Shown here one piece after another: positions 1-64,000 of a DNA stretch of 64,000 nt; the stretch's first letter is position 1, and every line of letters starts with the position of its first letter. The position numbers and the translations under genes were made by a program. Origin of the DNA: an uncultured Gammaproteobacteria bacterium (GTDB taxonomy: Bacteria > Patescibacteriota > Patescibacteriia > Patescibacteriales > UBA12465); the NCBI GenBank assembly GCA_964539545.1, contig CAZIJG010000001.1, positions 11,083-75,082 on the forward strand, given 5' to 3'. The notes below the pieces were generated by a model. The model was not told the DNA's origin. It worked only from the letters and a program-made list of their open reading frames with translations, and searched no databases.

Positions 1-794
1 CAGAACAAGACATTGTTAATAATAAAAACGGAATTAAACCTAAAAAGATCGAAGGAAAAATTGAGTTTAAAAATGTAGATTTTTTCTATAGGGGAGCTAG
101 AAGTCCAGCTCTTAGTAATGTTAGCCTAAAGATTAACTCCGGTTGTATCACAGCCCTTGTGGGACCATCTGGAGGAGGTAAGACTACTATAGCTAAGTTA
201 GTATATCGTCATTATGACCCTAAAAAAGGACAAGTATTTTTAGATGATAAAGATATCCGCGATTATGATATACATAGTTTTAGGAAGTTCTTAGCAGTAG
301 TACCACAGGAAGTAGAAATATTTAACCTAAGTGTTAAAGAAAACATAGCTTACGCTCGTCCAGGTGCTGGCTTTGAAGAAATAGAAGCAGCGGCTAAAAT
401 TGCTAATGCTGAAGAATTCATTCAGAAATTAGAAAAAGGTTATGATACCTTAGTGGGCGAGAGAGGAATCAAGCTGTCTGGTGGACAAAGACAGCGAGTT
501 GGTATTGCTAGAGCTATTCTCGCTAATCCTCGTATTCTTATTTTTGATGAAGCTACTTCTAGTTTAGATAGTAAGAGCGAAAGATTAATACAGGATGCCA
601 TGGGAAAGATTAGCAAGAACAGAACTATTATTATGATTGCTCATCGTCTTAGTACTATTCAGAAAGCAGATAAGATAATTGTATTGGAAGAAGGTAAAGT
701 AGTAGAACAAGGTAGTCATGTAGAATTGGCTAGAATAAATGGAGGGCTCTATGCCTATCTCTTGAAGCTTCAAGCTATGGGGCACGTTGATTAA
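1..794 (+). CDS. ABC exporter, C-terminal ATP-binding domain (MsbA/ABCB-like); 5' end outside window
   Basis: Frame 3 is open from the window edge (..EGKIEFKNVDFFY..). Walker A GPSGGGKTT, signature LSGGQRQR, Walker B ILIFDEATSSLD, H-loop IAHRL. The GTG at 159 in the ORF track is internal. Confidence 0.9.
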   Translation, partial: EQDIVNNKNGIKPKKIEGKIEFKNVDFFYRGARSPALSNVSLKINSGCITALVGPSGGGKTTIAKLVYRHYDPKKGQVFLDDKDIRDYDIHSFRKFLAVVPQEVEIFNLSVKENIAYARPGAGFEEIEAAAKIANAEEFIQKLEKGYDTLVGERGIKLSGGQRQRVGIARAILANPRILIFDEATSSLDSKSERLIQDAMGKISKNRTIIMIAHRLSTIQKADKIIVLEEGKVVEQGSHVELARINGGLYAYLLKLQAMGHVD

Positions 795-820
795 TATTGT
801 TTTGAGTGAATATATAAAAA

Positions 821-847
821 TTACACCTTTATGGGTGTAGTTTTTTA
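821..847 (+). terminator. Intrinsic terminator after the ABC gene
   Basis: Stem tacacc/ggtgta (822-827/834-839), 6-nt loop, followed by T6 (841-846). Confidence 0.6.
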
Positions 848-964
848 TTATCTAATATCTTGTTATAATAGATTCAGACAATAAATACAATTTTGCCTAT
901 TCTCATAGTGCCTTTTAAAACGGTGCCTATGGGGTAAAAAATAAATTAATAATAAATAAATATT

Positions 965-1540
965 ATGAAAAGTTTACAAGGAACTAAAACTGAAAAAAAC
1001 CTACTTAAATCCTTTGCCGGAGAATCTCAGGCAAGAATGAGGTATGATTATTTTTCTAAACAAGCAAAGAAAGACGGTTTAGAACAAATTTCTGCTATTT
1101 TTGCAGAAACAGCTCTTAATGAAAAAGAGCATGCTAAAAGATTCTTTAGATTTTTGGAAGGAGGATCTCTTCAAATTTCTGCTACTTACCCAGCTGGAAA
1201 AATAGGCACTACCTTAGAAAATCTAAAATCTGCCGCTGAGGGTGAAAAAGAGGAGTGGACTGAATTATATCCAGAATTTGCTAAAATTGCCGAAGATGAG
1301 AGTTTTATGGACATTGCGGAGACTTTTAGAGCAATAGCTATGGCAGAAAAAGCTCACGAAACAAGATACAGAAAATTATATGACAATCTTGAAAAAGGGA
1401 AGGTTTTTGTAAGTAAAGAAAAGATAATTTGGAAATGTAGGAATTGTGGCTATTTACATGAAGGCGACAATGCCCCTGAAATATGTCCAGCTTGTTTACA
1501 TCCTCAAGCACATTTTCAGATTAAAGAGACCAATTATTAG
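965..1540 (+). CDS. rbr: Rubrerythrin
   Basis: Ferritin-like di-iron motifs EKEHAKRF and EKAHETRY. C-terminal rubredoxin-type CRNCG...CPAC. Confidence 0.9.
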   Translation: MKSLQGTKTEKNLLKSFAGESQARMRYDYFSKQAKKDGLEQISAIFAETALNEKEHAKRFFRFLEGGSLQISATYPAGKIGTTLENLKSAAEGEKEEWTELYPEFAKIAEDESFMDIAETFRAIAMAEKAHETRYRKLYDNLEKGKVFVSKEKIIWKCRNCGYLHEGDNAPEICPACLHPQAHFQIKETNY

Positions 1541-1637
1541 ATATATACTAAGGTTAGTCAAGAAACATCAAATTTATTTTTGGTGTTTTTTTGGTAGAAA
1601 TGATAGAATACAAATATAATAATTTTATCTAAAAAAT

Positions 1638-2687
1638 ATGAAAAAGAACATTATGAAATTTTCTGCATATTTATGTGCAGTAACAATGTTGGTTTCTGTT
1701 ATAGCGATGCCAAGTTATGTTTTGGCCGAAACGGTGCCAACTCTTATTTCAGTTGGTGAGACTGAATCTTTGAATGTTATAGAAACATTGGTAGAGAGTA
1801 TTACTCTTGATGAGGGAGAAGAACTAAATATCGATGACATCACAGATGAAGAACTATTAGAAGCTGAACCAAGTGAGCTACCGGAAGCAGTAGAAGATTT
1901 GGCATTAACAACACGGTTACAGGGGATGATGTTGCTTGATGTTGAAGGAAATGGAGAAGTATATTATATAGATCCAGTAACCGAAGGTAAGGAATATTTA
2001 GCTGATGGGGAAGCAGCTCAGCTATTGTTAAAAAGAAAAGCTCTCGGGATCAATGAAGAAAATTTTTCTAAATTGGTTATGGGTGAAAATAAAGATGAAC
2101 CAAGTGTTTGCGAAGAATCCGCTTTAGGCAAAAGATTAAGAGGGAGAATTGTTTTAAGGGTTGAAGAGAATGGCGAAGCCTATTGGATTTTACCTACAAA
2201 TTGTCGAGCATACTATGCTGGTACGTTTGAAGCTTCTTATGAATTAATGAAAAGATTTAGCTTAGGAATAGTTAAGAATGATTTAGCTAAAATTCCTGAT
2301 AATAAGAGACAAAAAATGAAAACTGCTTTGCGTCTTTCAGTGTATGCTCATGCCGATAACAATGATATGACTTTAGAAAATGCTAAAGATGATTTAAAAA
2401 AGGAGGTTAATACAATAAAAGTTTGTATGGAAGATTTTAGGGTATCTTATGATGGTGAAATGACCAGTGAAACAAACAAGACAAGAGTGGGCACCTGTGT
2501 ACAGAAATCAAACATGCCAAGAATTAGCGAGGATAGAGGAGATGAGATTAAAGAAATGATAAAAGAGACCAGAGAGGAAAGAAAAGAAAGTGCAAGTATA
2601 GGGCAAAGACAGGGATTAAGAGATATCAATATGAGGCAAATTGCTGAAAAAGTGAGGAAAATGATAGCCAATAGAGCAGGCCAATAA
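1638..2687 (+). CDS. Secreted hypothetical protein with two internal ~55-aa repeats
   Basis: Signal-peptide-like N-terminus, duplicated VE.NGE.Y.I.P module, charged C-terminal tail. Terminator follows. No family recognised. Confidence 0.6.
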   Translation: MKKNIMKFSAYLCAVTMLVSVIAMPSYVLAETVPTLISVGETESLNVIETLVESITLDEGEELNIDDITDEELLEAEPSELPEAVEDLALTTRLQGMMLLDVEGNGEVYYIDPVTEGKEYLADGEAAQLLLKRKALGINEENFSKLVMGENKDEPSVCEESALGKRLRGRIVLRVEENGEAYWILPTNCRAYYAGTFEASYELMKRFSLGIVKNDLAKIPDNKRQKMKTALRLSVYAHADNNDMTLENAKDDLKKEVNTIKVCMEDFRVSYDGEMTSETNKTRVGTCVQKSNMPRISEDRGDEIKEMIKETREERKESASIGQRQGLRDINMRQIAEKVRKMIANRAGQ

Positions 2688-2726
2688 TTTTTAGCAATAA
2701 ACAAAAATTAATAGAATAGTGACAAA

Positions 2727-2762
2727 AAGAGACTAAGTAATGAGCTTAATCTCTTTTTTTTG
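2727..2762 (+). terminator. Intrinsic terminator
   Basis: Stem agaga(c)taag/ctta(a)tctct with one mismatch, 7-nt loop, T8 run. Confidence 0.7.
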
Positions 2763-2831
2763 TATATTATTTTATTTAACAGTATTAAAATGATATAATA
2801 TCATTATATAAGATTATATAAATAAAAAAAT

Positions 2832-3200
2832 ATGAAAAAGTTTTTAAAAGTTCTGTTAATTGTGTTTATTACTATTGTGGTTATTATTTTGGCTAGTTTT
2901 GCCTACATAATGATTAAAAATCCATTAGGAATAGGCACGTTAATAAAGTCTTCTATAATTCAAAGGGAGGTAGAGGTTAATATGTCTGATTATGAAGATT
3001 ATGACCATCCTTTGTTAACAAAAGAACAAGAGGAAAGAGTTATTAAATCAGGTATTGATATAGAGGCAATACCAACAGAAATAACACCAGAACAACAACA
3101 ATGTGGAGTAGATAAATTAGGAGAAGATAGAATATTGGAGATAATAAATGGGGCTGATCCATCTCCAATTGAAATATTAAAAATTCTTCCTTGTCTATAA
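2832..3200 (+). CDS. Small membrane-anchored hypothetical protein
   Basis: N-terminal TM helix (LLIVFITIVVIILASFAYIMI) and an acidic C-terminal part. No family recognised. Confidence 0.5.
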   Translation: MKKFLKVLLIVFITIVVIILASFAYIMIKNPLGIGTLIKSSIIQREVEVNMSDYEDYDHPLLTKEQEERVIKSGIDIEAIPTEITPEQQQCGVDKLGEDRILEIINGADPSPIEILKILPCL

Positions 3201-3221
3201 TGAAAAATTGATTAAAATCAT

Positions 3222-4133
3222 ATGAATAAAATTAAAAAATTAGCAATTAGTTCAGGACTAGTTAAGGATCCTGAAGTATCTTTTTTTGCAGAAGGCTATG
3301 GTAATTATGTTTATCTAATTCAAGAAAATGATCAAAAGCTTGTTCTAAGGATAAAAAAGAGTAATGAAAAACAATTTATTGATTCTTTAGAGAAAGAATA
3401 TGCTTTCTTAAGATATTTTGAGTCAAAAGGTATAACTTTTTGTCCTAGAGCTCTTTTTTATAATAAAAAAGATAATTTTTTGATTGAAAATTTTATTGAG
3501 GGCGAAAAAATTTCTCAAAACGATCTCTCAAACGAACAGATTGATCTATTTGCTAAGCAATTATATGATTTGTTTCAATTGAGCTCTGTAGAGTTTTTTG
3601 ATTTCTGTAAGAATCATAAACTAAAAAAGTTTGAATATAGTAGCCCAATTGATTCTTTAAAGACATATGGCTTTAAACGTTTTAACGAAGCTGATAAAAA
3701 ACAGATTCCTGAAGATGTAATAGTTTGGGTTCAAGATAAATTAAATAAAAACTTAGAGTCTCTGAATAAACGAAGCTCTAGAGATGGTCATATAGGATTT
3801 GCCTGGGGGGATGTTCAGTCAGAAATGATTATTGATGATTCAGGTGGTATTAATTTTTATGATTTTGAACATGCCAGAATTTCTCAATCTTCTGACCTAT
3901 CCTATATAAAAATTCATGGAATATTTAGCGATTCTCAATTTGATTACTTAATTGATAGATATTCACACTATTCTAAAAAAAGTAAGAAAGTTCTTCTGAA
4001 GGAAATAAACACTACAGAAAAAATAATAAGAGTAAATGATGTTGTTTGGGCGGTTAGAAAGTGGGCCGATACCCAGGAAGAAGAATTCAAGAAAATGACC
4101 TATGAAAGAATTAAGTCAGTAGAGAAATTATAA
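3222..4133 (+). CDS. Kinase-fold phosphotransferase family protein (APH/choline-kinase-like), atypical catalytic loop
   Basis: Length and layout match the APH/ChoK fold. A DFE-type motif is present (FYDFEHA). The Brenner-type H.D....N loop reads AWGDVQSEM. Confidence 0.55.
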   Translation: MNKIKKLAISSGLVKDPEVSFFAEGYGNYVYLIQENDQKLVLRIKKSNEKQFIDSLEKEYAFLRYFESKGITFCPRALFYNKKDNFLIENFIEGEKISQNDLSNEQIDLFAKQLYDLFQLSSVEFFDFCKNHKLKKFEYSSPIDSLKTYGFKRFNEADKKQIPEDVIVWVQDKLNKNLESLNKRSSRDGHIGFAWGDVQSEMIIDDSGGINFYDFEHARISQSSDLSYIKIHGIFSDSQFDYLIDRYSHYSKKSKKVLLKEINTTEKIIRVNDVVWAVRKWADTQEEEFKKMTYERIKSVEKL

Positions 4134-4169
4134 TTAATTATATATACTTTTTATTAAATTAGAATATTT

Positions 4170-4910
4170 ATGAAAAAGATAAAAAAGTTTTTTATTAAAG
4201 CTTATTTTGATTTTAAATCAACTGAGTTTATTGTGGTAAATGATATTTTGGCATTTTTGACCATTATTTCGATCATCGCCATAGTTTTAGAAACAGTCTC
4301 AAGCTTATCAAGCTATCAAAACCTTTTTGATTTTATTGAATATTTTACTGCCGCTACTTTTGCCTTAGAATATATTTCTAGAATAGTCGTAGCAGAAAAA
4401 AAGCTAGCTTATATTTTTAGTTTTTTCGGAATAATAGATATTTTGGCCATAATACCTACCTTTATATTTATGACGAATCTTACCTATTTAAAGTCAGTCA
4501 GGGTATTAAGAATTATTAGATTTTTGAGAATGATGAGGTTAGCGAAGTTAGTCCGTACTAATAAAAGTAAAAATCAGGATTTAGAGGCATATAATTCAAT
4601 CTATCGAATCAATTTACAAATTTATTTCATGGTTCTATTCTTGGCTATAATTGTTTTTGGTAGTTTAGTCTATGTGATTGAGGGAGGTAATTCAGTTTTC
4701 CCTAGTATTCCGATCGGTATGCTTTGGGCCGCAAAAGTTATAATGGGAGGTATACCCTCTGTTGTGCCCGGAACGATTTGGGGAGAAATATTGTCTGTTC
4801 TGGCAAGATTTACAGGGCTTATCTTGTTTGGTCTACTTATTAACGTTGTTGGTGTTTTTATCAAGAAAATGTTGTTTGGTAGTGAAAATATAACAGAAAA
4901 TTCTAAATAA
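4170..4910 (+). CDS. 6-TM voltage-sensor ion channel family protein (Ion_trans-like)
   Basis: S4 with Arg at every third position (RVLRIIRFLRMMRLAKLVR). Pore region is SIPIGMLWAAKVIMGGIPSVVPGT, lacking TVGYG. Six hydrophobic segments. Confidence 0.7.
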   Translation: MKKIKKFFIKAYFDFKSTEFIVVNDILAFLTIISIIAIVLETVSSLSSYQNLFDFIEYFTAATFALEYISRIVVAEKKLAYIFSFFGIIDILAIIPTFIFMTNLTYLKSVRVLRIIRFLRMMRLAKLVRTNKSKNQDLEAYNSIYRINLQIYFMVLFLAIIVFGSLVYVIEGGNSVFPSIPIGMLWAAKVIMGGIPSVVPGTIWGEILSVLARFTGLILFGLLINVVGVFIKKMLFGSENITENSK

Positions 4911-4961
4911 ATTATATTATATCTTTTTGAGAAGAAAGATCGAATTTTACGTGATACAGTT

Positions 4962-5669
4962 ATGGGAGATCCCCGGGCTATATTTGGTGGATTGGTAATT
5001 ACTAATTTTGAAATTCAGGAAGAAGAAGCAGAAATTCTGATGACTTATGGAGTAAAAAAAGGACATCGTATTTTAGACGGAATTATTGCGCCAGCTTACA
5101 GTGAAGCAGCCTTTGGCATTCTGAAAAAACGGGTTAAGTGTCGTTTAGTTGTAAATACAGCATTAGCAACTGATTATATAACTAAAATTGATGATCAAAC
5201 TCGTTTTCGCTATGGCAGAGGAACAATTCTTGTTCAGTCAAATTACAACTTTGTACTTGATTTCAATGAATTGACATTACATAATAGAACTTTAAGTGAT
5301 GGAGATAAATCCAATTTATTGCTTGCCTGGGCAATTGGCTGTACTTCTAACAGTAATACAGTAACCCTGGTGAAAAATAATTATTTAATCGGAAACGGAA
5401 CTGGTCAACAAGACCGAGTAGGCTGTTGTGAACTCGCTGTTAAAAGGGCGCGTGATGCAAAGCATGATATTAACGATGCAGTTGCATACAGTGATAGTTT
5501 TTTTCCATTTGAAGATGGTCCGGAAGTTTTAATGGTGGCTGGAATTAATGTAATTCTTTCGTCCTCGGGATCCATACGAGATAAAAAAATTATAAGTTTC
5601 TGTAAAAATTCTGGTGTGAATTTATGCATGATTCCTGACCATATTAGTCGAGGATTCTTTGGACATTAA
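4962..5669 (+). CDS. Stand-alone PurH C-terminal (AICARFT-domain) like protein, truncated relative to PurH
   Basis: Collinear PurH motifs: DPRAIFGG, GNGTGQQDRV, SDSFFPFEDG, SSSGSIRD and a C-terminal RGFFGH. An in-frame stop at 4908-4910 bars N-terminal extension. Confidence 0.75.
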   Translation: MGDPRAIFGGLVITNFEIQEEEAEILMTYGVKKGHRILDGIIAPAYSEAAFGILKKRVKCRLVVNTALATDYITKIDDQTRFRYGRGTILVQSNYNFVLDFNELTLHNRTLSDGDKSNLLLAWAIGCTSNSNTVTLVKNNYLIGNGTGQQDRVGCCELAVKRARDAKHDINDAVAYSDSFFPFEDGPEVLMVAGINVILSSSGSIRDKKIISFCKNSGVNLCMIPDHISRGFFGH

Positions 5670-5689
5670 TTCAAAAACCAATTAGATTA

Positions 5690-5720
5690 AAAACCCGTTG
5701 TATAGCGGGTTTTATTTTAT
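5690..5720 (+). terminator. Intrinsic terminator
   Basis: aaacccgtt/agcgggttt stem with a 4-nt loop, followed by ttttatttt. Confidence 0.7.
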
Positions 5721-5802
5721 TCTTCACACCATTGACAAACTAATAAATGTATGACATTATAATATAATTGTTATTTTGAAATAAAAATAAAAACCTGTTG
5801 CT

Positions 5803-6006
5803 ATGAGTTATATAGATCACATGATAGACATCAAGAAGAAAGCAAAAGAGATTATAGATGCTGCTTCCTCGACAGAAGAGGCTGAGCAAAAACTTAAAGA
5901 AATAAGTATCACAGCTCCTAGTGTCGTTTTTACCAAGGTTGATGGTTCCGATGAGGTAATAAAAACTGGCATGGCTAGTTATTTCGGAAATGCCTTTGTA
6001 TTTTAG
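5803..6006 (+). CDS. Small hypothetical protein (67 aa)
   Basis: Stand-alone ORF bracketed by two hairpin terminators. No family recognised. Confidence 0.4.
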   Translation: MSYIDHMIDIKKKAKEIIDAASSTEEAEQKLKEISITAPSVVFTKVDGSDEVIKTGMASYFGNAFVF

Positions 6007-6008
6007 AT

Positions 6009-6041
6009 ATCGCTGTCAATTGATGGCGATTTTTTTATTTT
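6009..6041 (+). terminator. Intrinsic terminator
   Basis: atcgc/gcgat stem followed by a T7 run. Confidence 0.6.
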
Positions 6042-6110
6042 TAAAAACATTATTAACAATTGAAGGTAGTAAAGATCAATTTCTGATATAATACTAATAT
6101 AAAAATAGCT

Positions 6111-7355
6111 ATGATTTACGACGCAGTAGTAATTGGAGGTGGACCGGCTGGTATAATGGCGGCTGGTAGAGCAAGCGAGCGAGGAGCTCGTGTTCTTTTG
6201 CTTGAAAAGAATAATAAACTAGGTTTAAAACTTTTAGCAACCGGTCATGGTCGATGTAATGTAACAAATACTTCAGCGGATGATAAACAAAAAATAAGTA
6301 TCTACGGTCCTAACTCTAAATTTCTATTCTCAGCTTTCAATAAATTTAGCGTAAATAATGTTTTAAATTTCTTTAATAAATTGGGCGTATCTACAAAAAT
6401 TGAGAATCATGGCCGGGTTTTTCCAGAAAGTGATCAGGCAACGGATATACAACTAGCTCTTATTAAATATTTAGAAAAAGACGATGTTGAAATCAGATAT
6501 AATGCAGAGGTCAAAAAGGTTGTAGGTGTTAACGATAAAATAGATAAAGTTGTATTAATGAATGGTGAAGAAATTTTAAGTAAGAATTTTATTATTGCCT
6601 CTGGAGGAAAGTCATATCCAGACACTGGCTCAACCGGTGATGGCTATACTTGGTTAGCTAACCTTAATCATAGTATTAATACACCAAGACCGGCTTTAAC
6701 CCCGGTAGTGGTGAAAGAAAAGATAGTGGAGCAATTGGAAGGGTTAAGTTTCAAAGATATTGGATTAAATATCTATCAAAACAAAAAAAAGCTTATTAAT
6801 CGTTCAGGAGACATAATATTTACAGCAGATGGGATTAGTGGACCAGCAATTATTGATTTAAGTAGCAAATTGGGTACACTTTTGCCAGGTTTAACTGTCA
6901 TAAAAATAGATTTTTACCCAGAAACTACAAAAAATGAGTTGAAAGAGAAAATGCAACATGATTTTCATCACAGTAATAATAAAATGATAAAGAATTACTT
7001 ATCCGTGTTAACCTCGCCTAGATTAGTATCTGTTATTTTAGAGTTAACTAATATTAATGAAAAGAAACCAGTAAGTACAGTAACAAAGAAAGAGCGCCAA
7101 GGGCTAGTCGATATGTTAAAAGAATTTACCTTGGAAGTTAAAGAATTAAAAGATTTTAACAGAGCCATGATTACAGCCGGGGGACTAGATATAAAAGAAG
7201 TCGATTCAAAGACAATGCGATCAAAACTATATTCAAACCTACTTTTAGCTGGAGAAGTGTTGGATTTAGATGGACCTAGTGGTGGTTATAATCTGCAAAT
7301 TTGCTGGAGCACTGGTTATTTAGCGGGAGATAGTATTGATATAGATAATGGTTGA
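6111..7355 (+). CDS. NAD(P)/FAD-dependent oxidoreductase, HI0933/YhiN/BaiN family
   Basis: N-terminal VVIGGGPAGIMAA dinucleotide fold. Family-typical GGKSYPDTGSTGDGY. Confidence 0.85.
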   Translation: MIYDAVVIGGGPAGIMAAGRASERGARVLLLEKNNKLGLKLLATGHGRCNVTNTSADDKQKISIYGPNSKFLFSAFNKFSVNNVLNFFNKLGVSTKIENHGRVFPESDQATDIQLALIKYLEKDDVEIRYNAEVKKVVGVNDKIDKVVLMNGEEILSKNFIIASGGKSYPDTGSTGDGYTWLANLNHSINTPRPALTPVVVKEKIVEQLEGLSFKDIGLNIYQNKKKLINRSGDIIFTADGISGPAIIDLSSKLGTLLPGLTVIKIDFYPETTKNELKEKMQHDFHHSNNKMIKNYLSVLTSPRLVSVILELTNINEKKPVSTVTKKERQGLVDMLKEFTLEVKELKDFNRAMITAGGLDIKEVDSKTMRSKLYSNLLLAGEVLDLDGPSGGYNLQICWSTGYLAGDSIDIDNG

Positions 7356-7436
7356 CTTTTGTAGTTATTAATTGTACTATGGGCTAGTAATAAACTAGTT
7401 TAGCAACTCAAGAAATTTGAGTTGTTTATTATAATT

Positions 7437-8888
7437 ATGACAAACGAAGTAATATTAAGATTTGAAAATGTAGTTTTTGAATATTTACATAACAAGCCTC
7501 TTTTGAATGAGGCTAATTTTAGTATAAGAACTGGCGCTAAGATGACATTGATGGGACAGAATGGAGCTGGTAAAAGCACTTTATTTAGTTTAATAAAAGG
7601 TGAAAAAAAGGTAAAAGAAGGTAGAATTTCTATTACCAATAGAGCTAGTATTGCCACTGCTCAGCAAATAGTTAATCGAAGTGATTTTGATAAAACAGTA
7701 GAAGAGTATTTTGCTTCATCTTTTGAAATTGTACCAAAAAACTTAAAAAGTGAGATTTCTAAAGTAATGGATGCAGTTAACCTGGTAGTACCAACAGATA
7801 GAATAGTTGGAGAATTATCTGGTGGTCAGCAAGCACGATTACTTTTATCTAATGCTTTGATTCAAAAACCTGATATTCTACTTCTAGATGAGCCAACTAA
7901 TAATCTGGATAAGGCTGGGATTGATCATTTAATACAATTTTTAGTAATGTATGAGAAAACTGTAATTGTCATTTCTCATGATGCTGACTTTTTAAATTGT
8001 TTTACAGAGGGAGTTCTTTATCTGGATGTCTTCACAAAACAAATTGAAGCTTATGTAGGTGATTATTATTCAGTAGTTGCGGAAATTGAATCTCGAGTTG
8101 AAAGAGAACGGAAAAAAAATGCTCAATTAGAAAAATTAATTAAAGATCGAAAAGAGAAAGTTAATTTTTTTGCTCATAAAGGTGGAAAAATGAGAAAATT
8201 AGCTAAAAAAATGAGTGAACAAACTACTGAACTTGAAGAAAATAAAGTTGAGGTTAGAAGGGAAGACAGAACTATTAGAGATTTTACAATTCCGGCTCAG
8301 AACATAACTGGAAACATTGTTACAATTAATCAAGTAAAAGTAATTCAAAATCATGAGCCAGTTCTAAAAAATATTGATAAAGTTTTGAAAAAAGGTTCTC
8401 GTTTATTAATCTCTGGACCTAACGGTATTGGTAAGAGCACTTTGTTACGAGTATTAGTAGATAATCAAACAGAGGGGGCAAAAATCATGAATGGAGTTAA
8501 AGTGGGATACTATAGTCAAGATTTTGCTACTCTCGATTATGATCAAACAGTTTTTGACTCACTAGAAAGTATTCTAGCCGATGGCATTGATACTCAAGAA
8601 ATGCGTGCTGTAGCGGCTGGATTTTTAATAACCGGAGATTTACTAGGTAATAAAGTAGCTCAGCTATCAGAAGGCCAAAAAGGTCTATTATCATTTGCTC
8701 GGTTAGTTTTGATGCGACCGGGACTATTAGTACTTGATGAGCCAACAAATCACATAAACTTTCGTCATATACCTGTTATTACCAAGGCTATCAATGAATA
8801 TGAGGGAGCAATGATTTTAATTAGCCATATGTCTGAGTTCGTGGAAGAGATTATAGTTGATAATTACTTAGATTTAGGTAAACTATAA
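7437..8888 (+). CDS. ABC-F family ATPase (two NBDs, no TMD)
   Basis: NBD1: GQNGAGKST / LSGGQQARL / LLLDEPTNNLD. NBD2: GPNGIGKST / LSEGQKGLL / LVLDEPTNHI. Charged linker between them. ATG 7437 is preferred to TTG 7422. Confidence 0.85.
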   Translation: MTNEVILRFENVVFEYLHNKPLLNEANFSIRTGAKMTLMGQNGAGKSTLFSLIKGEKKVKEGRISITNRASIATAQQIVNRSDFDKTVEEYFASSFEIVPKNLKSEISKVMDAVNLVVPTDRIVGELSGGQQARLLLSNALIQKPDILLLDEPTNNLDKAGIDHLIQFLVMYEKTVIVISHDADFLNCFTEGVLYLDVFTKQIEAYVGDYYSVVAEIESRVERERKKNAQLEKLIKDRKEKVNFFAHKGGKMRKLAKKMSEQTTELEENKVEVRREDRTIRDFTIPAQNITGNIVTINQVKVIQNHEPVLKNIDKVLKKGSRLLISGPNGIGKSTLLRVLVDNQTEGAKIMNGVKVGYYSQDFATLDYDQTVFDSLESILADGIDTQEMRAVAAGFLITGDLLGNKVAQLSEGQKGLLSFARLVLMRPGLLVLDEPTNHINFRHIPVITKAINEYEGAMILISHMSEFVEEIIVDNYLDLGKL

Positions 8889-8890
8889 GT

Positions 8891-9898
8891 ATGAATTTAG
8901 GAAATATAAAAATAGCTTTAGAAGGTCAACCAAAATTTCGTGTTAACCAAGTTTTCACGGCTGTTTTTAGCGACCTAATTTCTAATTGGAACGATAGTAC
9001 AACTCTACCTTTAGCTTTGAGAGAAATCTTAAACACCGAATGCCCATTAGAAATTCAGGCCGAGACATTTGAATCAAAGGGTAGTGATACTGTTAAAGCT
9101 TTAATTACTCTTCATGATGACGCAAAGATTGAAACAGTTTTAATGAGACATAGAGATGGTCGGGCTACGGTATGTGTTTCCTCTCAGGTTGGATGTCCTC
9201 TGGGTTGCAAATTTTGCGCTACCGGTGCAATGGGATATAAAAGGAACCTAGAAGTCAGTGAAATTATTGAACAAGTTTTATTTTGGCAACGTTATCTACA
9301 TAGGCGAGATAGAGGACCAGAAAAAGTTACCAATGTAGTATATATGGGAATGGGTGAGCCGTTTTTAAATTATGATAACGTCATGGAGTCAATAAGATTA
9401 ATTAATGATAAAAGTAGATTTAATATTGGAGCCAGACATATCTCAGTTTCTACCAGTGGTCTAGTTAAAGAAATCAATAAATTTGCTAAGGAAAAAATGC
9501 AAATTAACTTGGCTATTTCATTACATGCTCCAAATGATAAATTACGTTCAGAATTAATGCCTATAAATAAGAAATATTTGTTAACTGAATTAATGACTGC
9601 AATAAAAATATATGTAGAAGATAGCTCTAGACGAGTTATGTTCGAATATTTAATGATAGACGGAATAAATGATAGCGAATATCACGCTAAAGAACTAGTT
9701 AGGCTCATGAATCATCCATTATATGTAGTAAATTTAATCCGCTATAACTCAACTGGAAAATTTAAGCCATCAACTGCACGAGCAATAGATAAATTTAAAA
9801 ATATTTTAATGAGAGCTGGCATTAGAGTAACTCAACGTCATAGTTTTGGTCTAGATATAGACGCTGCTTGTGGGCAGTTGGCTGGAAAAAAGAAATAA
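8891..9898 (+). CDS. rlmN: 23S rRNA/tRNA (adenine-C2)-methyltransferase RlmN (radical SAM)
   Basis: CVSSQVGCPLGCKFCATG radical-SAM cluster motif and RlmN/Cfr-like overall layout. Confidence 0.9.
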   Translation: MNLGNIKIALEGQPKFRVNQVFTAVFSDLISNWNDSTTLPLALREILNTECPLEIQAETFESKGSDTVKALITLHDDAKIETVLMRHRDGRATVCVSSQVGCPLGCKFCATGAMGYKRNLEVSEIIEQVLFWQRYLHRRDRGPEKVTNVVYMGMGEPFLNYDNVMESIRLINDKSRFNIGARHISVSTSGLVKEINKFAKEKMQINLAISLHAPNDKLRSELMPINKKYLLTELMTAIKIYVEDSSRRVMFEYLMIDGINDSEYHAKELVRLMNHPLYVVNLIRYNSTGKFKPSTARAIDKFKNILMRAGIRVTQRHSFGLDIDAACGQLAGKKK

Positions 9899-10021
9899 AA
9901 ACAAAAATTAAATTATTTTAAGAACAGCAAGCGAAAGTTTGGTGTTTTTTATTAGCTTTTCAGGTATTTTCTATTATGATAAACTAGAGGTAGTTCTATT
10001 TTAAAATAGACTCAAATCCAT

Positions 10022-10573
10022 ATGAAAACAAAGTATATTCTACACGGCGGTTATGCCGAAGTAAAAAATGATAAGAATAATAAATTTTTTAAAGAGATTC
10101 TAGACACTGACAAGAAAGAATTGTCTATTCTTTTAGTGCTTTTCGCCAGAGAAGATTCTAAATATGCTAAAATATCTAAGCCGATTATAGATCAATTTAA
10201 TACTAATAACGTAGATAAAGTTTTAAATTTTGAAATTGCTGATAAGCGGATTTTTGTTGAACAAATAAAAAGAGCAGATGTTGTCTATTTACGTGGAGGA
10301 GAAACTCTAAAATTACTCCATGCCCTAAAGGCCTGTGAAAATTTTGCAGAGTTGATAAAAGGAAAAACTGTAGCCGGAGAATCTGCTGGAGCGTATGTTT
10401 TATCTACCTTTTTTTATTCTAAATCATTAGAAAAATTTCTCGCAGGCCTGCGTTTAGTGCCAGTAAAGACTATTTGTCATTATATCGGCAAGAATAGAGA
10501 TAAATTGAGCGATTGCCCGACAGATGTAGATGAGCTGCTATTAAAGGATTATGAATATAAATGTTTTAATTAA
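10022..10573 (+). CDS. Peptidase S51 (peptidase E-like) family protein
   Basis: LRGGETLKLL and the nucleophile-elbow-like GESAGAYV. Confidence 0.6.
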   Translation: MKTKYILHGGYAEVKNDKNNKFFKEILDTDKKELSILLVLFAREDSKYAKISKPIIDQFNTNNVDKVLNFEIADKRIFVEQIKRADVVYLRGGETLKLLHALKACENFAELIKGKTVAGESAGAYVLSTFFYSKSLEKFLAGLRLVPVKTICHYIGKNRDKLSDCPTDVDELLLKDYEYKCFN

Positions 10574-10575
10574 AG

Positions 10576-11133
10576 ATGGAAAAGAAAATAGAAATAGATA
10601 ATAAAGAGATAAAATATATAATAAAAAAGAGTGGACGAGCTAAGAGATTGCGATTAGCTGTGCATGGCGATTCTAGCGTGGTTATTACAATACCGAGAGG
10701 TATAACAGAGCGTACAGTAGAAAAGTTTTTACGAGAGAAAGCCGATTGGATATTAAAGAAAATTGAATATTTCAAAAATGTGAAACGTGATCCCGGCATG
10801 AAGTATAGCAAAAAGGACTATTTAAAAAATAAGGATAAAGCTAGAGAAATAATAGAAGAACGAGTTAAATATTTCAATCAAATATATAAATACAAATTCA
10901 ACAGGATATCTGTAAAAAATCAAAAAACAAGATGGGGAAGTTGTTCCAAGCAAGGAAATTTAAATTTTAATTACAAGATTATATATCTATCGGAAAAACA
11001 GCTAAACTACATCATTGTTCATGAACTATGTCATCTAAAAGAACTAAATCATTCCAGGAAGTTCTGGAATCTAGTAGCTAGAGTTCTGCCAGATTACCAA
11101 GACACGCGAAAAGGCCTAAGAGCCGTAAAATAA
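10576..11133 (+). CDS. YgjP-like (DUF45/M48-type) metal-dependent hydrolase
   Basis: HELCHLKELNHSRKFW zinc motif near the C-terminus, preceded by WGSC. Confidence 0.8.
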   Translation: MEKKIEIDNKEIKYIIKKSGRAKRLRLAVHGDSSVVITIPRGITERTVEKFLREKADWILKKIEYFKNVKRDPGMKYSKKDYLKNKDKAREIIEERVKYFNQIYKYKFNRISVKNQKTRWGSCSKQGNLNFNYKIIYLSEKQLNYIIVHELCHLKELNHSRKFWNLVARVLPDYQDTRKGLRAVK

Positions 11134-11153
11134 TAAATTATTAATAAAAATAT

Positions 11154-11468
11154 ATGACTATTACAACAGGAGAACAAATTCCAGGAAGAAAGATAACTCA
11201 AATTTTGGGCATTTCACGTGGTAGCACGGTGCGAGCACGTAATGTTGGACGAGATATTTTTGCTGGATTTAAAAATTTAGTTGGTGGTGAAATTAAAGAG
11301 TATACTAAATTGCAAGCGGAGGCTCGCGAACAAGCAATGCAACGCATGCAAGAAGATGCTAAAAAAATCGGAGCTGATGCTGTAATAAACGTACGGATAC
11401 ATACGTCAATGATCATGAAAAGTGCATCAGAGATGTTAGTCTACGGTACAGCTGTAAAGCTCAATTAA
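11154..11468 (+). CDS. YbjQ family (UPF0145) protein
   Basis: 104 aa with GGEIKEYTKLQAEAREQAMQRMQEDAKKIGADAVINVR, typical of YbjQ. Confidence 0.85.
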   Translation: MTITTGEQIPGRKITQILGISRGSTVRARNVGRDIFAGFKNLVGGEIKEYTKLQAEAREQAMQRMQEDAKKIGADAVINVRIHTSMIMKSASEMLVYGTAVKLN

Positions 11469-11481
11469 TATTACTAAATAT

Positions 11482-11601
11482 ATGGTGGAAGATATAATTT
11501 CATTCTCTTTTTTAGGTGTTTTTGTTATAATTATTATCTATCTAATTTTTCAAAGAATAAAAGAAAAGAAAAAAGAAGATTTTGAAGATAGAGACAATTA
11601 A
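11482..11601 (+). CDS. Possible 39-aa single-TM micro-protein
   Basis: ATG..TAA ORF not in the supplied track: MVEDIISFSFLGVFVIIIIYLIFQRIKEKKKEDFEDRDN. It fills the gap between neighbouring genes. No homology evidence. Confidence 0.25.
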   Translation: MVEDIISFSFLGVFVIIIIYLIFQRIKEKKKEDFEDRDN

Positions 11602-11613
11602 ACGAAGAGAAAT

Positions 11614-11829
11614 ATGGATATTTTTAATTTAATTCGAGCAGGCATTTTTTTAGTAGCTGGATTGTTGGTAATTCTTTTTCCTCGAACACTTCTTAAGTTC
11701 CAGGTTCGAATACTTAAAAAACTTCGTATTAAACATGATGTAGAAAAGGGGTTGAAATCTTATCCTAATGTTGGCGTGTTATTTATTATTATTTCAATTA
11801 TATTTTTAATATTTTCAATTATTAACTAA
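11614..11829 (+). CDS. Small two-TM hypothetical protein (71 aa)
   Basis: Two hydrophobic helices, same strand and tight spacing with neighbours. Confidence 0.4.
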   Translation: MDIFNLIRAGIFLVAGLLVILFPRTLLKFQVRILKKLRIKHDVEKGLKSYPNVGVLFIIISIIFLIFSIIN

Positions 11830-11839
11830 TTTTATCAAT

Positions 11840-12775
11840 ATGGATATCAACAAAGAAAATCATGCAGCAAAATTTACTTTTCTCTATGTGCTATCTTTGG
11901 TGGCCGTAGTTTTTGTAGCAATTTCTACTGGCATGATTATATTTCAAATCATTAATAAAAGTATAGTTGATATTATTAGCCAATATAGCGGTCAATATAC
12001 AGCCGAAAGTCTGAGGTTTGGTATTTCTGCCTTATTAATTTCTGCTCCTATTTTTTACATAACGACTCGTCAGATACACAGGAGTTTGTTTACAGGCGAT
12101 CTTAAAAAAGATTCAAATATAAGAAAGTGGCTAAGTTATCTCGTATTGTTGGTTTCTAGCGTAGTGGCAATTGTTTGGTTGATTATTACTCTAAATAATT
12201 TTCTAAACGGGGAATTGACCATCAAGTTTATTCTAAAAGCTATCACCGCTATTGGTATTTCTGCGATTATCTTTAGTTTTTACCTTTACGATATAAAGAG
12301 AGTGATAACCGTAGGAGTAAAAAATAAAGTAATTAAAACATATTTTTGGATCTCTCTAGTTTTGATTGGATTAACTTTCATCAGTGGGTTACTTTTCGTA
12401 GAATCTCCTCGTGAAGCTAGAAATGTAAGAATAGATGGAATAATTTTGAATAATTTTACTCAAATCGAAAATGGAATAAATAATTATTATAATGAATATG
12501 GGCAGTTACCAGAAAACCTAGATGCTTTGAATAGAGATATCTTTCTAGAAGATCAGAGTCTCTATGACCCAGAAACTAAAGAGTTAATAGAATATAAGAA
12601 AACTGGTGATACCAAGTATGAAATATGTGCTACTTTTAGAACAGCCAGTAACGACACTGAGCAATTACGATCCTTTAAACCCTATAGTGCCATGGAACAT
12701 GAGGCCGGTCACCAATGCTTAGAGCGCCAAGTTTACTCTAAAGACTCAGTCGAACTTAAACCAATAATTAGGTAA
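11840..12775 (+). CDS. DUF5671-like multi-TM protein with soluble C-terminal domain
   Basis: N-terminus AAKFTFLYVLSLVAVVFVAISTGMIIFQIINK resembles DUF5671 proteins, as recalled from memory. Four to five TM helices. Confidence 0.6.
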   Translation: MDINKENHAAKFTFLYVLSLVAVVFVAISTGMIIFQIINKSIVDIISQYSGQYTAESLRFGISALLISAPIFYITTRQIHRSLFTGDLKKDSNIRKWLSYLVLLVSSVVAIVWLIITLNNFLNGELTIKFILKAITAIGISAIIFSFYLYDIKRVITVGVKNKVIKTYFWISLVLIGLTFISGLLFVESPREARNVRIDGIILNNFTQIENGINNYYNEYGQLPENLDALNRDIFLEDQSLYDPETKELIEYKKTGDTKYEICATFRTASNDTEQLRSFKPYSAMEHEAGHQCLERQVYSKDSVELKPIIR

Positions 12776-12792
12776 TCAACATATAAATACAT

Positions 12793-13461
12793 ATGTCTAA
12801 AATATCTAGATTGAATAGCTATCATTTAGTTGATAATTTTCCTAAAGATATCTCAATATTTAGAAGAATATTGGGTAATATAATTTTCTTTATTTTCATT
12901 ACCAAAGTGACTAGACGTAAAAATCATCTTATTAAAGATGACTACGTTTCTTCCAAGGCATTGATAAAAAAGGGAGATATTATTTTAGTTGGAGGCTTTA
13001 GAGCTATTTCAGGTATATTTATGGGTAAATTTTTTACTCATTCCTTACTATATATAGGAGATAATAAATGTATTCATGCAGATGCTGATGGTGTAGATTT
13101 GCTTCCATTTGAAGAATTGTTTGGACAGTATGATTCTTTACTTATTTTGCGTCCTCAAATTAAAAATAATTATGAACAAACTATAGAAAAAGTAATTAAT
13201 CTTGCTGAACAACAGATTGGAAAAGCTTATAATTTTTATTTTGAAAGAAGAGAAGATCGCTACATATGCACTGAACTAATTGTTAGTGTTTTTAAGAAAA
13301 CAGGAGTCGATTTAGGAGTAGGCCCTAAGAAAAGAGATAAGAAAGATTGGTTTCGAGTTTTTTCACGAATCAAAAAAGCCATTAAAGCCGACGATTTTTT
13401 GAAAGGTAATCTTGAGATGATTTTTGTTTCTAGGAGAATAAAAAGGAAAATAAAGAGTTAG
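12793..13461 (+). CDS. YiiX-like permuted papain/NlpC-P60-fold protein
   Basis: KKGDIILV, His in THSLLYIG, and Cys in RYICTELI, in the permuted order typical of YiiX/DUF830. Confidence 0.6.
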   Translation: MSKISRLNSYHLVDNFPKDISIFRRILGNIIFFIFITKVTRRKNHLIKDDYVSSKALIKKGDIILVGGFRAISGIFMGKFFTHSLLYIGDNKCIHADADGVDLLPFEELFGQYDSLLILRPQIKNNYEQTIEKVINLAEQQIGKAYNFYFERREDRYICTELIVSVFKKTGVDLGVGPKKRDKKDWFRVFSRIKKAIKADDFLKGNLEMIFVSRRIKRKIKS

Positions 13462-13465
13462 AATA

Positions 13466-14356
13466 ATGACCATGCAAATACCTTCTCACCAAAACATGAC
13501 CAGCCAGTCTCCAATGTATATTTATGCTACAGAAATGGTTTCTAAATATTATAGTAAGCTCAATTTGAAAGATAAGAGAGTCCTGAGTATAACTGGTTCT
13601 GGCGATCAGATTATAAATGCTTATTTTTTTGGCGCCGATGAGGTAATTGGGTTCGATATCAATAAATACGCCGCTTTCATGCTAGAGCTCAAAGTGTCAG
13701 CTATTCTTAGGCTAAGTTATGCTGAATTTATTAAGTTTTTTGGTAAAGACATGGGAAACGGAACTCTAGAGTTTAGTCTATATAGTAAGTTGAAAGACAA
13801 CCTATCTTCTGATGCTAGAAGATTTTTTAATAAACTATATAAAGATTACAATAACAACGGTAAAAAATTAATTAAATCTAGTCGTTTCCGTCAACGTTCA
13901 ATGATAAACTCTTCCGCTGCAGAAATTAACATTTATTTAAGAAGCAAAAGAAACTATTTGAAGTGTAGAAGCATATTGCAAAACAAAAAACCACAATCTT
14001 TAGAATTAGATATAAATAATATAGCAGTTGATAAAAAACTACAGGGTAAATTTGATATTATAAATTTATCTAATGTAATCAACTATTTTACCGGTAATGT
14101 AGAGAGAGACCAAGTTTTAAAAGTTTTACTAAACGCCACTAAAAATATTAGTAAACGGCTAAAAAAAGATGGCATATTTTTCTATTATTCTTATTCACCT
14201 CGTTTATATTATTCCGGCGAACGTCAGACACCACCAGCTTCTCAATTGAGAATGATTGATCAGATAAAAACAATAAATAATTTTCAAGTAGTTCTAAAAA
14301 GGTTTACTGGCGTTAATCAACTCACTCAAGACAGAATAAATATATTTGGTAAATAA
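13466..14356 (+). CDS. DUF3419 (BtaA-like) SAM-binding family protein
   Basis: VLSITGSGDQIINAYFFGADEVIGFDINKYAAFMLELKVSAI and FDIINLSNVINYF match the DUF3419 pattern, as recalled from memory. Confidence 0.5.
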   Translation: MTMQIPSHQNMTSQSPMYIYATEMVSKYYSKLNLKDKRVLSITGSGDQIINAYFFGADEVIGFDINKYAAFMLELKVSAILRLSYAEFIKFFGKDMGNGTLEFSLYSKLKDNLSSDARRFFNKLYKDYNNNGKKLIKSSRFRQRSMINSSAAEINIYLRSKRNYLKCRSILQNKKPQSLELDINNIAVDKKLQGKFDIINLSNVINYFTGNVERDQVLKVLLNATKNISKRLKKDGIFFYYSYSPRLYYSGERQTPPASQLRMIDQIKTINNFQVVLKRFTGVNQLTQDRINIFGK

Positions 14357-14469
14357 TCTTCTATTATTAACATTTTAGTCAGGTTTTAAAGAGCCTGTTT
14401 TTCTTTTATTAGCCCTTTTCAGAGACTAAAATCCATGTTAAACTAATATACATAATTCTATAATACTCT

Positions 14470-15699
14470 ATGAAAAAATTAATATCCTCTAAATATCTAA
14501 TGACTATTATTGTAGTGATAGTCGCCACTTCTTTTTTTCTAATATTTAATAGCAATACCGTTAGCTCTAATGAAGCCAGTCCTGGCTTAGGGTCTGCTTT
14601 GGTTAAAGAAGAGCCTAAAGATAGACAAGAATATGTAGAAATAGTGTCTGGATCCACCTACGGAAAATTAATGAGTGAAACTGGCATGACCAATGAGATT
14701 TCTACGGCTATATACAATGCTAGTGTAGATCAATATGATTTGGCTCAGATTAAAGTTGGCCATAATATAGAATTAATTTATGACAAAGATACTGATGAAT
14801 TAAAGCAATTGATCTATAAAATAAATTCTGAAGATGAGCTAATAGTGGACAGGGAAGTCGTGAATGAAAATACAGTTTGGATAGCAGAAGTTTCAGTTAT
14901 TAATTATGAGATAAGAACCATCATAAAAGAGGCTAGGGTTGCGAGTTCGGTATATCAAGCAGCTTTAGATAATGACATTGATGAAAGAGCAATTATAGAA
15001 CTGGCCAATGCTTTTCAATGGTCTATTGATTTTGCCATGGACACCAGAGTTGATGATACTTTTAAATTTATCTATGAAGAAAGATACTTAGACGGGGAGT
15101 ATGTAATGCCTGGTCAAGTCTATGCCGGTAAATATGTAAACGCTGGCGAAGTTTATGAGGTATACTATTTCGAAGAAAATGAAGAGAATAAAGGTTATTT
15201 TGATAGAGAAGGTAATTCAGTACAAAAAATGTTCCTAAAGGCGCCCTTATCATTTAAATATATTTCTTCCGGTTTTACTACGGGTTTACGTTATATTGAG
15301 GCTTTTAATGTTTCTACCGGTCACCGAGCTATAGATTATGCAGCTGCTTATGGCACGCCGATTCGATCAGTTGGAGATGGAACTGTAGTTTCCGCTGGTT
15401 GGGGTGGTAGTTATGGAAATCTAATTAAAATCAGACATAATGGCACCTATAGCACGAATTATGCGCATTTATCTAGATTTGCGGTTAATAGTGGACAAAA
15501 GATAAAACAAGGCGACATTATTGGTTATGTGGGCTCCACGGGGTTTTCTACGGGTCCTCATCTTCACTATGAAATGGTGAAGAATGGAATAAAGATTAAC
15601 CCACTCAGAGAGGTCTTGCCACCGGGTGAGCCTATAGAGGAAGAAAATAAAGATAGATTTTTTGAAAACATAAAAAAATGGCAGGAAAGATTAAAATAA
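14470..15699 (+). CDS. M23 family metallopeptidase
   Basis: GHRAIDYAA...GDGTVV...GSTGFSTGPHLHYEM. N-terminal TM/signal segment. Confidence 0.85.
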   Translation: MKKLISSKYLMTIIVVIVATSFFLIFNSNTVSSNEASPGLGSALVKEEPKDRQEYVEIVSGSTYGKLMSETGMTNEISTAIYNASVDQYDLAQIKVGHNIELIYDKDTDELKQLIYKINSEDELIVDREVVNENTVWIAEVSVINYEIRTIIKEARVASSVYQAALDNDIDERAIIELANAFQWSIDFAMDTRVDDTFKFIYEERYLDGEYVMPGQVYAGKYVNAGEVYEVYYFEENEENKGYFDREGNSVQKMFLKAPLSFKYISSGFTTGLRYIEAFNVSTGHRAIDYAAAYGTPIRSVGDGTVVSAGWGGSYGNLIKIRHNGTYSTNYAHLSRFAVNSGQKIKQGDIIGYVGSTGFSTGPHLHYEMVKNGIKINPLREVLPPGEPIEEENKDRFFENIKKWQERLK

Positions 15700-15712
15700 C
15701 CTATTAAAATAA

Positions 15713-15745
15713 GAAAAAAGCGCTAATTACATAGCGCTTTCAATA
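15713..15745. terminator. Bidirectional terminator between convergent genes
   Basis: agcgct/agcgct stem (15719-15724/15733-15738) flanked by an A-run and a T-run. Confidence 0.65.
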
Positions 15746-15748
15746 TTT

Positions 15749-16804
15749 TTAAATAAACTCTTTTTGAGCTTCCTTCATTACCAATATCAACTGTTGAGCT
15801 ATTACCTTTCCCATGGAAGCATGGCCAACTCTACCCCCAGTACTTTTTTCGTAACCACGGGGAATTGTATTACCCAGGATCGCTAAATCGAAAGGGTTGC
15901 TATCAACAAATTTCCGTTTCCACCCTCTAACACAAACCGGATGAGTGGCAAAGAAAATAAGTTTAGCAGCCCTATCATTTTTTAGCTTCCAACCAGCCAA
16001 AACAGCTGTTCCTCCACTGGAAAGTTCATCTTCTCTAACAATGATAGTGGCTCCTTTCACATGCTTCGGCTCTGCGGCAGTTAGCTTAGTTTGATATTTT
16101 TCTTCTAACTCTTTTAGCTTGTCATCATCCTGTACGCTGGTCACTGTACCATCATTACTTCTGTTTTTTAAATCAACTAGAACAGAGATGTTTAGTATTT
16201 TTGCAAGTTCCAAAGCTCTAGAAATAGATCCTTCATCAGGGGAATATACCCAGACTTTATTTTTTGTACCTGACAAACTTTCTAATTCAGTCTTAGCTAT
16301 TTTAGCAAAAACAGGCGCTGGCGATACATTATAAGCCTTTAGCCCAACTTTCTCACAATTTTCCAAGCTAGTCTTTGAATGTATGTCGCAAAAAATTACC
16401 TGATCAACTCCGTGGAATTTAATATTATGTGCCAACATTAAATTACGATTAATCTCATGTTTCTTTTCTTTGCGATCTTGCCTTCTAAATCTAATAAAGG
16501 GCAATACAGCAATGACGTGCTTAGCTTTATACTGTTCTTTAGCAGCCCAAGCCAAGGTTAAAAATTGTTCTTGTAACACAGGTGTATACATACTCTGTAT
16601 TAAAATCACAATTTTGTCTTTGATAATTTCTGGATTTTGAATTTTAAAATCCGGTTCTCCATCACCAAATTTATCAAAATCGATATGATTGAAACTCAAC
16701 TTAATTCCGGTACCGGTAACAGTTTTTATCCAATCAATAATTTCAATACTCAAAGCGTGGTTTCCAGTCCCACCAATAACAACAAAATTTTCCCCTATAA
16801 TCAT
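15749..16804 (-). CDS. Ribose-phosphate pyrophosphokinase family protein (divergent, with insertion)
   Basis: FIRFRRQDRK (compare YARQDRK) and VREDELSSGGTAV (compare VDDMIDTGGT). Extra segment of about 25 aa: SVQDDDKLKELEEKYQTKLTAAEPKH. Confidence 0.7.
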   Translation of the reverse strand: MIIGENFVVIGGTGNHALSIEIIDWIKTVTGTGIKLSFNHIDFDKFGDGEPDFKIQNPEIIKDKIVILIQSMYTPVLQEQFLTLAWAAKEQYKAKHVIAVLPFIRFRRQDRKEKKHEINRNLMLAHNIKFHGVDQVIFCDIHSKTSLENCEKVGLKAYNVSPAPVFAKIAKTELESLSGTKNKVWVYSPDEGSISRALELAKILNISVLVDLKNRSNDGTVTSVQDDDKLKELEEKYQTKLTAAEPKHVKGATIIVREDELSSGGTAVLAGWKLKNDRAAKLIFFATHPVCVRGWKRKFVDSNPFDLAILGNTIPRGYEKSTGGRVGHASMGKVIAQQLILVMKEAQKEFI

Positions 16805-16893
16805 ATTTCTTGTTTATTTAGTTATATTTTAAAGATCTGTCTAATTATTTCAATATACGATATTATAATATGCTTGTCAATCTGAGCTTTAAT

Positions 16894-16924
16894 AAAAAAA
16901 GACACCAATGTTCGGTGTTTTTTC
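16894..16924 (-). terminator. Terminator after the 16942-17334 gene
   Basis: acacc/ggtgt stem flanked by A7 and T6. Confidence 0.6.
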
Positions 16925-16941
16925 CTATTAGGCCGAGTAAA

Positions 16942-17334
16942 CTATTTTATCAAATCCATAACATCCATATAAACGCCATAAATCAAAGCCAGGGCAGATA
17001 AAATAAATATTGCAATATAGTTCCATTTAGCCAGGCTAGTCTTTAATCCCTTAAGAATATATACTAAAGCATTTTTTTCGTCTGGAGTTAGATTTTGTCC
17101 TTCTTCAACCTTTCTGGCTAATTCCAATTGTTCAATTAGTAGGTCTCTGCGGTTTTCGACTCGCCAACGATGAATGAAATACCAAACAAAACCAATTGTA
17201 CCGATATACCAAGAAATTTCTACCCAGGTAGAGCTATAATTATTTAAAATAATGATTATTCTATAGGCAATTGTTGCAATAATACCTAATAGAAACAACC
17301 AAATTCTATAAATTTTGTGATTTAATTTTGGCAT
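16942..17334 (-). CDS. Hypothetical membrane protein
   Basis: Three hydrophobic helices plus an amphipathic linker. No family recognised. Confidence 0.5.
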   Translation of the reverse strand: MPKLNHKIYRIWLFLLGIIATIAYRIIIILNNYSSTWVEISWYIGTIGFVWYFIHRWRVENRRDLLIEQLELARKVEEGQNLTPDEKNALVYILKGLKTSLAKWNYIAIFILSALALIYGVYMDVMDLIK

Positions 17335-17373
17335 ATGTGCATTATAACATACAATCTATGATATAATTAGATC

Positions 17374-18144
17374 ATGTTAAAAATTTTCAGTAAGGACAAC
17401 GAAAAAATAAAGCATCTAAAAAACTTGGCTAAAAAAAAGTATCGAGATGATTCGGATCAATTTTTAGTAGAGAACGCCACTATCATTTATGATGCTTTAA
17501 TAGCTGGTCATAAACCAGAATCTTTGTTTGTTACAAATGAAATGCTAGAATCAGACAACAGACGAGTTAATTATGTTATTAAACAAATAAAAAATGTTTT
17601 TGTAATAAATAATCAGATAAATAAACATTTTTCCTCTCTAAGTACTCCCTCTGGTATTGCTGCTATATATAATAAACCTGAGGCGCGATTAGATAATACA
17701 ACAGTTATTTATTTAAATACAGTTAGCGATCCTGGTAATTTAGGAGCAATTTTTAGAAGTGCCTTGGCTTTCGATATTAAAAATGTAGTAGTAGATGAGA
17801 ATTGTGTTGATGTCTATAATCCTAAAACTATTTCAGCGGCTAGAGAATCAATTTTTAAACTAAACATTTCTCTAGATAAAGATTTAAAACTATTTAAAAA
17901 AATTAAAAAACAAATGCCGGTGTTTGCTACTAGTCTAGAAGGTAAAGATAATTTAGAGGCTGTACTGAAGAATAATAAGTATTGTTTAGTGTTCGGAAAT
18001 GAAGCTAATGGTGTAGATAAAAAAATACTATCTGAATCAGACGGTCAAATTAAAATAGCTATGACAGAGAATATAGAATCTTTAAATGTAGCTATCTCAG
18101 CTGGAATAATTTTTTATCAAATTTATAATTCAAAAAAAAAGTAA
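17374..18144 (+). CDS. TrmH/SpoU family RNA 2'-O-methyltransferase
   Basis: DPGNLGAIFRSALAF, LVFGNEANGV and ESLNVAISAGIIFY (SPOUT motifs). Confidence 0.85.
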   Translation: MLKIFSKDNEKIKHLKNLAKKKYRDDSDQFLVENATIIYDALIAGHKPESLFVTNEMLESDNRRVNYVIKQIKNVFVINNQINKHFSSLSTPSGIAAIYNKPEARLDNTTVIYLNTVSDPGNLGAIFRSALAFDIKNVVVDENCVDVYNPKTISAARESIFKLNISLDKDLKLFKKIKKQMPVFATSLEGKDNLEAVLKNNKYCLVFGNEANGVDKKILSESDGQIKIAMTENIESLNVAISAGIIFYQIYNSKKK

Positions 18145-18165
18145 ACAAATATAGTTAGTAATATC

Positions 18166-18203
18166 AAAAAACCAGGAAACAATCCTGGTTTTTTTATTTT
18201 TTT
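18166..18203. terminator. Bidirectional terminator
   Basis: accagga/tcctggt 7-bp stem with a 6-nt loop, A-run upstream and long T-run downstream. Confidence 0.75.
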
Positions 18204-18208
18204 AATTG

Positions 18209-19921
18209 TTATTTGGACAGTTCTAGAAGTAAACTTAGAACTAGAGAACGTAGCTGTAAATTATCTGGCTGTAATTTTGAAAGTTCTTGCCAATATTCTA
18301 AAGCTTGTTGTTTATTTCCTAAATTGAAATAGCTAACAGCAGCAATATCTAAAAATGTCTCTCGTTCCACATTCAAGCTCATTTCAACTAGTAATTTATC
18401 AATAGCCTCCAAATTATTTTCAGTAGCATATATGGCAATTAAATTTTGGTAAGGTATGACAAATGTGGGACTGATTTTTAGGGAAGCTAGATATTCTTTT
18501 TTAGCTTCAGCTATATGTCCAATTCCAACCAGGGAATTGGCTAGGTTATAGTGCACCTGCGGATAAACATCTTTAATAGCTATGGCTCTTTGATATTCAT
18601 CTATAGCTTCTTCATGTCTACCAGCGTTACCATAGGCCATACCCAGATTATTTCTTTGAATAAAGCTTTCGGGAGTATATTGTAGATTATCTTCATAGAA
18701 GGTAATTGGATTATCCCAGTCTTTATTTCTATTTATTGTTAAAGCAGCCAACCAGATACAAAATATAATAAATATAACAAAGATTTGTTTAATAACTAGT
18801 TTATTATGTTTAAAAAGATGAATTATCAAAGCAATAATAGCCAACCAGAAGCCCAGCATAGGCAAATATAGCCAGTGTTCGTACATAGGGCGATTTATTT
18901 GAATAATGTTGGTCCGAGGCAACAACATAATAAAAAACCATAGAAAGCCAAAGGGAATCAATTTGTTTTTATTCCAAAACTTCTTACAAATCATAACTAT
19001 GAGAACGACAATCACTGAAAAGGATAAAACAGGCCAACTGAAGAAATTTTGCACGGGACTAATATCATATGCCATGTGTAAATTTAATGGAGCAAATAGT
19101 AACCCAAAGTATTTCATCATTACTAAACTAAAGGTTAATAGTCTCACCCAAAGATTTGCACTATAACCAACTTCATAATCTATACCAGATAAAATATTAT
19201 TAAAATCTAAAACTGTGATTCTTAGAATAAAATAAACTATTGAAATAACAAAGAAAGGAAATAATATTTTAAAGACTCTTTTCCAATCTGCTTTTTTAAA
19301 GAAAAATACTAGTTCAATTAAAGCTACCAAGAACGGCAGAAAAATAACTTGTTCTTTGGTGAGTAATCCTAGAAGAAAAAATCCTAAACTATAAAAAATA
19401 AATTTAATCTTTTTCTTTTGCCTAAAGCTAACATAAAAAATTAAACAGGCTAAAGATAATAGGGTGGACATTGGATCAGCTCGTCCAGCCACATAGGTGA
19501 CAGCTTCAGTCTGCAGGGGATGTATTAGAAATAATAAACTCGGCAAAAAAGACAGCCAGAAATTCTTTCTAGTTAACTTTAATAGCAAAATGAAGGCCAA
19601 CAGAGCCGAAAATATATGCAGCAAAGTATTAACCACATGAAATCCAACTGGATTTAAACCGTATAGCTGATAATCAATAGCAAAGGAGGTTAAAAGTAAG
19701 GGACGCCAATAATTACTAACCTGTCCAGAGCCAGCAATTAAGTTCTGGGTAAAATATTTAGGAAAATATTTAAGATCATGTACATAGGTATTTCTAACAA
19801 TTGAATCGTCATCATCCCAAAATAAAGCATTATTAAAAGAATTGGCGTATAAAGAAAAACCAACTATTATAAGAATAATTGCGACTATTAAGATTTTATG
19901 TTTCTTGAAAAATTCAAACAT
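18209..19921 (-). CDS. TMTC-like GT-C membrane protein with C-terminal TPR repeats (putative protein O-mannosyltransferase-like)
   Basis: N-terminal FWDDDDSIVRNTYV...YWRPLLLTSFAIDY...GFHVVNTLLH pattern of TMTC/DUF1736 proteins. About 10 TM helices. TPR-like GMAYGNAGRHEEAIDEYQRAIAI. Confidence 0.7.
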   Translation of the reverse strand: MFEFFKKHKILIVAIILIIVGFSLYANSFNNALFWDDDDSIVRNTYVHDLKYFPKYFTQNLIAGSGQVSNYWRPLLLTSFAIDYQLYGLNPVGFHVVNTLLHIFSALLAFILLLKLTRKNFWLSFLPSLLFLIHPLQTEAVTYVAGRADPMSTLLSLACLIFYVSFRQKKKIKFIFYSLGFFLLGLLTKEQVIFLPFLVALIELVFFFKKADWKRVFKILFPFFVISIVYFILRITVLDFNNILSGIDYEVGYSANLWVRLLTFSLVMMKYFGLLFAPLNLHMAYDISPVQNFFSWPVLSFSVIVVLIVMICKKFWNKNKLIPFGFLWFFIMLLPRTNIIQINRPMYEHWLYLPMLGFWLAIIALIIHLFKHNKLVIKQIFVIFIIFCIWLAALTINRNKDWDNPITFYEDNLQYTPESFIQRNNLGMAYGNAGRHEEAIDEYQRAIAIKDVYPQVHYNLANSLVGIGHIAEAKKEYLASLKISPTFVIPYQNLIAIYATENNLEAIDKLLVEMSLNVERETFLDIAAVSYFNLGNKQQALEYWQELSKLQPDNLQLRSLVLSLLLELSK

Positions 19922-20026
19922 ATATACATTGTAATATTTTATACCTCCAAAGACAATATCATTGACAATAATCTGAAAAAATCATAATATTAATTAATTG
20001 CTCTTTGTAAAACAAATATCTATATT

Positions 20027-20617
20027 ATGAAAAAAATTTGGTTATTTATTGTATTATTAATGGTTGGCTTGTCGTCTATGGCGCAGACCGAACCAGTATT
20101 GGAATATGCTGGCTTCACAATTAGAGAATATGGACATAACAGTTTCAATCTATATTTCTTGATAACGTTAATTCTGTTAACTATCTATCCAATAGTTTTT
20201 TGGACATCATTTTCCATTAAAAGATCATGGGCACAGGGACCAAAAATTATCCTGGAATTAATATGGATTAGCATAATAATTGCCACTCCAATGTATATAA
20301 TCTCCAAAGACATATATGTTTTTGATATGATCAATACGTTAACTTTTAACGGTAGGAATGGTATAATTCTGATCCTCTATATGCTGGCTGTGACGTTTTT
20401 TTTATTATTACCAGTAATGCTACCAAAAGATCAATATAACTTTTATCGTGTTGCTAGCATTAGCATAGTACTATTGGTCTTATTAACCCTACCTCAAATG
20501 TTTTTATTTGAGTCCATCATACCACTAATCGTGCCTCTATTTAGCGTAGTAATTGTATTAATCATTATTGGGATGACAATAGCAGCTAAAATAAAGATTT
20601 ATCCTGCTACAGAATAA
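20027..20617 (+). CDS. Hypothetical multi-TM protein
   Basis: Signal peptide plus about 5 hydrophobic helices. Terminator follows. Confidence 0.5.
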   Translation: MKKIWLFIVLLMVGLSSMAQTEPVLEYAGFTIREYGHNSFNLYFLITLILLTIYPIVFWTSFSIKRSWAQGPKIILELIWISIIIATPMYIISKDIYVFDMINTLTFNGRNGIILILYMLAVTFFLLLPVMLPKDQYNFYRVASISIVLLVLLTLPQMFLFESIIPLIVPLFSVVIVLIIIGMTIAAKIKIYPATE

Positions 20618-20623
20618 CTTTTT

Positions 20624-20651
20624 AAAGTCGGATATAATTCCGACTTTTTTT
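20624..20651 (+). terminator. Intrinsic terminator
   Basis: aaagtcgga/ttccgacttt stem followed by T7. Confidence 0.75.
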
Positions 20652-20688
20652 GTTTGACCCTAAAAATTGAATCGGGTAAGCTAGATAT

Positions 20689-21351
20689 ATGAATAATATT
20701 TTTGCCGTATACAAACCAGTTGGTCCAAGTTCTAATCAAATGTTAAGCAGAATAAAAAAAGTGCTTAATATTAAAAAGGTTGGACATGCTGGAACTTTAG
20801 ATCCTCTCGCCCAGGGCATTTTAGTGGTGGCCGTGGGCAGGGCGTATACCAAACAGTTGCCTGAAATAGTAAAAAAAGAGAAAGAATATATAGCTAAAAT
20901 TCGCTTAGGTCAAACTAGTACCACCGACGATGAAGAAGGCGAAAAGAAAATAATTATTGAAAATGAGCCAAAAAACATTAATTTAAACACAATTAATAAC
21001 ATTTTAAACGACTTTAAAGGTATAATAGAGCAAATTCCACCTATATTTAGCGCTATAAAGATGAACGGTCAAGCAGCATATAAATTAGCCAGAAAAGGCA
21101 CGGACATCAAAATGAGGGCCAGGGAAGCGGAAATAAAAGATATAGAATTATTAGATTATAACTGGCCGTACTTAACTATTAGAGCCGTAACTGGTCCCGG
21201 AGTATATATCCGTTCTCTAGCTAGAGATATTGGCGAAAGATTAAAAACAGGTGGACATTTAAATGAGCTAGAAAGAACTAGAGTCGGGCAATATTCCAAA
21301 GAGAAGGCCCTATCTCTAAAAGACATTGCTTCTTTAAAACTAGATATATAA
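20689..21351 (+). CDS. truB: tRNA pseudouridine(55) synthase
   Basis: GHAGTLDPLAQGILVVAVG catalytic Asp motif and TruB-like length. Confidence 0.9.
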   Translation: MNNIFAVYKPVGPSSNQMLSRIKKVLNIKKVGHAGTLDPLAQGILVVAVGRAYTKQLPEIVKKEKEYIAKIRLGQTSTTDDEEGEKKIIIENEPKNINLNTINNILNDFKGIIEQIPPIFSAIKMNGQAAYKLARKGTDIKMRAREAEIKDIELLDYNWPYLTIRAVTGPGVYIRSLARDIGERLKTGGHLNELERTRVGQYSKEKALSLKDIASLKLDI

Positions 21352-21408
21352 ATTGATAAAATAAAAAACCCTTATCTTAAACGAGGGGTTTTTTAAATTC
21401 CTAGATTA

Positions 21409-21621
21409 TTAGTAATTGTATCGTTCATCAAATTCCTCTTGGCTAATCATTAACAGAATAATTAAATCTATAACAGCCAAGAATAGAGGAATAAATGTCC
21501 AGGACAATACCAAATACAAAATTCCAGGAATAATTCTACCTAGGTAAAATTTGTGGACACCGAAAGCACCTAAAAAAATGCAGAGGATTAGGGCGATTGA
21601 TTTTCTTTTTGTATATATCAT
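21409..21621 (-). CDS. TM2 domain-containing protein
   Basis: LGAFGVHKFYLGR motif and two TM helices. Confidence 0.75.
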   Translation of the reverse strand: MIYTKRKSIALILCIFLGAFGVHKFYLGRIIPGILYLVLSWTFIPLFLAVIDLIILLMISQEEFDERYNY

Positions 21622-21676
21622 ATATCTATATATTATAATAAAAACTCATTGACAGCAACTAGGAAAAATAATATCC

Positions 21677-21705
21677 TTGACATTTCTTTATAATTATGAT
21701 AGTAT
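21677..21705 (+). promoter_or_regulatory. Sigma-70-like promoter candidate
   Basis: TTGACA (21677-21682), 17-nt spacer, TAGTAT (21700-21705). Confidence 0.4.
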
Positions 21706-21718
21706 GATTTGAACAACA

Positions 21719-22330
21719 ATGTTCAATTGCTCTTTTAAAATAATAACATCTAAACTATATGTCATGGAAAATGAAACCAAATGGGGTCAACTACCCAAAG
21801 CAGTATTTAATAAATTAAGTAAGTCCAACCAAGATCTCTGCGAGAACGGCAGATGGGTAGAAATGTCAGACTTTATGTATGAATCTCTAACTAAGAAATC
21901 TTTCTTAGTAGTAGTAAAAGTACCTTGTCCTAAAAAAGACAAATATATGGTTCATACCGAAAAAAAAGTGATATTAATACCGATACATAATAGCCGGAGA
22001 GAGGCTACATTATTGTATATCCCGGACCACTATTACAAGGAGTCACGGTCCAGTGGTTACCTGAGAATCCAACATTTTTTACTGCCTGAAGAGTATTGCG
22101 GTAAGAAAATTTTGGCTCTAGCAACGATCCAGAGAAAATTTGATAATAATGGCAGACAAGCGTTTATCATTAATTATGAAGCTGTAAAGACAAAAAACAT
22201 GAATGGTGGAATGTTATTACATGAATTAAAACTAGGTACGCCTAATCCATCACCAGAGGCAGTAGTAAAAATTCCTACTGATAATAATAAATTTATTACA
22301 TTTACCTCAACAGGAAAAATCTTAAACTAA
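21719..22330 (+). CDS. Hypothetical protein
   Basis: Long ORF with its own promoter-like element and a strong terminator. The start could be ATG 21764 (MENETKW..). No family recognised. Confidence 0.45.
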   Translation: MFNCSFKIITSKLYVMENETKWGQLPKAVFNKLSKSNQDLCENGRWVEMSDFMYESLTKKSFLVVVKVPCPKKDKYMVHTEKKVILIPIHNSRREATLLYIPDHYYKESRSSGYLRIQHFLLPEEYCGKKILALATIQRKFDNNGRQAFIINYEAVKTKNMNGGMLLHELKLGTPNPSPEAVVKIPTDNNKFITFTSTGKILN

Positions 22331-22350
22331 ACAAGAAACTAGTTTAAGAG

Positions 22351-22381
22351 AGCCACTTATAATTTTAAGTGGCTTTTTTTA
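22351..22381 (+). terminator. Intrinsic terminator
   Basis: agccactta/taagtggct 9-bp stem with a 6-nt loop, followed by T7. Confidence 0.85.
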
Positions 22382-22386
22382 TTTCC

Positions 22387-22563
22387 TTATTTCTCACCAT
22401 CTTTTTTATAAACTTTAATACTCACCTCATGGCTAGCATTCTGTGACTCAAAAAAATTTACTAATTCAAATACATCTATAGCGCTAACCATCCACTTGGC
22501 AGGATTAATAACTTTGTAATGAGCTCTAAATTCTAGCTCTCCTAGACGCCTATCAGCTATATA
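22387..22563 (-). pseudogene. Possible gene remnant (58 codons, no usable start)
   Basis: Stop-to-stop frame YIADRRLGELEFRAHYKVINPAKWMVSAIDVFELVNFFESQNASHEVSIKVYKKDGEK*. The only ATG is internal. It sits in an otherwise empty 375-nt gap. Confidence 0.2.
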
Positions 22564-22645
22564 TTAAACCTAATGTTGTATGCAAGTCTCATGTCAGCAT
22601 ACCACATGTTGTATAAGCCTCTAAACCTCCGATTATCCATAAAAA

Positions 22646-22674
22646 TGGACAAATGATGTTTTTCTTAGTATAAT
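22646..22674 (+). promoter_or_regulatory. Sigma-70-like promoter candidate for sod
   Basis: TGGACA (22646-22651), 17-nt spacer, TATAAT (22669-22674). Lies about 30 nt upstream of the ATG. Confidence 0.5.
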
Positions 22675-22705
22675 TAATAGGCTTTAATTATTTAATTATA
22701 AATAT

Positions 22706-23308
22706 ATGAGTTTTAATTTAGTCGACTTACCATATGGTCATGAAGCCCTTAGACCCCATATGTCTCAGAAAACTTTAGAATTTCATCATAATAAGCATCA
22801 TCGGACTTATGTAAATAAACTTAATGAATTAATTGCGGGAACTGAGCTAGAAAATAAAAGCTTAGAAGAAATTATAAAAGCAACTGTTAATGATAATACT
22901 AAACAAGCTATTTTTAATAACGCTGGCCAAGTATTTAATCATAATATATTTTGGCAGAGCCTTAGTCCAGATGGTGGGGGCAATCCCACCGATACTGTAA
23001 AAAAGATGTTAGAAAAAAGTTTTGGCAACATGGAAAAATTTACAGAACAATTTAAAACAGCTGGTCTAGGACAGTTTGGTAGTGGCTGGGTATGGTTAAT
23101 TCTAGAAGACAAAAAAATTAAAATCACCACCACGTCTAATGGCGATAATCCCATTGCTCATGATCAAATATTACTACTTGGCTTAGATGTTTGGGAACAT
23201 TCCTATTATCTAGATCATCAAAATAATCGTGACAAGTACTTAGACACATTCCTTAAGAGTTTAGTTAATTGGAACTTCGCGCAACAAAACCTAGATAAAC
23301 AGGGGTAA
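22706..23308 (+). CDS. sodB: Superoxide dismutase, Fe-type (Fe/Mn family)
   Basis: HHNKHHRTYV and DVWEHSYYLD. Gln in AGQVFNH and no Gln in TSNGDNP, which suggests the Fe-type. Confidence 0.9.
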   Translation: MSFNLVDLPYGHEALRPHMSQKTLEFHHNKHHRTYVNKLNELIAGTELENKSLEEIIKATVNDNTKQAIFNNAGQVFNHNIFWQSLSPDGGGNPTDTVKKMLEKSFGNMEKFTEQFKTAGLGQFGSGWVWLILEDKKIKITTTSNGDNPIAHDQILLLGLDVWEHSYYLDHQNNRDKYLDTFLKSLVNWNFAQQNLDKQG

Positions 23309-23341
23309 AAGTTGACAAACCCAAACCTTTATTATATTATT

Positions 23342-23368
23342 AAAAAAGAGGTCTGACCTCTTTTTTAT
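23342..23368 (+). terminator. Intrinsic terminator
   Basis: aaaagagg/cctctttt stem followed by a T-run. Confidence 0.65.
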
Positions 23369-23409
23369 ATATCATTTATTAATCAATCATATCTCCAATT
23401 AATTTCTTG

Positions 23410-23433
23410 TTTGTTGGCTAATATTCCAACAAA
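23410..23433 (+). promoter_or_regulatory. Hairpin in the rpsB 5' leader
   Basis: tttgttgg/ccaacaaa 8-bp stem with an 8-nt loop, 30 nt upstream of the rpsB ATG. Function unknown. Confidence 0.2.
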
Positions 23434-23463
23434 TTAAGGGGATAGAGGTTAAAAGAAAAACTT

Positions 23464-24147
23464 ATGGATAACATTCCTACATTGGAACAAATGCTCAAGG
23501 CAGGTATGCATTTTGGGCATCGAAAAAGTCGTTGGCACCCTAAGATGGCGCCTTTTATTTTTGGCTCAAAACAAAACATCTACATCATTGACTTATCTAA
23601 AACTCAAGGACAGTTAAAAACTGCTCTAGAATTTATGACAAATTTAGTAAAAGAGAATAAAACCATTCTTTTTGTAGGCACTAAAAAGCAAGTGCAAAAA
23701 CCCCTAAAAAAAATGGCGGAGGAGATTAAAATGCCCTATGTCATTGGTAAATGGTTAGGTGGATGTCTAACTAATTTTATGGTTATTAGACGCTCTATCA
23801 AAAAATATCTAGATCTGAAAGAAAAACAAGATACTGGTAAACTGGAAAAGTATACTAAGAAAGAAAAATTAAACTTTGAACGTCAAATTAATAAAATGGA
23901 GATAAGATTAGGCGGTTTAGCTAATTTAGCTAAATTACCAGACGCTCTATTTATCTGGGATATCAGAGAAGAAAAAACTGCTGTGGCTGAAGCTAGAGTA
24001 AAGAATATTCCAATTATCGCTATTTGCGATACAAACGTTAACCCTGAATTAGTTAATTATCCAATTGCGGCTAATGACGACGCTACTAAAACTGTAGATT
24101 TGATATTGGATACAATTAAAAAAGCTATTCAGAATGTAAAAAAATAA
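23464..24147 (+). CDS. rpsB: 30S ribosomal protein S2
   Basis: MLKAGMHFGHRKSRWHPKM.. N-terminus and S2 layout. Followed by tsf. Confidence 0.95.
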   Translation: MDNIPTLEQMLKAGMHFGHRKSRWHPKMAPFIFGSKQNIYIIDLSKTQGQLKTALEFMTNLVKENKTILFVGTKKQVQKPLKKMAEEIKMPYVIGKWLGGCLTNFMVIRRSIKKYLDLKEKQDTGKLEKYTKKEKLNFERQINKMEIRLGGLANLAKLPDALFIWDIREEKTAVAEARVKNIPIIAICDTNVNPELVNYPIAANDDATKTVDLILDTIKKAIQNVKK

Positions 24148-24169
24148 AAAATAATTAATTCCAAATAAT

Positions 24170-24970
24170 ATGATGGAGACATTGAAACAACTAAGAGCAC
24201 GAACTGGTGCTGGTATTACTGATTGTAAGAAAGCTTTAGACGAAGCTAATGGTGATGCTGAAAAAGCTGTTGAAATCTTAAGAAAAAAAGGAATTGCTAA
24301 AGCCGCTAAACGATGTGGCCGAGATGCTACTGAAGGTATTATTAAAGTAGCTGTAAATGAAGCTGGTAACGAAGGCTATATACTAGAAGTTAATTCTGAA
24401 ACAGACTTTGTAGCTCGTAACAAACAATTTCAAGAATTTGTAGACAACATATTAACTATCGTTAAAGAGCAAAAACCTGCTAATTTAGAAGCTTTATTTG
24501 CTTTGACTATGAATACTACTACTGTGGGTGAAGAATTAGAAAATCTAAGTGGAGTAATTGGCGAAAAATTAGTCATTAATCGTTTTGAGATTTTAGCTGG
24601 AGAAACCGTAGCTAGTTATTTACACATGGGCGGTAACATGGGCATCTTAGTATCTCTAGATAAAGCTGATCAAAAAGAATTAGCCTATAACATTGCTATG
24701 CATATTGGAGCTGCTAATCCTAGATATATTAATCCCGAAGACGTAGATAGTGCTGAATTAGAAAAAGAAAAAGAAATTTATCGTGAACAACTAATTAAAA
24801 AAGGAAAACCAGAAAATATCATTGAAAAGATTTTAGAAGGTAAGATAAGTAAATATTACGGAGAAGTTTGTTTAACAAAACAAGAATACATCAAAGACGA
24901 TAAGAAAAAAGTAGAAGATATCCTAGGCGAGACTAAAGTTATTAACTTTATCCGTTACAGCCTAGCTTAA
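24170..24970 (+). CDS. tsf: Elongation factor Ts
   Basis: LRARTGAGITDCKKALDEANGD UBA-like N-terminus. Canonical rpsB-tsf order. The start could be 24173. Confidence 0.9.
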   Translation: MMETLKQLRARTGAGITDCKKALDEANGDAEKAVEILRKKGIAKAAKRCGRDATEGIIKVAVNEAGNEGYILEVNSETDFVARNKQFQEFVDNILTIVKEQKPANLEALFALTMNTTTVGEELENLSGVIGEKLVINRFEILAGETVASYLHMGGNMGILVSLDKADQKELAYNIAMHIGAANPRYINPEDVDSAELEKEKEIYREQLIKKGKPENIIEKILEGKISKYYGEVCLTKQEYIKDDKKKVEDILGETKVINFIRYSLA

Positions 24971-25038
24971 TATAGGAAGTGTAAAAATGGAGTTTATCTA
25001 GGATTTAGCCAATTAATTTACACTTTTTATTAATTAAT

Positions 25039-25866
25039 ATGGAAGTAGTAAAAGTAAAATTTTCATCTTGGGATAAATCATATAATTTTTTACCCGGTGA
25101 TCTAGATATTAAGGTAGGAGATCAAGTGATTGTAGACACCGAGCTTGGAAAAGAGCTAGGCGTGGTTCTAGCTAGAGAAGAAGTTGCTCGCAGCAAAGAA
25201 GAAAAAAAAGAAGAAAAAGAAATTAAATCAGTATTACGTTTAGCAGAAAAATATGATCTAGATAAAGGACCTGACAAAAAAACCAAGAAAGAAGCTCTAA
25301 AGTATTGTTACAAAATTATCAAGAAACATAATTTACCAATGAAATTAGTAGATGTACATTTCTCATATTCTGGTGGTCGCATGAATTTCGCTTTCATTGC
25401 TGATGGTAGGGTAGATTTCAGAGATTTAGTTAAAGAGCTAACCATGCACTTTAACACCAATATCCGCTTAACTCAGATTGGTACTCGTGATGAAGCAAAA
25501 ATTGATGGTGATTTTGGTCCCTGCGGTAGAAGACTTTGTTGCAAAAGCTTTATAGGAGAATTTTCCTCTATTACTTCAGAAATGGCTGAATCTCAACAGG
25601 TAGTTCATCGTGGTAGTGAAAGAATTTCTGGCATGTGTAACCGCTTAATGTGTTGTTTGGCCTTTGAACATGAAACCTATAAAAATCTAGCCAAAAAAAT
25701 GCCTGCCATTGGCACTAGAGTAAGTGTAGATGGAAGAAAGGGCGTAGTAGTTGGTCATCACATTCTGAAACAATCTGTAAGAGTGGAATTCAAACCAGAA
25801 AAAGGGGAACGCGGAAGAACCTTTATGGAAGTAGATCTGGATCGAAAAAATAAAAAGAAAGAATAA
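25039..25866 (+). CDS. PSP1 domain protein (YaaT/RicT-like)
   Basis: VDVHFSYSGGRMNFAFIADGRVDFRDLVKEL and the Cys cluster GPCGRRLCC..MCNRLMCCL. Confidence 0.8.
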   Translation: MEVVKVKFSSWDKSYNFLPGDLDIKVGDQVIVDTELGKELGVVLAREEVARSKEEKKEEKEIKSVLRLAEKYDLDKGPDKKTKKEALKYCYKIIKKHNLPMKLVDVHFSYSGGRMNFAFIADGRVDFRDLVKELTMHFNTNIRLTQIGTRDEAKIDGDFGPCGRRLCCKSFIGEFSSITSEMAESQQVVHRGSERISGMCNRLMCCLAFEHETYKNLAKKMPAIGTRVSVDGRKGVVVGHHILKQSVRVEFKPEKGERGRTFMEVDLDRKNKKKE

Positions 25867-25895
25867 TCCAATATCTACAATTATCAATAAAAAAA

Positions 25896-25929
25896 TAAAA
25901 CACGCCAAACCTAGAGGTGTGTTTTTTTA
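25896..25929 (+). terminator. Intrinsic terminator
   Basis: cacgcc/ggtgtg stem with one G-U pair, followed by T7. Confidence 0.55.
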
Positions 25930-25984
25930 TATGTTAAAAATATGCTATTATTAAAAGAGAAAATAAATTTAATTTTTAATTTTT

Positions 25985-27007
25985 ATGCTTAAAAAAACTA
26001 AAGTAGCCATTAACGGTTTCGGTCGAATTGGCAGAGCCGTTTTCAAAATTATCTTAGAAAAACATCCAAATTTGGATATAGTTGCGATTAATGATTTAAC
26101 CGATCCAAAATCTCTAGCTAATTTATTAAAACATGATACTGCCTACGGTATCTATGATAAAGAAGTTGGAATTAAAGACGGTAAACTAATGATAGGTAAA
26201 AAGGGCATTATAATGCTTAATGATAAAGAGCCAACAAATTTACCTTGGAAAGACTTAGGCGTAGAACTAGTTATAGAATGTACCGGCTTCTTTAGGACTA
26301 AGGATGAGGCTTCTAGACATTTAAAGGCCGGGGCAAAGAAAGTAGTTATTTCCGCTCCTAGCAAAGGAAATAAAAAAATTAAAACTATAGTATTGGGTGT
26401 AAATGAAAAAAAGCTAACTAAAACAGATAACATTATATCCTGTGCTTCATGTACTACAAATTGCCTAGCTCCTGTTACTGAAATTATTAGAGAAAATTTT
26501 GGTATTCAGAAAGCTTTAATGAGCACAATACATGGTTACACTGCCGATCAAAATCTAGTAGACGGTCCTCATAAAGATCCTAGACGTGGTCGAGCAGCTG
26601 CTCAAAATATTGTACCAACAACTACTGGAGCAGCCAAGGCTACTATTGAAACTATTCCTTCCTTAAAAAATAAATTCAACGGCATAGCAGTGAGAGTCCC
26701 TATACTGGTTGGCTCATTAATTGATGCCACCTATGTTCTAAAAAAGAAGACTAACTTGGACAAAGTACATAAAGTCTTCAAAAAAGCGGCCAGATCTGCT
26801 CAGTATAAAGGGATATTAGAAACCACCGAAGAACCACTAGTCTCAACAGATATTATAAAAACATCAGCTAGTTCAATTGTAGACTTTGGTTTCACTCAAA
26901 TTATAGACGGAGACCTACTAAAGATAGTAGCTTGGTATGATAACGAATGGGGCTATAGTAATCGTCTAGCTGATTTAAGTAGTTTATTAGCCCAAAAGTA
27001 TCTCTAA
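25985..27007 (+). CDS. gap: Glyceraldehyde-3-phosphate dehydrogenase, type I
   Basis: INGFGRIGR and the catalytic ASCTTNCLAP. Confidence 0.95.
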   Translation: MLKKTKVAINGFGRIGRAVFKIILEKHPNLDIVAINDLTDPKSLANLLKHDTAYGIYDKEVGIKDGKLMIGKKGIIMLNDKEPTNLPWKDLGVELVIECTGFFRTKDEASRHLKAGAKKVVISAPSKGNKKIKTIVLGVNEKKLTKTDNIISCASCTTNCLAPVTEIIRENFGIQKALMSTIHGYTADQNLVDGPHKDPRRGRAAAQNIVPTTTGAAKATIETIPSLKNKFNGIAVRVPILVGSLIDATYVLKKKTNLDKVHKVFKKAARSAQYKGILETTEEPLVSTDIIKTSASSIVDFGFTQIIDGDLLKIVAWYDNEWGYSNRLADLSSLLAQKYL

Positions 27008-27009
27008 CT

Positions 27010-27999
27010 ATGGATATTTTGAAAAAAATTGAACAAGCCAAATTAGTTGGCAGAGGTGGAGCTTGCTTCCCAGTCGCCACAAAATGGAATTATGTGAAAA
27101 AAGCCGAAGGAAATAAGTATATAGTTGCCAATGGAGCAGAAGGCGAACCAGGCGTTAAAAAAGATGGATACATACTAACTCATCATACTAAGGAAGTAAT
27201 AAACGGAATCAACTTAGCTTTAAAGTTTTTCAAAGCTAAGCGGGTTTTTATTTTTTTAAACCACAATTACACTAACGCGGAATCTCAAATTAAAAAAGAA
27301 ATTGGCAAATTACCAATTGAGATAATCTATAAGCCACAAAATGCTGGTTATATTGCTGGCGAAGAAAGCGCTTTATTAAGTACTTTGGAAAAAAAGAGAA
27401 TTGAACCAAGCATTAGACCGCCTTTTCCAGTAGAATCCGGCTATAAACAATCTCCGACTCTAATAAATAATATCGAGACTTTCTATAACATCTCTTTAGT
27501 TGATAAAAACAAATTTAGTGATAAGCGGTTCTATACTGTTGGCGGAGATTGTTATAAACCAGGAGTATATTGTTTACCAGATAACTGGAGTATCGCCAGA
27601 ATATTAGAAGAAACTAATAATTTTCCTCGTTTTAAATTCTTCATCCAACATGGAGGTCGAGCTAGCGGAGAAGTATTAAATAGCACTCAACTAAACCAAA
27701 AAGTTCGAGGTTGCGGTGCTATAACTATATACAAACAAGATTCTCATGATTCTTTTAACTTTATAAAAAATATTATTAATTTTTATGCCGAAAACTCTTG
27801 TGGTAAATGCACTCCTTGTCGTGAAGGTAGTTATAGATTAAAAAAAATGCTGAGTGGGACTAAAATGAATTGGCCTCATTTTCTAGAATTAATAGATAAC
27901 ATGGAAGCTAGCTCTTTTTGTGCCTTGGGCAGCTCTCTAGCTTTACCCGTTAAAAGTTATTTAAAAAATGTTAATCCAGATTTTAATATTCAATTATGA
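27010..27999 (+). CDS. NuoF-like flavoprotein (FMN/NADH-binding, one 4Fe-4S), minimal 329-aa form
   Basis: GRGGACFPVATKW, GAEGEPG, NAGYIAGEESALL and the N3-cluster CGKCTPCREG...FCALG. Two nt after the gap stop, and a 4-nt ATGA overlap with hydA. Confidence 0.8.
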   Translation: MDILKKIEQAKLVGRGGACFPVATKWNYVKKAEGNKYIVANGAEGEPGVKKDGYILTHHTKEVINGINLALKFFKAKRVFIFLNHNYTNAESQIKKEIGKLPIEIIYKPQNAGYIAGEESALLSTLEKKRIEPSIRPPFPVESGYKQSPTLINNIETFYNISLVDKNKFSDKRFYTVGGDCYKPGVYCLPDNWSIARILEETNNFPRFKFFIQHGGRASGEVLNSTQLNQKVRGCGAITIYKQDSHDSFNFIKNIINFYAENSCGKCTPCREGSYRLKKMLSGTKMNWPHFLELIDNMEASSFCALGSSLALPVKSYLKNVNPDFNIQL

Positions 28000-29735
28000 A
28001 AAAGATTACCTTTAAAATAAATAATAAGAAAATTATTTGCACTCCTGGCACTAGCATCATGGAAGCGGCTAAAGAAAATGGCATATTCATCCCTAGTTTA
28101 TGTTTTCATCCAGATTTACCAGCTAAGGGTAATTGTCGTGTCTGCGTAGTCGAAATTAAAGGTTATAAAAAACTAGTCGCTTCTTGCTCTATGAAAGCTC
28201 AAGAAGGAATGGAAATCAAAACTAACAGTCCTCGAGTAATTAAATCAAGAAACATGAATCTAGAATTAATCTTCGCTGAACATGTAGAAAAATGCCCAAC
28301 CTGTATTAGTCGTATAGATTGCCAGTTATTAAAATTGGCCAAGAGATATAAATTAAAAATTACTGAATTTCCAGATCGTAAAAAATATCGTAAAACATAT
28401 AAATTTGCTAACGCAGTAGAAATAGATGGCTCCCAATGTATTGATTGTGGCTCTTGCACCCAAGCCTGCGAAATATTAACTGGAATCAATTACTTAAAAT
28501 TAAAAGGCAAGGGAAGCAGCCAAGAGATTGTTCCCAGAGAAAAGCCTGATATGTTGTCTGGTTTAGCAGCCAGAAAAAAGGGCTTTGCCTGTGTTTATTG
28601 CGGTCAATGTGCCTTACACTGTCCAGTAGGCTCAGCGCAAGAACAAGTAGATATTCCGGTGATAGAAAAAATGTTGAAGAACAAAAAATCTGATGAAATA
28701 TATATTGCTCAAATCGCTCCATCCATTAGAGTAAGCATCGGAGAAGAATTTGGTATTGAGCCGGGTAAAATAGTAACTGGACAATTAATTGCTGCCCTAA
28801 AAAAAATAGGCTTTGATAAAGTCTTTGATGTCAACTTTGGTGCTGATATCACAACCCTGGTAGAGGCGGACGAATTAATTAAACGTTTGAAAAAGAAAAA
28901 AAGCATTTTACCAATGATGACTTCTTGTTGTCCAGCCTGGGTTAAATATGTAGAATTCTATAGACCAAATTTAATTCCTAATCTAACCACTGCTCGTTCC
29001 CCGCAAATTCATCTAGCGGGAATAATTAAGACCTATTGGGCTAAGAAACACAATGTTAATCCAAAAAAGATTAAGATAGTGGCTATAATGCCTTGTACTG
29101 CCAAGAAATTTGAATCAGCCAGAAAAGATTTAAGAGTAAATGGACTACATCTGGTTAATAATGTTTTAACTACTAGAGAATTAGCTTACTTAGTACACAT
29201 AAATAAGATTAACTTAGCTAAAATCAAACCACAGAAGGGCGACGATTTATTAAGCGATCATACTGGAGCAGCTGCTATTTATGGTGGGACTGGCGGAGTG
29301 ATGGAATCTGCTCTCAGAAGCGCAGGATATTTTCTAAACCCTGATAAACCTAAACTAGGCAAAATTAAGTTTAAAGATGTTAGAGGTTTAGAGGGTGTTA
29401 AAGAAGCTACCGTCAAAATTGGTAATAAAACTTTACAAGTGGCCGTGATTAATGGTTTGGCAAATTTCAATAAAATAGTTGACCAGCTAAAAAAATATCA
29501 TTATATTGAAGTAATGGCCTGTCGCGGTGGTTGTATTGGTGGCGGTGGTCAACCTATCCCGACTAATGATGAAATCAGAAAACAACGAATTAAAGCTTTA
29601 TACAGCATAGATGATAAAAAAAAGCGGAGAAAGGCTCATCAAAATAAAACTGCTTTAGAGATTATAGAATGGTTAGAAAAAAATGATTTAGATCATAAAG
29701 TTCTCCATACTCAATATAAAGAAAAATTTCATTAA
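27996..29735 (+). CDS. hydA: [FeFe]-hydrogenase, M3-type catalytic subunit
   Basis: H-cluster motifs TSCCPAW, MPCTAKKFE and MACRGGCIGGGGQP. N-terminal 2Fe-2S (CFHPDLPAKGNCRVC), His-ligated cluster (HVEKCPTCISRIDC), CIDCGSCTQAC and CVYCGQCALHCP. Confidence 0.9.
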   Translation: MKKITFKINNKKIICTPGTSIMEAAKENGIFIPSLCFHPDLPAKGNCRVCVVEIKGYKKLVASCSMKAQEGMEIKTNSPRVIKSRNMNLELIFAEHVEKCPTCISRIDCQLLKLAKRYKLKITEFPDRKKYRKTYKFANAVEIDGSQCIDCGSCTQACEILTGINYLKLKGKGSSQEIVPREKPDMLSGLAARKKGFACVYCGQCALHCPVGSAQEQVDIPVIEKMLKNKKSDEIYIAQIAPSIRVSIGEEFGIEPGKIVTGQLIAALKKIGFDKVFDVNFGADITTLVEADELIKRLKKKKSILPMMTSCCPAWVKYVEFYRPNLIPNLTTARSPQIHLAGIIKTYWAKKHNVNPKKIKIVAIMPCTAKKFESARKDLRVNGLHLVNNVLTTRELAYLVHINKINLAKIKPQKGDDLLSDHTGAAAIYGGTGGVMESALRSAGYFLNPDKPKLGKIKFKDVRGLEGVKEATVKIGNKTLQVAVINGLANFNKIVDQLKKYHYIEVMACRGGCIGGGGQPIPTNDEIRKQRIKALYSIDDKKKRRKAHQNKTALEIIEWLEKNDLDHKVLHTQYKEKFH

Positions 29736-29736
29736 T

Positions 29737-31167
29737 ATGACACCAGAATACGTATTAGAAACGTTGAAACAACTGAATAAAAAAGGATTTGAAGCCTATG
29801 TTGTAGGAGGCTGTGTTCGCGATATCCTAATGAAAATAAAACCACATGATTGGGATATTACGACCAATGCCACTCCAGAAGAAATTCTTAAGATTTTTAA
29901 AAAAGCTAAATATGAGAACGATTTTGGCACAGTTTTGTTACCAATTAAAGAAAGGATAAAACTAATTGATGTTCTTGAAATTACTACCTATCGCTCAGAA
30001 CAAGGCTATAGTGACAGACGTAGACCGGATGAAGTTAAATTTGAAACTGAATTAGATAAAGACTTAGAAAGAAGAGATTTCACTATCAACGCTTTGGCGA
30101 TGGACAAAGAAGGACACATTATTGATTTATTTGGCGGTTTAAAAGATATTAAAAAAAGAGTAATCCGAGCAGTGGGTGAACCGACCGAACGATTTAAGGA
30201 AGATGCTTTAAGGCTTCTAAGAGCTATCCGATTATCTGCTCAAATGAATTTTAGTATTGAACCTAAAACTGAGAGAGCAATTACTAAAATTGCTGGTAGT
30301 ATTAAATTTATCTCCAAAGAAAGAATTAAAGATGAATTAATTAAAATGATTAAAACTGATCAAGCTGATATAGCCATAAAAAGATTACACGATAATAAAC
30401 TGTTACAATATATTATTCCCGAATTAGAACAGGGTGTTGGAGTAAAACAAAATCATCATCATGTGGATACTGTATTCGTCCATTCCTGGAAGGCTTTAAA
30501 ACATTGCCCTAACAAAGATTGGCGAGTAAAATTTGCCGCCTTACTTCATGATGTTGCTAAACCAAAAACCCGAGTAATGAAAGATGGTCAAGCTACCTTC
30601 TATAACCATGAATATGTAGGCAGCAAAATGACAGATAGAATAATGAAACGACTAAAGTTTTCCAATGAAGATAGAGAAAAAGTAGTTAATCTTGTTAAAA
30701 ATCATATGTTCTACTATAACGTAGGGGAAGTAACTGCCAGTTCAGTACGTAGATTAATAAAAAAGGTTGGAGTAGAGAATCTACAAGATTTAATTGATTT
30801 AAGAATTGCGGACAGATTAGGTTCTAATGTGCCTAAAGCTAAACCATACAAACTTAGACATTTAGAATACATGATGAAAAAAGTGCAACATGACCCGATC
30901 TCCGTGAAGATGTTAAAGATAAACGGTGAAATACTCATGAAAACACTTAAAGTGGCACCCGGACCAAAAATAGGCGCTATTTTAGATGTTCTACTGGGTG
31001 AAGTGATCGAGAACCCAAAATTAAATACTGAGACACAGCTCTTGAATAAAGCTAAGAAGCTAGATAAACTAGATCTAGCTGCTTTAAGAAAACAGGCTAA
31101 AGAATTGATTGAAGAAAAGAGAGAAGAGGATGATACAGCTATAAAAAAAGAGTTTTACGTTAAATAA
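29737..31167 (+). CDS. cca: CCA-adding tRNA nucleotidyltransferase with HD domain
   Basis: GGCVRD, RDFTINA and HD region ALLHDVAKP. Confidence 0.85.
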   Translation: MTPEYVLETLKQLNKKGFEAYVVGGCVRDILMKIKPHDWDITTNATPEEILKIFKKAKYENDFGTVLLPIKERIKLIDVLEITTYRSEQGYSDRRRPDEVKFETELDKDLERRDFTINALAMDKEGHIIDLFGGLKDIKKRVIRAVGEPTERFKEDALRLLRAIRLSAQMNFSIEPKTERAITKIAGSIKFISKERIKDELIKMIKTDQADIAIKRLHDNKLLQYIIPELEQGVGVKQNHHHVDTVFVHSWKALKHCPNKDWRVKFAALLHDVAKPKTRVMKDGQATFYNHEYVGSKMTDRIMKRLKFSNEDREKVVNLVKNHMFYYNVGEVTASSVRRLIKKVGVENLQDLIDLRIADRLGSNVPKAKPYKLRHLEYMMKKVQHDPISVKMLKINGEILMKTLKVAPGPKIGAILDVLLGEVIENPKLNTETQLLNKAKKLDKLDLAALRKQAKELIEEKREEDDTAIKKEFYVK

Positions 31168-31184
31168 TTAATTAAATAATACCT

Positions 31185-31871
31185 ATGAAAAAACTAATAA
31201 TTATTGTCTTTGTTCTAGCTTTTGCTGTAGCTGGTTGTACCACTGGCAACCAAGTCAACAACACAACTAGTCCTAATAAACTCAATATAAATACTAATAA
31301 AAATAATACTAACAATACTCCTATGGAAAGAATGATTTCTGGTCAAGAAGATTTGGCCTCACAATACAAATATGCTACTTTTGTTACTAACCTAGGTGAA
31401 TTTAAATTAGAACTATACGGAGATAAAGCTCCAGTGACTGTAAATAACTTTATGAACTTGGTAAAAGATGATTTCTATGATAACGTAAAATTCCACCGAG
31501 TTATTAAAGGTTTTATGATCCAAGCTGGCGATCCATTAAGTAAAGACGACAACATGAAAAATCGTTGGGGAACTGGCGGATCAGGCTATAATATTCCAGA
31601 TGAATTTGTAGAAGGCCTATCTAATGTTAAAGGAACTATTTCCATGGCTAACACCGGAGCTCCTAACAGTGGTGGCTCACAATTTTTCATTAACGTTGGA
31701 GACAACGTAATGTTAGACTTTAATAAACAACCGTTAAGCAGTAAACATCCAGTTTTTGGCATGGTAATTGAAGGTCTAGACGTAATAGAAAAGATCGAAA
31801 CTACTCCAACCGTTGTCGGAGACCAACCTATAGACGCTGTAATAATTGAAAACATCAAACTAGAAAACTAA
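31185..31871 (+). CDS. Cyclophilin-type peptidyl-prolyl isomerase, lipoprotein
   Basis: Lipobox LAFAVAGC. FHRVIKGFMIQAGDP and SMANTGAPNSGGSQFFI. Confidence 0.9.
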   Translation: MKKLIIIVFVLAFAVAGCTTGNQVNNTTSPNKLNINTNKNNTNNTPMERMISGQEDLASQYKYATFVTNLGEFKLELYGDKAPVTVNNFMNLVKDDFYDNVKFHRVIKGFMIQAGDPLSKDDNMKNRWGTGGSGYNIPDEFVEGLSNVKGTISMANTGAPNSGGSQFFINVGDNVMLDFNKQPLSSKHPVFGMVIEGLDVIEKIETTPTVVGDQPIDAVIIENIKLEN

Positions 31872-31889
31872 AAATTAATCACTCCAAAT

Positions 31890-33041
31890 ATGAAAGTCTA
31901 TTTAGACAATGCGGCTACTACCAAAGTAGACGATAAAGTGGTAGCTAAAATGCAGTCATATTATTTAGAAAAATATGGCAACCCGTCTTCTTTGCACGCT
32001 AAAGGCGAAGAAGCTTTTCAAGAATTACATCAAGCCAAATCTCAGGTAGCTAAACTTCTGAACACTGATACAATTAACTTAATCTTTACTGGTAGCGCTT
32101 CTGAGGCTAATAACTTCATTATTAAAGGCGTAGCTAGAGCTAATAAAGATAAAGGTAAACATATAATCATTTCCAATATTGAGCATCCTTGCGTTCTAGG
32201 ACCGGCTAAGGAACTAACCATGGAAGGTTTTGAAGTTGAGTATATTCCAGTAAATAAAAAGGGGTTGATACAACCTTCTGAGCTTAAAAAAAGATTACGA
32301 AAAGATACTCTTCTAGTATCTATCATGACGGCTAATAATGAAATTGGCACTATTCAAGACATAAAAAAATTAGCTAAATTAACTAAAGCTAATGGCAGTA
32401 TTTTCCATACCGACGCTGTACAATCTGTTCCTGATGTTAAATTAGATATTAAAAACGATAATATAGACTTTCTAACCCTATCTGCTCATAAATTTCATGG
32501 CCCCAAGGGCGTGGGGTTAGCCTGCATTAATCCAAATATTAAAATTAGACCACTAATTAGCGGAAGCGAGCAAAACAAGGGCCTAAGAGCTGGAACTATT
32601 GATGTGCCTGGTATTGTCGGCTTTGCTGAAGCTCTGAAAATAGCTTACCAAGGCAGACAAACTAAAATTAATCAAATAAAGAAACTCCGAAACTATTTCT
32701 ATAATCAACTAGAGAAGGAATTGGGAGATATTTCATTAAACGGAGACAAAGACAAAAGACTAGCCAACAACCTTAACGTTTGCTTTAAAGGTGTTGAAGG
32801 TGAGGCTATACTAGTGGACCTATCCCAAAAAGGTATTTGTGTTTCTACCGGCTCAGCCTGCAGCGCTCACAATCTCAAGGTTTCCTATGTTCTACAAGCT
32901 CTCAGAATAAAATCTAAGTATTTAAATAGTAATATTAGATTTTCTTTGAGCAAATACACTACCAAAAAAGAATTAGATTACACCATTAAAGAAATAAAAA
33001 AAACAATAAAGAGGCTAAAAAACTTTAGCCCTATAAAATAA
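31890..33041 (+). CDS. nifS: Cysteine desulfurase (NifS/IscS family)
   Basis: PLP-Lys SAHKFHGPKG and catalytic Cys loop STGSACSA. Confidence 0.9.
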   Translation: MKVYLDNAATTKVDDKVVAKMQSYYLEKYGNPSSLHAKGEEAFQELHQAKSQVAKLLNTDTINLIFTGSASEANNFIIKGVARANKDKGKHIIISNIEHPCVLGPAKELTMEGFEVEYIPVNKKGLIQPSELKKRLRKDTLLVSIMTANNEIGTIQDIKKLAKLTKANGSIFHTDAVQSVPDVKLDIKNDNIDFLTLSAHKFHGPKGVGLACINPNIKIRPLISGSEQNKGLRAGTIDVPGIVGFAEALKIAYQGRQTKINQIKKLRNYFYNQLEKELGDISLNGDKDKRLANNLNVCFKGVEGEAILVDLSQKGICVSTGSACSAHNLKVSYVLQALRIKSKYLNSNIRFSLSKYTTKKELDYTIKEIKKTIKRLKNFSPIK

Positions 33042-33046
33042 ACAAT

Positions 33047-33442
33047 ATGGCGCTTAACTATACTAAAAAAACTCTCAACCATTTCCTAAAGCCTAAAAAT
33101 ATTGGCGAGATTAAGAACGCTGATGCCTATGCCGAGCTGGGTAACATGGTTTGCGGAGATCAACTGAACTTCTCAATGAAAATAGAGAAGGGAATCATTA
33201 AAGATATTAAATTTATGTCCTTTGGCTGCGCTTCCAATATTGCTACAGCCTCAATCATGACTGAGAAAGTAAAAGGCATGAGTCTGGAGAAAGCTAAAAA
33301 ATTTGACTGGAATACCATTGTTAAAGAATTAGGGGGCTTGCCACAACAGAAAATTCATTGCTCAATCATGGCAGTAGAAGGATTAAAAAAGGTAATTGAT
33401 AATTATGAAGCAAGGAATAAAAAGAAAAAAGTAAAGAAATAA
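33047..33442 (+). CDS. nifU: Fe-S cluster scaffold, NifU N-terminal/IscU-like
   Basis: Three ligand Cys: GNMVCGD, FGCASNIA and HCSIMA. Confidence 0.85.
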   Translation: MALNYTKKTLNHFLKPKNIGEIKNADAYAELGNMVCGDQLNFSMKIEKGIIKDIKFMSFGCASNIATASIMTEKVKGMSLEKAKKFDWNTIVKELGGLPQQKIHCSIMAVEGLKKVIDNYEARNKKKKVKK

Positions 33443-33563
33443 AATAAATTAGACAAAAAAAGAAAAGGGTTATAAAAACCCTTTTCATATTACATTAATA
33501 TTATCAATAAAAAAACAGCCCTATTACAGACTGTTTTTTAATATCTAAATCTTTAAATTTCTT

Positions 33564-34286
33564 TTAATCAACCAGGGTAATCTTCACACCAGGTCCCATG
33601 CTTGAAGTCAGGGTAATGCTTCTAATATAAATACCTTTAGAACCGGATGGTTTAGATTTCTTAATAGCTTCCATCACTGTCTCTAGATTTTCTAGAAGTT
33701 GCTTATCTTCAAAACTCACTTTACCCACTACAGCGTGGATATTAGCTGTATCATCATTCTTAAAGCTAATTTTACCTTTCTTTAATTCGGCCACAGCTTC
33801 TTCTGGAGTAATAGTCACAGTATCATTCTTAGGAGAAGGCATTAAACCTCTAGTTCCTAAAATCTTAGCAATTTTAGACAAATCTTTCATCATAGTTGGT
33901 TCAGCTACAGCAACCTGAAAATCTGTTTTTTCACTCTTTTTAATTTCATCGATTAAATCTATACCACCAACATAATCAGCTCCAGCATCTTTAACAGCTT
34001 TTTCTTTTTCTGGGCTAACAAAAGCAGCTACTTTAATCGTTTTGCCAGTACCATGAGGTAAACTTACAGCAGATCTAACTTGCTGATCACCCTTCTTAGG
34101 ATCTATTCCTAGTCTCATATGAAGTTCTACAGAAGCATCAAATTTAACTTTACTCAACTCTTTAACTAATTTAACAGCCTCTTCCAGCTTATATGTTTTA
34201 GTTTTATCTAGTTCAACAATAGGAGTCTCTACTGCTGCTTCTTTTTTAGGTTGTGCTTTAACCTTTGTTTCTTCTTTTTTCGCCAT
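33564..34286 (-). CDS. rplA: 50S ribosomal protein L1
   Basis: L1 motifs (LPHGTGK, GADYVG) and the rplK-rplA order. Confidence 0.95.
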   Translation of the reverse strand: MAKKEETKVKAQPKKEAAVETPIVELDKTKTYKLEEAVKLVKELSKVKFDASVELHMRLGIDPKKGDQQVRSAVSLPHGTGKTIKVAAFVSPEKEKAVKDAGADYVGGIDLIDEIKKSEKTDFQVAVAEPTMMKDLSKIAKILGTRGLMPSPKNDTVTITPEEAVAELKKGKISFKNDDTANIHAVVGKVSFEDKQLLENLETVMEAIKKSKPSGSKGIYIRSITLTSSMGPGVKITLVD

Positions 34287-34299
34287 ACATTTTTGTAGT

Positions 34300-34327
34300 G
34301 GTGCAAACGCTAAATCTAGCTCCCACC
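34300..34327 (-). promoter_or_regulatory. Structured rplK-rplA spacer (possible L1 binding mimic)
   Basis: On the minus strand: GGUG-GGA-GCUA-GAUU-UAGC-GUUUG-CACC. This is a nested hairpin with a GGGAG-containing asymmetric loop, 13 nt upstream of the rplA ATG. Confidence 0.2.
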
Positions 34328-34351
34328 TTAATTATTATAATTGAAAATATA

Positions 34352-34774
34352 TTATTTAATCTCCACTCCCATTTGCTTAGCAGTGCCAGCAATAATCTTC
34401 ATAGCTGCATCAATATCATTAGCATTCAGATCAGGCATCTTAATTTCAGCAATACCTTTTAAATGAGCCTTACTTAAAGTGCCAACTTTTTGAGTTAAAG
34501 CATTACCAGAACCTTTTTTAATTTTGGCATACTTTTTAATTAACTCAGCAGCTGGTGGAGTTTTCATGATAAAATCAAAACTACGATCTTCGTAAACACT
34601 AATTTCTACTGGAACAATATCGCCCATTCTATCTCTTGAAGCATCATTAAACCTAGTACAGAATTCTTGAATATTTAAACCATGTTGACCTAAAGCCGGA
34701 CCAACTGGAGGAGCTGGATTAGCTTGACCGGCCGGAATTTGCAACTTAATAGTTGTAAGCAGTTTCTTTGCCAT
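34352..34774 (-). CDS. rplK: 50S ribosomal protein L11
   Basis: [25 protein letters not shown]-terminal motif. Confidence 0.95.
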
Positions 34775-34791
34775 ATTTTTATAATCTATTA

Positions 34792-35337
34792 TTAGATTTT
34801 CTTAATTTGTAAAAAGTCTAATTCTACCGGTGTTTCACGGCCAAACATAGACATAGATACCTTAACTTTACCTTTACCTTCATCAATACTGGAAACTTTG
34901 CCTTCCATGTTCTTGAAAGGACCTTCAATAATACGAACCGGGCTACCTTCAGAAACATCAATTTTGAACTTAGGTTCTTCTACACCCATACGTTTCTGCA
35001 AAGATTTAATTTCTTCTTCGCTAACAGGGGTAGGGATGGTGCCAGTACCAATAAAACCAGTTACATTAGGAGTGTTTCTCACAATGTACCAAGATTCATC
35101 GGTTACTATCATTTCCACCATGACATAACCAGGAAAAATCTTTTCTTCAACAATTTTCCTTTTTCCGTTCTTAATTTTAATTTTTTTCTCAGTCGGTACT
35201 AACACATTGAAGATTTTATCTCCCATATCTAGAGTCTCAATCCTCTGATTTAAATTCTGGGATACATTTTCTTCATATCCAGAATAGGTGTGCAAAACGT
35301 ACCAACGACGGCCTAAGTTTACATTTTGTTTAGCCAT
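34792..35337 (-). CDS. nusG: Transcription termination/antitermination factor NusG
   Basis: [14 protein letters not shown] start and a C-terminal KOW ([10 protein letters not shown]). secE-nusG-rplK-rplA order. Confidence 0.95.
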
Positions 35338-35361
35338 AGGTATTTAAAAATTAAAGATAAA

Positions 35362-35541
35362 TTAGATAATAAAGCCTAAAACCCAATTAAAAAAGAAATC
35401 TAGGATACCTAAAAAAGCGGCTACTGCTAAACTGATACCAACAACTAACCAAGTATAGATTTTAGTTTCTTTTTTGCTAGGCCAAGTGACCTTTTTCATT
35501 TCACGAATTGAAGCTTTAATATAGCTTACTAATTTTCCCAT
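35362..35541 (-). CDS. secE: Preprotein translocase subunit SecE
   Basis: 59-aa ORF not in the track: MGKLVSYIKASIREMKKVTWPSKKETKIYTWLVVGISLAVAAFLGILDFFFNWVLGFII. Typical E..KV.WP motif, one TM helix, immediately upstream of nusG. Confidence 0.8.
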   Translation of the reverse strand: MGKLVSYIKASIREMKKVTWPSKKETKIYTWLVVGISLAVAAFLGILDFFFNWVLGFII

Positions 35542-35594
35542 ATAAGTATTTATAGTATTTAAAAACAGCCTTGGCGGCTATTTATGCTATCTAT

Positions 35595-35623
35595 ACTTTA
35601 TATAATTATAGGAATAATGTCAA
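35595..35623 (-). promoter_or_regulatory. Sigma-70-like promoter candidate for the secE-nusG-rplKA operon
   Basis: Minus strand TTGACA (35623-35618), 17-nt spacer, TAAAGT (35600-35595). Confidence 0.35.
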
Positions 35624-35752
35624 GAAAAAAGCTCATATTAAAATACGACATCTTGAGAATTTTAATTGAGTAGTAATCGATGATTTAGTAGAATTGACTA
35701 AAGTCTATAAAACTATTGACCAAAGTTGGCTTTTAAGGCAAAATAGGTTAAA

Positions 35753-37477
35753 ATGAATAGTATCAATATGGTAGGTCCAAAGTTAATAAAAACAGAAGAC
35801 AAACGATTAACCGTTACAGAAAATACTAAAAAACTCTTTCAATCCATCTATCGCAAACAGAAAAAGAAAGATGAAAGTAATAGTGATGAAGTTGGTCGCA
35901 TTAAAGTTTCAGCCTTAATTTCTAAGGTAGCTTTTTTTTATGAGAAAATTCGTAATGCCGTAGACTATGACGAAGAGCACTTATTAAGGAAAAATGCGAT
36001 TGAAAGAATTCTTAAAAGACAAATTATTATTGAGGGGGTTCTTAAAGTATCTGAAAGTGAAGAAATCTCTTTACATTTGTTAACCGAATTAATTAGAGCA
36101 GGTTATTTACCTAATAATGAAATTCCTGAAAATAAAATCCAAGAAATTGCTGTAGTGCTAGGAAAGTATATTAAGCTCAAAAATTATAGTTTAGAGAGAA
36201 TTGGCACTTTTTTAGATATTAATAAAGATACAAAAATAGTAAAAGGGAAGTTAAATGAAAGAAATAATTTGATTAATTGGTTAATTTCTTTAGCTGCTAC
36301 TGAAATAGAAGAAAATTTGAGTGAAGATACTGTTCAACAAACTGTGGTACAAAATATTTTTGAAGATTTAGAAAAAAATATTAGCACCGAAGATAATTTA
36401 CCAGAGAGCCTAAAGAAAGATTTAAAGATTCAAATCTATCTTAGTATTCATCGTAAGTATCTAAAATACAATAATCAAATGCTTAGCCTAATTTTATTTA
36501 GGTATTATAACCGTTCTTGGAATCAAACAAATATAAAAGAAGAAGATATTATAGAAATTAGTAGTAATATAACTCCTCTGAGACAGGCTATAAACAAACA
36601 ACTTGAACATCCGTTAATCAAACAAATAGATAAAATTACTAAAAAATATTCTATATTCTTTACCATAATGACTGAGATCATTGAGAATGATCCAGTAAAG
36701 ACTTATCGAGAAGTAAAGGGCAATGTCAAAGGATATTATCAACAGATTAAATCCACCTATACTCGTAAATATAAAAAATTAAAATCTCAACTATGGCGTA
36801 GTGGATGGCGCAGTATTCTATATATCTTTTTAACTAAGTCAGTATTTGCTGTCCTAATCGAAGTTCCGGCTGTGCGTTGGTTAGGTGAAGAGCTTAACTA
36901 TGTTTCACTATCCATTAATATTATTTTTCCAGCCTTCCTATTATTCTTAATTATTTTACTAACTAGAAAACCTACCTCTAAAAATTTAGATCGAGTAGTA
37001 GAGGGGATTCAAGAATTAACCTATGCTGAAAAAATTAAAACTAGTCCTTATATTATCAAACGACCAATCAAAAGAAGCCGTACTGTTACTGGTATTTTTC
37101 GTTTAATTTACGCAACCACTTTTATATTCTCAATCTATATAGTAGTTAGAGCATTAGAAACTGTAGCCTTTAGCTGGGTAAGCATCATTATCTTCTTGTT
37201 CTTCTTAGCATTTGTAAGTTTCTTCAGTGTTAGAGTTAAGAGAAATATAAAAGAATTTATTATTGAACAAAGAAAAGACAGTCTAGCGGATTTTCTATTT
37301 GACTTCTTCTTTATGCCCATTGTAGCGGCTGGTAGATGGTTATCTGGAAAAGCTTCTAAGATTAATGTTTTCGTTTTCATTATGGACTTTATTATTGAGG
37401 CTCCATTCAAAGTATTCGTTGAGATTGCTGAAGATTGGACTAAGTATGTAAAGGAAAGAAAGGACGAAATTATGTAA
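35753..37477 (+). CDS. Large hypothetical membrane protein (soluble ~340-aa N-domain plus 4-5 TM)
   Basis: 574-aa uninterrupted ORF with hydrophobic helices in the C-terminal third. No family recognised. Confidence 0.55.
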   Translation: MNSINMVGPKLIKTEDKRLTVTENTKKLFQSIYRKQKKKDESNSDEVGRIKVSALISKVAFFYEKIRNAVDYDEEHLLRKNAIERILKRQIIIEGVLKVSESEEISLHLLTELIRAGYLPNNEIPENKIQEIAVVLGKYIKLKNYSLERIGTFLDINKDTKIVKGKLNERNNLINWLISLAATEIEENLSEDTVQQTVVQNIFEDLEKNISTEDNLPESLKKDLKIQIYLSIHRKYLKYNNQMLSLILFRYYNRSWNQTNIKEEDIIEISSNITPLRQAINKQLEHPLIKQIDKITKKYSIFFTIMTEIIENDPVKTYREVKGNVKGYYQQIKSTYTRKYKKLKSQLWRSGWRSILYIFLTKSVFAVLIEVPAVRWLGEELNYVSLSINIIFPAFLLFLIILLTRKPTSKNLDRVVEGIQELTYAEKIKTSPYIIKRPIKRSRTVTGIFRLIYATTFIFSIYIVVRALETVAFSWVSIIIFLFFLAFVSFFSVRVKRNIKEFIIEQRKDSLADFLFDFFFMPIVAAGRWLSGKASKINVFVFIMDFIIEAPFKVFVEIAEDWTKYVKERKDEIM

Positions 37478-37478
37478 T

Positions 37479-38171
37479 ATGAGAAAAGGTCAACTATATA
37501 TAATTGCTACTCCCATAGGGAACCTAGAGGATATCAGCTTTAGAGCCTTAAAAATATTAAGCCAAGCTGATATTATTTTGGCTGAAGACACTAGAACTAC
37601 AAAAAAATTATTAAATAAATACGAAATTAAAACTAGATTAGAATCTTTCAACCAACATTCATCTGTTAATCAGCAAAAAAGGATTATTAGTAACTTACAA
37701 TCCGGACAAATCATAGCCTTGGTTTCAGAAGCCGGGACTCCTGGTGTTTCTGATCCCGGATCTAAACTGGTAGAAGAAATTCGTAAAGCAGATTCCGATA
37801 TTCTAATTACCCCAATCCCTGGAGCCTGTGCTTTAACCACTTTAATATCTATAGCTGGGATAGGCACAGATAAATTTACCTTTTTGGGCTTCTTGCCTCA
37901 TAAAAAAGGCCGTAATAAAGCCCTGGGAGTTGTGAAAGAAAGCTTAATAAGTGTAGCCCTATATGAATCTAAACATAGGTTTTTAAAATTGCTACAGGAA
38001 TTACACGATATTAATTTAGGTAATAGAAGTATTGTAGTAGGCAGGGAACTAACTAAATTATATGAAACTATTTATACTGATTCTGTAGATAATTTATTAC
38101 AATATTTTCAAGATAATCCCCAGGAAGTAAAAGGTGAATTCACTATAATAATAAAAAAAGGCCGTCTATAA
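37479..38171 (+). CDS. rsmI: 16S rRNA (cytidine1402-2'-O)-methyltransferase
   Basis: LYIIATPIGNLEDIS, AEDTR and SEAGTPGVSDPG. Confidence 0.9.
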   Translation: MRKGQLYIIATPIGNLEDISFRALKILSQADIILAEDTRTTKKLLNKYEIKTRLESFNQHSSVNQQKRIISNLQSGQIIALVSEAGTPGVSDPGSKLVEEIRKADSDILITPIPGACALTTLISIAGIGTDKFTFLGFLPHKKGRNKALGVVKESLISVALYESKHRFLKLLQELHDINLGNRSIVVGRELTKLYETIYTDSVDNLLQYFQDNPQEVKGEFTIIIKKGRL

Positions 38172-38439
38172 AGATAGACGACCTTGGTCCAGTAAAGTTT
38201 AAATTGCAGTCAACACTTAATCCTATATTCTATAACAATGAATTTACTAGACTATTTTGATCTCTGATCTAAGGAGCAATCCTGGTCGAATCAAATCCGA
38301 CCAGTCTAGTTAAAAAGTTCTACAAACATTTGGCTATTTACGAGAACCATCCATATTTCAACCAAACATCTAATAAAACAATTTAAATAACAATGGTAAA
38401 GGATACCAGAACCGGAAGTATACAATAAATAATTAGAAT

Positions 38440-39870
38440 ATGTCAAGAGAAAAAACATTTTATATCACAACCACATTACCATATATCAATTCGGAACCCC
38501 ATATCGGCTTTGCAGCTGAAATTATTAAAGCCGATATTATTGCTCGTTTTAAACGTCAACAGGGATACGAAGTTTTTTTTAATACTGGAACCGATGAACA
38601 TGGCTTGAAGATTTATCGTAAAGCTCAAGAATTAAATATGGACACGCAAGAGTATTGTGATCAAGTAGCAGAGAAGTTTAAAAGGCTAAAAGAAGTTCTA
38701 AATCTGAGCTATAACAACTTCGTTAGGACTACTGATCCTGACCATATTGAGGCAGCCCAACATTTCTGGCAACTTTGTGAAAAGAATGGAGATATTTATA
38801 AAAAAAACTATCAAGTTAATTATTGCGTTGGTTGCGAAATGGAAAAAACGGAGTCTGAATTAGAGAATAACCGTTGTCCACTACATCCTAATCAAGATTT
38901 AGAAATTATTGAAGAAGAAAATTATTTCTTCCGTTGGTCAAAATATCAAACACAGCTATTAGAACTCTACAAAAAAAATCCTGAATACGTCTATCCTAAA
39001 CATCGCTTAAACGAAATTAGTAATTTTGTTAAAAAGGGTCTACAAGATTTCAGTATCTCCCGTCTAAAAGAAAAGATGCCCTGGGGTATTTCAGTTCCAG
39101 GTGATGATACCCAGGTAATGTATGTTTGGTTTGATGCTTTAATCAACTATATTTCTTCTTTGGGTTGGCCAAATAATACTGAACAATTCGAAAAATTCTG
39201 GCCAGGCATTCAGGTAGCTGGTAAGGATAATCTTCGTCAACAATCTGCCATGTGGCAAGGCATGCTAATGTCTGCTGGCTTACCTAATTCTAATAACGTT
39301 TTAGTCTTTGGCTTTTTGACTTCAGAAGGCCAAAAAATTAGCAAATCATTAGGCAATCAAATCAGTCCTGAAGAATATACTAAAAAATTTGGCACTGACG
39401 CTTTAAGATATTATTTAATTTCTCAAATGCCAATCTTTGCTGACGGTGATTTTTCTAAAGATAAATTTATTGAAACATATAATTCTGATCTAGGTAATGA
39501 TTTAGGTAACTTGGCTGTTCGTTTAACTAATTTAATTGAAAAACAAAATCTAACTTTAAAACTAGAAAAAAACTCTGATATAGAACTGAACGAAACTTTA
39601 GTAGATAGGTTATCTCAATATCAACTAAAAGAAGCCTTAGAAACTATTTGGAAAAAGGTTAGAGGTATAAATGAATACTTAACTAAGGAAGCTCCTTGGA
39701 AAATAGAAGATGCTACTGAGAAAGAAGCTATCCTAGAGAACGCAGCCCAAAAATTATATGATGTAGCCCTAGCTCTGGAACCGTTTCTACCAGAAACTAG
39801 CGAGAAACTTCGCAATCAATTTGAGGCTAGCAACATCACTAAAGGTGAGCCTCTTTTTCCCAGACGTTAA
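38440..39870 (+). CDS. metG: Methionine--tRNA ligase (short form)
   Basis: PYINSEPHIGF (HIGH region), Zn knuckle CVGCE..CPLH, and KISKSLGN (KMSKS). Confidence 0.95.
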   Translation: MSREKTFYITTTLPYINSEPHIGFAAEIIKADIIARFKRQQGYEVFFNTGTDEHGLKIYRKAQELNMDTQEYCDQVAEKFKRLKEVLNLSYNNFVRTTDPDHIEAAQHFWQLCEKNGDIYKKNYQVNYCVGCEMEKTESELENNRCPLHPNQDLEIIEEENYFFRWSKYQTQLLELYKKNPEYVYPKHRLNEISNFVKKGLQDFSISRLKEKMPWGISVPGDDTQVMYVWFDALINYISSLGWPNNTEQFEKFWPGIQVAGKDNLRQQSAMWQGMLMSAGLPNSNNVLVFGFLTSEGQKISKSLGNQISPEEYTKKFGTDALRYYLISQMPIFADGDFSKDKFIETYNSDLGNDLGNLAVRLTNLIEKQNLTLKLEKNSDIELNETLVDRLSQYQLKEALETIWKKVRGINEYLTKEAPWKIEDATEKEAILENAAQKLYDVALALEPFLPETSEKLRNQFEASNITKGEPLFPRR

Positions 39871-39887
39871 TATGCTATAATAATAAT

Positions 39888-40403
39888 ATGTATATTTTTG
39901 ACACCATTTTAATCGTTATCTTAGCTGGCTTTTTATTCTATGGCCTATTTAAAGGTGTAGTTAGAATGATTGGAGATCTAGCCGGATTGATCATCGGCGC
40001 TTGGATTGCTAGTCATTATTATTTAGCTTTTGCTGGTTGGCTAGCTAGTTTTAATCTAGGCTCTGAAAATGTAATAAAGATTATAGCCTTCATTGTATTA
40101 TTTGGTGTAGCTAGTAAACTAGTCGGTTTTATTTTTATGATCCTAGAAAAAGCTTTCAAAATTATTTCCATCATACCGTTTGTTAAATTCTTTAATAAAG
40201 TAATCGGTGGTATTCTAGGTCTACTTTTGGGTTCTCTCGGTATTGGCTTAATAATCTATGTAATTTCTAAATATGCTTGGATTGGCACAAAAATGGCCCT
40301 ATGGTTAGAGGAATCTCAAGTAGCTCCAATATTATTAAACTTTGCTAATCTATTATTACCATTATTACCAAAGGCTCTTAAAATGTTAGAAGGTATAATT
40401 TAA
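39888..40403 (+). CDS. CvpA family membrane protein
   Basis: Four TM helices. N-terminus DTILIVILAGFLFYGLFKGVVRMIGDL is typical of CvpA. Confidence 0.7.
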   Translation: MYIFDTILIVILAGFLFYGLFKGVVRMIGDLAGLIIGAWIASHYYLAFAGWLASFNLGSENVIKIIAFIVLFGVASKLVGFIFMILEKAFKIISIIPFVKFFNKVIGGILGLLLGSLGIGLIIYVISKYAWIGTKMALWLEESQVAPILLNFANLLLPLLPKALKMLEGII

Positions 40404-40999
40404 TGAAATATCTAAAAATAGACATAGCTGAACCAGCTAGGTCAGTAATCCGAGAAACTGTTTTAAAATTAAAAAAATCACAAGTAATTGCATTGCCCAC
40501 TGACACTATTTATGGTTTCAGTGCTTTAATTACCAAAAAAGAAGCTATTGATAAAATTTATCAGATTAAACAACGTGATAAAAAATACGCTCTATTAATT
40601 CTAGTAAATAGCTTAAAAATGGTAAAAAAATACTGCCAGATTTCAACTAGGCAGTTTAATTATTTAAAGACTGTTTGGCCTGGACCAGTGACTGTTATTT
40701 TAGATATAAAACCTGGTAAATTAAGAAATATATTCACATCAGATAATTCTATTGCTGTTCGTTGGCCAGATAATGAATATTTGCAAAAATTAATTAAAAA
40801 AACTAAGACACCATTGATCTCTACTAGCGCTAACATAACTACCAAACCAGTAGCTCAAAATGGCCGAGATATAATAAACACTTGGAAAAATCTAGAAAAC
40901 CAACCCAGTTTAGTGATAGACGGTGGAAATCTAGATAACAAAGCCTCTAGAATCATTGATTTAAGAGATATAGATAATATAAAAACAATTAGAGAATAA
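40403..40999 (+). CDS. tsaC: L-threonylcarbamoyladenylate synthase (YrdC/TsaC type)
   Basis: ALPTDTIYGFSA and PLISTSAN. 1-nt overlap with the preceding stop. Confidence 0.85.
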   Translation: MKYLKIDIAEPARSVIRETVLKLKKSQVIALPTDTIYGFSALITKKEAIDKIYQIKQRDKKYALLILVNSLKMVKKYCQISTRQFNYLKTVWPGPVTVILDIKPGKLRNIFTSDNSIAVRWPDNEYLQKLIKKTKTPLISTSANITTKPVAQNGRDIINTWKNLENQPSLVIDGGNLDNKASRIIDLRDIDNIKTIRE

Positions 41000-41000
41000 T

Positions 41001-42269
41001 ATGAGTCATTACGAATTTAAAGGGTCTCAAACCAAAAATAATAAGTTTAGGATTATAGGCTGGGCCGTTCTAATCATTTTTCTAATGATAGTTTCCTTTC
41101 AGGCTGGTACTGGCTGGAAAAATACTCAATCTTTAGGTTTGAGTAATGCAAACATAAGTTACGAAGGAGAAATAGTTAATAAATATGAAAATGAAACCGG
41201 CGAATTAGTCCAAGATATAGATTTTGATCTCTACTGGAAGGTCTGGGACGTACTAAAAGCTAAATATGTAGATAAGGATGAAATAAACGAACAAGAGCTA
41301 TTCTATGGCTCTCTGAAAGGCATGGTGGAATCTCTAGGCGATCCATATACTACTTTTTTAGATCCTCGACTAGCTAAGAAATTTAACGATGATTTAGCTG
41401 GTAGTTTTGAGGGAATTGGCGCTGAAATCAGTATTCGTGATGAAATTCTAACTATTGTTGCTCCTCTGAGTGGTACTCCGGCTGATAACGCTGGCCTAAG
41501 AGCGGGAGACAAGGTATATAACATTAACGGAGAATCTACTGCTGGCATCACTATTGATGAAGCTGTAAATAGAATCCGAGGAGAAAGAGGCACTGAAGTA
41601 ATTCTTACTGTCTATAGTTCTGGCTCAGAGAGCACTCGAGATGTTAACATTATTCGTGGTGTTATTATTTTAGAAAGTATAAAGACTGAAGTTAGAGAAG
41701 ATGGAATATTTGTTGTTAAGGTATCTAATTTTAACGATGATACCACAAAATTATTTAATCAAGCTATTGAAAAAATAATCCAAACTCAACCCGAAGGATT
41801 AATTTTAGATTTAAGAAATAACCCTGGTGGTTATTTAAACACTGCCATAGAAATGGCTAGTGAATGGATTGAATCTGGTCCAGTGGTTATTGAACAATTT
41901 GACAATGACGAAAAAAGTGAATACTTAGCCAGAGGCCAGGCTAGGCTAGATGGTATTAAGACTGTAGTTCTAGTAAACCAGGGAAGTGCTTCAGCTTCAG
42001 AAATTGTAGCCGGCGCTCTACAGGATTATAATAAAGCCACAATTGTAGGCGAACAGACCTTTGGTAAAGGCTCTGTGCAAACAGTAAAAGACTTTGCTGA
42101 TGGTTCAGCTGTAAAAATAACTACTGCTAAATGGCTAACACCGGATGGTTGTTCTATAAATGAAGAAGGAATTGCTCCTGATATAGATGTAGAATATAGT
42201 TGGGAAAGTTTTGAAGCTGCAGAAGATCCACAAATGGATAAGGCTATAGAAATAATTAAAGGGGAATAA
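41001..42269 (+). CDS. S41 family carboxy-terminal processing protease
   Basis: PDZ segment (GTPADNAGLRAGD), LDLRNNPGG and GSASASEI. Confidence 0.9.
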   Translation: MSHYEFKGSQTKNNKFRIIGWAVLIIFLMIVSFQAGTGWKNTQSLGLSNANISYEGEIVNKYENETGELVQDIDFDLYWKVWDVLKAKYVDKDEINEQELFYGSLKGMVESLGDPYTTFLDPRLAKKFNDDLAGSFEGIGAEISIRDEILTIVAPLSGTPADNAGLRAGDKVYNINGESTAGITIDEAVNRIRGERGTEVILTVYSSGSESTRDVNIIRGVIILESIKTEVREDGIFVVKVSNFNDDTTKLFNQAIEKIIQTQPEGLILDLRNNPGGYLNTAIEMASEWIESGPVVIEQFDNDEKSEYLARGQARLDGIKTVVLVNQGSASASEIVAGALQDYNKATIVGEQTFGKGSVQTVKDFADGSAVKITTAKWLTPDGCSINEEGIAPDIDVEYSWESFEAAEDPQMDKAIEIIKGE

Positions 42270-42272
42270 ATC

Positions 42273-42300
42273 AAAAAGGACGCAATTGCGTCCTTTATTT
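42273..42300. terminator. Bidirectional terminator
   Basis: ggacgc/gcgtcc stem with an aatt loop, flanked by A5 and T-rich sequence. Confidence 0.75.
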
Positions 42301-42317
42301 ATGGATTATTTTTACTG

Positions 42318-42584
42318 TCAATCTGCAAAAATATCAAAATCAATATCAAATATTCTAGCTTTTGCTTGAATACCTAAAGATTCTTTTTGAGTAGCATAAT
42401 CCCACTCAGTATTGTACTTTTTTCCAACGTTGTTTATATCTAATTCGACTGGATCATGCTCGTCAGATAAGTATTTAACTATCTCACAAGTTTTATTAGT
42501 AATCTTTCGAATTTCGCCACTAAATAAAATGGCAAGGCTAGCATCGTTGCTCCTTCCGACAAGTAAAACTGGTTGTTCATCCAT
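42318..42584 (-). CDS. Hypothetical acidic 88-aa protein
   Basis: Preceded by a canonical GGAGGA (42593-42598) 8 nt from the ATG, which is rare in this window. No family recognised. Confidence 0.55.
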   Translation of the reverse strand: MDEQPVLLVGRSNDASLAILFSGEIRKITNKTCEIVKYLSDEHDPVELDINNVGKKYNTEWDYATQKESLGIQAKARIFDIDFDIFAD

Positions 42585-42721
42585 TTAGTAATTCCTCCAT
42601 AGTTCCTCTAAATTTAAAAGTTTTTAAATAACATAAATTTATTATATAATATAAATATAATACACTACATAATATAAAACCATAACAAAATTATTGAATT
42701 TTGTCAATTAATTTTTTATTT

Positions 42722-44389
42722 ATGCAAAAAATAAACAAGGATCAAAAGAAAGAAAGAAATACAAAATACATTTTCGTCGTAGGCGGAGTTATGTCTGGTG
42801 TAGGTAAAGGCGTGACTACAGCTTCTATCGGTTGCATCCTGCAATCCAGAGGCTATCGAGTAAGCGCTATTAAAATTGACCCCTATATTAACATCGATGC
42901 CGGAACAATGAATCCGGTGGAGCACGGGGAAGTGTTCGTAACTGAAGATGGAGATGAGACAGATCAAGACATTGGTAATTATGAAAGATTTTTGAATCAA
43001 AATATCTATCGTGAAAACTACATGACTACTGGTCGTATTTATCAAAACGTTATTAACAAAGAAAGAAACTTAGAATATAAAGGGAAATGTGTACAAGTAG
43101 TACCACATATTCCAATTGAGGTTAGAGAACGAATTGAAAAGGCCGTAGAGAAAACTAACGCTGAAATTATGATTATTGAAGTTGGTGGCACAGTAGGTGA
43201 ATATGAAAATCTATTATTCTTAGAAGCAGCTAGAGTGTTAAAACTTCATCAGCCAGATGATGTTTTATTTGTGATGGTTTCTTATTTACCTTTTCCTAAT
43301 AAGATCGGCGAAATGAAAACCAAGCCAACTCAGCATGCTGTCCGCAGTCTTAACAGTGCTGGTATTCAGCCCAACTTCATCATTGCCCGTTCAGAAATGG
43401 ATATTGATGAACCTCGAAGATCAAAAATTGCTCTACATTGCAATATGAGTCCTTTAGACGTAATTGGCGCTCCAGACGCTGAATCCATTTATGACATCCC
43501 AATTAATTTTGAAAGAGACAACCTAGGAGATAGAATTTTAGAAAAATTTAAACTTAAGGAAAGTAAAAAAGATTTGAAAGAGTGGAGGGCTATGGTAAAA
43601 AGATATAAGAACCCTCAAGGAAAGGTGGATATTGGCATTGTTGGCAAATATTTTACCACTGGAAATTTCTCTCTATCAGATTCCTATATCTCTGTAATTG
43701 AGGCTTTAAAGCATGCTGGCACTCAAAACAAAATAAAAGTAAATCTACATTGGTTAAATACTTCAGATGTAGAAAAAAATGGTGTTAAGGTACTTAGGAA
43801 ACTAGACGGTATTGTAGTGCCGCAAGGCTGGGGTTCTCGCGGATCAAAAGGGAAGATTGCTACTATTAAATATTGCCGGGAAAATAAAGTTCCATATTTT
43901 GGTCTTTGTTACGGCATGCAAATGGCAGTCATTGAATTTGCTAGAAATGTATGCGGACTAGAAGATGCTAATTCTGAAGAAATTGATCCTAAAACTACCA
44001 ACCCAATAATCCACATCATGCCTAATCAGATCAAATTAATTAAAGAAAAGGGCTATGGTGGAACCATTAGATTGGGCGGTTGGCCATGCAAACTAAAAGC
44101 GGGAACTAGGTTAGCTCAAGCCTATGAAAAGTTTACCAACAAAAAAACCGTTTCCGAAAGACATCGACATCGATATGAATTTAATAATGATTATCGCAAA
44201 ATATTAGAAGAAAAAGGTTTGGTGATTTCTGGAACTTCTCCTGACAACAAAATTGTAGAGGCTATTGAATTACCAAATCATCCTTTCTATATCGGCGTAC
44301 AGTTCCACCCAGAATATATATCTAGGCCACTAAGTCCTCATCCTCTATTTGTAGATTTTGTAAAGGCCTGTTGGAAAAATAAAAAATAA
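42722..44389 (+). CDS. pyrG: CTP synthase
   Basis: KYIFVVGGVMSGVGKG, GATase GLCYGMQ and VQFHPE. ATG 42722 is preferred to TTG 42701. Confidence 0.95.
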   Translation: MQKINKDQKKERNTKYIFVVGGVMSGVGKGVTTASIGCILQSRGYRVSAIKIDPYINIDAGTMNPVEHGEVFVTEDGDETDQDIGNYERFLNQNIYRENYMTTGRIYQNVINKERNLEYKGKCVQVVPHIPIEVRERIEKAVEKTNAEIMIIEVGGTVGEYENLLFLEAARVLKLHQPDDVLFVMVSYLPFPNKIGEMKTKPTQHAVRSLNSAGIQPNFIIARSEMDIDEPRRSKIALHCNMSPLDVIGAPDAESIYDIPINFERDNLGDRILEKFKLKESKKDLKEWRAMVKRYKNPQGKVDIGIVGKYFTTGNFSLSDSYISVIEALKHAGTQNKIKVNLHWLNTSDVEKNGVKVLRKLDGIVVPQGWGSRGSKGKIATIKYCRENKVPYFGLCYGMQMAVIEFARNVCGLEDANSEEIDPKTTNPIIHIMPNQIKLIKEKGYGGTIRLGGWPCKLKAGTRLAQAYEKFTNKKTVSERHRHRYEFNNDYRKILEEKGLVISGTSPDNKIVEAIELPNHPFYIGVQFHPEYISRPLSPHPLFVDFVKACWKNKK

Positions 44390-44407
44390 TTTATAGACCA
44401 AAATAAC

Positions 44408-44434
44408 AAAGCCGCCTGAAATAGGCGGTTTTTG
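44408..44434 (+). terminator. pyrG intrinsic terminator
   Basis: ccgcct/aggcgg stem (44412-44417/44423-44428) with a 5-nt loop, followed by T5. Confidence 0.8.
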
Positions 44435-44460
44435 TGTTGACAAAATTATAGAGATATAAT
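44432..44460 (+). promoter_or_regulatory. Promoter candidate for the putative sRNA
   Basis: Perfect TATAAT (44455-44460) and TTGTGT 17 nt upstream (44432-44437). An overlapping TTGACA at 44437 is only 12 nt from the -10 element. Confidence 0.35.
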
Positions 44461-44466
44461 AGCGGT

Positions 44467-44672
44467 GAGACTCATTTTTCTCACCCCTCCTTTACCATTA
44501 AACCATGACTAACGTCTTCTATCATAAATAATCTGCATTCGTGCAGGGGGTAGAGAATATGGCCATATTCTCTCAATATTTTAACGGACCCAGACAGGTT
44601 GTAAAATATCCCTAACGCAAGTTAAAATTTAATGAGGTAGTTTCCGGTAAACTACCTCATTTTTCTTTTTTT
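44467..44672 (+). ncRNA. Candidate structured small RNA (unclassified)
   Basis: Promoter-like element upstream. Hairpins at 44464-44485, 44533-44546 (UUCG loop), 44552-44573 and 44576-44609. Ends in a 12-bp terminator hairpin plus U-run (44632-44672). No ORF of meaningful size. Confidence 0.3.
44632..44672 (+). terminator. Strong intrinsic terminator (plus-strand oriented)
   Basis: atgaggtagttt/aaactacctcat 12-bp stem with a 5-nt loop, followed by tttttcttttttt. Confidence 0.85.
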
Positions 44673-44688
44673 AAATTTTAGCTAAAAC

Positions 44689-44720
44689 AAAAACATGATT
44701 TAGAAAAACCATGTTTTTTT
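44689..44720 (-). terminator. rpmA terminator
   Basis: aaaaacatg/catgttttt stem with a 12-nt loop. T-rich on the minus strand after the stem. Confidence 0.55.
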
Positions 44721-44738
44721 ATATGAAGTAATAAATAA

Positions 44739-45020
44739 TTATTTCTTTTCTACTACATTAACAATAGTGGTAGTTTTTAATTTGCCGTCAAATTTCCTTA
44801 ATTTCTTACTTTGAAATTCCACAAAACCACCTACAACTGAAAATAAGGTGTGATCTTTTCCTACTCTTACATTGTTACCAGCATGGTATTTAGTTCCTCT
44901 TTGACGAATGATAATAGCTCCTGATTGAGCATATTCACCCCCAAATAACTTAACACCAAGCCTTCTTCCAGCCGAATCCCGGACATTCGCGGTAGATCCG
45001 CCGGCCTTTTTATGTGCCAT
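44739..45020 (-). CDS. rpmA: 50S ribosomal protein L27
   Basis: [24 protein letters not shown] canonical N-terminus. The 26 extra codons in the track ORF are rejected. Confidence 0.95.
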
Positions 45021-45146
45021 ATTTTTTGAAAATAAAAAGCAAAAACTTCCTTGAATTTTTACTGATTCTACTATAACAAAAAGGGATTTTCCTGTCAACT
45101 ATTATTATGATATAATAAGACTGTTAATAAAATAACTCAACATCTT

Positions 45147-45332
45147 ATGAAAGTCAAAGTAGATAAAGACAAATGTATTAGTTGCGGTTTATGCACCAGT
45201 ATATGCTCACGAATTTTTGTTCTTGATACCGAGGGAAAATCTGAAGTTCAAAATCAACCAAAAACCGAAGATGATAAAAAATGCGCTAAAGAATCTATAG
45301 CTTCTTGTCCGGTAAAAGCTATAAACGAATAA
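45147..45332 (+). CDS. Small single-cluster ferredoxin
   Basis: CISCGLCTSIC plus a distal CP (ASCPVKAI). 61 aa. Confidence 0.75.
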   Translation: MKVKVDKDKCISCGLCTSICSRIFVLDTEGKSEVQNQPKTEDDKKCAKESIASCPVKAINE

Positions 45333-45336
45333 TAAT

Positions 45337-45822
45337 ATGGCTCAAGAACATATATCTCTAGAGAAATCTCTAACTGAATCCGTACCTGAGAATTTATCTC
45401 AACCGGAATCTTTGCCACATCCAGAAAAACAAGAACAAAAACCAGAACAAAAACCAGAACATAAAGATAAAAAAGAAAAATTAAAAAGCGACGAACCAAC
45501 TATTCCGGCTAAATCAGTAATAAACATTACCAATGATCAAAGCCGGAAAGAGATTCAAAAAAAACAAATTGACGATATTCTATCCTTTGGTCTATCTGAT
45601 ATCTTTTTAGATTTAGAACCTGCCAAGCAACAGGAATTTAAAAAAACTGGTGAAGTTACTGTAAGTAAAATAAATGCCTTACTTAACAAGGCCAATGTTA
45701 ATATTAACAAAATTGTCCACTTAATAAAAAAGTGGCTAGGCATTCTACCTAATGCTAATAAATATTATCTCGAGCAGGAAGCTAAAATCAAAGCAGATAA
45801 AATAATACAAATTAAACGATAA
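45337..45822 (+). CDS. Hypothetical protein, Pro/Glu/Lys-rich N-terminus
   Basis: 4 nt after the ferredoxin gene and 10 nt before the ATPase gene. Contains EQKPEQKPEH, encoded by a 12-nt tandem. No family recognised. Confidence 0.5.
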   Translation: MAQEHISLEKSLTESVPENLSQPESLPHPEKQEQKPEQKPEHKDKKEKLKSDEPTIPAKSVINITNDQSRKEIQKKQIDDILSFGLSDIFLDLEPAKQQEFKKTGEVTVSKINALLNKANVNINKIVHLIKKWLGILPNANKYYLEQEAKIKADKIIQIKR

Positions 45823-45832
45823 CCCTAGCAAC

Positions 45833-48313
45833 ATGCCTGAAGAAGACTTATATAGTTTAACGAGTTATGATGTAGCAATTGATCCAATCATTTTTGGTTG
45901 GCTACTTTTTATTATAGTTATTCTAGTGGCAACTCGCATCATTTGGAAAACTTGGCGATCTCGACGTCATTCTCATGAACACCAGATATTTTTAGTTAAG
46001 TTGTCTAAAGAAAAGCCTAAAGACCAGGACAAAGATGATACGGCTCAAAATCTGAAGGAAGATCTAGCCAAGGCTGAAACTCTATTCTCTAGTATTGGCG
46101 GTCTTAGAGCCCAAAGAGGATTTAAAGCTTGGTTTAAAGGACGCGAAGATCAATTCAGTTTTGAAGTTGTAGCTCACCAAGGCAAGATTGCTTTCTATGT
46201 TGCTACACCAATGGATAAAGCTAGATACCTAGAACAGCAAATTCATGCTCATTATCCAGAAGCTGCCATTGAAGAAGTTTCAGACTATAATGCTTTTGAT
46301 CCTAAGAATGTTGTTATAGCCGGCTGGTTAAAAACTAAGAAAGAATTTGTCTTTCCTCTGAAAACATACAACCAAATGGATATTGATCCTATGAATTCAG
46401 TTATTACTGTTTTGTCTAAATTAGATCGCAGCGAAAGCATGGCCATTCAATATGTAGTGAGGAGCGCTAGGCCTGATTGGCATAGACGAATAAAATCCGT
46501 AGTAAGAAAGACCTATCGTAATAATTCTGTTGCAATGGGATTAAAGAGAGACTCTATATTTAATTCTGCTCACTCTTTATTTACACCAACAAAAAATAAA
46601 GATCCACAAAACTTAGAAGAAACCAAAAAATTAACCACAGTAGAAGAAGAGATGCTAAAGAGCATGGAAGAAAAAAATTCCAAAGCCGGACTAAACGTTA
46701 ATCTTCGCATTATAGTTAGTGCTAAAAATGAACAACAAGCTCAAGTATACTTAGAAAACCTAGGTAGTGCTTTTAGTGAATATAATCACTACGAACAAGG
46801 TAATAATTTCAGTAAAATACATAAAAAACACCAACAGGGAATTATTAATAATTTCATCTATCGTGACTTTGATGAGAAAAACAGTTTTCTTCTCAATACC
46901 GAGGAATTAGCTAGCCTATTCCACTTGCCATTGAGAAACACCGAAACTCCTAATATTCTATGGCTAATAGCCAAAAATGCTGCTGCACCAACTGAGGTGC
47001 CCTCCGATGGCTTATTATTAGGAGAAAATATTTTTAGAGGAGTTAAAAAATCTATTTACATAAAACGTGAAGACAGGCGTCGCCATAGTTATATTGTTGG
47101 TAAATCTGGTGTTGGTAAATCTGTGTTACTAGCTAACATGGCTATTCAAGATATTGAGAATGGGGAAGGAGTTTGCGTTTTAGATCCTCATGGAGATCTA
47201 ATTGAAGACATTTTACAACGCATACCGCCAGAGAGAGCTGAAGATGTTATAATCTTTTCTCCTGGAGATACTGAAAGACCTCTAGGACTAAATCTTCTGG
47301 AATACGATAAAAACTATCCTGAACAAAAAAGTTTTGTAATTAATGAAATGATCGGTATTTTTGATAAACTCTACGATCTAAAAGCTACTGGTGGACCAAT
47401 GTTTGAACAGTATATGAGAAACGCTCTATTATTAATAATGGATAGTCCAGAAACAGGTTCTACTCTTATGGAAATACCAAAGGTTTTAGCAGATGAAAAA
47501 TTTAGAAAGATGAAGATAGAAAAATGTTCTAACTCAACAGTAATAGACTTTTGGAAGCAGGAAGCTGAAAAAGCCGGCGGTGAAGCAGCCTTAGCTAATA
47601 TTGTTCCATATATCACCTCAAAATTGACCTCATTCATTTCCAACGACATGATGCGACCGATTATTGGCCAACAAGATAGCTCCTTTAATTTTAGAGATCT
47701 AATGGATAAACAGAAAATTTTGTTGATCGATTTACCTAAGGGTATAGTGGGAGAAATGAATGCTTATCTTCTGGGTATGATTGTGGTGGGTAAAATCTTA
47801 ATGGCTTCATTATCTCGTGCTGATATACCACAGGAGGAAAGAAAAGATTTCTATCTATACATTGATGAGTTCCAAAACTTCACTACTAACTCTATTGCTC
47901 AGATCCTGTCTGAAGCTAGAAAATATAGTTTGAACCTAACTGTGGCTCACCAATATATTGGACAGTTAAGTAAAAATAATGACACTGAAATAAAAGATGC
48001 TGTGTTTGGTAACGTTGGTACTATGATTAGTTTTAAAGTTGGCTCCGATGATTCAGAATTCTTAGTTAAAGAATTTGCCCCTGTCTTTAATGAATACGAT
48101 TTAATTAACATTGGAAAGGGAACCGCCTATATTAAACTCTTATCTGATAACACATCGCTCAGACCGTTTTCTATGCAAACTATTTGGCCGCTGATGGGAA
48201 CAGCTCGAGCAGACATGTCTAAAAAAATCCGCACTTTAAGTCGATTAAAGTACGGCCAAGATAGAAGAATAATTGAAGCTCAGATTAATCAAAGATCTAA
48301 AACATCCCAATAA
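45833..48313 (+). CDS. VirD4/TraD/TraG-like P-loop coupling-type ATPase with N-terminal TM anchor
   Basis: TM IIFGWLLFIIVILVATRIIW. Walker A GKSGVGKS, DPHGD, Walker B LYIDEFQNF and AHQYIGQL. Unrecognised N-domain of about 400 aa. Confidence 0.7.
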   Translation: MPEEDLYSLTSYDVAIDPIIFGWLLFIIVILVATRIIWKTWRSRRHSHEHQIFLVKLSKEKPKDQDKDDTAQNLKEDLAKAETLFSSIGGLRAQRGFKAWFKGREDQFSFEVVAHQGKIAFYVATPMDKARYLEQQIHAHYPEAAIEEVSDYNAFDPKNVVIAGWLKTKKEFVFPLKTYNQMDIDPMNSVITVLSKLDRSESMAIQYVVRSARPDWHRRIKSVVRKTYRNNSVAMGLKRDSIFNSAHSLFTPTKNKDPQNLEETKKLTTVEEEMLKSMEEKNSKAGLNVNLRIIVSAKNEQQAQVYLENLGSAFSEYNHYEQGNNFSKIHKKHQQGIINNFIYRDFDEKNSFLLNTEELASLFHLPLRNTETPNILWLIAKNAAAPTEVPSDGLLLGENIFRGVKKSIYIKREDRRRHSYIVGKSGVGKSVLLANMAIQDIENGEGVCVLDPHGDLIEDILQRIPPERAEDVIIFSPGDTERPLGLNLLEYDKNYPEQKSFVINEMIGIFDKLYDLKATGGPMFEQYMRNALLLIMDSPETGSTLMEIPKVLADEKFRKMKIEKCSNSTVIDFWKQEAEKAGGEAALANIVPYITSKLTSFISNDMMRPIIGQQDSSFNFRDLMDKQKILLIDLPKGIVGEMNAYLLGMIVVGKILMASLSRADIPQEERKDFYLYIDEFQNFTTNSIAQILSEARKYSLNLTVAHQYIGQLSKNNDTEIKDAVFGNVGTMISFKVGSDDSEFLVKEFAPVFNEYDLINIGKGTAYIKLLSDNTSLRPFSMQTIWPLMGTARADMSKKIRTLSRLKYGQDRRIIEAQINQRSKTSQ

Positions 48314-48330
48314 ACAATATAAACCAAAGA

Positions 48331-48363
48331 AAAAAGCTACCTTTATTGGTAGCTTTATTTTTA
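48331..48363. terminator. Bidirectional terminator
   Basis: agctacc/ggtagct 7-bp stem with a 6-nt loop, flanked by A-rich and T-rich sequence. Confidence 0.75.
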
Positions 48364-49185
48364 AACTTTTTTTAATTTCTTCTTTAAAACTTTCCTAGTT
48401 CCTAAAGTGAATCCCTCGTAAATCAACCATCCAATTACACAACAGGTTAGAGCCGCTATACATGTCCAAACAGATGCTAAAACTCCACCTAAAATAGATA
48501 AAATCCCAAGAATTATAAGAATTATCATTAGGGGAATAATATTTAATATAATTTCTCTGAAAAAATCCTTCACTATATACGGAAAATGATTTATTACATA
48601 AAGAATAAATAAAAGCAAAATAAGGATTAATAACGTTGGCCTTGGATCATTAAACATTATTGGTTCAGAATGGAGGCTAAGAATAATTGAAAAGAAACCA
48701 AGAACAATTGCTAACACAATAAGGGTCATAAACCGTATATACTTCATTAAAGTCTGCCTACGAGATTCGCCTTTAATAACGCTACGCCCAGCAATAATTA
48801 TGGCAACAATAAAAAAGAGAATAAGACCTAATAATACAGAACCGTTTTTAGTCTTGTTTAAACGATGAATTTGAGCAGTCACAGGAATAATTTCATTATC
48901 CTCTAAAGCAAATCCCTGTACAATATCGTTAGCCAAAGGCCAACCAGGTGTGATAAATAATTCAACTAATACGGGATAAACAATTTCACCAGACATTAAA
49001 GCAACCATTTCTTGAGCAGTAAACTCCATATCACTGGGATTCTGCATAATTATCATTGTTCTGTGAACAACTTCCGTGACTATGATAGTCTTGCCAACAG
49101 TTTGATAGGCGGTATCGATTTGATCAAAACCTTGAAGATTCAACGCTATACTTAGCGCAATAACTAAAAATACTATACTTTTCAT
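48361..49185 (-). CDS. Hypothetical multi-TM protein with exported N-domain
   Basis: Signal peptide, a soluble part of about 110 aa, then about 5 TM helices. No family recognised. Confidence 0.5.
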   Translation of the reverse strand: MKSIVFLVIALSIALNLQGFDQIDTAYQTVGKTIIVTEVVHRTMIIMQNPSDMEFTAQEMVALMSGEIVYPVLVELFITPGWPLANDIVQGFALEDNEIIPVTAQIHRLNKTKNGSVLLGLILFFIVAIIIAGRSVIKGESRRQTLMKYIRFMTLIVLAIVLGFFSIILSLHSEPIMFNDPRPTLLILILLLFILYVINHFPYIVKDFFREIILNIIPLMIILIILGILSILGGVLASVWTCIAALTCCVIGWLIYEGFTLGTRKVLKKKLKKV

Positions 49186-49306
49186 GATATATGGGGTATT
49201 TATTTATAAAAGATCAATTATATTATAGTACTTCTTTTTGGTAACTTAGTCAATATTCCAAAAACTGAAATTATGTTATATAATGTAATCATAAAATCCT
49301 TTATTT

Positions 49307-50947
49307 ATGGCAACTTTATACAGAAAGTATCGGCCTCAAAGTTTTAGTGAAGTTTTGGGCCAAAATCATATTAAAACTACTCTGGAAAATGAGATAAAGT
49401 CAGGCGAAATTGCCCAGGCTTATATTTTTTGTGGACCAAGAGCTGTTGGTAAAACAACCCTAGCTAGAATTTTAGCTAAAGCGGTTAATTGTAATACTAG
49501 AAAAAGCAAGGAGTCAGAACCTTGTAACAAATGTACAATTTGCACCAACATCGAAAAAGGGAAGAGTTTAGAAGTTATTGAAATTGACGCTGCCAGCCAT
49601 ACCGGCGTAGATAATGTTAGAGAAAATATTATTTCAGCAGCCAGAGTTGCTCCTAGTTCTCATAAATACAAAGTATTTATAATTGATGAAGTACACATGT
49701 TATCTATTTCAGCTTTTAATGCTTTATTGAAACTAATTGAAGAGCCACCAAAACACGCCATGTTTATTTTATGTACCACTGAAATACATAAAGTTCCAGC
49801 TACAGTTATATCTCGTTGTCAGCGTTTTGATTTTAAACGAATGAGTTTAGCTGATACTGTAAAAAAATTACAATATATTCTAGATAAAGAAGGTCTTAAG
49901 GCAGACAAAAAGATTCTAGAAACAATTGGCAGACAAGCCAATGGCTATTTAAGAGATGCCGAAAGCCTTCTGGGCCAAGTAGTCTCTTTAGCTTCTGGTA
50001 AAACTATTACCGAAAAAGAGGCTCTATTAATTCTACCTAATACCGATCTACACAAAGCTGTAGAATATTTACAATATTTATCTAAAAACGAACCTCATAA
50101 AGCGATCAGTTTAATTAATGAGCTAGTAGACGCTGGGGTAGACCTAAAGAGCTTTACCGGTGATCTGATACAGATTTTAAGAAAAATGATGATGGATAAA
50201 ATTAATCCTGGTTTTTCTCAAACTCTAGGCCTAGACTTTGGTCAAAGTTTAGAAAAAGAAATTGCTGAAGTCCTAGAGGGTTTTGATACAACTAAAATTT
50301 CTCAAATCATAGAAACATTGATTATTGCTCAAAATGATTTAAAAAATACTCAAATTACTCAACTACCCTTAGAATTAGCTACTGTTAAATTATCTGGTTC
50401 ATCGAGACCATCGGAAATTTCACAAACTCCAGTCACACCAAAGCCAGTTCCACAACCTCAACCAAAAAAGACTATAGAAAATGATAATGATAAGCCAGCC
50501 ACACCAACTCCACCCTCAGTAACTACTCCAGAACCATCGGTTAGTCAACCAACTAACACTAGTAAAGGCACGGTCAAGCTACAAGACATCAAAAAAAACT
50601 GGAAGGAATTTCTGATTTATATTAGAAAAGACAATCATTCTTTAAGTTTTATTCTACAAAATTGCGTTCCTGAACAGGTAGAGGGGAATCTAGTAACCCT
50701 AGCTTTCAAATACAAATTTCATGCTGACAGAATCAACGACATGGCTATAAAAATAATTGTAGAAAAAGCTTTAGGAGAGATCTTTAAATCTCAGTTAACT
50801 CTAATCACTAGAGTAGACGAGAAGTTAAGAATGCCTACTAATACTTCAACTACTCCGGCAAAGGAAGAGACTCCTAACCAGAACCCAGCTCAAAAAGGAG
50901 CCTTAAATAATTTATTAAATGCTTTTGGCGGGGAAGTAATAAGCTAA
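49307..50947 (+). CDS. dnaX: DNA polymerase III subunit gamma/tau
   Basis: GPRAVGKTT, Zn module CNKCTIC, IIDEVHMLS and SRCQRF. Pro-rich linker followed by a C-terminal domain. Confidence 0.9.
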   Translation: MATLYRKYRPQSFSEVLGQNHIKTTLENEIKSGEIAQAYIFCGPRAVGKTTLARILAKAVNCNTRKSKESEPCNKCTICTNIEKGKSLEVIEIDAASHTGVDNVRENIISAARVAPSSHKYKVFIIDEVHMLSISAFNALLKLIEEPPKHAMFILCTTEIHKVPATVISRCQRFDFKRMSLADTVKKLQYILDKEGLKADKKILETIGRQANGYLRDAESLLGQVVSLASGKTITEKEALLILPNTDLHKAVEYLQYLSKNEPHKAISLINELVDAGVDLKSFTGDLIQILRKMMMDKINPGFSQTLGLDFGQSLEKEIAEVLEGFDTTKISQIIETLIIAQNDLKNTQITQLPLELATVKLSGSSRPSEISQTPVTPKPVPQPQPKKTIENDNDKPATPTPPSVTTPEPSVSQPTNTSKGTVKLQDIKKNWKEFLIYIRKDNHSLSFILQNCVPEQVEGNLVTLAFKYKFHADRINDMAIKIIVEKALGEIFKSQLTLITRVDEKLRMPTNTSTTPAKEETPNQNPAQKGALNNLLNAFGGEVIS

Positions 50948-50951
50948 ACAT

Positions 50952-52199
50952 ATGTTAGATATAAAATATATCATTGAAAATAAGGAGGAAGTAAAACAAG
51001 CGTTGCTAAAAAGAATGTCTGAAAAAGATTTGGACCTAGACAAAATCATTGCTTTAGATAATGAACGCAGAGAATTAATTAACAGTACTGAAACTCTAAA
51101 GGCAGAAAAGAATCAGCATTCAAAAAGCAAACCATCTACAGAAACTATTGCTAAATTAAAAGAGTTAAATCAAGACTTAAAAGATAAAGAGGGTCAACTG
51201 AAGAAAACAGAACAAGCATTGAAAGAAGGCCTATCTTCTTTACCGAATATTCCTGATGCTAGCGTAAAAACGGGTGACAAAGAAAATAATGAAGTAACTT
51301 ATACTTACTCAAAAAAACCGGAATTTTCTTTTAAACCAAAAGACCATGTTGAGCTAGCTAAGAATCTAGGAATCATAGATTACGAGAGAGCTGCCAAAAT
51401 GTCTGGCTCTGGTTTTTGGATATATAAAGATAAAGGTGCTTGGCTAGAATGGGCTCTAATCAGTTATTTCCTAGATTATCATCGAAAAAATAACTATAAG
51501 TTCTTATTAATGCCTTATCTATTAAACGAAGATTCTGCTTACGCTTCTGGCCATCTACCTAAATTTAGAGATGATCTATTCTGGACTCAAGATGATCTAT
51601 GTCTAAATGCCACTGCTGAAATGATGTTAACCAATTATCATCGCCAAGAGATTTTAGATAGCGAATCTTTGCCAATTAAGTATTTTTCTTACGCTCCATC
51701 TTTCAGAAGAGAAGCTGGTAGTTATCGTCAAGAAGAACGAGGCATGATTCGAGGCCATCAATTCAATAAAGTAGAAATGTTTCAGTTTACTCATCCTGAT
51801 GATTCTTGGAAAACTTTTGAGTTAATGGAAGAAGAAGTCAAGAAACTCGTAGCTGGTTTAGATTTGCATTTTCAAATCAGTCTCCTAGCCGCTAAAGACG
51901 CTAGTGCTGCCATGGCTAAAACTGTTGATGTCGAAATTTGGATCCCTAGCATGAATATCTATAAAGAAGTCAGTAGTATTTCTAATGCCACTGACTATCA
52001 AGCTAGAAGAGCCCAAATTCGCTTCAAAGACAAAACTAGCCAAAAGAATATGTTTGTTCATACTCTAAACGCTTCTGGCTTAGCTACTAGTCGTTTAATC
52101 CCAGCTATCCTAGAACAGAATCAGCAAGCCGACGGCTCAGTAACGATTCCTAAAGCTTTACATAAATATCTACCTAAACAGTATTGGGTATTGAAGTAA
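50952..52199 (+). CDS. serS: Serine--tRNA ligase
   Basis: N-terminal coiled-coil arm. Class II motifs FRREAGS and GSGLATSR-like (ASGLATSRL). Confidence 0.95.
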   Translation: MLDIKYIIENKEEVKQALLKRMSEKDLDLDKIIALDNERRELINSTETLKAEKNQHSKSKPSTETIAKLKELNQDLKDKEGQLKKTEQALKEGLSSLPNIPDASVKTGDKENNEVTYTYSKKPEFSFKPKDHVELAKNLGIIDYERAAKMSGSGFWIYKDKGAWLEWALISYFLDYHRKNNYKFLLMPYLLNEDSAYASGHLPKFRDDLFWTQDDLCLNATAEMMLTNYHRQEILDSESLPIKYFSYAPSFRREAGSYRQEERGMIRGHQFNKVEMFQFTHPDDSWKTFELMEEEVKKLVAGLDLHFQISLLAAKDASAAMAKTVDVEIWIPSMNIYKEVSSISNATDYQARRAQIRFKDKTSQKNMFVHTLNASGLATSRLIPAILEQNQQADGSVTIPKALHKYLPKQYWVLK

Positions 52200-52214
52200 G
52201 GATAATCTAAAACA

Positions 52215-54263
52215 ATGTTATTCAATATCAAGCTCAGACAAGTTAATATATTCTTGGTTGTTTTTTTGTTTTTGTTGTTATCTCCACTCAGTCAAATCAA
52301 TATTAGCCAGGCGCAAACTGATTATCCGCGTCTGGCTAATTATTTTTTAAAGTGGACAATCGATGATAGTGAAGCTCAAGAACTAGCTAAATGGGATCTA
52401 TTAATTTTAGATATGGAAGTACAGGAAAACAGTCGTACACAATTAGAGGCCATTCGTACATACAACCCTAACATCCAAATACTAGCCTATATTACATCCC
52501 AGGAAATTATTGATTATCCAAATAATCCTTATCAATTTAATGCGCCAATGCGCCAAAAACTATACTATTCTATTGATGATGGCTGGTGGCTTAGAAATGG
52601 ACAAAATGAAAAAATAAGTTTTTGGTCCGGCACTTACATGCTTAATCTAAGTGATGGTGCTGGCACTAATAGTAATGGTGAACGTTGGAATGATTTTCTC
52701 CCTCGTTTTGTTGATCAAGAAATTCTTAGCACCGGGCTTTGGGACGGAGTTTTTTATGACAATCTTTGGGGTGATGTAGGCTGGGTAAACGGAGATAATA
52801 TAGACATCGATAATAACGGCAACATTAAATCTTATTCTTATATTAATAATCGTTGGGCCGAAGGTACAAAAAAAATGGCTGCCTCATCCCGACAATTAAA
52901 TTCCGATAAACTTATTATTGGTAATGGTAAAATTTTTTGGGGATTTCAAGAATATCTCAACGGTATGATGTTAGAAGATTTTCCTTCTAGCTGGGAGAAT
53001 GGTGGTACCTGGGCAGGCTCTCTGGAGAGTTATTTATCTTTAGCGGATTATAATAGAGAACCTCAGATATCGTTAGTCCATATTTACAGTACTGATCCAA
53101 ATGACCTACAAAGAATGCGCTTCGGTTTAACTAGCACTTTAATGGATAACGGTTACTTTAGTTTTGACTATAGCCAGGCCAGACATGAACATCTATGGAG
53201 ATATGATGAATATGAAACTACTCTAGGACAACCTCAGAAAAAAGCTTATAACCTACTAAGCAACAATTCTTATCCAACCTCTGGTTTATGGCGTCGAGAT
53301 TTCGATAGTGCTATTGCCTTAGTTAATTCCACCAACAAACAACAAAGTTATGTATTCAACAAAGAAGAGTTTGAAAAACTGCAAGGCACTCAAGACACTA
53401 GTGTTAACGACGGAACAATTGTAAATTGGGTACGGTTAGAACCTGAAGATGGAGTAATATTATTTAAACGACAAACTGAAATTACCGATCAAGTGTTTGA
53501 TAATGGAGTCTTCGTGCGAGTTTTTGATGACCAAGGAGAACAGCCTCGTAATGGCTTCTTCGCCTATCTAGACAGTTTTCCTGGTCAAAGCCAAGTATTA
53601 ATAACTGATTTAGATAATGATCAAGAAAAAGAAATTTTAGTAAACTATCAGGGCACTATTACCATTTATAAAGATGGACGAGAATCTTTGGTCTTTCAAC
53701 CCTACCAATCTCAGTTTTCTGGAGCTATCTCTATAGCAGTCTCAGACTTGAACGGTGATGGAACAAAAGAAATAATAACTGGAGCTGGTCCAGGTGGTGG
53801 TCCACATGTCAGAGTTTTTTCTAAAGATGGACAGCCCCTAATTGGCGGCTTCTTCGCCTATGATAAAGACTTTAGAGGCGGGGTAAATGTAGTAGTCTTA
53901 GATCTCAATAATGATGGAACAAAAGAAATAATAACTGGAGCTGGTCCAGGTGGTGGTCCACATGTCAGAGTTTTTTCTAAAGATGGACAGCCCCTAATTG
54001 GCGGCTTCTTCGCCTATGACAGAGAATTCACCGGTGGAGTTAATTTAGCTGTAGGTGATGTTAATAATGACGGCCAAGGAGAGATAGTAACAGGCGCTGG
54101 ACGAGGAGGAAGCCCACGTGTTAAAATATATACAAAAGACGGAGAAATTATTAATCAATTCTTGGCTTATGATAGCGACTTTTTAGAAGGTATCAAAGTA
54201 ATGGTAGCTGATGTAAATAATGATAATAACCAAGAAATATTAGCAGGAACTTTAAATTTTTAA
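52215..54263 (+). CDS. Secreted glycoside-hydrolase-like (GH114/GHL15-like TIM-barrel) domain fused to FG-GAP repeats
   Basis: Signal peptide. The N-domain is paralogous to 60993-62066. At least 4 C-terminal D.N.DG..EI.TGAG.GG.P.V..F modules. Confidence 0.7.
   Translation: MLFNIKLRQVNIFLVVFLFLLLSPLSQINISQAQTDYPRLANYFLKWTIDDSEAQELAKWDLLILDMEVQENSRTQLEAIRTYNPNIQILAYITSQEIIDYPNNPYQFNAPMRQKLYYSIDDGWWLRNGQNEKISFWSGTYMLNLSDGAGTNSNGERWNDFLPRFVDQEILSTGLWDGVFYDNLWGDVGWVNGDNIDIDNNGNIKSYSYINNRWAEGTKKMAASSRQLNSDKLIIGNGKIFWGFQEYLNGMMLEDFPSSWENGGTWAGSLESYLSLADYNREPQISLVHIYSTDPNDLQRMRFGLTSTLMDNGYFSFDYSQARHEHLWRYDEYETTLGQPQKKAYNLLSNNSYPTSGLWRRDFDSAIALVNSTNKQQSYVFNKEEFEKLQGTQDTSVNDGTIVNWVRLEPEDGVILFKRQTEITDQVFDNGVFVRVFDDQGEQPRNGFFAYLDSFPGQSQVLITDLDNDQEKEILVNYQGTITIYKDGRESLVFQPYQSQFSGAISIAVSDLNGDGTKEIITGAGPGGGPHVRVFSKDGQPLIGGFFAYDKDFRGGVNVVVLDLNNDGTKEIITGAGPGGGPHVRVFSKDGQPLIGGFFAYDREFTGGVNLAVGDVNNDGQGEIVTGAGRGGSPRVKIYTKDGEIINQFLAYDSDFLEGIKVMVADVNNDNNQEILAGTLNF
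53756..54019 (+). repeat. 156-nt-period tandem repeat with a 108-nt perfectly identical core
   Basis: 53756-53863 is identical base-for-base to 53912-54019. The flanks of each unit are diverged. Lies inside the FG-GAP coding region. Confidence 0.95.
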
Positions 54264-54267
54264 TTAT

Positions 54268-56103
54268 ATGGCCAAGAAAAAACAAAAAATGACAGAATAT
54301 AGTAAAGAAGTAGGTAATTTAGAGGTTGTTAAAAAAACTGAAACAACTAACGATCAAAAATTATCTCTATCTAAAGATGGTTTTAATATGGGCAAGGGAA
54401 CTAACCTCTATATTGGTAGCCTGAATATTAATACCCATTTGAAAAAACGTCATGAAAAACATTATAAAAACAGTGCTTTTCATTTAATTGCTGATCTAGT
54501 CATGGTTGTAGTCATAGTCCTATTAATAATAATAGTTTTACGATTAGCTTTTTGGAACCCTAAACCAGAAATTACTTTAAGTTCTAATACTAGCAACGAC
54601 ACCGTAAATAGCGCTGAATTACAAACTTTTATTTTGGATTATCATAGTAACTCCCATAGTTACGGCAATAGTCTAAGCGTTAATCTACCAGAAAATTTTG
54701 TTTTTGTGAGCGCGCTTCCTAACAACACTTTCAATTCTGAAAATAACACTTTCAACTTACCTGACTTAACTCCTGGAGCCAATGGTCAAATTAAGATTAC
54801 TGGTTATATCATGGGTAAAGTAGGAAATCATCAGGCGATTGGCTTTACCTTTAACTGTAAAGAATGTGACGAAACCGGTGTTTTAAATTCTTTATTATAT
54901 AATATTGAGGGCTCAGCCCTTAAATTATCTGCTTGGGCTCCAGAAACCTTCTATACCAACACCGAAACTGAAATTGAAATAACTATAAAGAATACTAGCT
55001 CTAGTAACTGGGGAAAGGTTTTACTTGAATTACCAGAAGCTTGGTTAATAACAGGAGACTACAACATTATAGATAATCGTTTAGTAATCGAAAATGTAAA
55101 AGCTGATTCAGAAACCATAATTAACTTAACAGTAATTCCTGTTAACAATCCCGGCACAGCTAAGCTAACCATAGATTATTTATTAGTTTATGAGGGTGAG
55201 AAATTAAACCAGGGGACTTGGGTTAAATCTATTTTAATTAGCGAACCGCAGCTCAAAGTAAGTTTAGATAGTTATGATCAGGTTATAGACACTAAGAAAT
55301 CAACGTATTTTTGTTTAGACTATAAAAATCTAGAAAATACTACAATTAGTAATTTATCATTCCGATTAGCTCCAAACGACAATTTTAAAATCTCAGATGT
55401 AAAACTAACTCAATCTAATCGTGACTTTAACATAGTAGACAACGTTATCTTGGTTAAGAAAAACATTCAAAGTCAGGAAGTTGGACAAATTAATTTCTCT
55501 GCTAAATTAGAGAGTATCGAACCTAGGATTAATCAGAATTTCAAATTAAGAACTCAGGCTAATTATCTATTAGATAATAAAACTGTTAACTATAATCTGG
55601 CTTCAAGAACCATCAAAGTCGCTTCTAGTTTAGACACCGACATTAGAGCCTATTACTACAGTCCTCAAGGTGATCAGCTAGGTATCGGCCCCCTACCACC
55701 AATCGTAAATATTCCTACCACCTACTGGATATTTCTTAATACTAAAAATTTTGGTAATAACTTAGAAGATTTAACTATTAGCGCTCAACTCGGAACTAAC
55801 GTTAGCTGGACAGACAAAAAAAGCGTTATCAGTGGAGACTTGAGATATGCCCCAGGTAGTAATAAAATATCTTGGGAATTGAAAAAGGTTCTAGCAGAAG
55901 ATAAAAATCGTTCTGCTCGTTTTGCTGTTAACTTAATACCAACTACCGGACAAATTGATACTGTACCAACTCTACTACAAAACATTCAGGTAACTGCCTA
56001 TGATAACTTCACCAAACAAAATATTAGTTTCTCTCTAGCAGATATAACTACTAAATTAACTTTTGACAGCCTAGCCTCAGGCCAGGATAAAGTACAGCCA
56101 TAA
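54268..56103 (+). CDS. Membrane-anchored large surface protein (beta-sandwich-like repeats)
   Basis: Basic N-terminus and one TM (LIADLVMVVVIVLLIIIVLRLAFW). Asn/Ser/Thr-rich ectodomain of about 500 aa. No family recognised. Confidence 0.55.
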   Translation: MAKKKQKMTEYSKEVGNLEVVKKTETTNDQKLSLSKDGFNMGKGTNLYIGSLNINTHLKKRHEKHYKNSAFHLIADLVMVVVIVLLIIIVLRLAFWNPKPEITLSSNTSNDTVNSAELQTFILDYHSNSHSYGNSLSVNLPENFVFVSALPNNTFNSENNTFNLPDLTPGANGQIKITGYIMGKVGNHQAIGFTFNCKECDETGVLNSLLYNIEGSALKLSAWAPETFYTNTETEIEITIKNTSSSNWGKVLLELPEAWLITGDYNIIDNRLVIENVKADSETIINLTVIPVNNPGTAKLTIDYLLVYEGEKLNQGTWVKSILISEPQLKVSLDSYDQVIDTKKSTYFCLDYKNLENTTISNLSFRLAPNDNFKISDVKLTQSNRDFNIVDNVILVKKNIQSQEVGQINFSAKLESIEPRINQNFKLRTQANYLLDNKTVNYNLASRTIKVASSLDTDIRAYYYSPQGDQLGIGPLPPIVNIPTTYWIFLNTKNFGNNLEDLTISAQLGTNVSWTDKKSVISGDLRYAPGSNKISWELKKVLAEDKNRSARFAVNLIPTTGQIDTVPTLLQNIQVTAYDNFTKQNISFSLADITTKLTFDSLASGQDKVQP

Positions 56104-56104
56104 T

Positions 56105-57250
56105 ATGATTGATTTTTTAAAATCTTTAATCAAACCAAGATATAAAACATTAAATATTATTGAAATATATAGCCAGCATCTACTGGCTAATTTTTCTCTA
56201 TTACAGGAACAACGACCTAATTCAGAAATCATTCCAGTTCTCAAAGCTAACGCCTACGGACACGGCTTAAAACAAATATGTAAAATTCTTAAACATAGTC
56301 CAGCCACTACTGTGGCCGTAGACTCGTTTCCCGAAGCCCAAATTGCTAATAAATATTTTGGTAAAAAGATTTTAATAATGGCTGAGATGCCTTGGCAAGC
56401 TTATGGTTATCTTAATTTTAATCACACCGAATTTGTAATATATAATTCTGATACTTTAAAATTTTTAGCAAATAAATTTGGTAAGAGGATTCATATTCAC
56501 CTATTCATTAACACTGGCATGAATCGAGAAGGTATTAAAAATTTGTCTAAGTTTTTAGAAGAAAATAAAGAATATTTAAATAGAGTTAAGGTGGTCGGAG
56601 TTACTTCTCATTTAGTTGGCTCAGAGACTGATTCTAAATTAAACGCTCAACAAGAGGAAACATTTAAAACGGCCATAGAAGTATTGAAGAGTAATGGTTA
56701 TAAGGGCCTAAAAACGCATCTAGGCAACTCAGGAGGCGTTTTCGGCTTAAAGTATGACTATGACGCCTATCGAGCAGGAATTTGCTTCTACGGGTACAAT
56801 ATACTACCTAAAAATCATCCTAAATATGGGATAGCTAAACAGGTAAAACCAGCCCTACGAATTATTTCTCAAGTTACTGCCATACAAAAAATAAAAGCTG
56901 GAGAAACCGTATCTTATAATGAAAAATTTACTACTTCTGAGCCAACTACCATAGCCATAGTTCCATTCGGATACTTTGAAGGTTTAAGTAGAAAACTATC
57001 CAATCAAGCTGAATTCAAAATTATTAATGATGACTATAATTATTTTGCTAAAATAGCTGGAGCAGTTTGCATGAATATTGTTTGTCTAGATTGCAAAAAT
57101 CAAAAATTACAGTTAGGAGACGCTGTAGAAATAATCTCTTTAAATTCAAACGATAAAAATTCTATTACTAATCTAGCTAAACAAGAAGAAACTATTATTT
57201 ACGAATCTCTAGCTAAACTAGCTACTAATATTAGAAGGAAAATTATATGA
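56105..57250 (+). CDS. alr: Alanine racemase
   Basis: PLP-Lys motif VLKANAYGHG and Alr-like length. Confidence 0.9.
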   Translation: MIDFLKSLIKPRYKTLNIIEIYSQHLLANFSLLQEQRPNSEIIPVLKANAYGHGLKQICKILKHSPATTVAVDSFPEAQIANKYFGKKILIMAEMPWQAYGYLNFNHTEFVIYNSDTLKFLANKFGKRIHIHLFINTGMNREGIKNLSKFLEENKEYLNRVKVVGVTSHLVGSETDSKLNAQQEETFKTAIEVLKSNGYKGLKTHLGNSGGVFGLKYDYDAYRAGICFYGYNILPKNHPKYGIAKQVKPALRIISQVTAIQKIKAGETVSYNEKFTTSEPTTIAIVPFGYFEGLSRKLSNQAEFKIINDDYNYFAKIAGAVCMNIVCLDCKNQKLQLGDAVEIISLNSNDKNSITNLAKQEETIIYESLAKLATNIRRKII

Positions 57251-58188
57251 AAAAACCAATCATTGCCCTATTAGGCGGAGGGAATTCCTTGGAAAGAAAA
57301 GTATCCTTAAATACTTCCAAACAAATCCAAAAAGCTTTATTAAAAGCTGAATACGAAATAATTTTCTATGATCCTAAAACTGACTTAATAAAATTGACCG
57401 AAGACTGGCAGGCTAATCGTTTTGATATAGCCATTCCAGCTTTACACGGAAAAGGCGGAGAAGACGGTACTATTCAAGGGTTTCTAGAATCTTTAGGCAT
57501 TCCTTATGTTTTTTCTGGCGTAGAGGCTAGCTCTATAGCAATGAATAAATACGTTACTACTTCCATCGCTAAAAGATTAGGTCTAAAAATTGCAGAAAAC
57601 ATATTGATTTCTGATATATCTGAATTAGATAAAACCCAGGCGGAAAATTTAAATCTTCCTTTAGTAATTAAACCTAACCATGGCGGATCATCAGTACAGA
57701 TGAATATTATAGATAGTCTAGACAATTTAAAAGCTGATGTGGCTACAATACTAGAATCTGGCGATCAAGCTTTACTAGAGTCCTTCATCATTGGTCGAGA
57801 ACTTACCGTAACTATTCTAGGCAATGGAGCTACTAGTAAGGCTATGCCTATAATAGAAATACTACCCAGGAAGAATAAATTCTATGATTATGAATCTAAA
57901 TATTCTCCGGGAGGAAGCGAACATATTTGTCCAGCTAAAATACCATCAAATATAGCTGATCGAGCTCAAGCTCAAGCTCTAAAGATATATCGACAGTTAA
58001 ATATAAAAGATTTAGCTAGAATAGACTTCATCTATAATGAACAACAAGCAGAGATATATTTCTTAGAAGTTAATACTATTCCTGGTATGACAGCGACTAG
58101 TTTAGCCCCTGAATCCGCTAGTAAAGTGGGCATTAGCTTCATAGAATTGCTAGAAAAATTGATTAATTATAACTACAACAAAAGCTAA
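57247..58188 (+). CDS. ddl: D-alanine--D-alanine ligase
   Basis: ALHGKGGEDGTIQG, ATP-grasp layout and EVNTIPGMT. ATGA overlap with alr. Confidence 0.95.
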   Translation: MKKPIIALLGGGNSLERKVSLNTSKQIQKALLKAEYEIIFYDPKTDLIKLTEDWQANRFDIAIPALHGKGGEDGTIQGFLESLGIPYVFSGVEASSIAMNKYVTTSIAKRLGLKIAENILISDISELDKTQAENLNLPLVIKPNHGGSSVQMNIIDSLDNLKADVATILESGDQALLESFIIGRELTVTILGNGATSKAMPIIEILPRKNKFYDYESKYSPGGSEHICPAKIPSNIADRAQAQALKIYRQLNIKDLARIDFIYNEQQAEIYFLEVNTIPGMTATSLAPESASKVGISFIELLEKLINYNYNKS

Positions 58189-58191
58189 TTT

Positions 58192-59046
58192 ATGTCAAGA
58201 GTAAGGAAGAAAAGAAAAAGGGATTATCAACCCCATAACTTACAGAATCCCTTTTTTAAAAGAAAAAAACGGGGAAGAGCTAAAAAGAAGATATCTTGGC
58301 GTTCTTGTATTATAATCCTAATCATTTTAGCCATAGTAGGTGGAGCATTTTGGTTCTTCTATTTATCTAATACTTTTATAATTTCCAAAATAGAAGTTAT
58401 AGGGCTGACAAGAATCGATTCAGCAGTTATTAAAGATTTTGTTTATCAACAAGGGGATAAAAAGAAAACTGGCTTTATCAAACAAAAAAATCTTTTTGTT
58501 TTTAATGACAACCTTTTAATTGAGAACTTACAAAAACGTTATAATTTTGCTAAAATAGATATAGAAAAGCTTTTACCTGATACCTTAGAGATTACTATCG
58601 AAGAAAGAACTTTTCAAATTATTTGGCTAGAGGAAGGTAATTATTATTTTATTGACCAATCTGGATTTATTATTGAAAAAATTAATGAGCTAGAAAAAGT
58701 AGATCCTAAAAACTATCCAATCATAGACAACTCCAGCTTAAAGTTAATCTCTAATCAACAAATAGGTGCTGATACTGAATATTTAGAATTTATTTTAACC
58801 TCCTGGCAAGAACTGAAAAATCGACCCGATCATGGCATAGTTATCGAAAAATTCATTATAAAGAACAATCTAAACAGTCTAGACGCTAAGGTAATCAATG
58901 GTCCTGTGGTTTACCTAAACATTAAGAACAGTCCTCAGCAACAAATCATGAACCTAGTAGTTCTAAAGGCCCAGGAATTAAATGAAGACTTTTTTTCTAA
59001 AACTTATATAGACTTAAGATATAAAGAAAAGATATATTATTATTAA
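58192..59046 (+). CDS. ftsQ: Cell division protein FtsQ/DivIB-like
   Basis: Basic N-terminus, one TM helix, POTRA-like ISKIEVIGLTRIDSAVIKDFV. Position directly after ddl. Confidence 0.75.
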   Translation: MSRVRKKRKRDYQPHNLQNPFFKRKKRGRAKKKISWRSCIIILIILAIVGGAFWFFYLSNTFIISKIEVIGLTRIDSAVIKDFVYQQGDKKKTGFIKQKNLFVFNDNLLIENLQKRYNFAKIDIEKLLPDTLEITIEERTFQIIWLEEGNYYFIDQSGFIIEKINELEKVDPKNYPIIDNSSLKLISNQQIGADTEYLEFILTSWQELKNRPDHGIVIEKFIIKNNLNSLDAKVINGPVVYLNIKNSPQQQIMNLVVLKAQELNEDFFSKTYIDLRYKEKIYYY

Positions 59047-59051
59047 AACAT

Positions 59052-59198
59052 ATGGAACAAGAAAAACTTTTTAAAACCAGTTTTGTCCTAGCAATTATTG
59101 TTTTCTGTATACTAGTAATCGGGGTATTTCTGTTAATCTCAAAGATTATACTGATTTTTAGCCCAGAAATACATCTAATGGGTCTGACTATTGGGTAA
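59052..59198 (+). CDS. Possible 48-aa single-TM micro-protein
   Basis: ORF not in the track: MEQEKLFKTSFVLAIIVFCILVIGVFLLISKIILIFSPEIHLMGLTIG. 5 nt after ftsQ. Confidence 0.3.
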   Translation: MEQEKLFKTSFVLAIIVFCILVIGVFLLISKIILIFSPEIHLMGLTIG

Positions 59199-59201
59199 CA
59201 G

Positions 59202-59230
59202 TTGACAAAACACACTCTTTGAGAGATAAT
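59202..59230 (+). promoter_or_regulatory. Sigma-70-like promoter candidate for the xer gene
   Basis: TTGACA (59202-59207), 17-nt spacer, GATAAT (59225-59230). Confidence 0.5.
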
Positions 59231-59291
59231 GATAACTGAGTGTAAGGGATATTATACTCAGTTATTGTTAATGCTAGGAATAGACACTTCT

Positions 59292-60227
59292 ATGGACAAC
59301 CTACCCTATTTAGACGATTTTCTTCTAAATTTAAAAGTTAATAACTATTCTCAAGAAACGCTTTATAACTATGAGCGTGATTTATCTGTGTTTGGGCATT
59401 TTTTAATTGATTCTAAGCTGTCCTTTGATAAGCTAATAAAAAAAGATATATTAAACTATAAAGCCTTTTTAACTTCCGTGGACCGTATTACCGCAAAAGC
59501 TCAAAAAACAACAAAAAAACTTTCTCCATATTCAATCAACCGAATGTTATCAGTTCTTAGAGCTTATTTTAAATATCTCATAGATAATGATTATCCAGTC
59601 CCCTTACCCCCTGATTCTATAAAAATGATTAAAACTATCAAGAAGAAAGCTCAAGTACCAGAATTTGAGCAATTGGTCAAGTTAATAGAATCACCAGAAA
59701 AATTTGAAACAAATAAAAAAATCGGTTTAAGAAACCGAGTTATCATGGAAATATTGTTTGCCACTGGCCTAAGGATATCTGAGTTGGTAAATATTAAAAT
59801 TAAACAAATAGACAAAGAAGGCAAAATCTTTGTGCTGGGTAAAGGTAAAAAAGAAAGATTTGTTTATCTTACACCCAGAGCCATGAAACAATTAAATAAA
59901 TACCTAGAAATCCGACATGATGATTCTAATTACCTCTTTGTTCCCCTCCGAGGTTTACACTCCAAAGATAAAGATAAAAAACTATCCACCAACTATATTC
60001 AAGAAAGAATTAAAAGATACCGAGAGTTATTAGATATAAATATTCCAGCTTCAGCTCATTCACTTCGACATGGCTTTGCTACCTATTTAGCCGAATCAGG
60101 AGCCTCTCCAGTGGCTATACAGATACTATTAGGCCATGAATCATTAGATACTACTACTAGATATGTACACGCCTCGGATAAATATGCTCAAAAAATACAT
60201 AAGAAATTCCATCCTTTGAGTAAATAA
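59292..60227 (+). CDS. Tyrosine recombinase XerC/XerD-like
   Basis: N-terminal SAM-like core-binding domain. HSLRHGFATYL and LLGHESLDTTTRYVH. The start was moved to ATG 59292 (59271 is also possible) because 59229 lies inside the -10 box. Confidence 0.85.
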   Translation: MDNLPYLDDFLLNLKVNNYSQETLYNYERDLSVFGHFLIDSKLSFDKLIKKDILNYKAFLTSVDRITAKAQKTTKKLSPYSINRMLSVLRAYFKYLIDNDYPVPLPPDSIKMIKTIKKKAQVPEFEQLVKLIESPEKFETNKKIGLRNRVIMEILFATGLRISELVNIKIKQIDKEGKIFVLGKGKKERFVYLTPRAMKQLNKYLEIRHDDSNYLFVPLRGLHSKDKDKKLSTNYIQERIKRYRELLDINIPASAHSLRHGFATYLAESGASPVAIQILLGHESLDTTTRYVHASDKYAQKIHKKFHPLSK

Positions 60228-60228
60228 A

Positions 60229-60258
60229 GAAGTCGATTAAACTTAACCGACTTTTTTT
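60229..60258. terminator. Bidirectional terminator
   Basis: agtcg/cgact stem flanked by A-rich sequence and T7. Confidence 0.6.
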
Positions 60259-60272
60259 GTTACTACTTATCT

Positions 60273-60617
60273 TTACCATTCTAAGGAAATTATATTTCCT
60301 CCGGGAATTGTTATACGATAAGGTTGTAACATGAAGACATATGTTATCCGCAGAGTAGATTCATCAGGGTTCTTTTCGCCCCTAATGCTATCGTACAAAT
60401 CTTTATCTGAGAACCTTATGACAACATGGTAGTTATCTTCAAGTAGTATAAAACTGCAACCACTGTCAATAACTAACTCCTGCTCTTTTTCGTCTTTGTC
60501 TAAATAAGCTAGAACAAACTTTTTTATTACCAACTTATCATTAACAAGTTGTTTTAGACTTAGTGTTTCTTTTTTACTGTTAGTAAATTTATTTTCTGAA
60601 ATATCTGATAACGTCAT
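60273..60617 (-). CDS. Hypothetical 114-aa protein
   Basis: Has its own TTGACA-N17-TATAGT promoter. No family recognised. Confidence 0.45.
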   Translation of the reverse strand: MTLSDISENKFTNSKKETLSLKQLVNDKLVIKKFVLAYLDKDEKEQELVIDSGCSFILLEDNYHVVIRFSDKDLYDSIRGEKNPDESTLRITYVFMLQPYRITIPGGNIISLEW

Positions 60618-60659
60618 AGCAATATGTTTTAAGTTTTTAAAATAACTAATGATTAGAAT

Positions 60660-60688
60660 ACTATATCATAAATATATATTTTTGTCAA
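60660..60688 (-). promoter_or_regulatory. Sigma-70-like promoter candidate
   Basis: Minus strand TTGACA (60688-60683), 17-nt spacer, TATAGT (60665-60660). Confidence 0.5.
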
Positions 60689-60710
60689 TACTAGCTCTAT
60701 GTTTTACTAT

Positions 60711-60738
60711 AAAAAATAAAAGGACCTTTACTGGCCCT
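60711..60738 (-). terminator. Intrinsic terminator (minus strand)
   Basis: AGGGCC/GGUCCU stem with one G-U pair and a 6-nt loop, followed by UUUUAUUUUUU. Confidence 0.55.
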
Positions 60739-60863
60739 TATATAAATTTATTAAAAATAAATCTTGAAAAATTAAAAATTACGAAATACAGATACTCACC
60801 AATAGAAATAATTAGCAACCATATAATTCGAACAAACAACAAAATATTACGAAATATCTTCAT
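60738..60863 (-). CDS. Possible 41-aa hydrophobic micro-protein
   Basis: MKIFRNILLFVRIIWLLIISIGEYLYFVIFNFSRFIFNKFI. Lies between a weak promoter (TTGACA 60929-60924, N17, TAGTCT) and the 60711-60738 terminator. Could be chance in AT-rich DNA. Confidence 0.25.
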   Translation of the reverse strand: MKIFRNILLFVRIIWLLIISIGEYLYFVIFNFSRFIFNKFI

Positions 60864-60931
60864 AGCAAGTTTATTTAGGAGTTAAAAAGATCAATATATA
60901 AGACTAATACAAAAATACTACCATGTCAATG

Positions 60932-60960
60932 AAAAAAGAGGTTGTTTATACAACCTCTTT
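60932..60960 (-). terminator. Terminator of the 60993-62066 gene
   Basis: gaggttg/caacctc 7-bp stem with a 6-nt loop and T6 on the minus strand. Confidence 0.8.
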
Positions 60961-60992
60961 GTAATTTGTATTCGTAGTGGACATAACGAATA

Positions 60993-62066
60993 TTATTTTT
61001 TCTTTTTTACTTGGACAAAGGACTTCTTTGAAAAAGGGTAAATAATTACAGTCCCTTTTTCAAAATTTCTCATAAATCTTATGATATCACCCTCGTTTTG
61101 TTGAAAATAAGGCCCTTGTGGCTTACCAAGGTCTTTGTATACATCTAACATATTAGGTTCATCTTGCCCAAAAGCAAAATAAACGTTATCCAATAATAAT
61201 GTTGAAGCATATACAAAAGCAGCGTCTTTAGTAGCTTGAAATACCGTATAGGATCCAGTTTTCTCGGCATTATCCAAACATTGAAACCAGCCACCAGCTC
61301 TCTTATCTCCTAAGTAATCGTTAGGAAATTCTTCAAAGAATCTACCATCAAGTACATCACTATACTCAGTTGTTCCTTTGTTGCCCATCAGAAGAAAATC
61401 GTTACCTTTAGCTTCTCTGATAATTGCTAGAAAATTTCTAACTCCTTGATACCAAACTGAATCAAGATGTGAATCATTATCTCTAATTCTATCTAAATTA
61501 GCATCAATACCAATATTATCTCGATAATCACCTACCCAAGCAATATTAGGTGTACAATTATCCATGAAATAACCATCCCAGATACTGTCAGTTAAAACGT
61601 TTTTTAATATAAAACGCGCAATAAACTGATAATATTTAACACCGTATAATTCAGGACAATCAGTAGACAAATTAAGCATCTTCATACCAGGCCAAAAAAT
61701 CACAGATTTTTCGTTAGGTTGAAGAAGCCACCAATGTTCAAAATATTTACTAATGGTATCAAGAACATATTGCTGTACAGCTCTCCTGGCTGGCATCTCC
61801 GGGGCAAACAACTCCATAGGATTAGAATAACAAATAAGCTTAGTATTTTCGCCTAAACTCTTCACTAGTTCTAATCGATCTCTGTTATTAAACATATTCT
61901 CAAGATCAGCTATAACTATGTCAAATTGACTTAGCTTAATTGCTTCTACCTCGGTCATATAAGGTTGAGTCCAATAGGCAACTGACTTGAAATTATCTTT
62001 TCCTCCTGCTTGTGAAAAAACAAAGCAAGGAATTAAAACACATAATAGAACTAATAACTGTTTCAT
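60993..62066 (-). CDS. Secreted glycoside-hydrolase-like (GH114/GHL15-like) protein, paralog of the 52215 N-domain
   Basis: Signal peptide. Collinear motifs with 52215-54263: FWPGMKMLNLS/FWSGTYMLNLS, WDGYFMDN/WDGVFYDN, GRFFEEFP/GMMLEDFP. Confidence 0.65.
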   Translation of the reverse strand: MKQLLVLLCVLIPCFVFSQAGGKDNFKSVAYWTQPYMTEVEAIKLSQFDIVIADLENMFNNRDRLELVKSLGENTKLICYSNPMELFAPEMPARRAVQQYVLDTISKYFEHWWLLQPNEKSVIFWPGMKMLNLSTDCPELYGVKYYQFIARFILKNVLTDSIWDGYFMDNCTPNIAWVGDYRDNIGIDANLDRIRDNDSHLDSVWYQGVRNFLAIIREAKGNDFLLMGNKGTTEYSDVLDGRFFEEFPNDYLGDKRAGGWFQCLDNAEKTGSYTVFQATKDAAFVYASTLLLDNVYFAFGQDEPNMLDVYKDLGKPQGPYFQQNEGDIIRFMRNFEKGTVIIYPFSKKSFVQVKKKK

Positions 62067-62199
62067 TTTTAAGTTTTAAGGTTCGACAATAATATAATGA
62101 ATTTATCATTATAAGACAAATTTCAAGAAAAGTCAAGGGTTTACATTTGCTAAATAAAAAACCAGCTTACAAAAACTGATCTTATTTTTATATCTATTT

Positions 62200-63429
62200 T
62201 TATGGCAAATGATTCAATGGATTCACTGGTATACCCTCTTTTCTAATCTCAAAGTGTAAATGGGGTCCCGTAGAAAAATATCCTGAACCTGGAGTACCAG
62301 GAGCACCACCAGTAGCTCCTATCACCTGACCCTGCAAAACATATTGATCTGTACTGACATTCACCTTAGATACATGACCGTAGACAGTAGAAAATCCATC
62401 AGCGTGGATTAACATGATATAGGCATAACGACGAGTGCCATCATATCTAACCTTAGCAACATAACCTGAGGCTGCAGCCCGTAAAGTACTTCCCTGGGAT
62501 GATCGTATATCAATAGCCGGATGCTCTCCTAGAATATGTCTAAATGGATAACCTGGATCATGAAAAGTAGCTGTAATATAATTTTCTGGTATTGGCCAGG
62601 CGAAATCACTATCTAAAAATTCCAATTTATTACCTTCCAGCTGAGCCAATCTCTGTCTAACAGTGCTCTCTATGCTATTAATTTCAGCTGTAGCTTGAGT
62701 TTGCTCCTGTTTAGCTTGAGTCAATAATGTTTGATACTGAGATTCTTTAGCCTCGGTAGCTGCTAGAACATTATTTTTACTATTCTCTTCATAAACCAAG
62801 GCGTCTCTTTTTCTTTCTAGACTATCCTTTAAAGTAGTTAGTTCTTCACTCTTTTTAACTTTCCTTTGCTGATCCTGTTCTATAATAGATTTGTATCTCC
62901 TTAAATCATCCAAGCTATTACCAATTTCTTCATTGGTATCCTCTAAATATCTGGCCTCGTTTAAAAATTCTGCTAAAGAATCATGTAATAACAATATTTC
63001 TAAAGTTGACACTTGATTCTGTTTATATACTAATTGTAATAGATTACCTAAATGATCCTTTTCATTTTCAATCTCTTTATCCTTAGCTTGAATATCCAAA
63101 CCTAATTTTCTAATCTCTAAATTTGATTGATCAATTCCTAATTCAGTTTCAGCAATATCTAACCCTGCTTTAGTCACTCTGTTTTCTAAAATAGCCAATT
63201 GACTTTCTAGAGTTACTTGACTGTGCTGATATTTTTCAATTAACTCATTATATTGCTTTTGCTCCTCTCTTATCTGACTCAACTGTTTTTGTTTATTCTG
63301 TAATTGGTTATTCAATAATTGAATATCTGCATTAATCTCGTAATTACTTTCAGCCATAACTTGTCCAGAACATGCCAAAAAAGACAATACTAATAAGGCT
63401 AATAAAGTTGTTCGAAAAACTTTTATCAT
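62200..63429 (-). CDS. M23 peptidase with N-terminal coiled coil (EnvC-like architecture)
   Basis: Signal peptide, Gln/Glu/Leu-rich coiled coil of about 230 aa, HPAIDI...GPHLHFEI. Confidence 0.85.
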   Translation of the reverse strand: MIKVFRTTLLALLVLSFLACSGQVMAESNYEINADIQLLNNQLQNKQKQLSQIREEQKQYNELIEKYQHSQVTLESQLAILENRVTKAGLDIAETELGIDQSNLEIRKLGLDIQAKDKEIENEKDHLGNLLQLVYKQNQVSTLEILLLHDSLAEFLNEARYLEDTNEEIGNSLDDLRRYKSIIEQDQQRKVKKSEELTTLKDSLERKRDALVYEENSKNNVLAATEAKESQYQTLLTQAKQEQTQATAEINSIESTVRQRLAQLEGNKLEFLDSDFAWPIPENYITATFHDPGYPFRHILGEHPAIDIRSSQGSTLRAAASGYVAKVRYDGTRRYAYIMLIHADGFSTVYGHVSKVNVSTDQYVLQGQVIGATGGAPGTPGSGYFSTGPHLHFEIRKEGIPVNPLNHLP

Positions 63430-63488
63430 AACAAAAATAGGCTTGTATTATAATTATAGCAAATTTAACTATAACTATAAAGCGCCTA

Positions 63489-64000
63489 TTATAAAAGCTC
63501 GATAGCTTGTTTTATTCTGTTTAAACTCTCTTCTTTCCCTAACACGCTAGCAACCTCAAAAGGACCAGGACTAGCTTTTTTCCCAGTTAGAGATACTCTC
63601 ATCGGCCATAGAAAGTCTCCGACTTTATTGTCATTATCTTTAATCCAAGTAATAATTTTTTCTTCTAAAGCTTTCTCTTCCCAGGTAGAGATGTTTTTCA
63701 ATTCCTTTGCTAAAACTACTAGATTATCTTTTATTTGATTATTATCTAATTTCTTCCAGAACAATAATTCTTTATCATAATCTAATTTATCTACAAAAAA
63801 GAAACTAGCCATTTCAGGAATTTCATCTAACTTTTTAATTCTAGCCTGTTCTAAACCAATCGCTTTCTTTATATACTCGTCATCTTTACCGACAGTGTCT
63901 TTCAAATATGGTCTAGCTAATTCTAATAGTTTATCAACACTTAATTTACGTAAATATTGGCCATTAAAATAATCTAGCTTATCTCTATCAAAAATAGCTG
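63489..64000 (-). CDS. gltX: Glutamate--tRNA ligase, C-terminal part (5' end outside window)
   Basis: The frame stays open to the window edge (AIFDRDKLDYFNGQYLRKLS..). C-terminal anticodon-binding tail FLWPMRVSLTGKKASPGPFEV. The TTG at 63905 in the track is internal. Confidence 0.85.
   Translation of the reverse strand, partial: AIFDRDKLDYFNGQYLRKLSVDKLLELARPYLKDTVGKDDEYIKKAIGLEQARIKKLDEIPEMASFFFVDKLDYDKELLFWKKLDNNQIKDNLVVLAKELKNISTWEEKALEEKIITWIKDNDNKVGDFLWPMRVSLTGKKASPGPFEVASVLGKEESLNRIKQAIELL

What the first reader, a model, noticed from the sequence alone, without database searches (positions are those of the whole stretch)
25985..29735. gap, a minimal NuoF-like flavoprotein and an M3-type [FeFe]-hydrogenase form one translationally coupled unit without a NuoE/HydC partner
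Seen in sequence:
- The gap stop is at 27007 and the NuoF-like start at 27010.
- The NuoF-like stop overlaps the hydA start (ATGA at 27996-27999).
- cca follows hydA after 1 nt.
- HydA has all three H-cluster motifs and the full set of accessory-cluster cysteines.
- The NuoF-like protein is only 329 aa. It keeps the FMN/NADH motifs and the N3 4Fe-4S cysteines, but lacks the extra N- and C-terminal Fe-S domains of HydB.
- No NuoE/HydC-like gene is adjacent.

Established knowledge: NAD(H)-linked and bifurcating HydABC hydrogenases use a NuoE-like subunit together with NuoF-like HydB.

Inference: this may be a stripped-down two-subunit NADH:H+ oxidoreductase wired directly to the NADH-producing step of glycolysis. 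The nifS-nifU pair 2 kb downstream could supply clusters. No HydE/F/G maturases are in the window.
Basis: partly seen in the sequence, partly recalled or inferred. Interest (0 to 1): 0.55.

Follow-up and report, generated by a model that had tools for sequence, protein, structure and literature searches.

The report
NuoE-less two-subunit NADH [FeFe]-hydrogenase
An ultra-small (CPR/Patescibacteria) bacterium encodes a hydrogen-producing [FeFe]-hydrogenase next to a pared-down NADH-binding flavoprotein that lacks the usual third (NuoE/HydC) subunit; this pair is conserved, is sometimes fused into one protein, and repeatedly sits beside glycolysis genes, which points to a minimal way of disposing of glycolytic NADH as H2.

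Summary
All cofactor motifs are intact. No NuoE/HydC or HydEFG gene lies in the 64 kb.

The window is from a Patescibacteria (CPR) genome. The short NuoF is a distinct family of about 30 clusters at 50% identity. It lacks the N-terminal ~40 residues and every extra Fe-S domain.

- It is paired with hydA in 21 of 22 informative related loci.
- A NuoE profile hits 59 of 64 canonical NuoF loci but none of 38 CPR-type loci.
- Two independent natural NuoF(min)::HydA fusion proteins (918 and 885 aa) carry no NuoE domain.
- A glycolytic gene (gap, or pyk, or a tpiA-fba…gap-pgk-eno cluster) flanks the pair in 15 of 26 loci, in four different genomic contexts.
- Sequence markers are of the non-bifurcating type.

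Most likely this is a heterodimeric, ferredoxin-independent NADH:H+ oxidoreductase, a new NuoE-free variant of the NADH-dependent [FeFe]-hydrogenases.

Still untested: the activity itself, whether a NuoE gene lies elsewhere in the genome, and how the H-cluster is matured. I found no paper describing this variant.

The parts
25985..27007 (+). gap: type I NAD-dependent glyceraldehyde-3-phosphate dehydrogenase (340 aa), the NADH-producing step placed directly upstream
   Evidence: TIGR01534 scores 412.6 bits against a cutoff of 367. Pfam finds Gp_dh_N and Gp_dh_C. A gap gene sits next to nuoF-hydA in 14 related loci.
27010..27999 (+). Minimal NuoF-type flavoprotein ('HydB-min', 329 aa): FMN/NADH Rossmann domain, ubiquitin-like (SLBB-type) domain and a helical bundle holding one [4Fe-4S] (N3). 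It has no N-terminal domain and no extra Fe-S domains.
   Evidence: PF01512 covers residues 7-162 and PF10589 covers 251-326. The AlphaFold model has pLDDT 85.7 and pTM 0.86. Foldseek gives TM 0.84-0.88 to NuoF, HydB, HoxF and FdsB cores. The protein aligns from Nqo1 residue 52 and from L076 HydB residue 40.
27049..27165 (+). Glycine-rich FMN loop (GRGGACFP, residues 14-21) and NADH-site motif (EGEPGVKKD, residues 44-52)
   Evidence: G14, G17, F20, N41, E44-G48, K51 and D52 are invariant in 25 homologues. K51 corresponds to the non-bifurcating residue at T. maritima HydB position 234 (criteria from PMC7311640).
27346..27366 (+). GYIAGEE motif (residues 113-119) at the flavin site, with Tyr as in non-bifurcating enzymes
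   Evidence: G113, Y114, G117 and E118 are invariant. Criterion taken.
27799..27921 (+). N3-type [4Fe-4S] ligands C264-x2-C267-x2-C270 ... C304
   Evidence: Invariant in 25 homologues. Aligned to the N3 motif of FdsB and HoxF.
27996..29735 (+). hydA: M3-type group A [FeFe]-hydrogenase (579 aa). Its start overlaps the nuoF-like stop (ATGA).
   Evidence: TIGR02512 scores 437.5 against a cutoff of 406. The best model is NF040763 'NADH-dependent, group A6' at 627 bits, below its cutoff of 765. The best PDB matches are the HydA1 subunits of HydABC complexes, 8a6t_A (457 bits) and 7q4v_A (445 bits), ahead of CpI (392 bits).
27996..28640 (+). HydA N-terminal NuoG-like electron-transfer module: [2Fe-2S] (C36/47/50/64), His-ligated [4Fe-4S] (H96/C100/103/109) and 2x[4Fe-4S] (C148-158, C199-209)
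   Evidence: Pfam finds Fer2_4, NADH-G_4Fe-4S_3 and the Fer4 dicluster domain. All ligands are invariant in 16 CPR HydA proteins.
28701..29726 (+). H-cluster domain (C311 as proton relay; C312, C367, C509 and C513 as ligands) plus the small-subunit-like C-terminus
   Evidence: PF02906 covers residues 236-517 and PF02256 covers 525-576. The motifs are conserved.
31890..33442 (+). nifS-like cysteine desulfurase and NifU/IscU-like scaffold. These are the general Fe-S assembly genes, a possible but not specific supplier of clusters.
   Evidence: PF00266 at 1e-84 and PF01592 at 1e-38. The same positions are kept in L006, L008, L010 and L012.

Best explanation
The nuoF-like gene and hydA encode a two-subunit, cytoplasmic, non-bifurcating NADH-dependent [FeFe]-hydrogenase that works without a NuoE/HydC subunit.

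Proposed mechanism:
1. NADH, for example from the GAPDH encoded immediately upstream, gives a hydride to FMN in the minimal NuoF core.
2. Single electrons pass to its one [4Fe-4S] cluster (N3 type, C264/267/270/304).
3. They then cross the subunit interface into the NuoG-like N-terminal module of HydA: the [2Fe-2S] and/or His-ligated [4Fe-4S], then two [4Fe-4S].
4. They reach the H-cluster, where protons are reduced to H2.

This regenerates NAD+ for glycolysis in a fermentative CPR cell. It is thermodynamically feasible only when H2 is kept low by neighbours or the host. The reaction is reversible.

Shown here: gene structure, intact and conserved cofactor ligands, the fold of the flavoprotein, family-wide absence of a linked NuoE, natural fusions, and recurrent linkage to glycolytic genes.

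Inferred: formation of the complex, the electron path, NADH specificity and the physiological direction.
For: - Strict pairing. nuoF-like is followed by hydA in 21 of 22 informative loci, sometimes with one membrane-protein gene between them. About 29 contig lengths are shared between the top-120 lists of the two proteins.
- Rosetta-stone fusions. P0377 (918 aa) is identical in ENA, Logan and JGI assemblies and is an intact ORF. P0375 (885 aa) is a second fusion. Both are NuoF(min) fused to M3 HydA with no PF01257 domain.
- No NuoE. The profile hits 0 of 38 CPR-type loci but 59 of 64 canonical loci. The N-terminal ~40 residues are deleted.
- Purifying selection on all ligands in both proteins.
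- HydA is closer to the HydA subunits of NuoF-coupled multimeric enzymes than to monomeric CpI.
- Non-bifurcating markers of Losey et al. 2020: there are no extra Fe-S domains; Lys sits at the T. maritima HydB 234 position; Tyr is in GYIAGEE; and the sequence reads GGRASG, not GGPSG.
- The modelled flavoprotein is a complete NuoF core.
- Glycolytic neighbours in four independent contexts.
Against: - There are no biochemical data.
- NADH to H2 is endergonic under standard conditions.
- Only 64 kb of the genome, and +/-10 kb around relatives, could be inspected, so an unlinked NuoE-like gene cannot be excluded.
- No HydE/F/G gene was seen in the window or in any related locus, so maturation of the H-cluster is unexplained.
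- The residue at T. maritima HydB position 232 is Val, which fits neither the bifurcating nor the non-bifurcating class.
- One relative (L008) has Gly in place of the third N3 cysteine.
- A complex model could not be computed.
- 11 of 26 loci have no glycolytic neighbour.
Confidence: 0.65

Rival explanations
1. It is an ordinary trimeric HydABC. A NuoE-like HydC is encoded elsewhere in the genome and joins the complex.
For: Only part of the genome is visible. CPR genomes often scatter genes that are operonic elsewhere. NuoE is nearly universal with NuoF, at 59 of 64 canonical loci.
Against: No NuoE-like ORF lies within 10 kb in any of 38 CPR-type loci. The natural fusions lack the domain. The N-terminal segment of NuoF is deleted in the whole family. 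In canonical systems the gene is almost always adjacent or fused.
Confidence: 0.1
2. The same enzyme works physiologically in the opposite direction. It would be an H2:NAD+ oxidoreductase that takes up environmental or host-derived H2 to make NADH.
For: The reaction is exergonic in that direction. The closest flavoprotein sequence matches in the PDB are the FdsB subunit of a formate dehydrogenase and the HoxF subunit of an NAD+-reducing hydrogenase. Some relatives sit next to NiFe hydrogenase genes (L021).
Against: The repeated linkage is to NADH-producing or lower-glycolysis genes, not to NADH consumers. CPR bacteria are generally fermenters without respiratory chains (background knowledge).
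Confidence: 0.15
3. The two proteins do not form a complex. HydA would be a ferredoxin-dependent monomeric hydrogenase like CpI, and the NuoF-like protein a separate NAD(P)H oxidoreductase that merely shares an operon.
For: The M3 architecture equals that of monomeric CpI. Small ferredoxin genes occur near some loci (L097, L098).
Against: The fusions and the near-obligate pairing argue against it. HydA scores higher to HydABC-type HydA1 than to CpI. A flavoprotein with only FMN and one cluster needs an electron-accepting partner.
Confidence: 0.07
4. The hydrogenase is not catalytically matured because there is no HydEFG. The pair would then serve another redox or sensory role.
For: No maturase gene was found in 64 kb or in roughly 40 related loci.
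Against: All H-cluster ligands and the proton-relay Cys are invariant across 44-60% identical homologues. Archaea and some eukaryotes make active [FeFe]-hydrogenases without HydEFG (PMC11216029).
Confidence: 0.03

Closest known systems
Non-bifurcating NADH-dependent [FeFe]-hydrogenase: Syntrophomonas wolfei Hyd1ABC type. A canonical example is locus L076: HydC 154 aa, HydB 422 aa, HydA 573 aa.
   Same: The HydA is M3 type, 40% identical to the L076 HydA. The HydB has only FMN and one [4Fe-4S]. The NADH- and FMN-site residues are of the non-bifurcating type. The predicted chemistry is ferredoxin-independent NADH to H2.
   Different: There is no HydC/NuoE subunit. The flavoprotein lacks the first ~39 residues and about 49 loop positions (329 vs 422 aa). 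It shares only ~31% identity. The HydA falls below the NF040763 cutoff.
Syntrophus aciditrophicus HydAB ('dimeric' NADH-dependent hydrogenase, characterised; PMC7311640)
   Same: Two polypeptides that make H2 from NADH without ferredoxin.
   Different: Its HydB is a fusion of the NuoE-like and NuoF-like parts (585 aa), so the [2Fe-2S] thioredoxin-like module is still there. The CPR protein has none.
Electron-bifurcating HydABC / Bfu family (Thermotoga maritima, Acetobacterium woodii, Thermoanaerobacter kivui; PMC9304861)
   Same: The HydA subunit is the best PDB match (8a6t_A, 7q4v_A). The flavoprotein core superposes with TM ~0.85.
   Different: It lacks HydC, the N-terminal [2Fe-2S] and the C-terminal 2x[4Fe-4S] of HydB, the GGPSG motif, and the Phe and Met markers. 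It therefore cannot bifurcate by the proposed mechanisms.
Nyctotherus ovalis hydrogenosomal polyprotein hydrogenase (PMC2216082)
   Same: A natural fusion of an [FeFe]-hydrogenase with a NuoF-like module for direct NADH reoxidation. This parallels the P0377 and P0375 fusions.
   Different: The ciliate protein also contains the 24-kDa (NuoE) module (abstract shown). The domain order also differs.
Respiratory complex I NADH module NuoEFG / NAD+-reducing HoxFU
   Same: The same cofactor chain logic applies: FMN, then N3, then NuoG-like clusters. The fold is the same.
   Different: There is no NuoE or N1a cluster, the N-terminus is truncated, the TIGR01959 score of 177 is far below its cutoff of 559, and the output is an H-cluster rather than quinone or a NiFe site.

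Membership tests
[FeFe]-hydrogenase, group A (catalytic subunit HydA) | H-cluster domain with motifs L1 (TSCCPxW), L2 (MPCxxK) and L3 (ExMxCxxGCxxGGGQ) | tested here: met
   Motifs at residues 309, 365 and 507. PF02906 at 2e-85. TIGR02512 scores 437.5 against a cutoff of 406.
[FeFe]-hydrogenase, group A (catalytic subunit HydA) | M3 accessory domains: [2Fe-2S], His-ligated [4Fe-4S] and 2x[4Fe-4S] | tested here: met
   All 15 Cys and 1 His are present and invariant in 16 homologues. Pfam finds Fer2_4, NADH-G_4Fe-4S_3 and Fer4.
[FeFe]-hydrogenase, group A (catalytic subunit HydA) | Dedicated maturases HydE, HydF and HydG in the genome | tested here: inconclusive
   None in the 64-kb window or in about 40 related loci.
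NADH-dependent [FeFe]-hydrogenase 'group A6' (NCBIfam NF040763) | Score above the curated cutoff | tested here: not met
   It is the best-scoring model, but at 627 bits it is below the cutoff of 765.
Non-bifurcating NADH-dependent HydAB(C) (Losey et al. 2020) | Beta subunit without additional Fe-S domains; Tyr at the FMN site; Lys, Ser or Ala at T. maritima HydB position 234; no GGPSG | tested here: met
   Only PF01512 and PF10589 are found. The sequences are GYIAGEE, EGEPGVKKD and GGRASG. Position 232 is Val, which is atypical.
Non-bifurcating NADH-dependent HydAB(C) (Losey et al. 2020) | NuoE-like [2Fe-2S] gamma subunit, separate or fused to beta | tested here: not met
   There is no PF01257-type ORF in the window or in 38 CPR-type loci, and none in the fusion proteins. 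Whether one lies elsewhere in the genome could not be tested.
Electron-bifurcating HydABC / BfuABC | BfuB with a ferredoxin-type 2x[4Fe-4S] domain and an N-terminal [2Fe-2S]; BfuC (IPR002023) in the operon | tested here: not met
   The domains are absent and no HydC is present. The definition is from PMC9304861.
Complex I subunit NuoF (TIGR01959) | Full-length equivalog score, an N-terminal domain, and partners NuoE and NuoG | tested here: not met
   The score is 177 bits against a cutoff of 559, and the match starts at profile position 37. The protein aligns from Nqo1 residue 52. No nuo genes are in the window.
NuoF-fold flavoproteins (Complex1_51K superfamily) | Rossmann-like FMN domain, ubiquitin-like domain and a helical bundle with a CxxCxxC...C cluster | tested here: met
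   The model has pLDDT 85.7. Foldseek gives TM 0.84-0.88 to NuoF, HydB, HoxF and FdsB at E~1e-25.

The most novel reading that the evidence does not exclude
CPR bacteria run the smallest known NADH-linked hydrogenase. It is a NuoE-free NuoF-core:HydA heterodimer, in some lineages a single fused polypeptide, that is genetically hard-wired to glycolysis. It is also matured without the canonical HydE/F/G machinery, either by an unknown pathway or with host-supplied cofactor, as proposed for DPANN and Asgard archaea.
Probability: 0.2. Interest if true: 0.8.

Novelty: new variant of a known kind. Interest (0 to 1): 0.55.

Why it matters
If confirmed, this would be the minimal natural solution for coupling NAD(H) to an [FeFe]-hydrogenase: two subunits (or one fused chain), one flavin, and six Fe-S clusters counting the H-cluster's own [4Fe-4S].

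- It would show that the NuoE/N1a module, conserved from complex I to all characterised NAD-linked hydrogenases and formate dehydrogenases, is dispensable for NADH-to-cluster electron transfer. This bears on the long-debated role of cluster N1a.
- It would give CPR bacteria a concrete, widespread route for fermentative redox balance and H2 release. That matters for interspecies H2 transfer in groundwater and sediments.
- It offers a compact scaffold (about 900 aa, with natural fusions available) for engineering NADH-driven H2 production.
- It flags that current annotation hides the system. The public records call the flavoprotein only a generic 'NADH-ubiquinone oxidoreductase-F ... domain-containing protein' and the hydrogenase '[FeFe] hydrogenase, group A'. 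One CPR survey lists nuoFG under 'electron transport chain'; my guess is that this reflects the same pair.

Tried and rejected
1. I suspected the three ORFs at 6111-9898 (414, 488 and 335 aa, one of them radical SAM) were HydF/G/E. NCBIfam shows they are an aminoacetone-oxidase-family flavoprotein, an ABC-F ATPase and RlmN.
2. I suspected the 128-aa ORF between gap and nuoF in L004 was a divergent NuoE. It is a membrane protein with one Cys and no Pfam hit.
3. I asked whether the genes inserted in relatives could replace NuoE. These are the 237-278 aa DUF975/UPF0259-like membrane protein, the ECF-S-like membrane protein and the TM1266-like regulator. None has a cluster motif, none is in the window, and two of them occur without the hydrogenase in L095 and L096.
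4. I tried to reach HydEFG through the TM1266-like 'iron-only hydrogenase system regulator'. Its CPR homologues never sit next to maturases, so this was inconclusive.
5. I tried to predict the complex as a linker-fused chain with a paired alignment.
6. The genome-contig scan with a single protein returned only 8 loci. The metagenome scan used generic motifs, so 63 of its 80 loci were canonical NuoF. Those were re-used as the positive control for the NuoE profile.
7. Eight literature searches found no description of a NuoE-less HydA-NuoF system in CPR. Subscription-only papers, such as early CPR genomics, were not searchable.
8. My initial view was that gap adjacency only reflected a conserved housekeeping block (rpsB-tsf-PSP1...cca-PPIase-nifSU). 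I revised it after L097, L099 and L101 showed glycolytic linkage outside that block.

Full report
**1. What is in the window**

The window is AT-rich (32-35% GC) and about 89% coding. It consists of housekeeping genes.

The closest named homologues of its proteins come from Patescibacteria/CPR: Pacebacteria, Parcubacteria and Falkowbacteria.

The reported coordinates are exact:
- gap spans 25985-27007.
- The NuoF-like gene spans 27010-27999, after a 2-nt spacer.
- hydA spans 27996-29735, with an ATGA overlap at its start.
- cca starts at 29737, 1 nt after the hydA stop.

Family assignments are secure:
- GAPDH is type I (TIGR01534 above its cutoff).
- The 329-aa protein has only Complex1_51K and NADH_4Fe-4S domains.
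- HydA is a group A, M3-type [FeFe]-hydrogenase (TIGR02512 above its cutoff).

All H-cluster motifs and accessory-cluster ligands are present. They are invariant in 16 related HydA sequences of 44-60% identity. The FMN/NADH motifs and the four N3 cysteines of the flavoprotein are invariant in 25 homologues.

**2. What is absent**

I built a NuoE profile from twelve thioredoxin-like [2Fe-2S] ORFs that sit next to canonical nuoF genes. Spot checks confirmed these as PF01257.
- It hits 59 of 64 canonical NuoF loci, either as a separate gene or as an N-terminal fusion.
- Four of the five misses are contig-end truncations. The fifth, L034, is a short high-GC contig whose ORFs could not be read clearly.
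- It hits nothing in the window or in any of 38 CPR-type loci, even at E<=10.

The window contains no HydE/F/G gene. The only radical-SAM protein is RlmN, and every other ORF was annotated. No maturase appears within 10 kb of the pair in any related locus.

**3. The flavoprotein is a distinct, pared-down NuoF**

- It aligns to T. thermophilus Nqo1 from residue 52, and to a canonical non-bifurcating HydB (L076, 422 aa) from residue 40, with about 49 loop positions deleted.
- Its AlphaFold model (pLDDT 85.7, pTM 0.86) superposes on NuoF, HydB, HoxF and FdsB cores with TM 0.84-0.88. It retains the Rossmann-like FMN domain, the ubiquitin-like domain and the N3 helical bundle.
- A profile search of 1.84 billion representatives shows about 30 clusters (50% identity) of this short type, scoring 544 down to 263 bits.
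- Below that lies a plateau of canonical proteins. In most of these the match begins 22-250 residues into the protein, which means they carry the N-terminal domain or a fused NuoE.
- By the criteria of Losey et al. 2020 it is of the non-bifurcating type: no extra Fe-S domains, Lys at the T. maritima HydB 234 position, Tyr in GYIAGEE, and GGRASG rather than GGPSG.
- It does not meet the definition of the bifurcating Bfu family.

**4. Comparative genomics**

Loci came from the look-up of encoding contigs, a genome scan and a metagenome scan.

- Pairing. nuoF-like is followed by hydA in 21 of 22 informative loci. L026 is the one orphan.
- Inserted gene. In eight loci a 237-278 aa DUF975/UPF0259-like membrane protein lies between the two genes.
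- Frequent neighbours. An ECF-S-like membrane protein and a TM1266-like regulator are common nearby. Both are absent from the window, and both can occur without the hydrogenase.
- Fusions. Two independent natural fusions exist, and neither has a NuoE domain.
  - P0377 (918 aa) has an 8-residue linker. The same gene appears in ENA, Logan and JGI assemblies, and the ORF is intact.
  - P0375 (885 aa) has no linker.
  - Such fusions are classical evidence that the two parts work together physically.

**5. Link to glycolysis**

The block rpsB-tsf-PSP1-gap-nuoF-hydA-...-cca-PPIase-nifS-nifU is syntenic across Falkowbacteria-like genomes. On that basis alone, gap adjacency could simply be inherited synteny. 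Tight spacing is also common in this genome and includes cca.

Three other contexts argue for a specific association:
- L099 keeps gap-nuoF-hydA without the surrounding block.
- L097 places nuoF-hydA inside a tpiA-fba-...-gap-...-pgk-...-eno-pgm cluster.
- The fused gene in L101/L102 starts immediately after the pyruvate kinase stop codon.

In total, 15 of 26 informative loci have a glycolytic neighbour.

**6. Mechanism proposed**

The proposed path is NADH to FMN, then the N3 [4Fe-4S] of the flavoprotein, then the NuoG-like clusters of HydA, then the H-cluster, and finally H2.

In complex I and HydABC the NuoE cluster lies off the main FMN-N3-NuoG path (background knowledge). Its loss is therefore compatible with simple, non-bifurcating NADH:H+ oxidoreduction.

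HydA scores higher against the HydA1 subunits of NuoF-coupled complexes (457 and 445 bits) than against monomeric CpI (392 bits). Its best NCBIfam model is 'NADH-dependent, group A6', although below that model's cutoff.

The reaction is feasible only at low H2, as measured for S. aciditrophicus HydAB (PMC7311640).

**7. Relation to known systems and novelty**

The closest characterised enzymes are the non-bifurcating S. wolfei Hyd1ABC and S. aciditrophicus HydAB. Both retain the NuoE-like module; in the latter it is fused to HydB. The N. ovalis polyprotein also retains it.

I found no paper describing a NuoE-less variant. Public annotation is generic. One CPR survey lists 'nuoFG' under electron transport chain, which may reflect this pair.

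I therefore rate it a new variant of a known kind. It is not a member of the HydABC/Bfu family, and it is not a full member of the characterised non-bifurcating family, because the gamma module is missing.

**8. Limits**

- No activity data exist.
- Only partial genomes were visible, so NuoE or HydEFG genes elsewhere cannot be excluded.
- No complex model could be computed.
- Position 232 is atypical (Val).
- One relative lacks one N3 cysteine.
- The absence of maturase genes near about 40 loci parallels the situation in archaea (PMC11216029) and is the most interesting open thread.

Noticed in passing
L101:10001-12757 (= L102:8809-11565); protein P0377. Also P0375.: Natural single-polypeptide fusions of the minimal NuoF with an M3 HydA (918 and 885 aa). 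The 918-aa gene starts directly after the pyruvate kinase stop codon and is identical in three assemblies.
   Followed up: yes
L021:14378-16163: NiFe hydrogenase small (PF01058) and large (PF00374) subunit genes lie directly downstream of the nuoF-TM-hydA-TM1266-ECFS cluster in a CPR relative. Separately, P0383 (702 aa) is a minimal NuoF fused to a NiFe small-subunit-like domain. The NuoE-less flavoprotein may therefore also serve NiFe hydrogenases.
   Followed up: partly
L008:11010-11780; L012:8473-9207; L009:1333-2085; L010:11025-11804; L021:11092-11805; L007:4518-5354: A 237-278 aa multi-pass membrane protein (weak DUF975/UPF0259 similarity, essentially no Cys) is inserted between nuoF and hydA with tight spacing. 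This hints at membrane tethering of the hydrogenase in some lineages. It is absent from the window.
   Followed up: partly
L002:12764-13297; L027:12703-13215; L019:12763-13293; L030:1387-2001; L096:10449-10991: An ECF-transporter S-component-like membrane protein of about 170-200 aa (PF12822, below cutoff) accompanies nuoF/hydA even in distant lineages. It may correspond to the uncharacterised 'hyd6TM' reported next to archaeal group A hydrogenases (PMC11216029). In L096 it persists together with a TM1266-like gene where gap, nuoF and hydA are missing.
   Followed up: partly
Alignment A1, C-termini of P0020, P0025, P0026, P0047, P0082 and others: Many homologues of the flavoprotein carry a ~20-residue C-terminal tail ending in a conserved ...K(K)xICECF (CxC) motif. 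The window protein lacks it, and its function is unknown.
   Followed up: no
L019:7825-9995: Rrf2-family regulator, SufC-like ATPase and SufBD-like genes sit directly upstream of nuoF-hydA in a distant relative. Here Fe-S assembly genes take the place occupied by gap in the window.
   Followed up: no
L026:9992-10966: An orphan minimal nuoF-like gene (42% identity) with no hydA on either side.
   Followed up: no
window:965-1540 and window:22706-23308: Rubrerythrin (NF045767, 299 bits) and an Fe/Mn superoxide dismutase occur in the same window as an O2-sensitive hydrogenase. Rubrerythrin also sits beside the cluster in L097.
   Followed up: no
window:45833-48313 and window:59229-60227: A VirD4/TraG-like type IV coupling protein (826 aa) and a tyrosine recombinase/integrase. 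A similar TrwB/TraG-like gene lies near the hydrogenase locus in L097.
   Followed up: no
window:35753-37477 and window:54268-56103: Two large ORFs (574 and 611 aa) with no Pfam match. The first looks like a multi-pass membrane protein.
   Followed up: no
window:4962-5669: A 235-aa ORF matches only the C-terminal part of PurH (AICAR formyltransferase region, profile positions ~298-502). It is either a truncated or a stand-alone domain.
   Followed up: no
L008:9998-10999: This relative's flavoprotein reads ACGQCVPGREG, with Gly in place of the third N3 cysteine, and has an extra Cys in FCALCAEAP. This could be an alternative ligand or a sequencing error.
   Followed up: no
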